DNA of 63,993 nucleotides, the filler included, from Sphacelaria rigidula (Eukaryota), in NCBI GenBank assembly GCA_964200075.2. It is 3 parts of 3 records of this genome, joined end to end, with 100 filler letters (N's around TTAATTAATTAA, not from the genome) between each part and the next. Parts side by side here need not be neighbours in the genome. Positions count along the whole stretch, not along the records: positions 21,395 to 42,687 come from CAXNAA020000442.1; 2 more parts are not named here. The stretch is one strand, 5' to 3'. Shown here in pieces: positions 1-63,993 of the stretch. Within the stretch, counting starts at the first letter, position 1. Each line of letters starts with the position of its first letter. The notes under the pieces are model-generated. The model was not told the DNA's origin. It saw nothing but the letters and a program-made list of their open reading frames with translations, and searched no databases. A program made the position numbers and the translations under genes.

Positions 1-339
1 GATGCGTGGTCAATGGTCAAATGACTACGGCAAGCAACAAATGAGTACGCCCACCCCGCCCCCTCCCGCCCCCCCGTAACGCCGCGATGGCCACTCATAC
101 AAAACACCACACATAGTCATACCTCGCCTTCCCTGTTTGCTGCTCCCTGAGGGCTGCCATCTTGGCTCGGACTTTGTGCGGCAGCCTGCCGCGCACCGAA
201 AGCAGGGCCCAACGATGGGCGCTACTTTGCACCGATCGCAGCGTATGCCGGGGTTTGTTAGGGGCGCTTGGCATCGCGTGTAGGGCACAAGAATGTTGGA
301 GGTCCATAGCCTATGAGGTGGAACGAACGGATGGAGAGG

Positions 340-1110
340 GGGGTGGGTACTACAGTGATCTATTTCTTGCCTTCGTCATTTGTGCATTGCCACGCCTTCC
401 TTTCGAGACGGACCACTGTTCCTATTCCTAACAATGATACCTCCGGCATTCGAGCGCTCATTACGTTTGTTCCATACATAGCACAAAAACCTTGTACATA
501 TCTTATCCCCGTCCTGTTTCGCCGTCTATGACCACCATCCATCTTTCCTAGCATAGCCATCGTTTTCTCGATATTATATCACGTACCAAACGATTTCATG
601 TAACATTCGTTTATTTGCCATATTTCCCATTCCAACACGTCCTGTTCCTCCTTGTATACTTCACATTCTGCCATCATATGAGTTCTATTCTCTCTTGCTT
701 TGCCACAGGGAAAATTCTGTGCATCTACTTCCTCCTCCAGCCGACTACTGGTATACTGTGCCTTAATCTTACTGACAGGTCCAGGTCCACCACTCGAAAT
801 GGCAGTTTCAATTTTTTTGCCTCCTCCATCGAGCCGCGCAGATATCTTTTCATCCCTGTGCTCTTTCTGGACACCCCGTATATCTTCAGGTGCTCTTCCT
901 CATCCACTTTTCGTCTGAGCACTTGCTTCCCCCTTATTTTCATCATGTCTTCCACTTTTCCTTGTATCCCCCTAAAGTCACCCATGAACATTATCTCGTC
1001 GTGGTTTCCTCCTATATCCTCCGATACTTTCTCGACTACGCTATCCCACCTTATTCCAGTCTGCCCTTTCCTTACTTTCTTCCATGCAGCCCTGTCAACT
1101 ATGGCTAGTT
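340..1110 (-). mobile_element. Decayed non-LTR retrotransposon 3' end (ORF2 C-terminus with zinc knuckle, plus 3' UTR)
   Basis: Minus strand reads ...KIYGVSRKSTGMKRYLRG...KLPFRVVDLDL, then after a frameshift AQNFPCGKARENRTHMMAECEVYKEE (degenerate CxxC-x-E-H-x4-C). The 3' end recurs at 1-52, 2700-2870, 2911-2962 and 51803-51855. Confidence 0.7.
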
Positions 1111-1376
1111 ATGTGGGTGGGTGGGGGTGGGGGGTGAGGGGAAAGTAAGGCATCGCCCTCCCCAACGCGAAGATCGCAGACATCGCGTACCCGACGGAGC
1201 CAACACGGTCAACACGGGGGGTAGATCTCTGCCGTTGCTGGGGCTAGTCCATGACATACCTGCAGACGAGTAGCCGTGACACACAATCTTCCCAGTATTA
1301 TTGCGGGATGCTGCTCAGGTATCCAACATTTCTAATCTCTGGCTCACTAACTGACAAAAGAAAATCTACAGCGTGA

Positions 1377-1691
1377 GCCGCCGCGTCCCGGTGGTGTAAA
1401 TGTCCGACTGTCCTCTTTAGGGTGGAGAGAACGAGGGTCCCATTCCCCATGCCTTGGGTTTTTTCTTCGTAATATCTGACTTCCACCGTGGAAAGCGTGA
1501 TGACGTGAGTAGATAAAGTAGTCGACTGAGTGTGCTTGATGGGAGGTGACGCGGTGCGGGAGTGCCGATAGTCATAACCCAATCCACGAGACCAAAATGC
1601 AAGGCGTGTACCGGGGGGGACAAGGGTTGATCCCTCGAAACCACAGACTCATCCCGAGGAAGAGGAGAGGTTCGAAGTGCGACAAAAAAAA
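1377..1691 (+). mobile_element. tRNA-derived SINE family A, copy 1
   Basis: GCCGCCGCGTCCCGGTGGTGTAA head with A/B-box-like motifs. The body is collinear with copies at 20508 and 32301, and it has an A-rich end. Confidence 0.75.
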
Positions 1692-1813
1692 TACTACGTA
1701 GTATATATAGAGCAGTAAAGGGGGGTGGGGGTAGNNNNNNNNNNAAAAACCCCAAAACAGGGAGAGGAGGAAGGAGAGGAGAGAGGGAAAAAAAAAAAGA
1801 ATTTTGTTGAGGT

Positions 1814-1814
<1 letters not shown>

Positions 1815-1865
<51 letters not shown>
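1815..1865. repeat. Poly-G tract near an N10 gap
   Basis: About 50 consecutive G. Confidence 0.95.
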
Positions 1866-2699
1866 CGTACTGCTGGACGGGGGAAGCACAAGCTGTGCGA
1901 GGACTAATACAGCTGTTGATGCAAGTTTTGTTTGGAGAGGTAACGATCACCTCGCGTGGCGCAGACCGTTGGTGTCGTTGCAAAAAATCAGAGATGACGT
2001 ATGAATTAATGCAGAACAAACAGGCTTGTACGCTCGGGTAGAATCTCGTACACAAAGCTAGCCCGAGCGCAGAGGGAAAATCAAATCTTGTCCGTCCAAG
2101 ACTTTCCTTTGCTCAGTCTGGAGTCATGAGCTAAAATTCAATATGCATGTTGGTACGTATAGAAAAATGGTACCCCTCAGCAATCGCGCTTCGCCACCGC
2201 GGCGGTATTGCGTGATATTGGTCCATTCTTCATTTACCAGATATTGGAAACCTTGGTGCCGAAGGACGAAACAAAAAAACGACGAAGTACAGCTATTCGG
2301 CTCATGGTTATCAGCAAAAGACGTGCTGGGCTTCTAACATAGCTCATTACTCGAAGAATGCGCGAAGGGGAAAGCGAAAAAAACGGCAAGCTTCGCATCG
2401 GAATAATTTTTCATATATCACTCAATTACTCTAGCGGGGAATATCAGGGGATCTATCTTATGACTTGAAATTGAGTACGGGATCAGAAATTCAAACCGAT
2501 CAGAAGCGCCTAATAAACCTTGGGGTTTAATTTTGACCCATTTCAAAAGCAAGATTGTTTCTCAGCGGCTGCTTTCAAAACTAAGTAATGAGAACAGTCC
2601 GTATCTCCACGAGCCCGACCTGGAAGCATTAAAACCAGAGCCTTCTGTGTGGTGTACCTAATATACCATAGATACAGACATTATCCCCCCGCCCCCTTT

Positions 2700-2975
2700 C
2701 AACAGGAAGGGGATAAGATAAGTCAAACGTTTTTGTGTAGTGTATGAAAAAAATATATCGAGCGCCCACATCTTGGAAGTGTCTCTATTACGAGTATGAA
2801 CGGTGCTCCGTCTCGAAAGGGATGCATGGTCAGTGGTCAAATGATGAAGGTAAGCAACAAATGAGTGCGACCCCTCCCTGCCCTCCTCCCCCTTTGCCCC
2901 GTCTCGACAGGGATGCGTGATCAACGGTCAAATGACTAAGACAAGCAGCAAATGAGTACGCCCCCCCCCCCTCCC
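2700..2975 (+). mobile_element. Two tandem 3'-end fragments of the LINE at 340-1110
   Basis: Reverse-complement similarity to 345-520. GGTCAAATGA...GCAACAAATGAGTRCG occurs twice, each time followed by a C-rich tract. Confidence 0.65.
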
Positions 2976-2994
2976 CTACTCGTATACACAGGTC

Positions 2995-3190
2995 GCCCCG
3001 GTGGCTCAGTTGGTAGCGTTGAATCCTCCTGACGGTTGGGGTCGTGGGTTCGAATCTCGGTGAAGTCACACAATCTGGGATTTTTTCTCACACCATGCCC
3101 AACAGTGGAGAGCGACTACATCTTGAGTAAAAATATTCGACTTCAAGGTCAACGAGGGAAAGGGACTACTGAACCCTTCTTGCGACAAAA
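2995..3190 (+). mobile_element. tRNA-derived SINE family B (tRNA-like head 2995-3063)
   Basis: A box TGGCTCAGTTGG and B box GGTTCGAATCT at tRNA spacing, but the acceptor and anticodon stems do not pair. Confidence 0.6.
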
Positions 3191-3736
3191 AAGAAGGCAA
3201 GTACAGCATGAGGGAGATGGAGTAATAAGACAAAATAAAAAAAGTAATCTCCTGTGTTGGCCTTCCTCCTGTATGACCCGGCATATTCGCCAACATATCC
3301 CGAAAGGTCGAGACTGGCATCGACAGTAGACAGGAGGATAATATTTATCCTGTTCCGGCGAAAACTCGGCGTGTTTCGTCCCGGCTTTGTTGGGATGGAC
3401 CCTCGATAGGGTTGGCGTCGGTTGGTTATAACGCTGTTAAACACGCCACTCACTGCGTAAGCTAGGCAACCGGGGTACCGTTTTTTTTCGCGCCCTTGCG
3501 TTGTTTTAGCGGAAACCATGACGGTAGTCGAGCTTGATCATATTGTGTGGCGTGGGAGAACCATCATTCCGTCTAAAGGAATGGTCATCCTTCGTCCCCC
3601 CTTGATGCACACCAGGCAGAGCTTCACTGACTCAAAAAATGTCGTCAGGTACAGCACGGGCATATCCATTCTTAAAATTTCTTGAGACAAGCATAGAAAT
3701 AGACACACACGGGGAAGGCCTTTTGGAGTTGACTAC

Positions 3737-3940
3737 CTGAGCTTCGCGTGGGCGCAGCTGTCTCCCCTTCGTGCTGCGCAAGCGTCTGCCCCCAGTACCA
3801 AGGCCGCCTGGTGCAGGATCCAGCGGTGCTCATGTTGCCGCCGCTGCATCAGATACTTGGCTTGCAGCAGCGCCACGGTTTCGCTGGTTTGCTGTTGCCA
3901 CAGCAGGCATAGCCGCGCCTTGGCCCCATCTCCAGAGCGC
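3737..3940 (-). CDS. Internal exon of an unknown protein (possibly the same gene as the 9133-9398 exon)
   Basis: ttctccag| acceptor, CAG|gtagtc donor, 204 nt open and GC-rich: RSGDGAKARLCLLWQQQ...HAKLR. Confidence 0.55.
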
Positions 3941-4529
3941 CTGGAGAACATAACGGTCGGTTCAAGGTGACGGTATCATTCAACGTCCGACGAGACCACT
4001 ACCAAAAATCACCTTGGCTACAGAGTACGACACTACACGGGATTCCACTTGTAATCTACGTACGGATTTGTATGGTTCCATAATTTTGAGAAGTCATCGT
4101 ATTTGTTTCCCTCTGGTTGGAGGTTAAACAAGGAAATTAAAGGCTACTGCGATCATGGAGCGTAATTCTTGGGGTCAAGAGCCAATCAGGAACGTCTAGT
4201 GACAGACTCCAGAACTTGAAGAGCAACCTGCAAGTTGCCCATCTGGGAGTTGCATCGAAGGACGTACAAAATCAAGACAGTACATACCTTACAATATTTC
4301 AAGGTTGTATTCTGTAGGGTATAGCGAGTGGAATTCGGGTATTTTGACGAGTATGAAAGAGGTGTTTCGTGGGCAAATACCCTTCCGAAACCATATCAGA
4401 GTGTGTTTGGTACACATAACAATATGGTTTAGTATGCTAACTAAAAATCCCCCACTTTAGGATATACCCTACAGAACACATCGTTGCAATATTTCATGTT
4501 CACACGCGGGCTTCGATTTTGTGTTTCGA

Positions 4530-5720
4530 CCCTTATGAAAACGGTAGGGCGTGGTGGCATGTCAGGAAAATCCACAGGACCGTTGCATCACGGCTACAAT
4601 AGAGGCATCTTCTCTTCACAGCGCAGCACATCCACAACATCATATTTGCCCTTCAAGATGAAAGGCCCTTGCGCGGACGTGGCTGATACCTGTCATCAAC
4701 CATGTCTGAACATGTCCTGTCGTGACCGCTAAAGGCCCCAAGGAGGCTGGCCGCCCCCACAAATACTGGGGGAACAACCTGCAGGAGAAATTGCGTGCAC
4801 TAGAGGCTTTCCCACGCAAAGGAGTGCGACGGAAATGGTTCCATTGCGGTGTGGAGATGGGCGATGCACACAATCGGGTCACTGCGGCGAGGAACATGGG
4901 CAAATGGCCTCTTGGAGCCGATAAAGGGGCGAGACAGTACGCGAACACGTGCCGACGCGACGACAACCGCCAACCGGACCTCCGCCACGGATAAGAAGCT
5001 GCTGCGTCGAGAGCCGCCGATCGGAGAGCCGCCATTCGGAGAGCTGCCACCGCTAACACAACGCCAGCAATAGCTCGCGAGGCATCCAGGATGGAAATGA
5101 CGAGAGAATCACCCGCTGTGTACCCGAGTAGGGATAACTGGGGGGAGGTGGGCTCACACGACAACTGAAACTGACGTACCTCTGCCTTTAACTATCAACC
5201 GTTGATTTTTGTCCTTGGTTCGATGGTCTTGCGGGGTGCTCTGGTTGTGCATTTGCACCCGCTCTACTGTACTATGTCCTTGGGCTTCATCACTACTTCA
5301 GTTTCCCCCTTCTCTCTTGTCTCTCTTGTCTCTCTTCTCTCTCTCTCTTTCCTCCCGGTGTACGAGTATGCCAGTCCAAGTTTGGCGCTTCACGCCCGCA
5401 GGGTTTATGGATGAGCGCTTCATCCAAAAATAGTGATGTCGGAATAGATGAGCCACAATCTGTTCCCAAGGCTTGCTTGTTTTCAGGTGTGTTTTTTTTA
5501 GTTTGAGGGCATGTGCTTTTGCGGAAGACCTTTTCCACCTGAAGTCACGTTGCAGAGGTTGGGCCCTCTTTTTTTCCAGACTACTCTGGCTGTTCCATCC
5601 TTTGCTTCCCTTCACTTTTCTACGGAGAGTTTTTCCGTTTTGTTCATCTCGGGTAGGTCTATCATGTGATCACGGCTAGGTCTCTGGTAGATCAGTTCAT
5701 CTGCGACTATCGATCAATAG
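4530..5720 (+). mobile_element. 5'-truncated RTE-clade LINE (ORF2 end, 3' UTR and tail)
   Basis: GRPHKYWGNNL...VTAARNMGKW is collinear with 14600-15780. Ends in a GATCAGTT..GCGACTATCGATCAA tail. Confidence 0.75.
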
Positions 5721-5869
5721 AATGGACTAACCAACTTCGACTAATTGATTGACTGAGGCCGTGTCTTATCAAATTGTTTTCGACTCGAAAACGTACGGTG
5801 GAGTTGAATTTGCTCGTACCTGATACGTCCACTACATTCATGTTCTCAACCATCTGAGGAAAATAAATA

Positions 5870-6840
5870 CCGTAAAAGTGCGAGAGATGGCACCGGGTGC
5901 GATCGATTTTTTTAATGTTTCTTTCTCGGATTTTTTTTCGCACCCCGGTGCCATCTCCCCGACCCCGGTGCCAAAATGCAATTGAATGATTATTTCTGGA
6001 TTATTCAACGCACTACGGTGCCATCTCTCCGACCGGTGCGATGCCCAAACAAATGCAAACCGTGGCTTACATACATACTGATGATGCTACAGCAGTGCTG
6101 AAAGCGGGCACCCCGGTGCCATCTCTCGCATCATCACCGCACCCCATACCGCCTTACAGCAACTCATCGGTACCGTTGTACGAGCAGATAAAGGTGTGAT
6201 GTAATAACGGGAAGAAACAGGAAGCACACACCAGACGCACCTACACCGCTAGCTGTACACCGCGCACAACAACCCGAACCAGAAAAGGCGGCGAAATAGA
6301 TGAAAAAAGAAAAATCTCCCGCCAAGGTCCCGCCGATTTTTTTTGTGTGGTACCGCAGAGCACACATACAACCCAACCATGTCAGAGGACGCAGGTGCCC
6401 AAACCACCTCCTCACAGCCTAGTGGCAATGCTGCTACTGCTGCTCCTACTTCGGCTGCTTCATTTGGGTGTGTACGGTACTTTGTTCGGACGGAATGAGC
6501 GATTTTCCATGCGGATTAAATGAAAATAACAGACATCATCCTGCCTGAACCGTGACCATACGCAAAGCAGTGTTGCCTCAACAACATGTTGACAACACTA
6601 CACACGTGAAAGGTACCCATGTGTGTACATGCAGCAGCTCATGAGCGGCCCTGCTCCACCCGCGACACCCTCAAAGTTGGGTTCCGGGTCGGTAAGATCG
6701 CACCGAAGTGCGATCTTACCGACCCCGGTGCGAAAATACAATTAAATCATGCCATTTTCACTTCTTTTTTGCACACCCCCGTGCCAGCTCCCCGACCGGT
6801 GCCATCTTCCCGACCGGTGCCATCTCTCGCACTTTTACGG
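5870..6840. mobile_element. Non-autonomous Tc1/mariner-pogo-type TIR element (MITE)
   Basis: Perfect 27-bp TIR CCGTAAAAGTGCGAGAGATGGCACCGG, TA duplication at 5868-5869 and 6841-6842, internal CCGGTGCCATCTC repeats. Confidence 0.9.
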
Positions 6841-9132
6841 TAGTTTAGACGACTCAGAAACGAGCGAAATTAGTTTCGATTGATTGGTTGATTATCGCAC
6901 TTCAACCGATCCTCCATGAATCATGATCCAGCCGTGGTCATCATCCACGTGACAGACGTACCCGACATGAAAACAAAACGGAAACAGAAACACTCGCTGA
7001 TGAAAAATGAACAAAAGTACAGAGAAGGTAAACCAGACCGACGAAGTAGACTACGAAAAGAAAAAAAGCAAAGAAAGAAAGTCAACTGACCGCATATCTA
7101 GAGTCTTCATTGATCATGGCACCTCAACTAATTTCCGAAGGTAGCCATGGTCACAAGACGGACGTATCCAGGATAAGAAAGAAGAAATAGCTCGCCACAG
7201 GAAACTGGAGAAGGGCGACATCAAAAATGAAAATAGAATGAACAGATTACGTTGAGCTCACCCACCCCCCACCTTCCCCGAGAAACAAACAAAAAGTCTA
7301 CACGCCCATATGCATATCTTGAGCTCTTTATGTATCTCACAATATATTATACTTGGACTCTCAGCATCCCCGTTATATAAATGTTCCGAATCTAGGCCAA
7401 ACACCTCAGCCACTCCATGACAGGATCAAATTTTCACCTCTTAGACGCTTGCTACGGAGCTAGGTCAACGGGTATGCCAAAATAACCGCAAAGTCCGAAG
7501 CTGCGGATTTTTTCCGATCGCTCTTGCGATTGATCGATCATTTAACGGGTCATCGCCTAGGTGACGACGGCGGCGGCGAGCGTAGGGCTTTCCATGGCGG
7601 ATCCCAACTATTGATATAGTATAGACATGCGCTTGTTTAAATTTTTTTGAATCGATCAGAATCGAGAGACCTCAAGAGTCTTTGGAGGATGGTCGATACC
7701 CACATTGTACACCTGGCCGAGTTTCTTTGCAGGTGACGTGCTGATAGTGGCGCGCACTGCTCTTTCCTGGGGATCTGCAGACCTCGGCGATGGATAGAGC
7801 GAACGTCATTCATGAGTGTACTTTCATTGTTTCTCACATGACGGCTACCATCCTCCCTGCTACTATGAGAGGCCGTCAAAGATATTCGACCCTTTTAATG
7901 CCACGGTAGATACATCTGGGTCCTGCATATGTTTGTCAAGTCGAAATGATGCCGGCCGCGAAGCCCCCTCGAAATGACCATCACACAGTGACTGCCGAGC
8001 GCCAATCAGACACGCTTTCCACAACGACACGAAGGAGTCGTTGAGGTGTTTACGTTTGAAACGACCAAAGCGTGTGTTCGCCAAGATAACGAATAAGCAA
8101 AAGCGACGAAATTCTAAAGCCAACGAAAAATTACGGCCATGCTCCTGTGCAGCATGATGGACTTCAATTTCCCAACGAACTAGTATTTCATCATCCCGCA
8201 AGCGCGAGTAAGGTGTTGAAGCACAGGGAGAGGTGTTGCTGCAGATCGCCATCAGCCCTCTCTTCGTTGCTGCGGCAATTGCATCGAATAAACCATAACG
8301 AATAGCGCAAGTGAAGCTTACTTCACTGTTATCGCAGTGAAGCGGTAATCAAACGAGCAACAACACGGGACTATCAGCAATAATACTGTTCCGAAATGAG
8401 CCTTGTGCTCAACGGGATAACTGAGCACCAACTTCATTTGTCCGCAGATACTCGAATGATACCTACGCCAACTACCTCGCGTAAGTCATGAATCCCGGAG
8501 CATAGCGCTTGTAAGGCCAGTTGCAAAAGCGAACATGACTGCTTCAGAAAGTGCCCCCCTTTCACCCGTCTTCGCCCAAGGGACTGTCAATAACAACACT
8601 CGTACTGGTCGAACCCGAGCTTCACAGCGGAAGTGTTGGACCTTTCAGGGCCCGCAGATGGACAACTGCGTCTGGGAGTCATTCTTCATGTGACCATGAT
8701 GCCGCTCAAACGATGTGCACGACAGAGCGCTCAAAGGGTCGACTACTGAGTGTACCGAACTGCTTTGTCCTGCACGAATCTAGTGTCGGCTACACGATGT
8801 GCGAAAGCGATGAAAAAATATAAAAATACGAGTCTGGCACCGCATTTCAGAACAGTTTCAACGTGGAAGAAAGTCCCGCATATACCGTCCCAAAGCCTGG
8901 CGCTTCCCCAGTGGGCGCAGTCGGGGAAAGTGAGGTAAGTAATGCGGGCGAACCCCATGGCTGGCTGCACCTCCTGTTGATAGCAGTACCTATCTCACCA
9001 TACAGACCTTCGCTGTGAATGGGATGTGCACTTTGCCCCGGCAACACACAACTTCAACCTAACTCACGCACATATGATCGTATGCTCATGGATTAGAGGG
9101 AACCAACACCAACGACATTACAGCGTTCTTAC

Positions 9133-9398
9133 CAAGCTGTCTTCTTCCTACGCTGGCGTCTAGAGCGGTGGCTCCTGGGACCCTTTCCAGCGGGGCCATA
9201 AGACGCTTTGATGACGCTCTTCCATGCTTCCGATGTGTCGAACGTATCCGCGGACTCGCGCGAGGTGCATATGAGGCACACCACTTCAGGCGGAATCAGG
9301 TAGGGTACAAACAGAAGGTGCGCGAAGGGGACATCGCCCCACCCCCTTGTAGGTGCCTCCGAAATAGTCAAGCGTGATTTTGAATTATGCTGAATCAT
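9133..9398 (-). CDS. Probable first coding exon with an F-box-like segment
   Basis: ATG at 9398 and a strong TG|gtaag donor. VPFAHLLFVPYLIPPEVVCLICTSRE...EAWKSVI resembles the F-box pattern. A phase-compatible next exon begins at caacag| near 8973. Confidence 0.4.
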
Positions 9399-10040
9399 CT
9401 AGCTGCGATACTGGTAGTTGCGCGGGTTGGACAGGATGTAGCTACATGTAAGATGCCGAATGCTTCTTCTGTTTTTAGTTTTTACTTTCGTACGATAATT
9501 GGTTCATTGAGTCCCGTTGGTCTATGGTAGTACCATCACCAATCAGCAGACGCATCTCTTGGTTTTCCCCCCGTCCCTGTGCCTCCGTGTTCCCCATGAT
9601 GATCGATTCGAGATCAACTTTGCAGTGTAGACTACTACGGCAGTATTCACAACACAGGATGCATGCATATCAACGTTCAAAGTACGAAGGCAACAAGACG
9701 AGCTTGTGCATTGGTCCTGTCCCTACAACGCAAGAGAGAGGCGGTTGATCTAACGGCCAATCGGCCATATGCTCGTGATTCGTACATGCATGATGACTGT
9801 CGTCCTGCGTCTTGCAGACAGTATATCTGCTACTGTACTGTTGCTGCTACGACTTCGAAGGACACACATCGCACACAGGCAGCTTGAAGAAGATCAACGC
9901 CTTTATCGATAAGGGGGAAAGCCCGTTGGTGTCCCATGCTGGTGAACGTGCGATTTTTTGACGTCCGCGGAAACGAGTTTTGAACTTTTCTAGTCGTCGC
10001 TATCTTCTATCTTCGACATCTATTGCGGCGCAATTGCGTT

Positions 10041-10058
10041 GCGGGAAAGGGCGGGAAA
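10041..10058. promoter_or_regulatory. Tandem E2F-like motifs in a putative bidirectional promoter
   Basis: GCGGGAAA at 10041 and 10051 (TTTCCCGC on the minus strand), between divergent ATGs at 9398 and 10223. Confidence 0.3.
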
Positions 10059-10222
10059 CGCCTGCAGAACGCGGTCCAATTATCGAGCCGCGACCAACAG
10101 GAAATATACTGTACCGCGATGAGCACAAAGTACAGTCGCCACATGCTATCACTGTCCCAACCGGGTTGAGGTACATAACTTGCAGCTGGTATATTGAGTC
10201 TCCTGCCTAGCATAGAGGTATC

Positions 10223-10713
10223 ATGGCGTCAGTTGCAACTGCTCGCCAGGAGGCCGTGCGGCTCATGTACCTGCCGAATCGTAAGGCCACCATCCAACGA
10301 GACACCAACCACCGACAGAAGGTAGGCTGTTATTATCACCGCGAGATGAATGTCCACTCCACCGATTCCAGCAGTGTAGCAGTGGTAGTGACGCAGTTGT
10401 TGAGCAGTATTTAACATCTCGATCGCTATGCTTGTAGTTGTGGAGCAACTTATACTTCCGCAAAATGAAGACGGGAGATGGCTCTACACTCTGCTTCCAG
10501 TATATTATACTGGCGGTAGGACCGCCGCTGTGGCTTTTTCACGTTCGAGGGTTACCTTGTACTTTGCCTTCCTTTCTGGCGCGTTGGCGACCTTCCAAAA
10601 ATATGGGTTTTATACTTGGGGCGTCTGAGCACGTATTTGACGTATACACGCACAGGACAAGACTAGCATACATGAGGACTACCTCCAGGAGAACGTCCTA
10701 CTTTCCCTGCCCG
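10223..10713 (+). CDS. First two exons (10223-10321, 10656-10713) of a plus-strand gene, probably the CFAP97-domain gene
   Basis: MASVATARQEAVRLMYLPNRKATIQRDTNHRQK|gtaggc ... cacag|DKTSIHEDYLQENVLLSLP G|gtaagt; the phases are consistent. Confidence 0.55.
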
Positions 10714-11179
10714 GTAAGTCTGGGTGGTTATGGGGTGCAAATTGCATCTCCCGAACGGAGGCGCTTACAATGATAAGTGAATAGATGGAATGATGGAGAT
10801 GCGTATATAACAAGAGGAAACCAAAAAATGGAATGTATGGAAAACACAATTTCGGGTCAGAAATAATCAAATATTCGCCACTTCGAATCGCTTTAAGCCA
10901 AATTCGACCGGTTCTTTCCATTTTCATGCTGGACAGAAGTGATGATGCGAAATAAGTGATTTGAGACGAGATATACTCGTAGCTAGTCTCTGTACAAGAG
11001 CCAAGCTAAACCGATCAACCTTTGATTGTTTATTGTGCCATGTTGACAATCCTGTTTTTTATACTCCAGGAGAAGGGACGACATACGGGAATTTTCGGGC
11101 GGACTGAGTTTTTGGCAGCCGTTCGGTCGCATGGGTCAAGCACCAACTATTAGAATGTATTTGTTCTATAAAGAAAAAC

Positions 11180-12010
11180 GCCCAAGCATTCAGCGAAAGA
11201 AACGAAAATCGAATCGTACGCAATTGAGGGCTCGTGCAAATATTACTACCAATAGTTATGGGATAGATAGAGGAAACATGTGCACTAGGGGGCTCTCCCA
11301 CGCAACGGAGCACGACGGATTTGATGTGTGGAGTGGAGGTCCAAGACCCGTACGATTGGATCACTGCGGCAAAGAATATGGGCAAATGTCACCTTGTAAT
11401 CGAGGAAGGGGTGAAATAGTTCAAGGAGGCGTGGCGACGCGAAAACAAACTCCAATCGGACCTTCGCCACAAACGAAAGGCTGCTGCATCGAGAGTCGCC
11501 AATCAAAGACCCGCCACTGCTGACACAACGACAACAGCTCGCGAGGAATCCACGATGGAAATGGCCGAGAGAGTCTCTCGCCTTGTACCCGACTAGGGAT
11601 GAGTGAGGGAAGATGAGCTGACGCGGAAACTACCTCACCCCTACCCTCGCTTATCGGTTGCTGACTTTGTCCTCGGTCGGTGGTTTTTCGATATCCCCTG
11701 GTTGTGCGTTTGTACATACCATTACTGTGTCTTCGGGTTTCATCGCTCCCTTGGCTCCCTTTCTCTATTTCTCCGTTTTTTTTTCTCTGTCTCTCGCCTC
11801 CGTGTTTGCAGTAGTGGTGTGGTGCCTTGCTTCCACAGGAATCATCGGTGAGAGCTCATACGTAAGTTGTAGGGTCCGATATAGCTGAGCCACGATTTGC
11901 CCCTACGATCTTTGATCTTTTTGTCTCGTGCACGGGTGCATGAGCTTTTAGCGCACAGCCTTTCTTCACCTGGAGCCATACTGCAGGGGCAGACCAGTTC
12001 TAGTTTTATT
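11180..12010 (+). mobile_element. 5'-truncated RTE LINE 3' end
   Basis: Collinear with 14760-15620 (e.g. GGACCTTCGCCACAAACGA..GCTGCTGC). Confidence 0.7.
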
Positions 12011-12059
12011 CCTTGGTTCAGTTTACTTCATCACCACAAAACGCTACCTATTTACTTTG

Positions 12060-15000
12060 ATAAAGGCTAACGCTTGCGGGACTGGAGTAAGAACAGGCGA
12101 GGATGACTGCAAACTAGTGGGGGCATACGGCCGTGACTCTCTAACCAACGACGACAACGGTACATATTCTCTATAATGTCGAGTGACAACATGATTGCAC
12201 TTATCAACCCGTTTTTTCCACCCCAAGGGAGGCACAACGCCTACGTTCAACGGTATTGCGAATCGTCCGGTGGACAAAAACGCATTGACTACATCCTCCG
12301 TGGCAAAATCCTCGCAGCCTTGTTCGTAATGTCACCGTCCACCTTCAACCACTCAACTCGCAAGACTCCGACCAGAAGGTTGTATGCGCCTTAGTACGGC
12401 TCCTCGGTTTCTTTGCACGTAACAGACCTCGGCGAACCCCTATCGGGGACCAACCGATCGACAGGCGGGCAATGACACCAATGGACGTGAAGAACTCACC
12501 TAGCTCATCGTCAGCGGGCTCAATCAGAGTAGAACTGGCGGTAAGTCAGTACATTCACTGCGAATTTTGCTGATATGGTGGTACACCGTCAGTTCCGACA
12601 GCCACGTATACCGGGGTGGTTCGAGGATGCACAAAACAGAGTCCGGACAGGTCCGGTGTTAGAGGGAAAGGGCGAGGTCGACGGTGCGACTAGGACCGAG
12701 AGATAGCCCCGCATGGCGCATATTGCACGTATCGCGCAGGAAACTCGAAAAGGCGGCCCAAACTGGGGTGGACAGGTACCTGGCCGTGTATGCGACATGA
12801 CTGGAGAAGTACATAAAAGTTGGGGACATGAGAGGATGATACAGGCACCTGAAAGGGGGTTGGAGTCTGGTAGGACGAAGCGTAGATAATGAGCAGCAGT
12901 ACATGAAGGACGAGGGCGAGAACCTATTGCGGGAAAAAGGTCCAATTTGTGAGAGATGGGGACGATACTTCTTCACGTTACTGAATGCCATGTCGGCAAT
13001 CATCGACCGAGTCGTCATCGAGGACATTACGCAACGACCGATAGCGTTGTCACATGGAGACCGGCCAAGCCCAACTGAAACTGGGGAAGCCCTGAGAGCT
13101 GTGGCTACCAGGAAAGTCACGGTGCCGGATAGTCTATTTGCTGATCTCCTCAAACTTGGATTGATCGGGGAGCCTTCAGAGATTCTGTACCACTTCCATA
13201 GCACCATTGCTGCGGTCTGAACATCTAGCGAGGTGCCGCAGGAGTGGAAATATGCCACTATCGAAGTTCTACACAACGAGAAGGATAGGGTCGAATGTGG
13301 TACCTATAGGGATATCTCAACCGTGGTACATAGTGGTAGAGTTCTCCTTGAGATCGTAGCCAATTGGCTCGGTAGTCTCTGCCAGGATGCAGGAATCTTT
13401 CTAGAAAAGCAGTGCGGATTTCGGCGCCAAGGATCGATCACCGACATGATATCGTGGCAGGCCAATCAAAGGAGTTGGGACGGGCGAGCAACATTTTTCA
13501 CTAAACATGCGCTTCATCGGCCTGCAGAAGGCCCATGACTCTGTAGACCACACGCTCCTGTGGGAAAGTGCATGCCCGGTTCGGAGTGCCACCGCAGAAC
13601 ATCATGGCCATCCGTATGTTTCACGACGGCATGCGAGCTCGGATACAGCTGGATGATGACGAAATATCAGCGTCGTTCCACGTCTACCACGGACTCAGGC
13701 AATGATGCCTTTCGTCCTTGCTATTGGTCAACAACTTCAGCGCTACCTTGGTCTACGTGATCCTACAGCAGTTCGCGACAGACCCAACGATCGTCCTAGA
13801 TCTGGTATATATAGGTGATGCGCCAAAAATTCACGAGAGTCATACTACCATCCGGGGGTGGGTGGGGGGGTTGACTTCACGAAAAAAGGGCTCATGAGTG
13901 TGCCAGACGACCCAATACACCCGCGGTTGGCTTGTATTTGGGTGAAAACGGCGTCAAGCGGTATGCGTGAGTGTGCTTTTTCAGACACAAGCGTGTTCGA
14001 ACAACCGTCACTGCTTTCAACGATGATTTGAAGTGGAATTTCGCGGAAGAAATAGCTCAACCCTCCCCCACCCTCCACCCCTATCGTGGGGTGACGCACG
14101 ATGGTGAACCCCTGGAAGAGTGCCATTGAAGAAGGTGCGGTGCGCGGTGTAGGGAAGGCTGCATCCGGATGACGCTGGCATAGTTTCGAGGTCCGCAGAA
14201 AGACTTACTAGAATGATGGTCATGGTAGTGGTGACCTGTCAGGAGTTTGGATTGACGGTATCGGGGAGTCAGACATAGTCCGTGTGCCTGTGGTCGGTAC
14301 CTAGCTCCATAGAGACAGCCCTGCACATCTGCGCGGCAGGTCGACGATATAAGCACATACCAATTTTGTCTACCTGGTGACGCTTCCAGATCGGATGCGA
14401 TGATTCCATCGAAATCAATCGCCACATCAGTGCTGCTTGGGCACGTCTCCGAACGTACAATTCTCAACTCTGCGATCGACCCAACACCCAGCTATCGTTG
14501 TAAATCTGGCCGTTTAAAGCGGAGGTGGTGAAAGCCAATTTGTGCGTATGTGCTACATAGGCGCTGCGTCCCGAGGACTACGAGAGTCTGCGCGCTGCCC
14601 ACCCGAAGCTATTGCTGCGAACGATCGGATTCCGTAGGAAGGAGTGAGCTGATCACAGGACGCTTTCTTCCAGATGTGTGCTCTAGATGATGGCCAACTG
14701 CGAACGTATCAAGACGACCATCCGTCAGCATCAACGCTGCTTTGCGGGGGGCCTTGTCCGGCAGGACGCATCATGTTCGAATGGTCAGTGCCCCCCCCCC
14801 CCAAAACACTTGGGGGATCATCTCCAGGAGAACCTGTATGCACTAGGAGCTCTCCCACGCAAAGGATTACGACGGGGAATAGCTCGTCTGCGATGTGGAG
14901 GTCAAATACGCAAATGCGTGGGTCACTGCGACGAAGAACATGGGCGAACGGAATCTCGAAGAAGAGAAAGGGCGGGAAGAGTTCGAGGAGCCGTGGCGAC

Positions 15001-15780
15001 GCGAACACAAACGCCAATTGGACCTTCGCCACAAACGAGAGGCTGCTGCGTTGAGAGCTGCCAATCGGAGATCCGTCACCGCTAACACAACAACAACAGC
15101 TCGTGAGATATCAAGGAGGGAAATGGTCGAGAGAGCGTCTCGCTTTGTTCCCGAGTAGAGATGAGTGGCAGAGGCTGGGTTGACATGGAAACTGCTCCAC
15201 CCCCGTCTGCTCACATCGGATGTCGACTTCTTCCTTGGTCGGTGATATTTCGGTGTCCCGTGGTCGTGCGTTTGTACATACCTCTACTGTGTCCGTGGGT
15301 CTCACTCCTCCCTTGGCTTCCTTCTTCTCTTTTTTCCTCATCTTTTTCTCGACACTCTATGCCTGTCTCTATCTGTCTGTCTGTCTATGTTTCTACTCTT
15401 CCGATGTACGCAAGTCGCCGTTTGGTGCCGCTCCGGCAGGGCTCATGGGTAAAAGCTTGTATCCAAAAGTAGTGTGACCGAAATACAGTAGCCGAGCCGC
15501 AATCTGTTCCAACGGCGTTTTTGTTCTCCATTGGGTATGAGTGCATGCGCGTTTTTGCGCAAGACCTTGTCCACCTGAAGTCATGTTACAGAGGCCGGCC
15601 ATTTCTATATTTTTTGTTTTTTCCGCCTAGTTTTATTCCTCTGTCTGTTTTATCTCTATACTTTCTTCACTTCATTTTTTTTCAGCGAGCATTTCCGTTT
15701 TTGTTGATTTTGGTACGTCGATATCGTGGATAATGACCATGGCCGAGTCCCTCGGGGATAAATTGATGTGCGACAATCAA
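12060..15780 (+). mobile_element. Decayed RTE-clade LINE: APE endonuclease C-part, reverse transcriptase, 3' UTR
   Basis: Endonuclease: GAYGRD..NDDNG, RIDYIL, DSDQ. RT: VPQEWKYATI..YRDIS, EKQCGFR..SITDMI, LQKAHDSVD, GLRQ, HPDDAG (YADD equivalent), FVYL. Many stops and frameshifts; tail ends GCGACAATCAA. Confidence 0.9.
13854..14081. mobile_element. Small TIR element inserted in the RTE RT domain
   Basis: G-rich inverted ends GGGGGTGGGTGGGGGGGGTTGA / TCAACCCTCCCCCACCCTCCACCCC. RT homology resumes after it. Confidence 0.55.
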
Positions 15781-17455
15781 TTATTTCAAGTTTTTTGTTC
15801 GGTTTCTTCTCCTTTTATTTTATTTTATTTTTTTCTGCTTGATTTTGCTTTGTTTCTGTTTTTTGTTGTTGTCTTCGTCTCCGTCTTCGTCTTCGTTTTT
15901 TTTTTATTGCTTTTGTTTCTCAGTTTTATCCTTTCGCCTTTTTTTTTTCTGCAAGCGTTTCCGTTTTGTTCACCTCGGGTACATCCATCTGTTGCGTCTT
16001 GTAACCATGGCTGGCTCTCTCGGAGATCAGTTAATGTGCGATAATCGATAAAAAAACAATCAATCAACCATCGAATGTACAGTGACTATATACACCACTA
16101 CCTCGTATACGTGAGCGATCGCAACGGACCACACAATGTACACTGTTACCATAAAGACGATAATACCCACATGATTACTGCTATGCACGAATGTGTCCCA
16201 CCACAAGCTGCCTGTAAAAACATGACTACACGGGAACGATAGGGCGATAGCTGGGGGTCAAATTACATTACTCTATAAGCCAGGCTTTCGATTTTTGTTC
16301 TCCCGTATTTTCGTTTTGACTTCATAGGGATAATAATGGTTCATGTGACTGTTTTACTTTTGGGGCAAAACCGCGCACGTATTGCTTTCACAACGACACT
16401 CGAGCTGCCACCAAATCCGAATGTCGTCCGCGGTCAGACCCGCTACAAGATGGTCAATACATCGATGTATAGATTGCATGTACGCTACGGTGGCAGTATC
16501 AGTGAGGAAATCCTGCCGAATCAGCAGCCTTGAGTCTCAAAACATTCGGCGGTCCCTGTACCTGACTTTGGCGGCAAGTCATCGATCGCCAAAATATTTG
16601 TTGGCCCTGCGCACTTTAAACGCCTGAGATGCGGGGCGCCGCCGCAGCACCATATCTTTACCCCCCTGGTATATAGCTTAGCACAATCAGTCGAGTGATG
16701 CCGCGATAGCCCTCACCCCGAACCAACCCCCAACCTGCCACGAAGAAAATGGCCATACAGCGTATAGTATGATAGCTGACTTCAGACGTCATGAAGCCCC
16801 TTATATGGGTAACACTCGGCGAAAACGATCTCACGCATGGGAGTTCTCCGCTGCCCGGTGTGCTCGGCGTTCGTCGATGTAGTTCGCATGTAGATTGTGT
16901 CTCCCCAAACCTGCCATTTTTGTCGGGGGGGGGGGGGGGGTTACCCCGGCCTCCCCCGATGCACGTTTTGGTGCCCCCGCCCGGATCCNNNNNNNNNNGG
17001 CGGGCCCTCGCGGTGGCGGGGGGGGGGGGGGCTGTGGGGTGGTCGGCTCCTCGGTTGTCCCCCCCCCGCTCCCTGGTGGGGGGGGGGGGGGGGGGGGGGG
17101 GGGGACTATCGCGGCATCACTCGATGCATCGTTTGCTGCCTCCGCACGGATACCTCGTCAAAGACAACACTCTTTACCGCTGAGATGTACAAGGTAAACT
17201 CACCGGTTCGCATTATTCCCGTGGCACATTGATCAAGTAGGAGGAAACCTTCTCTCAACGACCAAAATACGTTACTGATAACGTCAAACCCTCTCTCGGT
17301 CTCCCCCCACCCGTTCCCTTTTTTCCCCTCGACATGGTCCACACGCACCTCCGACTGCTGCGCTCGCTGCCGGCTAGGCACATCGCATAGCGCTACAAAC
17401 GGTCAGAGGGGAGACCGACACCTCAGGGCCGTCGCGTATACACTTAGCGCGCGGA

Positions 17456-17670
17456 ACAGACGCCAAAAAAGCTCTACTGAAGGTACTTTTTCAACATAGG
17501 GAGGGTATCTAGGGAGTAGTTGTGGTTAGGTAACTCTCTGGGGGAACATAATCTTCCGCTGGGCGCAACAGACGACAAAAAGCTCTACTAAAGGTAGTTT
17601 TTCAACATTGGGAGGGTATCTAAGGAGTAGTTGTGGTGAGCTAACTCTCTAGAGGAAAATAAGCTTCCGC
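17456..17670. repeat. Tandem duplication of a ~110-bp unit
   Basis: AACAGACG..AAAAGCTCTACT.AAGGTA...CTTCCGCT at 17456-17560 and 17567-17670. Confidence 0.9.
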
Positions 17671-17996
17671 TCCTGGCACAATTTAATGCCAGTAACAACG
17701 TCAATATATTTTGACAACAGACAGGATCGACCAGTTCCACCCGTAGCGCGGAATATTAACCGCAAAGGTTTCAATGGTTATACGTAGCTCTAGCACAGGA
17801 GACGGGAGGATACTGAGAGGGTGGAGCGCACAGCGTCCCGTCGACATATACCCTACAGTACCAGGATCACCCCCCGAAGAAGCATATCTACGGCCCGGTA
17901 TCCACGTATTTCAGAAGGACAAGCACCCTGGCGAAAACACGCACACACACAAATGGAAAGAAGAATGTTTGAAACTTACGAACTGCTCTCAATTTA

Positions 17997-19388
17997 GGCG
18001 AAATCCAATCAGCAAACCGTGGTACAACTCCCCCCCCCCGTATCGCTGGATGACTCAATGTAGGCGTACTGTAGTCAAACCTCCTCCTGAGTACACGTAT
18101 CTACTCACAAAACGCGTCAAGATCTTGCGAGAGCAGGGTCGATCCTCCGTTGCTCTCAGGCTGTTGACGTTTGAGCGAAAGCGCCGGCACTCGTCGCTTT
18201 TCCTCTCATCAGAGTTCGCGGATTTTTCTTTTGATTCTGTCAAGTTCGGTAAGCAGATCGTCTATTCTGTTCTGGCTTAGTCGATCACTATCATTTACGG
18301 ATGGTTTGTCGCGCTACATTGAAAGGAGAGAACCCAGATAAGAAAAAACCCGGATTCGTGTTCCCCTACGCCGCATTTTTCTCGTTCCGGTGCTACGGCG
18401 TGCGTTCCACTAGTTCTTCCCTGTGATTGATGTTTCGAGTGTTCTTTTGGAAAATAACATAAATGTACGAGTGCAACAGAGAGAGACGGGGGATTGTTCT
18501 GTGCGCTGCGGGATCTCTTTGGATTAACTCGGTATTCCTGAAGATACTGTGCCAAATGGTTGTGGTTAGACTCAAAGACTCTTGGTACAGACTGTCTGCG
18601 GACACTTCTTTCACCATCGTTATCGTGCTATCGCAGGAGGGCCAACTAGACTACGTGGAGAAGTGCAACCGTAAGCTGGTGGACAAGATGATGATGATCA
18701 TGCAGGCAAGTTCATCTACACGTCCGATCTGCCTGTTCAACCGCACGTGTTTCCCATGCAGTTTCACGACTGAAATCATTGTCACATGTGCCGTTGCTAT
18801 TGTTGCCCCTACCTCCAACGACATGTGCAAGGATACCGCCCGCGAGTTCCGGGATGACGACAGACAGTTACTGCGTCATTTACAACATATCGATAACCTA
18901 GTGCGCGCTCTCGACGCCTGACGTTGCTGTTCGATAGCAAAGCCCTGTGACAGAGGCTGGTGACATGACATGTGCGAAGTGTTACACGGGACTCTGCTTC
19001 ATACCCAGATACGAGTAACGTGGCATACCACGGAGTTCGCGCACGAGCCGTACGGCCCCAGACGCATCTCTTGTCGTCATTTGACCTTCATCAATCCCGT
19101 TTAATGAGTAACTTACACCATGGTGTAACGCGTATGTGGCTGCTGTTGTCTGCGTCCCCGTCACGTTCCGCGGAGGCAGGGGTTGTGCGGAACAGTAGTA
19201 TCTGAGCTCTCCGGCCCGGAGTTCAATCCTGGCACCCTCAACCATCGCCTGAGGAAGCGTGAGATGCGGCGGATAGACCGCGCCAACCTGGCGCTCATGC
19301 ATCGCATTGAGAGAGCGTCCTCCAGCTACAGCAAGGAGAAAATCAAGCCCAAGCACTTCCAGGAGCCGCACATGGGCCTGTTTCCAAG
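17997..19388 (+). CDS. CFAP97/KIAA1430 (hemingway)-domain flagellar protein; exons ~17997-18135, 18637-18705, 19180-19388
   Basis: TVVKPPPEYTYLLTKRVKILREQ / EGQLDYVEKCNRKLVDKMMMIMQ / GTLNHRLRKREMRRIDRANLALMHRIERASSSYS match the family's PP-Y-L, N-LL-KM and LN-RK-E-RI-N blocks. Splice sites fit exons 2-3; the first exon's limits are uncertain. Confidence 0.7.
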
Positions 19389-20507
19389 GTACAACGTCTG
19401 TGCGAGTCCCATGGGCAGCGCCGTTTTCATTTGTCGATTCCTTTGCACTTACTTCTGCACGCGTACGACAGGAGATACTTTTCCCTTCCTTTTGGAAAGG
19501 ATATAGCAGTGCCTTCAATCTGTAACGCAGGTGACAACCCTGTCCCGGTCACACTGAGAACAGTGTAGTGAATGGTGTACAATGATCTGAGCCTGTCACA
19601 CGTGTGTCCTTATTTTTCGACTTTGATGAAAAATATGGCAAGAGACGCTCACATGCGACAAAAGGAGCGCGGCAGCGCGCTTTCGAGTAACGGAGTCATA
19701 GGTTTCTGCACCCTAGAAGATGGAGGATCACACAGCAAACCATGTTGGTGGAGTTATTTTAAGCTTACGCTTTGGCGACGTAAAACCTTACGCAAAGTGC
19801 CCCCCCCGGAATGTACCACTATTGTACTCGTACTCTCGCGATGGCGAATGGAGCCGGCGTATTCTGGATTGGAAAGCAATCGCTACAGTCACTGAAGGAG
19901 ATTTCAACGGAGCCGGGCTCGCTTAGTTTGCGTCAGTGGTCGATATCGTCGATGTGCTCGAGTAGACTTGTTACTGAAGTAGTTGTAATCAGAACACCCA
20001 CCGGTGCAGTACAATATCATGCGCAAACCCACGGTAATCGGGGTTTCCAAGCTGAAGCCGGTGGGGAGATACGAACGAATCTCTGACAGTGACAGTGAGG
20101 GTTTCTGCATATGGGAAAAAAACGACTTGAGACGAGGATTTCCCGTGCATACGCAAAACATCCAAAGTTGATCTAAAATATGGTTTATTTAATGACTCAA
20201 TCCGAGTGCATACTGCGTGAGTCTGTAGCATTTCCCCCATCCATCTATGCGTACACGTGGAGAAGTGATGTCAAGAGTATGGCTAAGTATCGCACGTTCC
20301 TAGGGCCGCGGGTCACATTTGCCTTCAACATTGTTACAACAGCACCCAACGATCGCCCTCACCCTCGAATACAGAACCGAGCACAGCTTGAAGTCGACAT
20401 CGGCGACAAAGTCTAGAAAGAACGGATGCTACGGGAGACCACAGAGGTCCAAAACCTCACCGTCGACGACTACGCTTGTCCAACCAGGCGAGTTAATCAC
20501 TTGTAGT

Positions 20508-20818
20508 GCCGCCGCGTCCCGGTGGTGTAATGGTCCGACTGTCGCCATCAGGGTGAAGAGAACAAGGGTTCGATTCCCGATGCGTTGGACTTTTTCTTCG
20601 TAATATCTTATATCCACCGTGGAAAGCGTGATAACGTGAGTGAACAAAGTAGTCGACTGAGTTGGTTTGACGTGAGTTGACGCGGTGCAGGAGTGCTGAC
20701 AGAATACGCGAGACCAAAATGAAAGGCGTGTACCGGGGGAAAGATGGGATGATCCTTTGAGAACACGGACTCGTCCCGAGGAAGCCGAAGGGTTCAAAGT
20801 GCGACAAATAAATAAAAC
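20508..20818 (+). mobile_element. tRNA-derived SINE family A, copy 2
   Basis: A box TGGTGTAATGG, B box GGTTCGATTCC, body shared with 1377 and 32301. Confidence 0.8.
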
Positions 20819-21294
20819 AGCTGCAGGGAGATGCGGATGTTTTCCTTTTGTCATGTCCTTTTCCTCATTTTTCAGTGCACTCTGCTTGTGCTCTCTCTCT
20901 CCCTCTCTGCGTGTTTTCGATTTCCCCCCTCTCCCGAGGTCCCTTTGTAACGAGTGTTTTCGATTTCTTTGCCTTAAATACGTCTATCGTGTGGATAATG
21001 ACCACCACTGGGTTCCAAAGGGATCAGTTACCGTCCCACACTCAATCGGTCAATCATTTCACGTGAGCACAACAATCGGCATTGTATACACGACACCTAA
21101 TATCTACACACGTCTTGGGTATATTGTAGAACTGATCGTGACTGTCGACGTGTAGAGAGAGTCTGATATACCTCGGGTATCCCGATACCCGCCCTACATC
21201 CCTGAGAGGACTTAGGTGAGAGAGTATGTTATAAACATTCTAGCACTTTAAGAACAGTTCCGTTAACAGATCCCCACCCCCCCCCACCACCCCC

Positions 21295-21394
21295 NNNNNN
21301 NNNNNNNNNNNNNNNNNNNNNNNNNNNNNNNNNNNNNNTTAATTAATTAANNNNNNNNNNNNNNNNNNNNNNNNNNNNNNNNNNNNNNNNNNNN
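21295..21394. other. Artificial scaffold spacer
   Basis: N44-TTAATTAATTAA-N44 (stop codons in all six frames). Confidence 0.97.
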
Positions 21395-23126
21395 AGATAG
21401 GCAAGATCCAATCTGAGTTGCGTGGTTCCTACCGTAGGTTTGACCGTATCGGAATAAAAGTGTCACGGTAATTAGGTAGCCAGCGAAGTCTGGTGTGAAA
21501 CGTGTCCCCGATCGGTAGAGGTCCCTGCGTGCCTAACACTGATACATCTTTGCGTCTGCGATATACACCGAAAGAAAGGAAGAGAGAAGATAATAAAGGA
21601 CAAAACAGGAAAAGATAGGTGACACACGGAGAGTAGTATGGCCACCATGTTAGGGGTTCAGCTCAATAACAAAAAAACAGAAACAACCCCGCCAGGCACC
21701 CTCAGGCGGCGGGCCCATGGGTACGGACCGAATTATATAACGCATAATAAAGTAATTTCAAGTAATTTCATTTAAATTCTTATCAGTCCCTCTACATTAT
21801 ATAACGCACTATATAACGCAAACTTGATATTATTATAGACTCCGTCACACTTGTGTTCACCGGGTCTTCTGATCCCCGCAACCACTACAGCCACCGCAGC
21901 CACAGTGCAGGACTGTACTGTGCTGCGGAAATATGGTATCCAGGACACCAACGGCCCCACAAGGAGTGCTTAGTCTTTCTGTATACGGGTTGGTGTACCC
22001 AACGTTCGCTATGAGCGTCGTCGTGCCTGCGGTATCGTTGCGCTGGCGGGGGTCGGCGTTGCAGTCTCTATTTTTACGCTTAGCTAGCTTTTGCCTCCTG
22101 TATCCTGCACGGCTTTGGATACGGGGCATGAGATGAGGCGGTGCCATCGCTGTCGCTGTGCGTTGTTTCATGCTCCCTGATGGCATAACCCCAGAAAAGG
22201 ACTATATCGGCATTAATACTGCTACTGTTTCTCTCCATTGTTGGCCGTCGTGCTTTTGTTCGGGATGGCTCGTGTTGATCGGTGCCATGCAAACAGTACT
22301 CACGCGATGCCCACCGCCTGGCCAGGGTTGGGGCATCTTATGCAGTAAAGATGCAGTCGGTACCGCGACAGAAATTGTTTCAGGATGCAATGGCGAAGAC
22401 GACCAAATACTCTACACACGGGACATCAGACAGCTAACGCAAACATGCATTCCTCTTGCGTGTGCGATCCCGTGCGCTAGAGCACTGCCCTCTTTCGAAG
22501 GTATACCGTATAAGCTCGTTTCATGATGACATGGTGCCTGTGAAAATATCATCGATATACTGAACTGTTCTGGGCTGTAGCTAGCTAGCGGAGGGAAATG
22601 AAGCCCAGACCGGGCCTGGACAGAAAAAAAACCCCAACAATTCAATCTTATTGACCTCTCTGCGGCACATGGGGCTTGAGTAGCGCACGTGTGTCCATCA
22701 ACACAGAAATCCAGGGATAAATCCGTTCGAGAATCATGGAAAACAACGAAAAAGTCGATGATTTTAGTTTAATTATTATATAACGACCCGTACCCATGAA
22801 CTCGGTGCCAACCTTTTCATAGGTCGCAAAGTTGCTGCCCACGTCACAGGGTTCACGAACAGAAACAAAAGTACTGCACTGGTGTACTGATGTGCATACC
22901 GTACCACGGTCTGTATTTTGTAGGCGGCCAGTACAACAGACAACAGACAACAGACCACAGACAGCATTCAGTACAACATCAACCGCAGAGCTCAATGCTT
23001 CTCCCCCAACTCTGAACGCCACAACCCCTCCTTTAGAAAGCAGGCTCTCTTCAGTCAGACCACCTAACCTCAGCGCCGTAGTTCCAGCTTCGTCGCTTTG
23101 CCGACCCAAACATTTTACATGGCTAC

Positions 23127-23731
23127 CCTGCGAACTCAGTCAGGTCGCGGGTGTGCGCATTGAGGACAACCTGAATATCGCAGCCCCACCGCCCCACCGC
23201 CGAACTCGAATAGGCGTAGGATAACCTGGACGTTTCGGCACAGCTACGGAGCTGGAACTGCGACGGCGAGCTGGTCTGACCTTACAAGCTATGGATACGG
23301 GGTCCAAAGGGAAGGTTGTGGTATTCATTGGCGAGGTGGGGGTATGTAGCTCGGTCGTGCCTTGCTGTGATTCAGACAGTACTACACAGGCTGTACCGAA
23401 CAGCAGTTTGAAATACCATCGAGTATTTTTCCCACCACACGCAGTGCCGTAACCTGAGTTCGCAGGGATGGCTAGAAGTTTCCGATTGGCATCGCTGCAA
23501 GAGGTGGAGCGGCGGGGGCGGTGTGTTGGTTCGACTGTATCAGCGCTACTGCCCAAAGGAGAGGTAATGGCATTCAGAGCTGGGAGGTGGGGCACGGAGA
23601 TCGGTGGTGGACTGCTGCGAGACAGGCTGTAGTGCTGTCTGTACTGGATAGTATACCGTAGAATTTCCCCCCCGTGAAACAACCTTCCTCAACCTGAGTC
23701 GGCAAGACAAGTACAACTTCGAGATTAAAAC
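23127..23731 (-). CDS. Three putative exons of an unknown gene (~23694-23731, ~23455-23638, ~23127-23280)
   Basis: AG/GT-bounded, phase-compatible reading VLISKLYLSCRLR|QHYSLSRSSPPP...LAIPANSG|QTSSPSQFQLRSCAETSRLSYAY...DLTEFA. No recognisable domain. Confidence 0.35.
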
Positions 23732-26035
23732 CTGCAACGCTGGAGGTGTGACAGTGAGCTGGTTTGACTGTGCAAACCATGCTGCCGAAAACGGAGGGTC
23801 ATGGAGTTCAGAGTCGAACGAGGGACATGGAGCTCGGCAGTTTGGTGTGTTTCACAGTCTAGAAGGAGGGACCTAGGGAGGTCTGACCGTACATCTGCGT
23901 TGCTTTCATTTTTTCATGTCCTGCAAGCCTGCACATGTATCAATTCACGCAACAACCTCAACCAAGTCATGTTGAATTCCCCCTCATATCACCCCGAGTT
24001 TTTTTATCTTTCCCACAGGTTCTAGACTCGGGTATTATATTCGCATATAGTAAACGCTATCCCTGCGGGAACCCTAAACTTACGTAGGCATTATCCATAG
24101 GTCTGTTTCTTTCTTCCCGGAACTGTCTGATAATTTCTGAAAACAGGGTGCAGCACATCTTCATCTTTACTCTTGAGTCTCGTGACTCAAGACCTTGTTC
24201 GTCACATGAGCCAAATTTCGTGCCTGAGGCATACCATAGTAGTGTTGGTCTCCTAGCCGGACTGCAAAAAACCACGACGATAGTGGTTCGCTCAGCACAA
24301 ACGCAGATCGGAAGATGGTAGGGAGTGATGCGAGGTAAGTTTAGAAGAAGGTAACACAGGCGATGATGCTTTCACGTGTGTTGCTCTACTTCAAAAACGC
24401 CCTGCACTGAGCGGACTATTTATGGTAGTTCCGGTTCTGACGAGACAAGATGAGAGTAGGTCATCATCCAAAGCAACTGCTCTCGTCTGCATTTTTCGTC
24501 ATCCGTCAAATCTCCTGTGCCCTTCCTCGGGATAAGTCTGTGGTCTCGAGGGATCGACCCATCTCTCCCCGGTACAGACAGTACACGCCTTGAATCTTGG
24601 TGTCACGGGTTGGATCATAACCACTCCCACGCCGCGTGGACTCTCGTCAAATGAACTATTTCGCTGCTCAAGTTTTAACGGTTTCGAAGACGGAATCAGA
24701 TTTTTTTTTTTTAAGAAGAACGAAACAAAACAAAACGCATCATCTGTCGGGAACCAAAGCTGCCTTTTCCCGACCTAACGGTGAAATTGTACCGAATTGG
24801 GTCACCGGAGAGCACAACGGCGACTGCGTTTGCGTTTTCATATGAAGAAGCGCCAAGAGGAGCCAGCCAAGGCTACGCCCGTGGGGTACTGATGCCAAGG
24901 CAATTTCAAGGCAGTGCTGTGTCAGTGTTGTCTTCACATCTACGCTCAAAGATCGTTGAAAAACGTACGAGGAAACAGCATCGAGAAGGGCGATCTCCTT
25001 TTCGGCAGGAAAAAAAAATGAAATATTCAAATCAGCGACACTCGATGAGGCCTTGCGTGCGTGCGTGCGTGCGACCTGCCGGATTTAATTCAAGCGCTTC
25101 TGATTTATTTTACCATGGCAACAATACATAACAAAATAATCGAGTTTGCGCCCCGCGGTCTATGTGAATGAAGCAGGCGTCATTATTCAATGCTTCAACC
25201 GCGACACGAGGGACGGTCGTATGATGTTACCTCAGAGACACACGATTGTAGTATTCTTTGGGTCGCTTGAGAACCCGGCTTTCCGTCGCAAAGTCGAACT
25301 GAGCGCGCGAAATATTGGACAAGCGCGCTAGAACCTCCCAGCAGTACGGCAGCAACTCATTATCGGATGGCGCAAATTGGCACTGAATCACCAAAATAAG
25401 CTTTGGAGACATTTCTTTGTTCACAAGAACCGGTTTCATAGGAGTTCTCCCTCCCTTGCTCCCATGCCAAGCAACAGCCCCGCAAAATGAACGGCAGGAT
25501 GATGCTGCCTACACGTGTACGGCGGTCCAAACTACAGCCAGTACCTTTCCTGTGATACTCCGTGAAACAAGGGGGCAGTCGGAAAGGCAACGGCGTGATC
25601 GACCGGTAGCCATTTACTGTAAATCTCCATCAACATTTTTTTACAACAACAGCGAGGATTGCCCGAGGTCGGCGACCGCACGTGATCTCAGCAGCACAAC
25701 CGACGCTGCCGACTCACACACCGTCGAAGAAGGCTGTACGAAGGGTAATCGGGAGGTGTGCATACAGTTGCTTACTCTGTCGTTCGGTGCGGTGCCGATA
25801 TGTTGCCCGCAGTGAATGTGCGAGTGATACCTCTCCAAACGAGCGATAAATAGCTATCCACCCGCCCCCGCGGCTCACCCGGTTGCACCATCAATTCAAT
25901 CGCGCCGCGGCATTTTTGTGCCATACTTGCGTCCTCTGCGCGATTCGATTGGCTATTCACATCAATGTACTTCAATGATGTTTTCTATCACGAGGCGTTA
26001 CACAGGTAACCACTCTTGAAAAAAAAGGTCCTATA

Positions 26036-27558
26036 CAGGCCGGTTCACAGAAAAAAAAAACGATTCTGTCATCAGCGAATGCCTTTTGCAATACGCACCC
26101 AATAGTGGCATACACGGTATCATACTGACCGCAATGGACAGACGAAGAGGGTGACATAGCCGGACTTTTGTTCAAGGCTGTAGCGGTGGCGCTATGGACA
26201 AAAATATGTCTCGACCAATCAGCGCCTTTCAAACTGTTCCGAAATTGAAAATACGAATTTCAAGCACAATTTCCACTGAATTTTCACATGCTTCAGATCG
26301 TAGTGACCGTCATCACCTCAATAATCTAACGGGAGAAACGGATTTGAAAACGTTTCCAACGGGATCGAATTATACCCGAAACCGTAATGTTTCGGTGATG
26401 TTGAGTTTGGCGTCGTCTAATTTCCGCTCATGATAGACAGGAAAGACTCGAGGAGCCTCGTGACGATTTCCCTTATATCTGATTGTAGAAAAGCTCAGAT
26501 CATCCTCAAACTTGGCAGTTCCGTAGGTATTGATGCTCCAAATGGAGAAGTTGTGTTCTTGGCAAGGGTTCAAAGTTTCTCCGTTCTCTACCAGCTTCCG
26601 GGGGTCCCAGTACAAAGACCTCCGAAAGGCGGTACAGAATGACTCAAAAGAAGAAATAATGACATGATGCCTCCCGGGATGGTCCAAGGAACACATGTAC
26701 GAAGTTTGGTGGAGAAACTCGAAAATCTCATACCATTTTTCCTGCCTTGACGTAAAATTCACCCTAAAAGATGTTTTTATACTTAAACCAAGTAGTCAGG
26801 AGTTTGCACGTTTTAAGCTCACATCCTCGCACAAACGCGCAAATCTTCCACGCATTTATTAGAAGTTAGACCCTGAAACTCTGCACAAATATACTATGAA
26901 TCATTACGCAAGTTTCGATCAACGATGTTTTTCTAGTACTTGATTTTTTTACCGTTTTTCGGGGGTCCGACGGGATCCAAGTCGTTTTTTCGAAGTCGTC
27001 CATTCTAGGACCCCGAAAAACCGGCACTACGGTCTTGTTTTCATTTCTTCGCGAACGCTCTGTCGCCGCACAACCCAAGGAAGAACCCCACAAAGTTTCG
27101 TGGCCAAAATCGATTAACTGGTGCTTGAATTTTCTTGTTTACGTCAAAGAAGGCCCAAAAACGCCATTTTCATATTAAAATCTAGTAGTTTGCTGTTTCA
27201 TCGTGGCACGGCAAGGTTTATCGCACAAACGCGAAAAACTTCATGCCGTGTTAAGGAGTTAGACCCTGAAATTTTGCCCAACTGTGCTATGGGTCATTAC
27301 ACAACATTGTATTGACGAGGTTTTTGATATATTTATTTTTGCCGTTGTACGGGGGTGCGACTGGATCTAAGTTTTCCCGTAAGAACTAGGACCCCGGAAA
27401 AAGGTGAAATAAGTCAAAAAGTCAAAAGAAAAATCGACCTTGGAAAGTTGCGTGATCACCCATAGAACACCTGTGCAAAATTTCAGGGTCTAACCCCTTA
27501 AAGCAGCGCAAAGTTTTGCCGATGAGTGCTTTTGGGTTTTTTCCCGTGAACCAGCCTG
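26036..27558. mobile_element. Non-autonomous Tc1/mariner-type TIR element
   Basis: CAGGCCGGTTCACAGAAAAAA ... TTTTTTCCCGTGAACCAGCCTG with flanking TA at both ends; internal TTAGACCCTGAAA repeats. Confidence 0.8.
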
Positions 27559-28227
27559 TACTTGATTCAAGTTGCGTACTTCAATAAACGGGTTACCCTA
27601 TTTATGGGACCGGAGCCCTGCTTCGAGTAATTTTGTAGCTGTATGGGGTTTTCATTCGGGGGGGGAAGGTTGTCTTCGGGCAGTTCTACGCAGGCTGTGC
27701 GATCACCAACCTACACAAGTCCTATTTTAGGATCCCACTTTTTCTTCAAATTTAGAAATGACCTCCAAATCATCAGCTGCGAACACTCCACATTATCCTT
27801 CGCCTTGGAATCGCTCAACTTGGGCGGTGGTGCGAAGCGCCAAAAACCTTGTAGCAGTTATGGCAATTACATTTAGCCTCAGATATATCCCTTGCAGGTA
27901 GGTGTTATTTTCATTGTCGAGCCCTCAAAGGCCACCATTTCGCCTTTACTTGATTTTAGTATACTACCTTTTTTTCGCCATCTGCGCTTTCCTGCAGATG
28001 GGTGTCATTTCACTCTGGGCGCCCCACAAACCAGCATTTCGCCTTTACTTGATTTTAGAGTACGTCTCTCTTCGTGCCATTTTTTTCCCGACGTTTTCTG
28101 AAGCCAGCATCTTGTCTTTACTCGGTTTTCGAGTCTTCTTCGCTGATTCTCTCCTCTTCAGCATTTCACTGACGTTAGAATGCGGGGCTTTGGAGTACCA
28201 TTTGCTTTCCGCTCTGTGTTTTGCATG

Positions 28228-28988
28228 ACTTCAGTACTCATCATGAGTCTACCCGAGTTGATCTCCCTAAGCACGTCGCCCCCAATACTAGACGGCCCAG
28301 TGACCACTTCCTCAGGTATCACCTTGCATATGTTGGGACCCAACGCATCGCTAATAGCTGATAGTGTGGTACTCTTACCCGTCCTGCTGGGACCCACTAT
28401 GCACACCATGTGCGAGAGCTGCTTGGGGTCTACTATGCAGTTGCCTATGTGCCACAGTAGCACCAGGGTCAGGTCCTGCATCACGTTAGATACGGATGGG
28501 AATGCGCCCAGTTCGATGCAATCGATACCCATCATCAGCGGTACCTCTACCCCTATTAAGGGACACACACTCATACTAGGATCGTAGCTAACACTGGCAG
28601 ACGATTCGCACAACACGGACAACGGCTCCTCTGTCAGCGCCACTGTCACATCACCCTCTGCGTCGGAGTCATAGCCAGGGTCACCAGGAACCGAACTCCT
28701 TACTTCCATACCGTGGCGACCAGTGGCTAGGCAAACACTCATTGGGAACTTGACCCTAGGTATCGGACCATTGAGGAGTATTTGCTTCACTGGCTCGGCG
28801 GCGATCGCAGTATTGACACTCGCACTCGAACCACTACTGAAGCTGATGTGCCTTGTAGCCAGTCCACTGTCGATAGGTGTCCATCCACCTAGGGGTCCCG
28901 CATAAATATACACAGTACCATTGCTCATTGCTACGTGACCATCCCTCAGCAATCTGTTGGCTATCTCTGCTGGCGACACTATGGTCAT
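28228..28988 (-). pseudogene. Virus/plasmid-type D5-like superfamily-3 helicase, C-terminally truncated
   Basis: D5_N-like start (GTVYIYAG..GW), LLWHIGNCI...MVCIVGPSRTGKSTTLSAISDALG (Walker A), GRLMMSTE (Walker B). Intronless; cut by host repeat before motif C. Confidence 0.85.
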
Positions 28989-29778
28989 GGTGATACGGTC
29001 AGTGAAGGCCAGTGGTGGTTATTTATACATTACTTGTAGCGGTACACCACCCACCACCATCATGACCAACGAGTCACACCTGCTGAGAGACATCACTAGG
29101 TGGGTGGACAAGGTAGAGCACAGAGGGGACCACGAGGATGAGGGGAAGGACGTGATCTTTGGCACCCCCAACCGGAGACTGGAGAGGATAGCTAGCATAG
29201 TGGGACTATCTATCGGGTGCAGGTACGATGGTGTGAATGTCGAGGAGGGGTTTGAGGACAGCTACTGCGTGATGGGCTACGATATCGAGTGTGAGTTCGA
29301 TCCTAGTGGCTCTGTACCGGTAACGGACAGGGGCCGTATCATCTGTGCTAGTGTGTCCTGTAGTTGTGGCTATGCTATGAGCTATGGTACCGTACACTGC
29401 GACTATGGCCGTAACTACAAGAGGGTATCCGACTCTACTAAGGCCGCGGTTGAGCTGATGAGGTGCATACAGAGACACATGCCACTCTTCATTGTGGGGC
29501 ACAACGCATACCAGTTCGACAACAGGGTCCTGGCTTACTGGGTGGGCTGCAACCACAGGTACACGGACGAGTTGTGCATTGATAAGTACTTCCGAGTCGT
29601 ACCTAGCACCAGGGGACGCGACGACAGCATATCAGTGATGATGACCATACCTGGTACTAACAACGTCGATATGCTAGTGTGGTTCAGGAGCACGATGTTC
29701 ACTGAGTACCATAGCTTTGGGCTCAACGCGTTGTGCAAGGCGGAAGGTATACGTGGCAAGGCCCACACAGTGGACTGA
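28987..29778 (+). CDS. polB: Family-B DNA polymerase 3'-5' exonuclease domain, virus-like
   Basis: ExoI VMGYDIEC, ExoII FIVGHNAYQFD, followed by NVDML..YHSFGLNALC...GK. Intronless and open for 263 codons; no ExoIII. Confidence 0.88.
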   Translation: MVIRSVKASGGYLYITCSGTPPTTIMTNESHLLRDITRWVDKVEHRGDHEDEGKDVIFGTPNRRLERIASIVGLSIGCRYDGVNVEEGFEDSYCVMGYDIECEFDPSGSVPVTDRGRIICASVSCSCGYAMSYGTVHCDYGRNYKRVSDSTKAAVELMRCIQRHMPLFIVGHNAYQFDNRVLAYWVGCNHRYTDELCIDKYFRVVPSTRGRDDSISVMMTIPGTNNVDMLVWFRSTMFTEYHSFGLNALCKAEGIRGKAHTVD

Positions 29779-30019
29779 TGCAGAGGCTGAACCTGTTAGT
29801 GGCTTCAGGAGTGCATTACGTCCCCGCCGGTTCAGTGGCTTCAGGAGTGATGCTAGAGAGGGAGCTGAGGTGCGAGGAGGTAAGCACGGGTCTGGGAGTG
29901 GTCAGTTCCAATTGCAGCGTCACTACCAGGACCAGTTGCATGTACCTGGAACCACTCACTACCCTCACTGGTTGCGTGGTGATAGACATGGACTACAGTC
30001 GGGAAGCACCTACTTCCCT
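29778..30019 (+). pseudogene. Truncated ORF with a degenerate PolB motif A (region II)
   Basis: ATG overlaps the upstream TGA. MYLEPLTTLTGCVVIDMDYSREAPTS aligns with the VLEP..G....V..LDF.SLYPS consensus. Confidence 0.5.
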
Positions 30020-31638
30020 GTGCCCCGCATCTCAGCAGACCCTTCCAACTTTGCCGGGTCTCAGCGGCCCCTTCGAATGCATGGCGGGGCTGCACTCGGA
30101 ATCGGCATTATTTTCACTCAATCATGTTAAAAGAAGTGATTATGTTCACGACGGCTAGATTAAACACGTTCACTCGACGAAAAGAGACGATCATGTTCTT
30201 CATCACATCATAATCTCTACTTGTTTTTCAGAGACTTTTTCGCCGATCCTCTTCTCTTTAGCATTTACTGATATTAGGTTGCGTGGGTTTGGAGTACCAC
30301 TTGCTTTCTGCGCTGTTTTGCATGGTTTTCGAGTGCCGCGTCTCAGCGGACACTTCGAAGGCATGCCGTGGCTGCACTTGGCATCGGCATCATTTTAACT
30401 TGATCATGTTAAAGAAGCGATTATGTTCATGACGAGGTACAAGAGGAACAGAAGAGATAGCGGTGTGCGTCGATCGAAGTGCCATCTCGACTGAGTACAG
30501 TTTACTCTCGAGCGTATTTTGATGTGTGAATCGATCGGCGTGCCATCTCAAAAGAACTCAGTTTACTCTGGGGGCAGGGCTTCAGCACCTGTGTCGAAAT
30601 TTGAATCGTTCCGATTTTCATCGTGTTTGAATCGGCATCATGTTCACTTGAATCGGCATCATTGGCGTCAAGATCGTCATCCATTGTGACGTTCGTGGCC
30701 CGCATTGATTAATTGGTGAAAACGCTCTGAGCTCGGATCTCCTGTTCTGTACCGTTCCGGCATCTGCTGAAAAAACTCACAAACACCAACGGTCAGCGCA
30801 TCATCTCCTTCAGCTTGAGTCATTGTCTCACCGGGCCCTTCGAAGGCATGGCGTGGCGCAGCTGCATTTGGAATCAGTATCATTTTCACTTATTATGTTA
30901 CAGGAAACGATCGTGTTCATGACGAGGTACACAAGGAACAAACGAGATAGCGATGTGAGTCGACCGGCGTGCCATTTCGACGGAGTACAGTTTACTCTCT
31001 GGGCAGGGCTTGAACATCCCTAACGTGTTTTGATGCGCGAGGCGATCAGCGTGTCATCTCGAGTGAGCACAGTTTATTCTCGAGGCAGGGCGTCAACACC
31101 TCGAGTTCGTTTTGATCTCACACGCGTGTCTCTTCCCTCCTGTTGAAAATTGAATGGGCAGGCATCGCTCCGTTTTTTTTTACAGTTTTTGAATCGGTGC
31201 CATCGCTATCATGAGCTTCTTGGGCCGTGATTGGTGAAAGTCATCTCGGCTCGGGTCTTCTGTTCTGCACCGTTCCGGCATCTGCTGAAAGAGCTCGAAC
31301 AAACACCAACGGTCAGCGCATCATCTCCTTCAGCTCGGGAAATTGCTGGGGAAAATATCGTTCTTGACATCCTTGAAACGGTCTACTTCCTCGGGCCGAG
31401 AAACAATCACCCATGTCTGGGACGCACTTTGGTCTTTTTCTTCGGCTGGGATCATTTTCGTGGGACCTGCCACCCCCGACCGCATTCATTCAGTCATCTT
31501 CACTCATGTTCATGACGCATTCACTCATGTTCATGACTCCGAGGAACATATCTTTGTTCCACTCCCCCCAGCACCAAACGAAGAAGAGCGAACTACGCCC
31601 CACGGCGAAGGGATTGGACAGTGTGTTGGTGCAAGGGT

Positions 31639-32250
31639 GCGAGAACACGACGTCACCCGCTGCTGTGCGAGCTTTGATGGGTGCAGCAACTACGCAGCGA
31701 CAGGGTGTAAGTCCAAAGTATCCATCTATGCGTAAGTACAAAGTATCCATCCTAGCCAACGCGTCGCCGTGCTGCACCTGTCTTCTGTAGTGGACATGAA
31801 GCCGGTCGTGCTGTGCCTGGGGGTGCCGAACCCAAAGGCAGAAAAAAGCAAGACTGGAAACGCACGTTAGCTATGTGCATCAAACCTGCTCTTGACACGC
31901 AAAGCAAACCTGCTTTTCCAGTCGTGGTTTTTTCTGTATCAAGCTTCGGCACCCCCAGGCACAGCACTGTCAGCTTTATGTCCACTAGCCAGGTGCAGCA
32001 CCGCGACGGGTTGGCGAGGATGGACACTTTGTACCTACACCCTGTCGTTGCGTAGATGGTACGTCCACCAAAGGTCGCCCAGCAGCGGGTGAGGTCGGCG
32101 TTCTCGCGGACGCACAGAACAAATATGTTATTCCAGTCTCGGTTGTCTCGGTTTTTCTGCCTTCAGGTTCGGCACCCCCAGGCACAGCACGCCCGGCTTG
32201 ATGTCCACAGGACAGGTTAAGCACGGTGATGCGTTGGCGAGGATGGGTAT
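31639..32250. repeat. Long imperfect inverted repeat plus a third partial arm
   Basis: 31639-31860 is the reverse complement of 31915-32107 with a ~55-nt loop. 32131-32250 repeats part of the right arm. Confidence 0.85.
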
Positions 32251-32300
32251 CTTATAGTTGAAAGCTATAGGTGAAAAGCGTGTCATCAAACATCAACAAT

Positions 32301-32645
32301 GCCGCCACGCCCCGGTGGTGTAAATTAAAACGGTCCGACTGTCACCAACCACTAAGGTGGATCCAGCGTGGGTTCGATTCCCGATACGTTGGTTTTTTTC
32401 TGCGAAATTGATGATTTCCACCGTGGAAAACGTGAGTACATGAATAAGCAAAAGTAGTTGATCGAGTTTGTTTGACGAGAGATGACGCGGTGCGGGAGTG
32501 CTACCCCAATCCGCGAGACCCAAATGCAAGGCGTGTGCTCTACCGGGGGAGAGATGAGTTGATGGTTGATCCCTCGAGACCGCGGATTCGTCCCCAGGAG
32601 AAGAGGGGGGGAGGTTCAAAGTGTGACAAAAATAAAACAAAAATA
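32301..32645 (+). mobile_element. tRNA-derived SINE family A, copy 3
   Basis: Same head, GGTTCGATTCC B box and body as the copies at 1377 and 20508. Confidence 0.78.
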
Positions 32646-33457
32646 ATGGCCTTTTCCTCATACCCTCTTCCTGGGACGACATATGCCACAATATGGACAC
32701 GACGCGAATGGTCCGATAGGTTGAGAGTTGATGAGCACCCAACGGGAAGGACACCGTTCCTCATGTATCTTGGCTGTCGCTCCATTTAGCGTGGGAGCGC
32801 AAGCCGCCGAAACCGTCAAATATATATATATATATATATATTCTATAACGCATGCAATGTGATGAAGCGACGACACCTCTTGGTATATAGAGGGCAGATC
32901 CAAAATATCATCCATCGGTCCGTTCCGCCTCGGATCAGTGCTTCACTTTGGGAAAACATTGAAAACAAAGCACGCAAAAACGCAACAGCGATGTCACGGT
33001 AAGGGTGCACCTATTTGGCCCAAAGGTGTGTCGTGTCGGGGCCCCAAAACTTGGGAGCCGCCAGTAGTATTGGCCAGGACGTGTCCTTTTCAAAATTCAC
33101 GTCTGGATGTCTCCAGCCCATCATTGGATGACTGATCGTACAGCGTTTTCACAGAGAGTAATGATCATTTATTAAATCGTTTTTTGGATGAAATACAGGG
33201 GTCCCGATAACGATATATTTGCGAGAAATTCTTACGTGCACCCCCCCTTTTGTGGCATCACTCTCAAACACGAACTGTTTTTATTTTTTGAATAAAACAA
33301 GAGAACACACACACAGCAAGAAAGTCGATTTCCTGGATCATGGCGTAGGTGGAGCAAGTCAGCTTACGAGTTTCTACGTTGCCATCACATGAACGTATCT
33401 AATTTTTTGCCGGTGCATTCTCCCCCCGTCGCCAGTGGCCTACGGTGCAGAACTTTT

Positions 33458-35377
33458 CACACGTCGGACAACTCAACTCAGGTTAACACGAGTGAACTCT
33501 TTTCGGCATGACTCACCTGTGAGTTATAGCAAAACATAAGTCAGTGGTGCACGTTCTGGTCGGGTGAGTTATACAGCATGGCTCAGCGATGCAAAATGTG
33601 GCTGGCTGGGCGAGTTGTAATACATAACTCAGCGGTGCACATTCTGGCGGAGTGAGTTTTAGCAGCGTAACTCAGCGGTGCATATTCTGCCCGGGTGAGT
33701 TATGGAAGATGACTCAGCGATGCATATTCTGATGAGGCGAGTTATAGAAGATGACTCAGCGATGCATATTCTGATCGGGTGAGGTATAGAAGATAACTCA
33801 GCGGTGCACGCTATGGCAGGGTAAGTTATATTGCCTCTGTGCCATAAGTATTGGTCCTTATGATTGCACGGAGCCTTGACGGTGTGAAATTTGATTTTCG
33901 ATCTCTTTATTGCATTCGTCGGCGTTTCTTGAGCTAAAACCAACGTTATTTCTACAACGTGGGTGCTTGACCCATGCAGCCGCGTGTCCGAGAAAAAGTG
34001 CATCGGTCCAAAAACGGCCATTTTTCGTTCGCTTTCCCAGAAAAGCATGAGAGGGCCGGGAACACGAAAAATCGCGAAAAATGGGCCAGAAAATGTGAAA
34101 ATCGCGAAACCACCATTGATTTTGGACATGTCCGTCATGTTAACCGACGCACGCCCCATCCAACATTTTGGTAGCATGTAATTGCTAGTGCTTGACGTGA
34201 AAACGTCCAAAAATCGGTCAATAATGTGGGTATAAATGGATCAAAAAGGGTCAAAATGGGGTATATTACGAATTAATTTTAGTCATGGAAGCAAGTGTTT
34301 TCTCTCGGGGTTTCTCCTTCATGAGCTTCGTCTGCGCTTTACCTCTCTAACGAACCCTACCATAGGTTGATCGTCACCGTTGAAATACCCAAACGATTAA
34401 ACGCCCATGAGGACCTTTACTTGTGGCACAGAGGAAGTAGACGATAAGTCAGAGATGCATATTCTGGCCGGGTGAGTTATAAAACATAACTCAGCGGTGC
34501 ACATTCTGGTCGGGTGAGTTGCACAAGATAACTCAGTGGTACATATCCTGGCCGGGTGAGTTGTAGAAGATAACTCAGCGGTGCATAATCTGGTCAGGTG
34601 AATTATAGATCATACCTCATCGCTGCAGAATCTGGCCGGGTGAGTTATATACTATACAACATAACTGATCGGTCAAAAAGAGAGCGACACCTGGAGCTCC
34701 CTCATGTGTTTCGAGTTCTGTACACGGAGATGAGTTATTTGCCTCTCTCATTGTGCTCCCGTATTATATGTGCTCGTATTACACCTGCGGAAGTATTTAT
34801 TTTTTCTGGTGCGGATCGACCCCGGGATTTCTCATGCCACATGTGTCGGCAGACGTGTCACGTGATGACGTGGTTCTGCTTAGGCCGTGGTTTAACGAGA
34901 CAAGAAAAGTGAGAAGGCGCGGTGAGAGTGCGAGCGATACTGGGGATTGTGCGGTTTCTTTTCCTTTCTGTTGTCCTTCCCGTTGGTTGCTCATTAGCTC
35001 CCAACCTATCGGATAGACCAAACAAAACAAGAAAATATCATAACCGCCGGAATCACCGTCACCCTCACGGCACGTACGCACTTGTCTTGCCTCGCCTTGA
35101 AACGGGTCTTCGCACAAGTGACCGGTGTTGACCCCTGCGTTCCACATGTTTCCGATCGGGTGGGTTGGTCGTACGACATGACTCATTTTTCGATAACTCA
35201 GCTGTGAGTGATGCAAGATGACTAAGCGGTGCACATTCTGGCCAGGTGACTTATAGAAGATAACTCAGCGGTGCATATCTGGGCGGGTTAGTTATAGAAG
35301 ATAACTCCGCGGTGCATATTTTCGGCCGGTGAGTTATACGGCATAACTGAGTTGACTCATGAGTTGTCCGACGTGTG
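33458..35377. mobile_element. TIR element with internal ~44-bp tandem repeats
   Basis: TIR CACACGTCGGACAACTCA / TGAGTTGTCCGACGTGTG, flanks GAACTTTT / TAACTTTT, unit AACTCAGCGGTGCATATTCTGGCCGGGTGAGTTATAGAAGAT. Confidence 0.8.
33831..34437. mobile_element. Nested MITE with TA target duplication
   Basis: CCTCTGTGCCATAAGTATTGGTCCTTATG / CATGAGGACCTTTACTTGTGGCACAGAGG. It splits one 44-bp unit at a TA. Confidence 0.8.
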
Positions 35378-35385
35378 TAACTTTT

Positions 35386-35685
35386 CAAGGTTATGTTTCG
35401 TAGGGTACGGGTAGGTTCGGTAGAGCATAACATTTCTTATAGAACTTACGGAACTGTCGGGTACCGGTGTGGAAGTATTACATAACTTGCAGAACCTGTC
35501 GGGTACGGTATGTGGAAGCTGTACAGAAACCCTTACCGTAACCGGGTATTTCTGCAAGGGTAAACACCCGTACCCCGAGTACGGGTAACATTTCATACAG
35601 TTGTTACAGAACTGTCGGGTACGGGTAATAACCGCGTAACTTCCCCGGGTGTACCAAAAGCCGTGCCCTATAGAACACAACCTTC
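35386..35685. mobile_element. MITE of ~300 bp
   Basis: AAGGTTATGTTTCGTAGGGTACGG / CCGTGCCCTATAGAACACAACCTT inverted ends; internal GAACTGTCGGGTAC repeats. Confidence 0.75.
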
Positions 35686-36227
35686 GAATTTTGTGTGCAG
35701 TACGTCGTATTCGAGATAATAATGACTCACACCCCCGCAGGGGCTGGAACAAGATTTTTCCCAAACCAGAGCGGACGACGCATGCGTCGGTCCGACTTCC
35801 TGATAACGAATGTCTCATAAAATAGAGCAAGGCCACAACGCCGTGCGTACAGAGCTGACGCATCTTCTTTGACAAGGCGAATGATTCCAGACGCCCTTGC
35901 ATTTGGCCTGGCCCGGACAGTGTTGAGCTTTGATTCGGACTTCGAAATCGCGACAAAAAAAAACGTCGGGTTCACGCGCATGACGTGTGTGCTATGGTTG
36001 TGAGCGCGTACGATCATCATCAGCTTCAATAATAAACATCCGATTATGTGAAAGAATTCGGGACGCGGGGCCATAATTGGCGGGGGAACAAGCACCACAC
36101 AACCGGCACGAAGAAAAAAACGTATCACGCCGGTCTTGATGATCGATAGGATTTTTCGCGGCGGATCTCGGTTTGTTTGTTTGTTCGTTGGTTTACTCGA
36201 TCGTTCATTTTCTCCGATGATTCTCAC

Positions 36228-37367
36228 CTTTCCGTGCATCAAACGAAGATCGCGCTCCCTCTCGTCAATCTGCATCCGCAACTCGGCGATGTCGTGATCC
36301 TTGCCGGCGAGCCGCATGTTCAGTTCCGAGATGGTCTCCTCCAACGACCGCCTCTCCCGCTCCAACGCCATCCACGCACCGCCGTCTCTGCCGGTGCTGC
36401 TTGAGCTCCCACCGGATCGACTCGAGGTACTTGAAAAACAAAGAGAAAAAAGGGGGGGGGGGGGGGAGAAATGGGAGGCAAACAAACACGTCATGTTTTC
36501 CCTTCGTTTTTTTTTGTACGTATCGCTCGCCTAACGGTGAATTGTTTTGAGAAGCGCGAGTGACGCCTATACGTGTGTGTAGATTGGAAGAGAGTGGTCT
36601 GCTGCATGATGCCGTGCGCGCGCGCTTCGTGGTGTACGTACACTGTAGCCCGCAGCAGATGTCCGTGCTCTGTGACTCCACGACTATACCATCTACACTC
36701 ACGCCATCTGCCGCTGAATAGCATCGGAAACGACTTCCAGCCGCGAAAAAAAATCAACTCCTTTCGGCCATACGGTTACCGTAACGCGACCAAAAATGCA
36801 CGGATGTGTTACCCCCCTGGCTCCCAGTACGGCGACTTACCCCACGCCGAAGTAGAGACTCGTGTGCAGCATACAAACCTCACAAATACACGAGCAGAAA
36901 AATGTTTCCCCTGAGTCATCGCTCCGACAACATACATGTCCACAGTTCTCACGACGTAAAATACAAAAAGGGAGAACAAAAGTCACCTGTAAAGTGTACG
37001 AAGCTCCATCAGACTCGAAAAAGCCACGCCCCACTTCTTCTCAAACTCCCAGCTCTCGTCCCTCTCCCCCCCATCCACCCTGCCGCCCATCATGCCACCG
37101 AAGCCCACTGAGTTGCCGTGACTTGCCGGGGATAGCGGCGTAAGCGCAAGCGACGGAGAGCGGGCGGCCGGCGGCGGCGCAGTCGCGCAACGCTGAGGCA
37201 CCGGCTGGTTTGACCAGTGCGCGCCCCCGAATTCCACGCTCGGGTAGTCACCTCCGCCGCCGGCCGACCGTGACCGACGGCTTCTGGTATTGCCGTCCCC
37301 CTGCGGCGGCGGCGGTGCGTGTTGATGATGCTCGCCATCACCGCCACCGCCGCCGCCACCACCACCG

Positions 37368-37398
<31 letters not shown>

Positions 37399-39959
37399 TG
37401 ATCCCGTCCACGACCTCGGCTACGGGCGCCAGCGGCGTCAGTGACGGCGAGTCCGCACCGACGATGCCGACGGATGACGACGATGACGCGGAAGCGACGG
37501 GGGGTGTCCTGACCGGCGACGGAACCGGCTGTTGCTGCTGCTGCTCCTGCTGTTGTCGCTGATGAAGGTGTTGGTTGTTGGTTTTGTGGTGGCCACTGTG
37601 GTGAAGGTATGTCTCATCATCGCGAGGCGGCTGCAGAGTGGCGAGGGATACGCCGTTCTGACGGACGGAAGTTCGCCACTCCTGCGGCGTCGGGAGTCCC
37701 GGGGCCGCGGCGAGGGAAAGCTTGGAACCACCAATCTCGCCACTGCCACTAGGTTTCCGGCCACTATGCGTGGCGGTCATGGTGGCGGCGGTGATGTGTG
37801 CTGATAGGGGCTGCTCGATGGCCTTGGCAAAGCGAGGGGGTGTGGGAGACGTCTCGCTCAGGTGATAGCCTCCTGCTGGCTGATTGTTGGCCAAACCGTA
37901 CACAGATTCGATGGGAAAGCGGGCGTGAGGTCTCTTGGCCGCTGAGAAATCGACTGTTCCGCCACCCGCACGGCTGCTGGGGTGGCCTGCACTCCCCGCC
38001 TGACCTCCATTTCCCCCACTGCTCGCCCCAACGCCACCATTGCTACCCCTGACGTTGGCATCTTGCCATTTTGTGGCATCCGCTTGGACCGTGAGAGATG
38101 CGACAGGAGCCCGAGCCGGCAGCGTCTCCGACGCATCTTGGACGGACGGTGGGATAATAGGCGCGGCGGCAGCTGCGGCGGTATCAGAACAAGAAGTCGA
38201 GGACGGGTGGCGTTGAACGCCGGTAGGGGGGACAACAGACGGCGACAGCGATAATGAGGAAGTGCTAGGGCACCGCCGATGCCTGTCACGTGCAGCCGCC
38301 TTCGTGGGTGCGTGACAAGACTCGCCCGATGTCACCACTGTCGCCGCCGCGATTGCCTCTTCCTTCGGCGCACATTCTATTCGCCTATCTTCCACACCGT
38401 CGTTCGCAATAACGGTTCCAGAATCTTCCACTTTTCGTGCCCTCGCTCGCGCGTCTGCAAGCATAGTACAGATTTCTTCACGGACTTCGCCATCAACGCC
38501 TTTTCCAAACACTTCACCCGCTAGCTTCCCGCCGGGCCCCGGCAAAACGGACACGGCCACCCCTTCAGGTTGCTGAAGCAGCATTTCTACCAGCGATCGG
38601 TGACCTTCCCGCGCGGCAATGAACAGCGCCGTCGGGAGAGCCGGAGGGGGCGCAGCTTCAGCGGTAGCAGCGGTAGTGGCAGCGACTGGCTTCACTTCGA
38701 TCATTCCACCGCTTCCTCCTTTTGTTTCTGCTACGCTTACGGGCGTTACTCCACCAACATAATGAAATGCCTTACTTACGGAAAGGTTGGATGATGCACC
38801 GGCGGCTATGGACGCCCCTCGACGCAGCAACTCTTGGACCACCTCCAGGTGACCGTTCTGTGTGGCGAGGCACAGAGGCGTGAGCTCGATAGCCGTCCGC
38901 GCCTCTTTGTCGGCGCCGGCTTCGAGCACCTTGCGGACTATAGCCAAGTGGCCATGGAACGATGCTAGTGCGGGAAAAGCGATAAGGGATAAGGCAGCGG
39001 GAGGTCCTTTTGTTAAGTAGCCATCGCGCGCGGGGGAGGGCAAGAAGGGTCGAGTACGGTCAACTAGAATTGCCAAATCTCTTCTGAATTTGAAGGAGAA
39101 CTACACCCTGTCAAAATGGATGTTTGTGTACAAGCTTGGTACCAACACAGTATGTTCAGCACCCCATGGGGGAAAAAACAATACAACTATCCCTCCCCCC
39201 AACAAGAGCAGAACAGGGCCAAAGCATATCCCAAGAGTCTGAAGACGTCGAGAAAAAATATGGACTTTTGACACATTGAGTAGAGTACCGGGCACACCTG
39301 AAAAATGCAAACACGCTCCACTTACCCGTTGCGGGACGCTCGAAGGCTAGCAGTTTCTTACGGTATCTAGGTAAATTTAACAACAATGTTTTCTTGAATA
39401 AGGCAGTGCGCACTTCGCTACTATGGTAGCGCGCACGGTGAAAAAAGGAAACAGCACGGAAAAAATGGCGTTTGTGAAGCACGAAAAACACATTGGGGGC
39501 ATAACGACAATAACAACAACAACACACACCGTGGTGAAGGAGAGACCATTGGCGACCGTCGCGCACGTCCACATCACCACCACCGCTTAGATGCTCGCCG
39601 ACTCTCGCCAAGTCACCCGCGGCTGCCGCCGAGTGCATGTCCCCGTTCGACCCATTCCTGCCGGCCCCCGCAGACCGCTTCGTTCGCGTCGGTCCCATCA
39701 CCGACATCAGGGACCCCTGAACAAATCGACCGCTACCGCTAGCCCCCGGCGCCAACCCCCCGTTAACCTTAGCCTTTGGCTTCACGCCACCTCCTGTTGC
39801 TGCTGCTGTGCTGATGGCAATAAGGGGTGAACAAGATGAAGCACTTGGGACAGGCGCAGCCGATGCCGACAGGGTTGTCAACGAGGACAACGTAGACCGG
39901 CCTGCCAGCTGCTGCTGCTGTTGCTGCCGCCGCAGCGTGGTCTCATGATTGCGCCGCAT
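36228..39959 (-). CDS. Ankyrin-repeat protein with long low-complexity linker and coiled coil; exons 39530-39959, 36987-38964, 36228-36429; 3' end not traced
   Basis: Splicing rebuilds the ankyrin repeats MHSAAAAGDL..DVDVRD..WSLLHH|ASFHGHLAIVRKVLEAGADKEARTAIELTPLCLATQNGHLEVVQELL and TALFIAAREGH. Phases are consistent. Exon 3 is heptad-rich (LEETISELNMRLAGKDHDIAELRMQIDE). Confidence 0.88.
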
Positions 39960-40909
39960 CGTGGCGGTATCGGTGAGGGCGGAATCAGGGGGGGTTGGCA
40001 AGGAGAGAAGGCGGGGGGGGGGGGGGGGCGGCGCCGCCCGCCCGACGGCGGCGCCGCGAGGTAACTTCAATTATAGAAGTTGTTGAAGGAATCACTTCCG
40101 GTTGTGTTGCAGGTTGTGTGTTGACGCTGGCGGTTGCGAATGCAGACTACTGCCTTGTTCAACGTGCAACAATGTGCCTATGTAACCACGCTCCCCTTCC
40201 CCCTTGTCACACGCCTTGCGTTGATACAGCCCGACACCCCCTTTCCCCCGCAGCCGTTGCAAACGTTCCCCCTAGATGCGGCACGATCTCACGCTCTCCT
40301 TATTAGGCTCGCTACTGTAATTCCTCGAGGGCGAGGCGGCTCCACCGACACTCGCTGATGCACCCTTCCGCCTTTCCTGGCGTTCGCTCCAGTTCGCCCT
40401 CTCGCTTCTTGGGGTCGTGGATGGCTTGCCGATCAAATGGATAGGGGAGTTTTCAGCTTGCTCACCTCGAAGCCGACCAACGCAAGATGATATGTACCTT
40501 GTAGAAGCAGCTGCTGCTACTGCACAGGCAATACTGTACTGTTATCCCTCGCTCGCAACTACGGAATTGCACACCGAACTCCCCGTCTTCCTGTGCGACA
40601 GTCACCACAACACAGCACACCGCACAGACAGGACAGTGCACCCTGCGGTCACGCTCTGTACAAGAGAGGAAAACTTCCCTTAGATGTTTTCGCTCTTCTC
40701 CACGTTTCTTCTTGACCTACCCTACAAACAGCAGTCTTTGTACACGAAGAGCTCACGCCCGAGAGCAGTCCGCTCGGGACGCGGTCGGCGACCTTAATCA
40801 CCAAGATACCAAATGGGCTCTTGCGGTAGTCAGTAAGTAGTACGACGATTCGTTGTTGCGCCGGCCGCCGCTTCACAGGGATCAAACCAGAGCACCGACC
40901 GTCTGAGAC

Positions 40910-41458
40910 TCAGATATGGCGCAGAGTTTTGCTTCTACAAATATGGTTCTGTAAACTGTTGCGACGCCTCTCCTTCTGCTTCGCCTCCTGTCCGTGGTTT
41001 AGTGCTTCCGCCAACTCTGCAGTACTACTTATAGTTCGTTGTTGGATCCTTCTGTCATGCTCCAAAACCATTCCGAAACTCCTACTCGTACCTGTCACCC
41101 AGTTTATGCCAGAGGTCGATCACTATTATTTCTGAATCTGTCATCTGTTTTATCAGTATCCGCCCAAGGCATGCTGATGCTCTCATTTGTTTATTGAATA
41201 ATGATCTCTGAATATATGAATTAGATTAATCCACGTTCAATAAATGTGCAGAACAAGTGTGCGGTTGAACATGAGCACGATACATACATACGCACAGTAG
41301 TAGTAGGAAAAGCTTACAGGTCGGGCAGACGTCGGAGACCATTCATTACACAACATGCTGCTGCTGTCATCACGGGTGATGCTCGTAAAAAGAGATTATT
41401 GTCGGCTTTAGCATCGGAACCAATCCGGTGTTGAGGTTGGTCAGCCGGCGACTTTGTC
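40910..41458 (-). CDS. Probable last two exons of an unknown gene (~41317-41458, ~40910-41081)
   Basis: tttttcag| acceptor, CT|gtaagc donor, and a phase-compatible terminal exon SFGMVLEHDRRIQQ...KTLRHI*. Confidence 0.35.
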
Positions 41459-41964
41459 CTGAAAAAAGAGAGGACCGACATTATAAATGAGACTGAGCCA
41501 CAGGACAAACTATATAACGACGGTTTCTTCTGATTATGTCCTGAGTCGGTGTCTCTGTGATGCCCACTGGTGTGTATCCGTATCTACTCTGCTGCCCTGA
41601 ATCCCTTGGGCATTTTCCTTTTTATTCATCGCTTTACATTACGGGTGTTGTATTTCATCTTATTTGCTCTTTACTTTCCTCTTTCCCCCCCTCCCCCGTT
41701 TTTTCGTTCTAGGTCGGCCATTTATTTATTTCTGTGCTTTGCTCGTGTTGACTTTTGTATTCCTTTTTTTATTACGACTTAGTCTGCTATGTATGTCGTT
41801 CTGTTGGACTTTTTTTTCTCCTGTTCCTTTTTTTTTCAGGGTGCGTTTCAGTTTCGTTTTCTTGGGTATGTCTATCATGAGCCCACGACTGGACCCCTGG
41901 GGGGTCAGTTAAAGTGCGACAATCAATCAAACTATCAATCCTCTGATTCAACACGGGATTTTAC

Positions 41965-42524
41965 CAGGGCTCTTCACGTTACACGTTACACGTTACGTCA
42001 CAAATGTGACGTCGTATGAAAAATTATACACCACATCACGTCAGACTTTGTGGCTTCTTGAAAATCATACGTTACGTCACGTCACATTCTCTAACTGGTA
42101 TACGTCACGTTACGTCACAAAACAAAGTCATACGTTACGTCACGTCACAGTAACGTATTTTGAAACGTTTATTGTGACGTGTAACGAATAATATACGTTA
42201 CGCTTGTTACGTGTAACATATTTTGGAACGCTGTTGTGACGTGTAATGTTTATTGTGACGTGTAACGTATTTAGTACATTACACGTTACAGTGAACGTGT
42301 CAAAATGCATTATTGTGGTGTATGAAAAAATACGTCACGTCACGTCACATTTGTGATGTCTTGGAAAATTGTACGATACGTCACGTCACATTATTTCACC
42401 GGTACGTTACGTCACGTCACATTTGTGACGTATTCGAAAAACATGCGTAACGTTACATCACACTCTTGTGACGTAACGTTTGTGACGTGTAACGTACGTG
42501 TGACATATACCGAAAAGAACCCTG
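41965..42524. mobile_element. hAT-family MITE
   Basis: CAGGG...CCCTG termini, perfect 8-bp TSD GATTTTAC (41957-41964, 42525-42532), internal CGTCA/CGTTACA repeats in both orientations. Confidence 0.92.
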
Positions 42525-42619
42525 GATTTTACAAGCTAGTTGAGGATTTGATTGATTGATTGATTGATTATCTCACATTAGCTGATTGCAACAATCCAGG
42601 CCGTGGTCAGGAGCAGAAA

Positions 42620-42687
<68 letters not shown>
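42620..42687. repeat. (AAT)n microsatellite at the scaffold end
   Basis: Perfect trinucleotide run up to the gap. Confidence 0.95.
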
Positions 42688-42787
42688 NNNNNNNNNNNNN
42701 NNNNNNNNNNNNNNNNNNNNNNNNNNNNNNNTTAATTAATTAANNNNNNNNNNNNNNNNNNNNNNNNNNNNNNNNNNNNNNNNNNNN
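42688..42787. other. Artificial scaffold spacer
   Basis: N44-TTAATTAATTAA-N44. Confidence 0.97.
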
Positions 42788-42975
42788 ACATACTCGGTAC
42801 TCAATGCAGTACTATAAAATCATCGCCAAAAGTGCACCAATCGAGCAGCGGCGGTGCCTTATGTTACCAGGTTAGTTTGCAGTTCACAGCGATATGCTCA
42901 GGTCGTTCTGATTTGGAAACTTGAGGAGTTGTAGTGACGACAGAGAATGCTGGGTTTACTGCCGACCCAGCTCGT

Positions 42976-43755
42976 AGTTGTTTGGAAACAACTTGTTGTG
43001 CACGATCTTGGATCAGTACTTGTTTGGAAGCAAGTATAATAGTTGCGCACGATTCTGAACAGTTAGTTGTTTGGAAACAACTAGTTGCACACGATTCTGA
43101 ACACGTATTTGTTTGGTGGCCCGGGTAGTTGTCAACATCGTGAACACTTACAATTAGACCGTTGGCTGAGATCGAGCTCACGCATGAACATGTGAGCACC
43201 CCACGTACTCACACGCAAACACACGAAATACCAAGCACACCAAATGGCAGCTGTGCCACCAGCCGCCCTTACACCAGCACCAGCTGCTCCTCCACCAGCA
43301 CCAGCAGCAGATGGTGGCCAGCAAATGTGTTTGTGTTTCGATGTCGGAGGAGAAACGTGGTCGATCAAGTCAGTTGGACGTGATGCATACATGAAACATC
43401 AGTAAAGCGTAATCCTTGAACGTCTCATGCTCCTGCCCCAAATGATGTATGCCTTTGCTTTGCATCACACCGCATACTTCTGTCTTTTTCTTTATCCAAG
43501 AATAGGTCGACCTGATCTTTCTGGCCTACTCCCTGTCCTGCACAGATACGAGTTCACATCACTACTGTACAGCGTATTCATTTCTTCAACTATAGCCAAC
43601 TACCTGGTACTTGTTTGGAAACAACTGCAGTAGTCGCACACGATTCTGAACAGTTAGTTGTTCGGCAACAACTAGTTGCACACGATTCTGAGCAGTTGTT
43701 TGTTTGGGAGCAACTAGTTGCACACGATTTTGAACAGTTGGTTGTTTGAGAAACA
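42976..43755. repeat. Two blocks of a ~39-bp minisatellite (42976-43102, 43609-43755)
   Basis: Unit GTTGTTTGGAAACAACTAGTTGCACACGATTCTGAACAGTTA-like, tandem with no unique spacers. Confidence 0.85.
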
Positions 43756-43925
43756 AATATTAATACCAACCATTGTAGTTGTACAGGGTGTGCAATACTG
43801 CCACGTATGTGTAGCTTGAGGCCGCAAGTAGGCGTTGGCGCGACAGTACCGGCAATCCAAGGCCTTTTGTGCACTACCTGGCTTGAACGGATGAGTATGC
43901 GTGACGGTGAAAATCCTTTTAGAAC

Positions 43926-45601
43926 ATTCCACACCCTGGACAAAACAATATGTGATATATATTGCCCGCTCAATATGTCGACGCGTCGGGTGGTCAATAT
44001 ATATTGGGCGAGCAATATGATGGCACGAGAGAGGGTCAATACATATTGTGACGTCAATATGTCAAGGCTCGCGACATGCAATATATATCGACCGAACAAC
44101 ATATCACGACACGCGCCACCTCAAAATATATATATATATATATATATTGGCCGAGTAATATGTTGGTACGCGAAGGCACCAACATATATTTGGCGAGTAA
44201 TATACTAGCTGCCACACGAGGTCAATATATATTGATGATTCAATATACTCAACACCCGAAGCGCCAATACATATTGCCGCCCCAATATGTTGTGCATCAA
44301 TGCGTCATATATATATTGGGCGGACAATACACGAGGGAACTGACGGTCACAATACATACTGATGTAGCAATATATTTTGATTTTCAACATGTAGACTGGA
44401 AAGTGTATTGGAATTAGTATGGTGGGCAGTCCTATGTTCGCGGGCGCCATTCAAACATGTGTCACCACATGCCGAAAACGCTCAACATATTCCTCCGCAA
44501 GCGTGTTCAATATATATTGGCTGCATAATAGCTATGCAATGAGCGTGCGCAATATATATTGGAAAAACAATACTTTTGCGTGGTTTGCGTTCAATATGTA
44601 TTATGGTAACAATATGCTACGCATCGCTTCAACTCAACATATCTATTGATACTTCAATAGATACACAGCCGGCATGCACAACATATATTGAATGTTTTAT
44701 TCCCGGAGCAAACGCATGTCCAATATATATTGTCATACATTACTTCATGATCATGGCACGAGCAATATATATATATATATATATATATTGTTGCTTCAAT
44801 ATCTCCGAGGACATCTCAACACAATGTATATATATATTGAAAGGGCACTACTTGCGCTAGCTCCAATAGAAGGTATTGGTATCGTATTGGAACATATTGT
44901 ATTGTCCAGGGTATAAGCAACACAGCCCCGGTGACCACAGGGGCACCAAAAGGCGCATATCGACCCGCGTTTTATGTCATCGTGATGTTTAGCCAAGATA
45001 TATTAATTACATGCTGGGAAGGGGATGGGCGGCCCCGCACCGGTGGCTAAAAGGGCATCAGGAAACATATATACCGGGTCGGCTCTTCTGTCAACATATT
45101 TTCTGACAAGTATATATATATATATACCTATGTGTCAAACGCATTCGACAACTCTCCGTAGAAATGCACGCGAACTTCTGCTGCTCCCCTTGAAGCTTTT
45201 CCCAATCTACACGGGCTCCGGCATCCATCGCGTCTCTGGATCTTTCTTGAAGCGTACACCATAGTTATAGTATCCGATATATATTGACCCGTCAATATGT
45301 TCTCACCAATGCGACCCTAATATATATTGGCCGTGCAATATGCTGTCGCCCACGCTGCCCCAATATGTGTATATTGATGGGACAATATGTGTTCATCCCC
45401 ACAGTACCAATATATATATATATATATATATTGGGCGAGCAAGATGTATGCGGTCCCACGACATCAATATGTATTGGGCGCGCAATACGTGTGCAGTCCG
45501 AGGGTACCAATTTATATATTACGCCGGCAATATATCGCAAAATTCGAATATGATCGACTAATATATATCGAAAACATATTGTATTGTCCAGGGTGTGGAA
45601 T
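43926..45601. mobile_element. TIR element(s) filled with CAATATATATTG palindromic subrepeats
   Basis: ACCCTGGACAA.ACAATATG at 43933 is inverted at 44893-44912 and 45575-45594. Confidence 0.7.
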
Positions 45602-46449
45602 ACAATACACAGCCGGCGCGGAGGCAGTGGCAGATGCTGGCGTCTAACTCGGCCCGCTTATCGGCCGACGCTCACAGCAACGCAGATAACATGCACGTTT
45701 CAGGCTTCGTCATATCTTTGATGTTGCTGCCCTTGGAGTTTCTACGCCGTCTCGCCCAAGACGTGGCCGTACAGCCGAGTCCAAGACAAGAGTGTCTGCT
45801 ATCAAGGGCCGCTGTTAATCTGTCCGGGCAGGGGGAAACGTCCCCTTCCACAGCACAGTAGCACAAGATCTGTATAGGACATCATGACAGACTGACTGCG
45901 AGAGTAGCGATTGCCCTTCTCTTTTTCTATCAGATTCAACCTGCGGTTTTTATGGGCATGGCTTGCACGTGAAAATCTTGACCTTTTATCCGCATGCACT
46001 TGATCGACGTTCTGCCGCCTTCTTTCCCGTTTCACTTGCTCTCAGAATGTGACGGGGAGTAATTTGCAATTTTGACCGACTGATCGCGGGTTTTCCAGCC
46101 CTGCCGAGGCGTGGTTCGCGTCGTACTGTCAGTACGGTACTGCCGGCTCCAAGCACACAGTGTCAACTTTGTCCTACATCTCTGTAGAACATATACAATG
46201 TGTATTAAGCGCTTCGTCCCTCCGCAGTGACGTGAATCCTATAGCCATCCCGGCGCCTCCCCCATGGGCGTCATTTGTATTGCCAGCTTTCTATGCTGGT
46301 GTGGACACCTCTCTCCCAAGGACTTGTGCCACTCCAAACCGTAGCACGTTGCACGCCGCGGAGCATGACCACTTCATATGTGAAAATTCAGCGATCCGCG
46401 CCCATAACATGGACAAGGAATGACACTGAACGGTGAAGGGAACAGCTCC

Positions 46450-47100
46450 AGAGTTTTCGACAGCAAAGAAATAAGTACTTCGTAACAGTTAGATTATCGA
46501 GGCAATGTTCTTTGTACGGAAGTGGAGGAAATTTGTTCGCAATGTGACTGATTTCCCGACGGGTTTGTGCCTCGTGAGGAACATTTTCCGCGGGGCGCCT
46601 GCGATGCAGTCGCCGCCGCGGTTACAGAAGGAAATTCCATTCGATGATCCGGAACTGCGTGAACTTGCCATGCCAGGTACTACAGAAGTCAATCCCCGTT
46701 GCTGAAGGAAGTGAGGGTAGGCGCGTGTGGCATGTCACTCCGCAGGGAGCGGTACAAAAAATTGCGTATGTTGGCTACTATTTGAGGAGAACTTCATTGA
46801 CATGTGCCAAGAGGGAGATGCCCCTGACATGACGAGACCACACTCGGTGTTACCCGCTGTACTGTTTTACATTGTGATAGCGGCGACTTTCAAGTCCTGC
46901 GCGACCTCGTCAAACGTCCAAACAGCACACGATGATTTTTGCGAAAGTGGTACAGCATCTCATAAAGCTCTTCGACCAACTCAAGCTTGATAGGTTCAGC
47001 AGGTGGCCCATCAGGTCCCATCCCTCTGCCATTCGCCATGGCTCTCAGTGCCTCTTTTATTGCCAGGCACGCAGTAAGGGTGAACATGGTTTTGGACCAT
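46450..47100 (-). mobile_element. RTE LINE reverse-transcriptase fragment
   Basis: EALRAMANGRGMGPDGPPAEPIKLEL..EMLYHF is collinear with EALRAVATRKVTVPDSLFADLLKLGL..EILYHF at 13085-13200. Confidence 0.75.
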
Positions 47101-47769
47101 CAGCAACGTTTGACCGCGAATCGCAGAAGTTTAGCCGACAGGATGACTGATGAATGTGGCTGAGTTGAAGCGTTTCAGATAACCAATCCGCGTATGAACC
47201 CAAGATATAAATTATTATGAATGCTGCTCAAGAAGGCCGTAGTTTCATCCCATCCCTCACTTGTGCCTTCGTAGAGGTATGATTACAGGTCTCAGCGTGT
47301 GTCGCGCCGAGCTTCCGTCTCGGTTTGGTAAGGCGCCTGTCGGCCAGATAACCCGAAAACCATGCAATTATTTAACGTCACAGACACAACATGGATGATT
47401 TCTGTGTAATTCATGGATTTCGGGACAACGTACGTGAATATGACATTTATTTCTCTCTTTTTTTTCCCTCTTCTCCCTTTCTCTTTTTCCCCTTTCCACC
47501 CCCGCAGTTCAGTTTATTTGTTTTTTCCTCCTTTGTTGATATTTCCCATCCCTTCATCGAGTTTCCCCTCGCGAGTGCTACTGCTCATGCGTCTTGGCTA
47601 CCCCTGTCTTATGATCACCGGTGGATTTGGGTCGTACTGCTGTTTGTGCCACACCACTCAATCGATTGATCCACCATTCAACCACTCAACGTGGGTGCTA
47701 CGCGACAACGATACGTCCTTCCCTACTCATACCACAGTGTTATCGTAAATTTCGGACAACTTGTCACAG

Positions 47770-50700
47770 GCGCTGATTGTAAGCCGCCTGATGGAGAAGG
47801 TACAAGTGAGCAGCAAACGGAGGAGCAGCTGTCTGCCCTGAGGGACAACTTGGCCAGAAAGGGAAAAAACAGTTACTACTACGCTCACAACAGGTGGGGA
47901 AAACGTGTTCTGTCGGTACGTGTTTTCAGGCTGTTGAGCAACAAGCGCGATCGGGAGAGGAGAGCGCCCTTTTTATTGCTGTTCATGAGACACTAATCAC
48001 GTCGTTCTCTTGCATGCTGTCGACTGTGAATGCTTTAGTTTTTCAAGATACCGTAGCCTGCACGGTGTAGGCGTTGCCAGGCTCCATCATGTTGAGTTTT
48101 ACCGCCTGGCGCCGCGACATAACCCTCCTGGCAAGCATACCATCCTGCGGGGCAGTACCCACACCCTTGTGGTCGCTCTCCAGGCCGATCATTGTTGTGA
48201 AGACTTCGGGACCCCCCCCCACCCTGTCTTTCAGTTTCTGAAGGTGTCGTGAATAGTAGTACTAACGCCAAAGGATATTTGTCTAACCCATACATAGATA
48301 CACACACACACATATATCGCCGTTTGTTGTTCTCGTCTCGTCCTTGTTAACCGGATTCAATCGCCGGCCCTCGTGGCTCGGTGGCGCGGATGTATATTGC
48401 CTCGAAAAATTCAGTGCTTCAACGTAGCTTCTTTTTTGTGGCGTTGTTTCGGGTGCCGTGGTCCCTACCTACACCTCATATGAAACGGGACAAAGTTCCT
48501 CCCACCACAAAGAAAAGAGTACGAGACGGCATGTTTCTGAACAGCCCATCCGCACCTGCAGTAAAATGCAGTGCATTTCGGCTTCGGTTGCAATATTCCA
48601 TTGGGTTCAGTCAGAAAGCTACCGGCGATAATTTACCCCGCCACCGTGGAGAGCGATACGTTTCGTGTAGATCGAGACGTAAGGAACAGAGAAGCGTACA
48701 TGGATGTTTTGAGACTTCACGGAAGGGCACGCAGAAACGAGATTTGGAACGTGACCATGATCCTCGGCAGTATTGTTCAACTTTGAAACAAGCAGGAAAC
48801 ACGATGGACCGCACTGAAGCGTCTGCATAGCATTCCTCGAGCACTCGACAACCATCATGCCGCTGTGATAAAGGCGACCTTCGCTGGTGCAACCCCATCT
48901 ACAGCTACTTTGAGTTCAGCCGGTGATGTCTGGCCAATTTCGTGTCATGAGTTTTGCATGCAAGCGATATCGCTGCTATAGTGTAGTGTCTCCACATGAC
49001 TCAAACTTCATGTGCTGTCTGTGAAATTATCGAACAGTATGGTATTATACTGTCTGTAAAGGTTGTATATGGCACCCAACTTCCCTCGTACACGTTATCT
49101 TGGGCGACCTCCAACTCGTTTCTCACGCACACACTACCGCACAGATCTTGGTTGCATGCGATGGCCATCTGGTTCTCCACAGTTTCAATTGTGAGTTGCA
49201 CATGACGACAGCGCGGTGTACGCATTGCGCGCGCGCCATGGGTGATTTGTTATGTACTGCTGTGTTGTCGTGGAAATTTGTAGTGAGGACCAGGTCCTCT
49301 CCAACAGCTTTATACCGTATATCTCCTGGGGGCGGTAAGGAAGCCAACCTGTATTACCTCCACAAACAAGACCCCGCACTGTCTTGAGATCCTGTCCACC
49401 GAAAGATCTTGGGACGAGGTATATTTGAGAACGCAACGTGGGGCGACGTTGGAGCTTGAGCTCACGAAATAGTGCAGGTCAGGCATCTCACCGCGCAGGG
49501 TGATGTACACTGTACCCTACGCTGCACTTCCTCTCACATTGTCCTCCCCTCATTTATCGTTTTCATGATCGACTGGTTGCTACGGTTGCTGAAGAGTCAT
49601 GGACATACCTTCTTGGGACGGTCGTCAGGCGCCGCGTCGCCTCGCTACAGGAGATCCCGTGCCTCAATCGAAGGTACACCGTTGAAAGTGTGGACAGCCT
49701 TGCTTCTCAGGCGGTCTAGACGTATTATGCAGCGAACGGAACTCTGAATCGCTGCTTTTCCAAGTTGAAGTCTCACCTGTTGGTATTTTCCGCACGAGAA
49801 CCATGGAACGCTGACAGCTGTACTATACAGTGCATCGATGCTTCCACCGGCGGCACTTTCTAATTTCACGCCATGTTGGCAAGCGACTTTTTCTCTCGTA
49901 GACTTGACTGTTTTCTGGTAGCTCTTTGTTGTTTGGTTGCTCCGACCCTTTGTGCTGTTGTTAACCATGAGAAAATATGATCACATTCCAACCTCGAATA
50001 ACGTAGGCGAACGTTTGGCGGTCAGTTCTGCTTTAGTACATTGCATCCTGTCCTCTACTTCGCTGATGCTCCTGTGTCGTCTGGTGTGCCTGTGCTTCAC
50101 GCGTCGGACAGATCATGACCCGTCTGAAAATTACATCCTTTCAGCGTACTGATCCGGATCATGATCCAGATCATTTGCTCCCCCCCCCTTTTTCCATGCG
50201 TGCTCCCTACAGCGCCGGACGCCGAGCACGCTAAGTGGCGCAAAGGTTGTGCTTTTGCTTTTCCGGCTCCGCGGTCACATATTTGGTGTTTTTGGACCAA
50301 CTGATCCGAAAGGAGTCTTTTTTCTTCATCAATTATTTCAGAGGGATCATGATTTGCCCGACGTGTGTTGTTGAGATATTTTGGTCATTTCTTTCATCCT
50401 CTCCCCCCCTCCACATCTCCCGTTCTCAGGATCGGCGTCGGTTGGCAACGACGCTGTACAACACGCCTAGGTTATATTGTGCGGGATGAAAGACCTCAAT
50501 TCCGCGCAAAGAGGATGATCGTACTACGTAGTGTTGAAATGATGAGACATCTATGAGGCAATGTGGAACCCGTGGCTGTCTCTGGATGTGCTGGTACCAG
50601 AAAATGACGCAACTCATTTGAGGCTGCCATCCATATGCAAGATAATCAATACGCTTCGGGCGAATGAATCTTTGCGGAATGCAACCCACCCTTCATGCCA

Positions 50701-50982
50701 CTCGCCGAACACATCACCGCGCTTCGCGCTTGGGGATTGCGAGCCTGGTCCGGCGGAAAACCCGGCGTGCTCCGTTGTTGGGTTGTAGGGATACGAGGTC
50801 AATTGCCATATGACTATGGCATGTAAGGTCATGAGCACCCCCTCCTCCCTTCCCCCTTCCACTCCTTCATTCAGCGTGCAGAAAAAGTGACAAATTACGC
50901 TTGGGCGAACGAGAAGTCGAAGGTTAGGATCTACGTGCCTTTGGAAGGATGCGGCTCCATTGATGACGATGCTATCTCCCTG
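47770..50982 (+). CDS. CS/p23-domain (calcyclin-binding-protein/SGT1-like) co-chaperone; exons 47770-47893 and ~50875-50982, others untraced
   Basis: LSALRDNLARKGKNSYYYAHN and KVTNYAWANEKSKVRIYVPLEG (CS-domain start, Y-W-x6-V-IY), both bounded by canonical splice sites. Confidence 0.7.
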
Positions 50983-53599
50983 GTGAGACACGAGGCGAAA
51001 CACCATTACCAGGAATGTCGTCGCCACGACTGTTCGTTGCAGCTCTCCCTGTATGATGTGCGTGCACAAAACTAGTTGGCCATGCGATACCTTTCACCGA
51101 CGGCCCCTGTAGGTGATCAGAGAGTTGGCGAGCCCTCTCTATTTTGCCGTCCTAGCCTTCCGCCGCCGCACCGCTCAGGTCAGTGACGAAGCTAAAGGCT
51201 GCTATTGCTGCCCTTGCCCTTGGTTGATGTAGCGGCGCGTTTGTGGTGGGCAGGTGTGACCAACCTTGGAATAAGTGTTGAGTATAGCGTTTCCGTAAAA
51301 ATAGGAACAAAGCTATCTGCTCACGTTTTGGAATCTATCAGCATGGACTGATGGTGGCAACGGGTGTTTTGCCACAGCATACTGTGTTGCCGACCCGCGG
51401 GTTCACAAGTGTCGGCATTCCCTCATTCGCTGGGATTTAGTTCGGGGGCTCACACGCCCTCTCACGGAATACTGTAGTAGGCCGATGAACTGCATGGCAG
51501 TTGGAATCAGTTTCCGGGTGGAGGAGAAGTCATTGTACTTGGTGGCGTGTGCGGAAAGCCTGCAGCATGGGCCATGCAACCGACTGCCGCATCGGTGAAG
51601 GGCAAAATGGAAGTGAAGTTGATTTTTCATTTGTACGGTCAACCAAATATCCGACGTGCTTGGTGCAGAGGTACAGAGGAACGACTATAAGTCGACTGGA
51701 GCGACGTAAAATATGTGGAGTTATCCAGACATGACCGCAGCCAGTAGCCAGTACATGAACATTGTAGCTGCAGCTTGCGTTCTCCTGCGACCGCTTAAAA
51801 AGGATGCGTGGTCAATGGTCAAATGAGCAAGGCAAGCAACGAATGAGTACGCCACCCCCTGCTACCCCATTTTGTCTAACCCCTCCCCGTTCCTCGGGAC
51901 GAGTCCGATTTGTCGAAGGACCAAGGTATCTTTCCCGTCGGTACGTGCCTGACAAGTGCTTGTCGAGAATTGGATGATGACAATCAGCACTCCCGCAGCC
52001 CGTCGACATTGGTCGCTATTTTTCTGAACTTCGTTCTCATGCTTTTTCTTGACGGGAATCGGTGAACCAACCATGACTACTGGAATTCGAACTCTGTAAT
52101 CTGCCGAAACTGGTCGAGATGATGTACCAGTTTCACCAGCGGGGCCCTGTACACCGCAACTCCAACGGGCGATCAAGCAGCAAGCGGGCAGTTTCGTACC
52201 AGACAAAAGGTAGTACAAGCTTCTATATACCATGTTGAAAATCCATGTTTGTCACCTGCAAAGTGATGAGAGAAGCAGTAAGAAGTGTTGGCCTGAGTCA
52301 CGGAAAAGTGATCGTAAGTCTGCAGTGAGAAGTGGAGTGGCAAAACGTGCTCCCACCCATGCGCGCGCCCTTCCACGCTCTGATTTTGTCCCCCATTCAC
52401 CGTGCGATGATACTTCGTATTGACTACAGAAGTGGGAAAGTCGCTGCGTCGACCTTGAAGTATGCTTGCCTTCGGGCAGCCGGCGCCTGCACATTCCATC
52501 CCTCCATGACGAAATTACGGGTGCTACCTTGCGGAAGAAGCAGGTATGTTTGGTTAGGATCAGCGCTGCGCCCAATGCGGTGAACATTGAGCTTGAAGTG
52601 ACAGCACGTCTTAGGTCGACTTGTTGATGCGTCGACGTGGCTACATTTCATGCCATTCGTTTTAGAACGTGGTGTGTACCATAGGTATGGGGATATTTGA
52701 TCTTGCGATCCGCTCCTTCAAGACTGTACATGTTTTAGAGTCTTCGCTGCTTTTTGGCATCCGTCTCGCACACGCTTCCACACAGGAACTTTGTGGTGTA
52801 CTACCTATGTCGTACACTTGGGGTCAGCCAGCGCTAGATATGAGTTGAAATGGACGGCTGGCGCCTTGTCCGGTAGCTTTGTCCGGTAGGGAATCGTGGT
52901 GAGGTCGCGCTGATAATCCTCCCCTCCTCGATAGGCGGCTATTCGCGAGGCAGCTGTTGTCGAGGAGAAACAGGCCATGTGGGATGGTATCTATCCCACA
53001 CTATGTGGCTACCAACGGCGAAGAAACTACACGTTGAGGACATGATTTGTGCTATAGCCAAAACATGGCTAACCAATACTAGCGTCGAAAATTGCACCTT
53101 GAAGGAGAAAGACACATGGAGAGAGGAATGGGCACTGAACCGCGATGTGGATGTGACACGACCCAACAAAGATGTCGAAATGTGACCAAAACTCGTGTAA
53201 CCCGATCCGATACGGATTTTAAGATGCGTGTTCAGTGTGACACGATCCACTAGAAATGTTTGTCAGCAAATGCCGTGGTGTTGCGTGCTTCGTCCACGGA
53301 TCAAGCAGGTATTACTCCAGTAGATAGCTTTGATTATGGATTTTTATTTCATTTGTCACACATGAACTCACATCTAAGGTGAGCAAAACAGAAGAACCTG
53401 CTGAAGGAAACTCGAGAAATGAGACGAAGAGAGATACAGAACAAACGAATGGTGTGAGTTGGACAAAAGACGAGAGGTAGAGGAAACAGAAAATAAAGTG
53501 AAAAAAAAGGAAAGGAAAGAGGAGAGAGGGAAAAGAGGGGAGAAGACCACGAACAACCGGTCCCGATGAAGGCAATATGCAAGTGAATGAGGGTATACT

Positions 53600-56100
53600 C
53601 ACGTCGAGTAAGCGTAGTTCATTGTACGAAGTCAAGTATTTGCAATGAACAGAGTTGGGCATACTGTGTCGTCGTGTTGAACTGGCCCCATGAACTCAGG
53701 CGGGTGGTGTTGCTCGCTACAGCCATGTAATTTGCAGGGATTCGAACGATTTATGCGGCCTCCGAGTGCGTACAGTTGTGGCAATTATTTCTTTATGTGG
53801 TCAGCCAGCCCGCATTGAATTCGAGTGGTTAGAGTTGGTGTTGGCGATGTTTGGATGCACGTCATCCAATGTTCCCTGGGTATGATCCTGTAGTATACAC
53901 CAAATAATAGGTTGAAGCATGACAGTTTTTCGCAAATATCGATTCCAATAACGACGGAAATGTCGGAAAAATAGGGAATAGTTGATAGAATAAACAAAAA
54001 ATTAAGGTAGTCTAAATTGCAAGACAGCCTTCAGAAACAGTTTTTCCTACTGACAGTCTTGCCAAAACAGCTGGGGGGTATTCCTATTCTTGTTTTCATG
54101 TGCAACCCCGACACTTTATTGCACCCAGTATCCAATAATATAATCCTCACCTTTTTTACACCGTGACACTTGGAGAAATGTTTGCACAACCTCGCGCCGG
54201 AATAGGTAACGCTAGGGAACTAGAATCAATTTGTCGAATTGGCAGCCGGTAGCATCTCAACTCTGAACACCGTGCCTGCCGTGCCCACCACTAAAGCACG
54301 TCTCCTGCCTCCCTGTTCGCAACATGTTTCCATTCCACGCAGGACAAGGTAGTCATCGCCCTCACGAAAAAGGATGAAGTAACCTGGTATGACCTCACCA
54401 CAAGTAGATGACACAGGTTAATGTGTTGTTTAATTGGTGGCTAGGACCCCCCGCAGTGCCCCATCGTTGGACAACATCGGTCGAGGTGGGGCTGGTGTTC
54501 AGAGCTTGAACACAGCGGCAGGAACGCAGTGGCAGATGAAATTCCCACGCATACGTGGAGGGCTGGTGAGCGCTACATGGGTTCATAGTGGGCGATCACT
54601 GTTCAAGTACAACTCATCTTCGTCGAGCTTCAGAGGCGTAAAGCTTTAATTGACGGCATCTTGTACTATTTTTGTTGGAGCTAGTCGTGTTATTTTCGAC
54701 GCGATGGCAACGGTAATCTTTCGGGTTATGTGATGGATCTTTCGGGCATGTGATTGAATATCAAGAGGGTTGATCTCTCTGGCTGGCTATAGTTTTGGAG
54801 ACAGGGATGGGGAGGTGGGTGGTGCGTACTCGAACGTGAAATTGTTCGGAGCTTGTCCTCATCCCGCATGTTTGACAAATGATTGTTCTGCTGGCCGTTC
54901 GAGATTGTCTCGCGTTTCGTCGCGGGATAGTTTCGTTGCTGCTACACAAGTTAGATGATTAAGATAATCGTGGTGAGCGACATATGTGTAGGATCGTCAG
55001 ACGCGCGCGCGCGTGTGTTGTTGTGTGTTTGCGCTGCGAAGAGTCGGGTTATATGTGTCGAATATGTCGGAGCGTTTTTGCCACTCGCGCAGGTGTTCCC
55101 TCTTTGGTTGAAAACGCTTGAACGTCGCCGATGGCTTCACTCGAAACGCCAGGTGCACTACAGCGGTTCTGATTGACGATGTTTGTTGAGTCTTGGTACG
55201 AAACGCACACACTGTTTTAGGTGATTCGATTGTGGACACCGAGATCGGCTTGAGATTCGGATCTTGGGTGGGCCTCACAGTCGCAAGTGCCTCCGACCGT
55301 GCGCAGGACGCGTTGATCAAACCGGCGGAGCAAGCACCGTTTTGCGGTCTACCAACACACACTTTGACCCAGGGCACTCTTTGCATCCCCCTTGCCCAAG
55401 GGTTCTTGGTATGCTTTGGGTTAGGGCGGAAGCTAATATCGGGATAGCGTGATTTCAGAAATGTGTCAGATATGAATTCAATGGCGCCAAACTCGGACAA
55501 ATCTATACGGGTGGTCGCCGGTACACGTTTTCTGCACTTGGGAGAGTCCCCAGGTTATCGGCGAGTTGAACAGCTTGCGTATGGCGTGAACCGGGTTGCA
55601 AAATACATGTCCCAGGATGTAGGTGAGTTTATGATGTCCACACGACGCGACAACGCGTGCGATCACAACCCGAATATTCATACGGTACGCACGTATTTGA
55701 ACTCATGCATACCGTGCCGTGACTCGGAGACGCTTCAAAATGCGGATAACGTGTCCCAGCGGCCACCCGTGCACCCTATTCTCTTTAGGGGGTTGGACGG
55801 GGTGAACAATTTACGGTTGGCGGAAGACCAGAGAAGGTGCTGCCAATCGTCGTTCGGAAGGGGCACCGACATTCTTCCGCTTCGCTGTGGCATGGGATAC
55901 GTCATCGTGTGGTTCGACAGGGATGCGGCGGCATGGCCTTTCACACATCTTTGTATCTTCGTGACCCGCCGGCATGTACAAATCGTAGGATCTTTTGTGT
56001 ATGTGGAGGAAGCAACAGCAGACCACAATTTCTTGCTCGTTGCACTTTTCCGCCCTTTCGGGAAGGTGTAGATTGACAAAATCGTCGTATGTTAACGGCT
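53600..56100 (-). pseudogene. Possible decayed Mutator-like (MULE) transposase
   Basis: MLSNDGALRG...GEVIPGYFILFRE has the D(x25)P spacing of the MULE core; IFCLFY may be the CxxH motif. Many stop codons. Confidence 0.25.
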
Positions 56101-58242
56101 GTTTGGTCTGTCCTCTGCCCAGTACGCGGGAGGGCCACCATTAAACAAGAAAGGCGATGCACGTGAGCATAAAAGGGGATATGTACACGAACAAAATAGG
56201 ATTTGATATTCCTTTAGCTGAGAGTAGGGTGTACCCCGCAGGCTCGATGACAAAATGGGTGCTCTAACAAGCTTACCTTTCCGTGCGCTAGTTGATCGCG
56301 TTCCATATGTCAGACAAAAGGTTGGTCATGCTGCCCAAGCACCTTATTGGGTATGGGACTGGTGCGCTGGGACGCGTTCTAGAGGTGCCCAGCTAGCGTA
56401 CAGCTCGGCGCCCGGTACCCATAAACGCGCTACCCTATTTTGTCCCTAAATTAGGGTAGACCCCTATCCGTCCATCCTCCATGATTCATTGATCGCTCGT
56501 CGCACACTGACTGATTCCAGAGGAATCCAGTCGTGATCACAAGATGGATGTGCCCAAGGCAATATTATGCTCTCAGGATAGCCTCACCCAACCAAGGGAG
56601 AAGTCAACAAACAGAAACACTCGCTGAGGGAACCATGGTAAAAGGGGATGCCTTTCCCCCCCCCCCCTCCCCCTTTTTTTTCTTTCGATTCTTGATTTTT
56701 CTCATTTTTTTCCCTTGGTCTGTTCTGTTCTACTTTTTCTATTTTTTCTTCACCTTTCTTCAGTGAGGGTTTCAGTTTTTTTTCTCGTCTCGAATATGTC
56801 CATCATGTGACTACGGCTTGATGCCTGGGGGATCAGTCAGTTGACTCTTTGGGATCCCTCCCCTTCAGTGCCCGGGCCAGGCGCCTCATTTTTTCAAGCC
56901 CCAACAAAGAAGAAACGATGGGGGAGCAAAAGAGACCGACGGGAATCATTTTCACGGCGGAAGGCCTCTGGAGAATCCACTAGCATACGCCATGCGCGCA
57001 CCAAAAATGTCTCTCCGGTGCAGTTAGATCAGTTTTCACGTGATCCCGCCGGATCACGTGAAACAACGTTTGCGTGAGATTGAAAGTAGAATGCTGATTG
57101 AGAGTGGCTTTGATCATGCGCTTCAACGTAGCCATTTTTTCATTCCGTGAGCGCTTTTCTTTGCCTCCATCGCTGGCGTGTGCTCACAGCTAAACGTCGA
57201 TATCCTACTCAAGGTATCGAGGGTCTCAGTGGCAAGCTACTACAAAAAGCATATCGGGCATCGTGGAGGGGCATTTCAGAACCGAAACAATTGATACGCT
57301 AATTGACCGCTTCTCACTCTCAATCGCATCCTCTACTCTCAATCGCATCCTCTACTCTCAAAATCACAAAAACGTTGTTGTAAGTACCCAACATTTTTTT
57401 CATCCAGGACCCCCGAATTTCGGTAATCGGATTTCAATTTTGCTCCGCGTGTATCAATAGTAGCTGTCAATGACTACCCGCAGATATCAGATGAAGGAAT
57501 GGAACCATATCTCGAATGGTTTCTGTGGATGCGAACATTCTAATTCTCTGGGTTCTCATTCTCGATGAAAAGCACCGTCCTCATAATGAATGATCGGCTG
57601 TTACTTGCGTCCCTAACGTCTGTACACACAGAAATCGGCACTGCCTCTCTATTTTCTAAATATGGAGTCTCGTGCGGCACTGGGGCAGATTCTCATATGG
57701 GTCTGAAAAACACGGCTCGGGCTAATAGTTTCGCGTGAAAGCTGTAAATACTCAACCATATATATGCTATGAAAAAAACAGCACCACCTCGGAATCCATA
57801 CCCACTTTTCCATCTCCAGTACCAAGAGGGTTTAAGATCGTAATCAATCAATCAATCCACCAATCAACCTCCATATCGACCAGGCATACTGATGATTAGT
57901 TCAAGGGTCGGACAAAAAGGGATTCCTCTGAAAATCACTTGGTTTTAGTATGATGAGTCAACTCGTGACGAATCAATCCCTAGGCTTTATTTCAGCACTG
58001 CAACCCAGGTACACGCAGTCCAGACACGTGAAATGGCGAAAAAATTGCGTAGATCGCCCTTGGACCAGCGACCAACTTTTTTCTCCCTCTTGGGCAATCA
58101 GGCCGAAGAAATCGTGAAGTTGGTGATTTTGAGTCGTGATGATTTGTCCTAACCGTGGAATAGTCCCTCTGTCCCACAAGATAAGTCCGTTTGGAAAATC
58201 TCGTTATTGGATTAGCCCGTGGTGAAATATTGCGGTAATGTT

Positions 58243-58582
58243 CACACGCGGCCATTTGGCTACACCCCAAAATGCCTCGGGAGGGATGCGTGGCCCTCAA
58301 GGGGGAAATCAAGCCTCCGGAGGCCTTCAATCCCTCTGGAGGAAACCAAACTCTACCGACCCGGAGGGCGGCGCACCCCTCCGGAGGAATTCGGGGGTAT
58401 GCGCGGCCCTCCAGAGGCAAAACTATGCCTCTGGAGGCGTTTAATCCCTCTGGAGGAAAGCAAAAAATGTCCACTGGAGGGCCGCGCACCCCTCCTGAGG
58501 CGTTTGATTCCTCTGGAGGCTCGAAAAATTTACCCAACTGGAGGAATTTTGAATTTTGGAGGTAGCCGCATGGTCGCGTGTG
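58243..58582. mobile_element. Small TIR element with CCTC(T/C)GGAGG palindromic subrepeats
   Basis: CACACGCGGCCATTTGGCTAC / GTAGCCGCATGGTCGCGTGTG inverted ends. Confidence 0.75.
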
Positions 58583-59749
58583 TACCCAATACATACAGTC
58601 GTTTTCGACATATTCCGACCTCCGACATGTCTTCCACATAAATATGGTTGCCATCATGGTAAAAAAGAAAAAGAACTGCCCCAGAGAATCACGTCTTATC
58701 ATCCCCGGCGTGAACAAGTCACAAAGTGGGCTTATGTTGTGAGATTTTCCGAAGGGAAGCCAGAGTTCTCGCAGAACTTTGGCTCAGTGTGGGATACAGG
58801 GGGTACAAAAATCATTTTTTCGATGCTCAGACCCACGGTAGTGTGTTTCGAAGTGTTGGGGACATGTATGAGAACAAGAAGACCCTCCAGACCCATGGAT
58901 AACATGATATTATCACCGAGATGGGCGCGGAGGCTGCTGCCCTTGGGAGCGCGGGCTGCTGCGTGCTCAAATAGTGCGGTGGTGGCGGCAGACTGAAAAA
59001 TGACGGTTCCGGGCGGTTCTCCGAAACGCCTCGGGAACCATGAAAAAAACCGTTTTCCCAAAAATCGATGGGAAGCTGCTGTCAACCGGTAGATCCTCTG
59101 ATCGCCGTGGGTGTGGCTGCTTGTCTATTGGGGGCTCTGCAAAAGCCTCGGTTTCGAGTTCTGCTCCGAAATTTGACGAGAACAACAGAAAAAAAAGAGG
59201 GAAAAGCCGAACATAGAAAATGCGGACGAGAAATGCGGCAAAACCTCCCAACGGAGTCATCTTGTGGGACAGACGAAATACCAATTTTGTCGTCGATATG
59301 TCGCTTCTTTTTGCTACATGCCACCCATTTATACATCGTGTCGTACTACAGTTGGGGTGCACAAACAAAGGGGTGCACAGACGTTTTCTGGGTCGACATA
59401 CTGGAGTTAGATGAATACTCTCGCGCACCCGCACTAGTAGTGCAGTTAGGACAGAGTTGCGTTTGAGCAAGAGGCGGTCCTCTTGCGGGCAAACGTCACA
59501 AATAGTCATTTTACTTTCTGTTTTGTTTCACAACGTGATACTGCCCCAGACAAGTTCCGGCCAAAAATTACGTCCCTACCGTAGCACGGCTCTCTCTTTC
59601 TCTCGAGGTCACGAATTCATCTTCCAGAGAGTGGACTCGACAAAGCGTAAAACTACCCCTCACTGCCGCGCATTGCGGGTTTGAGAAGCCGTGCAGCAGA
59701 ACAAATGGTGTGATCTCGGGTCTGAGAATATTTCGGAAACCTAATACTC

Positions 59750-60450
59750 TAATATGAAGAACGGTCGACATGAGCACAAGATTCGACGCGTCGGAGGGTG
59801 TCTACGGTCTAGGGATGGGTGACTATCGAAATTATATTGGTTTCGGTAGGGACATTGGCACTCCGAATACTCATCCACATCAAAACGATACTGAAGGTCA
59901 CGAGCCACGACGAGCGCATGGCTACATTCCGTATAACCCACCACCCCCGCCATCGCATCGATACCCCCAACACCACCAGGGGCATGGGCAACAGTATCAT
60001 CACGGGACATACAGATCCGCCACTGCTGGGAGGCGTGGTGGTAGAGGAGGGCGAACGTTATGGACTGGAGATCGTGGACATGGAGCTGTGCGAAATGTGA
60101 AACAACGAGTTGACAGTGCTCCAGGCATAAATCCCTCGGGGCAACCGTGGCCGCACGGTGCTGCCGGATGCGGTGCTGCCGCCACACAAGGACACAGAGT
60201 GGGGCACGAGGTCGGTGGTAATCCTGGAAGTGCGTCGATCGCGCAGGTAGGTGTTGGTTTGACTAGCTCACTGTTGTATGCGCTTTTCGAAGGAGTTGAT
60301 TAGGAGGTCTGTTTCTACCTCAGGGGTACCATATAGATGCGGACCTTCCTTGAGGCTGACCCGACGCCTGAAACGTGCACTCGTGAAGGATGGGTGCGGT
60401 TCATCTTCCCCGGGAAAGAGGGGCTGTAGGTTATGACTTCTGACTCGGTG
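59750..60450 (-). pseudogene. Possible decayed LINE APE-endonuclease
   Basis: Ordered weak motifs VRSHNLQPL, VSLKE, ITFALLYHH and ALVVARDLQ (GDFN-like). Confidence 0.25.
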
Positions 60451-61159
60451 TAGGGTGTACGGAGCGTGTGGGAACGCGACGTAGACTTGGACTAGGTAAG
60501 CCTTGTAGAGCAGGGCTGAGGGCGAGGTATGGACTGAGAGGCGGTAGGGCGTTGGGTGAGGAGCATGACCTCAACCCGCCTAGTACGGAGCATGACCCCA
60601 ACCCGGACTGGGAATGATAGTCTCGAGGTTGAGAGGCCCGCTGTGACGGTCCGGGTGACAGACCCGGGTCGTTAATAAGCGGATCGGGTCATATAGAGGT
60701 AGTGATGGCAACATCCCCCAGCTGCGAGTACAGCGGTGTTAGCCGGCTACTCCGCTGAAGGTAGAAGAGAAGGGGTTTTAACCGCTTGGAATGAGACCTG
60801 ACGGGTTTACTAATAATCCTGTCAGTACATGGTTAGTTGTAGGACAAGTTCACATGGATTATGTGGTGATCTGTGCATATAGGGCGGATTTTTCTTTGAC
60901 TTGGACGAAAGAAATCGTGACGTTTTCAGAGCGGAGATCCGCAACCCAGAAGCAAATGCATGACGTGGACAGTGCGACTTTTGACCTGCAGGGTTCGATA
61001 GCTGACATTATATTTGCTGACGTACACGCGTACGTGGGGTACAAAAGTAATTTGCCTGCACGTGGTGCGACTTGTGGCAAATGATCGTGACTGATAGTTG
61101 GGTGAATTGGGACGGTGAAATCTGCATGTTGATCATTTTGGGTGGCCGAAGACATGGAA

Positions 61160-62795
61160 TGAAAATTTCACGGTTCCGATGAATCACAGTTCAAACGGGT
61201 TAACTCCCCGTGAATGCTGAATGCGAATCATGTACCAAAGAGTCATCCTGCATGAATCACGGATGTTGAAGTTGTATGTTCAAGGTCAAACCGCACGAAT
61301 CACGAACTCGCAATGTGTACACTCCAAGTAGTATCAGACGAATCAAGAGTGCAAAGTATGTACGTATCACGATTCTTGTATGAATCATGAACGGGAAACA
61401 TGCACACTTGATTCATATCGTATGGATGGAAGGTGAGGAATATGTATTTTACATGCTGCATGAACGGAGAGTGGGGAAATATGTAATCTTGATTCACCTT
61501 GTATGGATGAAAGGCTGAGAACATACACGTATGATTCATATTACATGAACGAAAGTTGAGGAATGTGTACGTGTGATTCACCTCGCATGAATGGAAGGTG
61601 CAGGGCGTGTGACTCATGCTGTATTGATGACAAGGGAGATATATATGCTTGATTCGCTCTCGTATGAACAGAAGGTGAGAAACAGGTACATATGATTCAT
61701 TCTCACGAGCGCGAGGCGAAAAACGTGTACATGAATCGCGTGATTGATGCTGTATGAATCATGAAAAAACAAACAGCTAGAATAATAACTTTAGGCGCGC
61801 AGGTTCGTGCTGTGCCATGCTGTACCGTACAGTCCGTGGACTGCAGAGTACGCTGTCGCAGTATTCCCGAATACTCCCGCGAGCATGCGAGGACGACTCG
61901 TGCTCGTGCTGTGTTCTTCGCAAGTGTTCGAGGCATTGTATACAGTGTGTTCAGGTCAACTGTACCACAGAACACATGAAACCACGAAGGCTATCAACAG
62001 CATAGCTCGGGGGGGAGAAAGTGGCTAGAAAGACCGCTCTGAGCACGCAGACGCGTGTGTTGTACTATAGTTGATGTATTATGTGTGAGTACGAAATTTG
62101 AAATTGGGTTACATTGCGGATTTGGCTCTAGAGGGGTTCGCGACCTGTACGCTCTAATTTACCTACCCCACCTGCAAAAAGGGACGCGCTACCGAAGAGT
62201 CGCCCCCATGAAATGAAGGTGGGAAACAATACTTTCGCGTGATTTATATCATATTAACAGCAGGTGGAGAAAATATACGTATGGTCCACGCTGCATGCAT
62301 GAAAAAAGGGGAAACATGTACACTTAGTCCAACTTGCATGAGTTGAAGGTAGGGAACATCTACGTATGATTCATGCCGCATGGATGGGAATAGGGGAACA
62401 TGCACCTGTAATTCACTTCTTATGATTGGAAGGTGGAGAACATGTACGTACGATTCATGCTGCATCAACGGAAATTGGGAATCATGTACGCTTGACTCAC
62501 CTCGTATGAATGGAAAGTAGGGAACGTGTGCTCATGATTCATGGTGAATGGATGGAAATTTGGAAACGTACCTATGATTCACGCCATTCGAATGGAAGGT
62601 AGGAGGCGTGTACCTCTAACGGTGTGCCGCACGAATCACAAACTGGGAATGTGTACACTCAGAGTGCTGTTGTACGAGTCACGAACCGAAAACATATACA
62701 AATCATAACTTGTGTACGAATCGTATGGTTGATTCGCCCATATGTTGAGCATGAGTCGAATCATAATTTTATTCGTCCGAATCGTGAAAACTTTC
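61160..62795. repeat. Degenerate ~55-60-bp tandem repeats in two blocks, probably TE subterminal repeats
   Basis: ATGAATGGAAGGT..GGAACATGTAC...TGATTCA-like unit at 61290-61760 and 62210-62660, with weak inverted ends at 61160 and 62795. Confidence 0.7.
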
Positions 62796-63929
62796 ACCAC
62801 TACTTGAGGCATGAGCGGAGGGACAGGCCAAAATGTATGAACGAAACCTTAACAAAACGTGTGATGCTGCGTAGTGTGTGATCCGGTGGATCCGTTTAAC
62901 GGACACGATCGGGAGAGTCGATCAGAGGGCATAGCTAGCAGCCAAACAGGATAGGATAGAAATGTAATATTGCTCTAAGGTAAGGCAAAGAGAAGGAAGT
63001 GAGCGAATAGGCGTGGCCGTACGCCCGGACATAAGATCAGAACTCTCGTTGTCACCGACACGCCAACTGCGATAGTAAATCCCACCGCGTGTAACGTGTC
63101 AAACACGGGGCAGAAATGCCTCACTACTGCATCGTAGATTCAGCACCGTAGACCGTACATGTTCACAGGAACATCCTCAACTGGCACACTAGTAGGCAGG
63201 GTCGCAACAAACACTCCAGAGGAATACTTCAGCTATCCGAGCAAGAAAAATCTCTTTCGTCACACGTCAGTCAACTGGTGCGTTCGTTTAGGAAGGTCAC
63301 ACCTGTGCCCATCCAGGGACATACCAAGAAAACCATGCAGCAGGTACACCCCGCTGTAAAAAGTCACATTCGCATCTATTTCTGAAATGCCAACAGAACT
63401 TGGCCATATGCCCAACGATACGATCGGCGTATCCGAGACTCAAACAGGCTCTTTCAAAACCAGAGAATATTCCGCACTTCGAACCAGACACATATATAGG
63501 CGCATGGTGTGCCGTCGAATGCGACAGACATTCAACACTATAGCGCATACTAAGCGTCGGTTCAGGCCATTTCATGTCATGCTTGTAACAGTATAAAACC
63601 ATGCTCCCCAGGATCACTTGATCCGCTCATACTCAGCACATACAGCTGTATCATGCCAACCAGACTGTACACCTCGCGCAGTAGACATGAGCCATTTTTC
63701 AAATCCCTGATACAAATTCTCCGGAACAAGGAACTCATATAAGTAGATGAAAGTCGAGCACATCATCTCCTACTTCAAGCCCCTCCTGGTAAGTAACTGG
63801 CCGAGCAATACGATCAACACCTTCAGACAAACACAAATGAGCACGAAACCAGGATCATCCACCCTCCTCCCTATTTCTGCTAGTAACAGTCTGCTTTTAT
63901 TTCTCTTCCCCCCCAACCCCGGTTATATA

Positions 63930-63993
63930 GCCTGGTCCGGCGAGAACCCGGCGTGCTCCGTCCCGGCTTTGTAGGGGCGGACCCCCGATGGGG
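63930..63993 (+). repeat. Dispersed repeat
   Basis: CCTGGTCCGGCG.AAACCCGGCGTGCTCCGT also occurs at ~3349 and ~50744. Confidence 0.7.

Follow-up and report, generated by a model that had tools for sequence, protein, structure and literature searches.

The association of a D5-type helicase with a family-B DNA polymerase (PolB) of the RNA-primed type is the replication core of large dsDNA viruses, and both proteins count among the NCLDV core genes. Known polintons, polinton-like viruses and virophages use a protein-primed PolB or primase-polymerase/S3H fusions. Integrations of the polinton-like and virophage-like kind are abundant in the green alga Cymbomonas. Brown algae carry many phaeovirus insertions, according to the available portions of PMC11890097 and PMC12993054. 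In fungi, the PolBs of EVEs fall into at least five clades according to PMC13533422 (its S6 Fig), and the chytrid relatives described below may be among them.

The locus considered here lies in a window (the whole stretch of DNA that was analysed) of 63,993 nucleotides from Sphacelaria rigidula. It holds the 5′ parts of a D5-like helicase gene and a compact PolB gene. A full-text literature search, covering the accessible parts of PMC13533422, PMC11890097, 10.1101/2025.04.19.649669, PMC7544198 and PMC12721341, returned no description of this PolB and helicase family. The boldest reading of the locus is tentative, with a probability of about 0.35: it would be a molecular fossil left by a hitherto undescribed group of dsDNA viruses or autonomous replicons of eukaryotes, one that branches deeply and falls outside every established order of Nucleocytoviricota. 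Such a lineage would combine a compact, Cys/Met-rich PolB of the RNA-primed type with a head-to-head, primase-less D5-type helicase with overlapping starts and its own divergent multisubunit RNA polymerase (RNAP), and would have brown algae, chytrids and ascomycetes as hosts.

A foreign insert in a host repeat

The foreign DNA measures 1823 bp and interrupts a single unit of a dispersed host repeat (Table 1). Its left boundary falls at 28228/28229 and its right boundary at 30051/30052; an intact unit of the same repeat (30225-30425) aligns first with the left and then with the right part of the interrupted one. The insert replaces nine nucleotides of the unit, GTTTTCGAG, and target-site duplication is absent. 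The preliminary description had put the segment at 28228-30019, which is right as to place and imprecise as to extent. It had also pointed out that the segment lacks the long A/T runs of its surroundings; the insert indeed has no A/T run of five or more, against 8-19 per neighbouring 2-kb block. Its GC content is 0.536 and its CpG observed/expected ratio 0.63, compared with 1.05-1.16 in the flanks.

Table 1. Coordinates of the insert, its genes and the interrupted repeat, counted along the window
Feature	Position	Strand	Evidence
Left part of interrupted host repeat unit	28126..28228	.	Repeat alignment
Inserted foreign fragment	28229..30051	.	Repeat alignment, end of protein homology at 28227/28229, composition, contigs over both junctions
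D5-like SF3 helicase gene, 5′ half (~253 codons)	28229..28988	-	ORF, homology, alignment, profile, structural model of relative
Walker B region RLMMSTE, ending at left junction	28230..28250	-	Motif, alignment
Walker A GPSRTGKST	28368..28394	-	Motif; G192, K198, S199 and T200 invariant in 14 family members
CATG shared by divergent starts	28986..28989	.	Sequence; N-termini of relatives
Compact family-B DNA polymerase gene, 5′ third (~259 codons): N-terminal domain, ExoI, ExoII	28987..29763	+	Pfam PF03104, tblastn
ExoI motif YDIEC	29278..29292	+	Motif, alignment
ExoII motif GHNAYQFD	29497..29520	+	Motif, alignment
Insert tail, 288 nt, no assignable homology	29764..30051	.	blastx
Right part of interrupted host repeat unit	30052..30145	.	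Repeat alignment

Coverage of the junctions, which the preliminary description had singled out for checking, comes from assembled contigs of two independent studies, which cross both at single-copy depth (77 and 22, against thousands in the flanking repeats). In run X1 of study P1, contigs span 27500-29702 and 29726-30800 without a single difference, and the word depth of 77 in the insert gives way in the left repeat part to values that climb leftwards from 205 to about 3600. Contigs of run X4 (study P2, an ‘algae metagenome’) span 27500-29710 and 29797-30800. One 71-nt node, at 29685-29755, stands about 3.7 times deeper than the remaining insert, which suggests that further copies exist.

The tail of the insert has no significant match in the remaining window; its best blastx hit against 23 family proteins (E 0.046, helicase residues 12-56, plus strand) is not significant. 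The family proteins have no second match site within the 64-kb window. The 1823-bp insert, with host repeat on both sides, contains no further NCLDV core gene (MCP, A32 ATPase, VLTF3 and others) and no integrase or capsid gene. It probably represents a 1.8-kb scrap of a foreign replicon captured at a break inside the repeat. The missing target-site duplication and the loss of 9 nt from the repeat fit capture by end-joining rather than by integrase action.

Two truncated replication genes

ORF calling gives a minus-strand frame at 28158-29018 (286 codons stop to stop) and a plus-strand frame at 28939-29778 (279 codons), two of the 19 ORFs of at least 180 aa in the window. The genes stand head to head without an intergenic spacer, their start codons overlapping by 2 nt in a single CATG. 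The N-termini of relatives begin at equivalent residues and back both start sites (P0003 and P0069 for the PolB; P0008, P0009 and P0071 for the helicase). Two ORFs had been claimed at this place from the outset, and about 253 helicase codons and 259 PolB codons do lie within the insert. The four motifs then named (GPSRTGKST, RLMMSTE, YDIEC and GHNAYQFD) are all found, their catalytic residues being invariant in the family alignments, and the proteins are rich in Met (3.9-4.7%), Cys (2.7-4.6%) and Val (8.9-10.6%), as had been remarked. Both frames are still open over about 255 codons, more than one would expect an old pseudogene to keep.

The helicase gene starts at an ATG at 28988-28986 (minus strand) and is cut just past Walker B; beyond the break its frame continues through 23 codons of host repeat to a stop at 28158-28160. 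It matches the family proteins with E values from 2.5e-50 to 1e-20, and homology to the full-length relatives ends at about residue 250 of 490-512. Across the alignment of 14 members R239 is invariant in addition to the Walker A residues of Table 1. The window copy does not extend to motif C (TTN, with the sensor Asn) or to the RR arginine-finger region, which lie beyond the left junction; the full-length relatives have both, as TTN/SN and RR columns. Family members are 440-560 aa long and begin with a family-specific domain, about 140 aa in length, that carries ASVN and SVC motifs. No invariant acidic residue occurs in these N-terminal ~140 residues of the alignment, and none of the 14 members matches a Pfam primase family, which bears out the earlier statement that a primase domain is lacking.

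The assignment to the D5 type draws on relatives as well as on the fragment. Against Pfam, the window ORF gives P-loop matches only (E at least 0.015). Half of the 14 members match DUF5906 at E ≤0.01 (best 1.6e-5), the Pfam cutoff of 27.6 bits being reached by none of the ten members scored (maximum 23.7 bits). The structural comparison used the full-length relative P0008, whose AlphaFold2 model has a pLDDT of 71.9. In a Foldseek search of the PDB this model matches MPXV E5 (E 2e-11), vaccinia D5 (3.5e-9) and ASFV PrimPol as top hits, with E values from 2e-11 to 1e-8 and a probability of 1.00, about 390-510 columns being aligned for E5 and D5; in BFVD, D5-like and P4-type primase-helicases rank first. 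A profile of the family finds primase-helicase 7ola (6.5e-5), D5 (4.3e-3) and E5 (4.4e-3) in the PDB over 140-180 positions. Neighbours in the ESM Atlas belong to DUF5906, D5_N and Pox_D5 clusters. By sequence and model, the protein is a predicted primase-less SF3 helicase of the D5 type, as the preliminary description had it.

The PolB frame continues past the region of homology to a stop at 29776-29778. In tblastn, residues 1-257 of P0003 cover the PolB part of the insert. The ORF is 72% identical to a 687-aa PolB (E 5.8e-125), homology ending at residue 257 of 687-792, and matches Pfam PF03104 at E 3.5e-7 (30.3 bits; cutoff 23). In alignments of four and of seven family sequences D57, E59, N129 and D134 are invariant. 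The window copy has neither ExoIII nor the polymerase motifs A, B and C; these occur (A as DFxSLYPS, B as KxxxNSxYG, C as YGDTDS) in P0003, P0004, P0005, P0048, P0072, P0073 and P0074. The relatives are about 690-790 aa long with ExoI some 100 residues from the start, in keeping with the compact polymerase and short N-terminus first described. A profile of the family matches archaeal PolB best in the PDB (6.8e-48), followed by Pol delta (1.5e-38), Pol alpha (7e-36), E. coli Pol II (4e-32) and the poxvirus polymerase (1e-28).

Relatives match PF00136, P0003 and P0004 doing so well above its cutoff. For PF03175 (cutoff 25.8 bits) P0003 and P0004 score below, at 25.1 and 19.1 bits, and P0069 and P0064 reach 26.3 and 26.5 bits with no single stretch passing alone. 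The PF00136 match and the SLYPS, KxxxNSxYG and YGDTDS motifs agree with the RNA-primed type proposed earlier; the gene family is one of RNA/DNA-primed PolBs, and the window copy is a truncated member of it. The PF00136 and PF03175 scores also reject a protein-primed PolB of the polinton kind. The SF1-pPolB fusion of Oxyrrhis PLVs was likewise rejected, having a helicase of another superfamily and a polymerase of another type.

As expected of these families, the intact donor would have had its genome unwound by a hexameric SF3 helicase and replicated by the PolB. The scrap spans the head-to-head junction of the two genes and keeps their 5′ parts only. The helicase, kept through Walker B, would not function for want of motif C and the arginine finger; nor would the PolB, kept through ExoII, for want of ExoIII and the whole palm. 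Because both genes are truncated, the locus is very probably an inert relic, a scrap of a foreign DNA replicon caught in a host dispersed repeat. The endogenous virus-like replication module of the preliminary description holds good for the identity of the helicase and the PolB; a working module it is not, with the 5′ parts alone in a 1.8-kb scrap.

Relatives and phylogenetic placement

The family is small. About eight PolB relatives are known, from 72% down to about 25% identity; a PolB protein search gave three matches among 904 candidates, and a helicase search 50 matches at E ≤1e-3 in 1.84 billion proteins. Family search scores stand at 300 bits for the fifth member and then fall to 149 bits. 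A word-index search with the helicase profile, in which P-loop words crowd the candidates, gave five proteins only. The hosts of the relatives are Laminaria digitata, Rhizoclosmatium hyalinum, Globomyces sp., Blumeria hordei, Gautieria and Cymbomonas. The proteins include KAJ3083791.1 of Rhizoclosmatium (on a contig of 23 kb), HDV02_002482 of Globomyces (24 kb), CAM9293254.1 of Laminaria digitata (19 kb) and CCU82736.1 of Blumeria, and Logan and ENA contigs of 11, 18 and 16 kb encode P0004, P0015 and P0022. The donor is a member of a rare, unnamed lineage of endogenous DNA elements present in brown-algal, chytrid and other eukaryotic assemblies.

In chytrid gene models the PolB is fused to the helicase or to a divergent RNAP beta subunit, the latter in Globomyces; these fusions are products of automatic annotation. 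P0072 matches Rpb2_6 (E 2.5e-11), and over its last 365 aa it is similar to archaeal Rpo2 (1.6e-13); the ESM Atlas had no usable match for its RNAP part. Since the chytrid relatives adjoin a divergent beta subunit of a multisubunit RNAP, the data suggest that the donor had its own transcription machinery.

Viral and environmental collections hold little that is closer. In IMG/VR, 19 of 250 candidate stretches matched the PolB, at 21-30% identity only, and nine of 589 matched the helicase alignment, being phage-like and 23-27% identical; the helicase relatives P0045 and P0039 found nothing there. Prokaryote genomes gave one of 56 stretches, in an archaeal MAG at 22% identity. Among JGI and other metagenome contigs, the helicase P0017 matched none of 212 stretches and the PolB alignment 322 of 594, nearly all generic PolBs at 20-29%. 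The sole candidate for a wider family is the metagenomic L020 (27%, E 2e-30), a decayed PolB without an adjoining helicase. P0003 falls in a PolB cluster of 16 members that are spread over many short contigs. The more distant helicase relatives, at 23-30% identity, lie on contigs of 18.9-19.4 kb (cluster of P0045, at least seven rows), about 25.2 kb (P0039 and P0240) and 16-18 kb (P0041 and P0015).

In phylogenetic trees, the eight PolB rows of the family form one long-stemmed clade (SH-aLRT 100) outside the starred clade of Pol delta and IMG/VR giant-virus PolBs, and apart from the Pol alpha and archaeal PolB rows. The placement is the same in a tree of 61 rows (LG+G4) and in one of 37 rows (LG+C20 PMSF), the second tree having lost 24 of the 61 rows (near-duplicates, the long branches L014 and L016, P0075, P0076 and others). 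The references contain no named phaeovirus, herpesvirus, mirusvirus or baculovirus PolB, and the window row covers 27-28% of the kept columns. Nesting with cellular Pol delta or alpha or with bacterial Pol II, which had been named as evidence against a viral origin, is not seen; the clade is separate from Pol delta and alpha, and Pol II scores below archaeal PolB. In an AU test, grouping the family with three IMG/VR rows, L005-L007, which we take to be chlorovirus-like, is not rejected (lnL difference 16.6, p 0.12). The family rows have a deviant amino-acid composition and long branches. Because of this p value, composition and branch length, a highly derived NCLDV origin of the PolB family keeps some probability.

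Nature of the donor and comparison with known systems

The preliminary description had proposed an uncharacterised virus or self-replicating element rather than a canonical phaeovirus, and the proposal is supported: relatives are few, IMG/VR offers 21-30% identity at best, and the free trees, built without named phaeovirus references, place the family outside NCLDV and Pol delta, the chlorovirus-like join standing at an AU p of 0.12. By its sequence the donor is probably not a canonical phaeovirus. An uncharacterised DNA virus or self-replicating element appears to be its nature; that it was a virus is what we infer, the insert and the proteins of the relatives having shown no capsid or other virion gene, packaging ATPase, integrase or terminal repeat. 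Its most likely type, at about even odds, is a dsDNA virus with its own RNAP, the main alternative being a smaller polinton-like or plasmid-like element.

A small self-replicating element of 15-30 kb (polinton-like, virophage-like or plasmid-like), with a primase-less SF3 helicase and a compact PolB rather than the gene set of a large virus with its own RNAP, is a serious if doubtful candidate. The very uniform contig sizes of the distant helicase relatives, around 19 and 25 kb, point to it, as do the virophage and mavirus SF3 helicases among the structural matches of the helicase relative, the presence of one relative in Cymbomonas and the P0003 cluster, whose 16 members on many short contigs suggest a multi-copy element. 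The PolB, however, is of the RNA-primed type with YGDTDS, P0003 and P0004 staying below the PF03175 cutoff, and the Globomyces gene model unites the PolB with an RNAP beta subunit; the contigs of ~19-25 kb are linked to the family through the helicase.

The locus could also be a much diverged piece of a common NCLDV provirus, such as that of a phaeovirus, from which viral DNA in brown-algal genomes usually stems. Phaeovirus insertions are common in brown algae (available portions of PMC11890097 and PMC12993054), the D5-type helicase and the PolB are NCLDV core genes, and the AU test tolerates the chlorovirus-like join. This origin is nevertheless improbable, given giant-virus PolB segments in IMG/VR at 21-30% identity at best and free trees under two models that leave the family outside the Pol delta and NCLDV clade. 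The PolB has 690-790 aa compared with 900-1540 aa in 19 IMG/VR ORFs, the helicase has 440-560 aa without a primase domain, and chytrid and ascomycete genomes are among the hosts of the nearest relatives.

It is more improbable still that the host has domesticated or still expresses either ORF or both, for example as a gene for a truncated 276-aa P-loop protein. Both frames are open for about 255-276 codons, and a gene caller predicted a 276-aa product on a Logan contig (P0006). The four allele substitutions in the insert comprise two synonymous and two conservative changes (R>K, V>M), and a 6-nt indel between alleles is in frame; yet five allele differences are far too few for a selection signal. 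Contigs of run X6, guessed to be RNA, lie at 28744-29266 (523 nt, the shared start region) and 29785-29935 (151 nt), but the label is a guess and the depth 2-3, which is not evidence of transcription; some residual expression may persist. Both proteins end in mid catalytic domain and the helicase ORF terminates in 23 codons of host repeat, which speaks against a host gene.

An assembly artefact, a contaminant or a cellular polymerase pseudogene (Pol delta, alpha, zeta or bacterial Pol II) has generic family-B similarity and nothing further in its favour and can be set aside with near certainty, in view of junctions that recur in the contigs of both studies at the depth of single-copy host DNA, a family clade apart from the Pol delta, Pol alpha and archaeal PolB rows, E. 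coli Pol II scoring below archaeal PolB with a single prokaryote locus at 22% identity, and a D5-type helicase head to head with the PolB. As far as the data go, the separate clade and the profile ranking rule out a Pol delta or alpha pseudogene and bacterial Pol II.

The locus itself, as a probable relic, is inert and without consequence for the host; its value is that of a pointer. It unites unannotated proteins from kelp, chytrid, powdery-mildew and metagenome assemblies as one family pair, a PolB and a primase-less D5-type helicase, that is absent from IMG/VR (nothing above 30% identity). If full-length copies carry capsid or transcription genes, they would represent a new DNA virus lineage with a very wide eukaryotic host range and a second, non-phaeovirus source of endogenous viral DNA in brown algae. 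If copies are bounded by repeats and carry replication genes only, they would amount to a novel type of eukaryotic self-replicating element, one that relies on an RNA-primed-type PolB.

Polintons, virophages and polinton-like viruses resemble the family as small integrating eukaryotic elements often endowed with an SF3 helicase, and the ~19 and ~25 kb contigs of distant helicase relatives fit them. Those elements have a protein-primed PolB or primase-polymerase/S3H fusions, in contrast to the RNA-primed type found here, and the insert is devoid of capsid and integrase genes. Phaeovirus EVEs of the EsV-1/FsV type are likewise integrated genes of a dsDNA replicon with a D5-type helicase and a PolB, as here in what is probably a brown-algal genome. 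They form proviruses of at least 100 kb, whereas the present scrap of 1.8 kb is flanked directly by host repeat; the family also has fungal relatives and is only 21-30% identical to the giant-virus PolBs of IMG/VR.

With poxvirus D5/E5 and ASFV C962R, the helicase family has in common a P-loop core, a collar helix before Walker A, a C-terminal helical domain and a succession that leads from Walker A through Walker B and motif C (TTN) to RR; residues 323-785 of vaccinia D5 align with the P0008 model at a Foldseek probability of 1.00. Sequence identity is 10-14%. The viral proteins have an AEP primase domain and at least 785 aa, whereas the family has none, with its own N-terminal domain of ~140 aa and a length of 440-560 aa. 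The PolB family has ExoI-III and motifs A, B and C in common with archaeal PolB (Thermococcus/Pyrococcus), E. coli Pol II and the Pol delta/NCLDV PolBs. Archaeal PolB, with ~775 aa, is of similar size and is the best PDB profile match. The family differs from archaeal, Pol delta and NCLDV PolBs in its separate clade, its richness in Cys and Met, the position of ExoI about 100 residues in, its occurrence in eukaryotic assemblies and the viral-type helicase that adjoins it.

The foreign fragment and its surroundings

The Sphacelaria rigidula window carries a foreign fragment of 1823 bp at 28229-30051. Its limits are fixed by a host dispersed-repeat unit that it interrupts: repeat searches and direct alignment match the intact unit at 30225-30425 to 28126-28228 and then to 30052-30145, with 9 nt of the unit (GTTTTCGAG) missing at the insertion site. 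The extent first proposed, 28228-30019, is near the true insert but is corrected by the interrupted unit. The left boundary coincides with the exact end of protein homology to relatives (28227-28229). The GC content of the insert is 0.536, and it contains no A/T runs of five or more, versus 8-19 per neighbouring 2-kb block, so the segment does lack the long runs of its flanks, as had been noticed from the sequence. Its CpG observed/expected ratio is 0.63 against 1.05-1.16 in the flanks, which may be tied to the Met/Cys/Val-rich (ATG/TGY/GTG) coding common to the whole family of polymerase and helicase relatives.

The locus is present in several public sequencing runs. In run X1 (study P1), contigs match the window over 27500-29702 and 29726-30800 with no differences. 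Run X4, which belongs to a second study and is labelled algae metagenome, has contigs over 29797-30800 and over 27500-29710, the latter showing 13 substitutions and 10 gap letters; a single contig of X3 crosses 27731-28263. Both junctions, for which the preliminary description had proposed a coverage check, are therefore bridged in two independent studies, by assembled contigs rather than raw reads. The insert is at the single-copy level, with a word depth of 77 in X1 and 22 in X4 as against thousands in the flanking repeats. A 71-nt node at 29685-29755, where contigs break, is about 3.7-fold deeper than the remaining insert in X1; because of this, the genome probably carries more PolB (family-B polymerase) copies outside the window. 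Inside the insert, four substitutions separate X4 from the window (two synonymous, two conservative, R>K and V>M), one of which is common to X3 and a further run, X6. A 6-nt in-frame indel at 29318 is present in the window and X1 and missing from X3 and X4. The window allele has two extra residues (VT) relative to the PolB relatives P0003 and P0004, beside a GTACCG/GTAACG near-repeat.

High-copy host repeats occupy 27500-28060 and 30052-31350 (word depth up to ~3600 versus 77). To the right of the insert a unit of ~280-520 nt recurs at least 3-4 times, with many alternative joints in the run contigs, and 42-nt tandem repeats form two arrays about 700 nt apart (33531-33872 and 34403-34691). The clearest host gene near the insert is a GC-rich (0.60-0.67) ORF on the minus strand (36986-39100 and 39159-40070) that encodes ankyrin repeats (Pfam Ank, E 7.5e-13) as well as long stretches of Gly, Gln and Ala. 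A short N run near 1700, read as X in the proline-rich frame 1417-2112, is an assembly gap.

Two truncated genes

The window contains 19 frames of at least 180 codons, including the two in question, and motif searches located all four SF3 and PolB motifs quoted in the preliminary description on their expected strands. The head-to-head, spacer-free arrangement seems native to the donor, because relatives start at residues equivalent to the overlapping start codons.

Coordinates of the two reading frames and their landmarks in the window
Feature	Position	Strand	Detail
Helicase frame	28158-29018	-	286 codons, stop to stop
RLMMSTE	28230-28250	-	motif search
GPSRTGKST	28368-28394	-	motif search
PolB frame	28939-29778	+	279 codons
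Start codons (CATG)	28986-28989	both	overlapping; relatives start at equivalent residues
YDIEC	29278-29292	+	motif search
GHNAYQFD	29497-29520	+	motif search

Residues 1-257 of the 687-aa relative P0003 map to 28987-29763 (tblastn), and the window PolB stops short of ExoIII and the polymerase motif A/B/C region. Relatives of 687-792 aa carry these (ExoIII, SLDFNSMYPN, KICANSLYG and YGDTDS, with a PF00136 match), the longer forms measuring 753-792 aa. In a 14-member alignment, a TTN motif C and an RR motif follow Walker B in the full-length helicases; the window helicase breaks off at Walker B, and its frame then meets a stop after 23 codons of host repeat. Neither a functional helicase nor a functional polymerase can be made from this locus, and what had been called a replication module is a dead 1.8-kb scrap holding only the 5′ halves of both genes. 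No significant match was obtained for the final 288 nt of the insert (29764-30051). Within 29775-29909 (+), 3′ of the PolB piece, there is weak similarity to the helicase N-terminus (residues 12-56 of P0071/P0010; 29% over 45 aa, E 0.046 in a 23-protein database), either a second scrambled helicase scrap or chance.

Identity of the polymerase and the helicase

The PolB frame passes the Pfam curated threshold for PF03104 (30.3 bits versus 23, E 3.5e-7) and matches proteins of 687 aa (72%, E 5.8e-125), 741 aa (63%) and 732 aa (31%). Searched against PDB, a seven-member family profile scores archaeal family-B polymerases best (E 6.8e-48), followed by Pol delta (1.5e-38), Pol alpha (7e-36), E. coli Pol II (4e-32) and poxvirus polymerase (1e-28); by these scores, the family PolB is a replicative, RNA/DNA-primed-type enzyme of about archaeal size. 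ExoI lies ~100 residues from the start, in agreement with the short N-terminus (~95 aa) initially reported. Protein-primed PolB was considered and rejected: PF03175 scores at or below its cutoff, with no single stretch passing alone.

The helicase frame alone gives only generic P-loop matches in Pfam. It matches itself as P0006, predicted on a Logan contig, then a 232-aa chimeric ORF (68%), a Laminaria digitata protein (45%, tblastn) and proteins of 492-512 aa (31-33%). The Laminaria match, together with the algae-metagenome label of X4, makes a brown-algal host plausible. The family profile matches the 7ola primase-helicase (6.5e-5), vaccinia D5 (4.3e-3) and monkeypox E5 (4.4e-3) in PDB over 140-180 positions, more than the P-loop alone, and DUF5906 matches 7 of 14 members at E ≤1e-2, under the Pfam cutoff in those inspected. 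An AlphaFold2 model of the 512-aa relative P0008 (14-row alignment, pLDDT 71.9, pTM 0.75) finds monkeypox E5, vaccinia D5 323-785 and ASFV PrimPol as its best PDB matches (E 2e-11 to 1e-8, probability 1.00, ~390-510 columns, 10-14% identity); its best BFVD matches are phage P4-type, NCLDV, virophage and ichnovirus D5-like proteins, and ESM Atlas neighbours of the helicase are DUF5906, D5_N and Pox_D5 clusters. Members measure 440-560 aa, and their N-terminal ~140 residues show no primase match and no invariant acidic residue (14 members, Pfam and alignment). The protein is thus a D5-type SF3 helicase that lacks a primase, as the preliminary description held. P0025 (Logan), a distant relative, is a fusion of a NADAR domain (Pfam E 2.9e-39), at its N-terminus, and an SF3 helicase.

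Relatives, phylogeny and the donor lineage

The family is rare. Among 1.84 billion representative proteins the helicase has 50 matches at E ≤1e-3 and 8 at ≤1e-10, and among the PolB profile matches listed, five family members score 1128-300 bits and the next protein 149. Named members include a helicase of Laminaria digitata (CAM9293254.1), a Rhizoclosmatium hyalinum gene model fusing PolB and helicase (KAJ3083791.1), a Blumeria hordei protein (CCU82736.1; UniRef name, SF3 helicase domain protein) and a Globomyces sp. model fusing PolB to a divergent RNA polymerase second-largest subunit. More distant relatives occur in Gautieria and Cymbomonas, and the remaining members are ENA and Logan proteins. 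The RNA polymerase part of the Globomyces model matches Rpb2_6 (E 2.5e-11); over its final 365 residues it matches archaeal Rpo2 (1.6e-13), Pol II Rpb2 (7e-10) and vaccinia rpo132 (2.6e-5). This neighbour suggests a virus equipped for its own transcription.

Neither protein has a close match in IMG/VR, where 19 of 250 candidate stretches matched the PolB (21-30% identity) and 9 of 589 the helicase (23-27%). Prokaryote genomes yielded one archaeal locus (22%) and metagenome contigs one decayed relative (27% to P0004). The latter, at 4687-6229 of the 7.4-kb contig L020, is a wider-family PolB split into at least four ORFs and probably a further endogenous copy from a eukaryote; it adjoins a TA-rich microsatellite and an ORF that matches the reverse-transcriptase model RVT_1 below threshold (E 3.3e-4). 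In an ENA assembly, a 5.6-kb contig encodes a 687-aa PolB and an ORF (P0007/P0070) fusing helicase residues 1-130 in frame to the PolB motif-B region, a rearranged chimeric copy which shows that scrambled fragments of the element are common. Full-text searches found no description of the family in the literature they covered; PMC13533422 has a supplementary tree of PolBs from fungal EVEs, in which the chytrid relatives could be included.

A first PolB tree (61 rows, 849 columns, LG+G4, quick search) combined the window fragment, seven family PolBs, named Pol delta, Pol alpha and archaeal sequences, other hits and ORFs from 16 IMG/VR loci, the reference rows being without named phaeovirus, herpesvirus, mirusvirus or baculovirus PolBs. 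The family forms a clade (SH-aLRT 100), in which the window adjoins P0069 and P0004, outside a 40-row clade of Pol delta and giant-virus PolBs. A 37-row subset under LG+C20 PMSF again supports the family (100), with Pol delta and the IMG/VR rows in a 22-row clade (97). It is safe to state that the family is not a canonical, close phaeovirus relative, as had been suspected: it has no close giant-virus PolB in IMG/VR, and the free trees place it apart.

A very derived NCLDV origin nevertheless stays compatible with the AU test, in which joining the family to three IMG/VR rows, presumably chlorovirus-like, costs 16.6 lnL units and is not rejected (p 0.12); the family rows have deviant composition and a long stem. 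A small polinton-like donor is pointed to by clusters of distant helicase relatives on contigs of strikingly uniform size (~19 kb and ~25 kb), but is opposed by the RNA-primed-type PolB.

The fragment itself is a confirmed observation, and there is support for reading it as an endogenous piece of a replicon like those of DNA viruses, from a lineage that appears to be undescribed. Most likely, a DNA fragment spanning the divergent start region of the two genes of a replicating element was captured and joined, presumably by end-joining, into a chromosome break within the repeat; 9 nt were lost and no target site was duplicated. The fragment now appears fixed or common, because it occurs in samples of two studies at ~0.6% divergence. 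The donor would have been a virus or, possibly, a smaller self-replicating element, and its lineage is uncharacterised, as suggested earlier.

The gene pair resembles the D5-helicase and PolB replication core of large dsDNA viruses. It differs from that of Nucleocytoviricota in having no primase domain, a compact PolB and no close giant-virus PolB relative, the tree placement outside NCLDV being not decisive, and from polintons and PLVs in its RNA-primed-type PolB.
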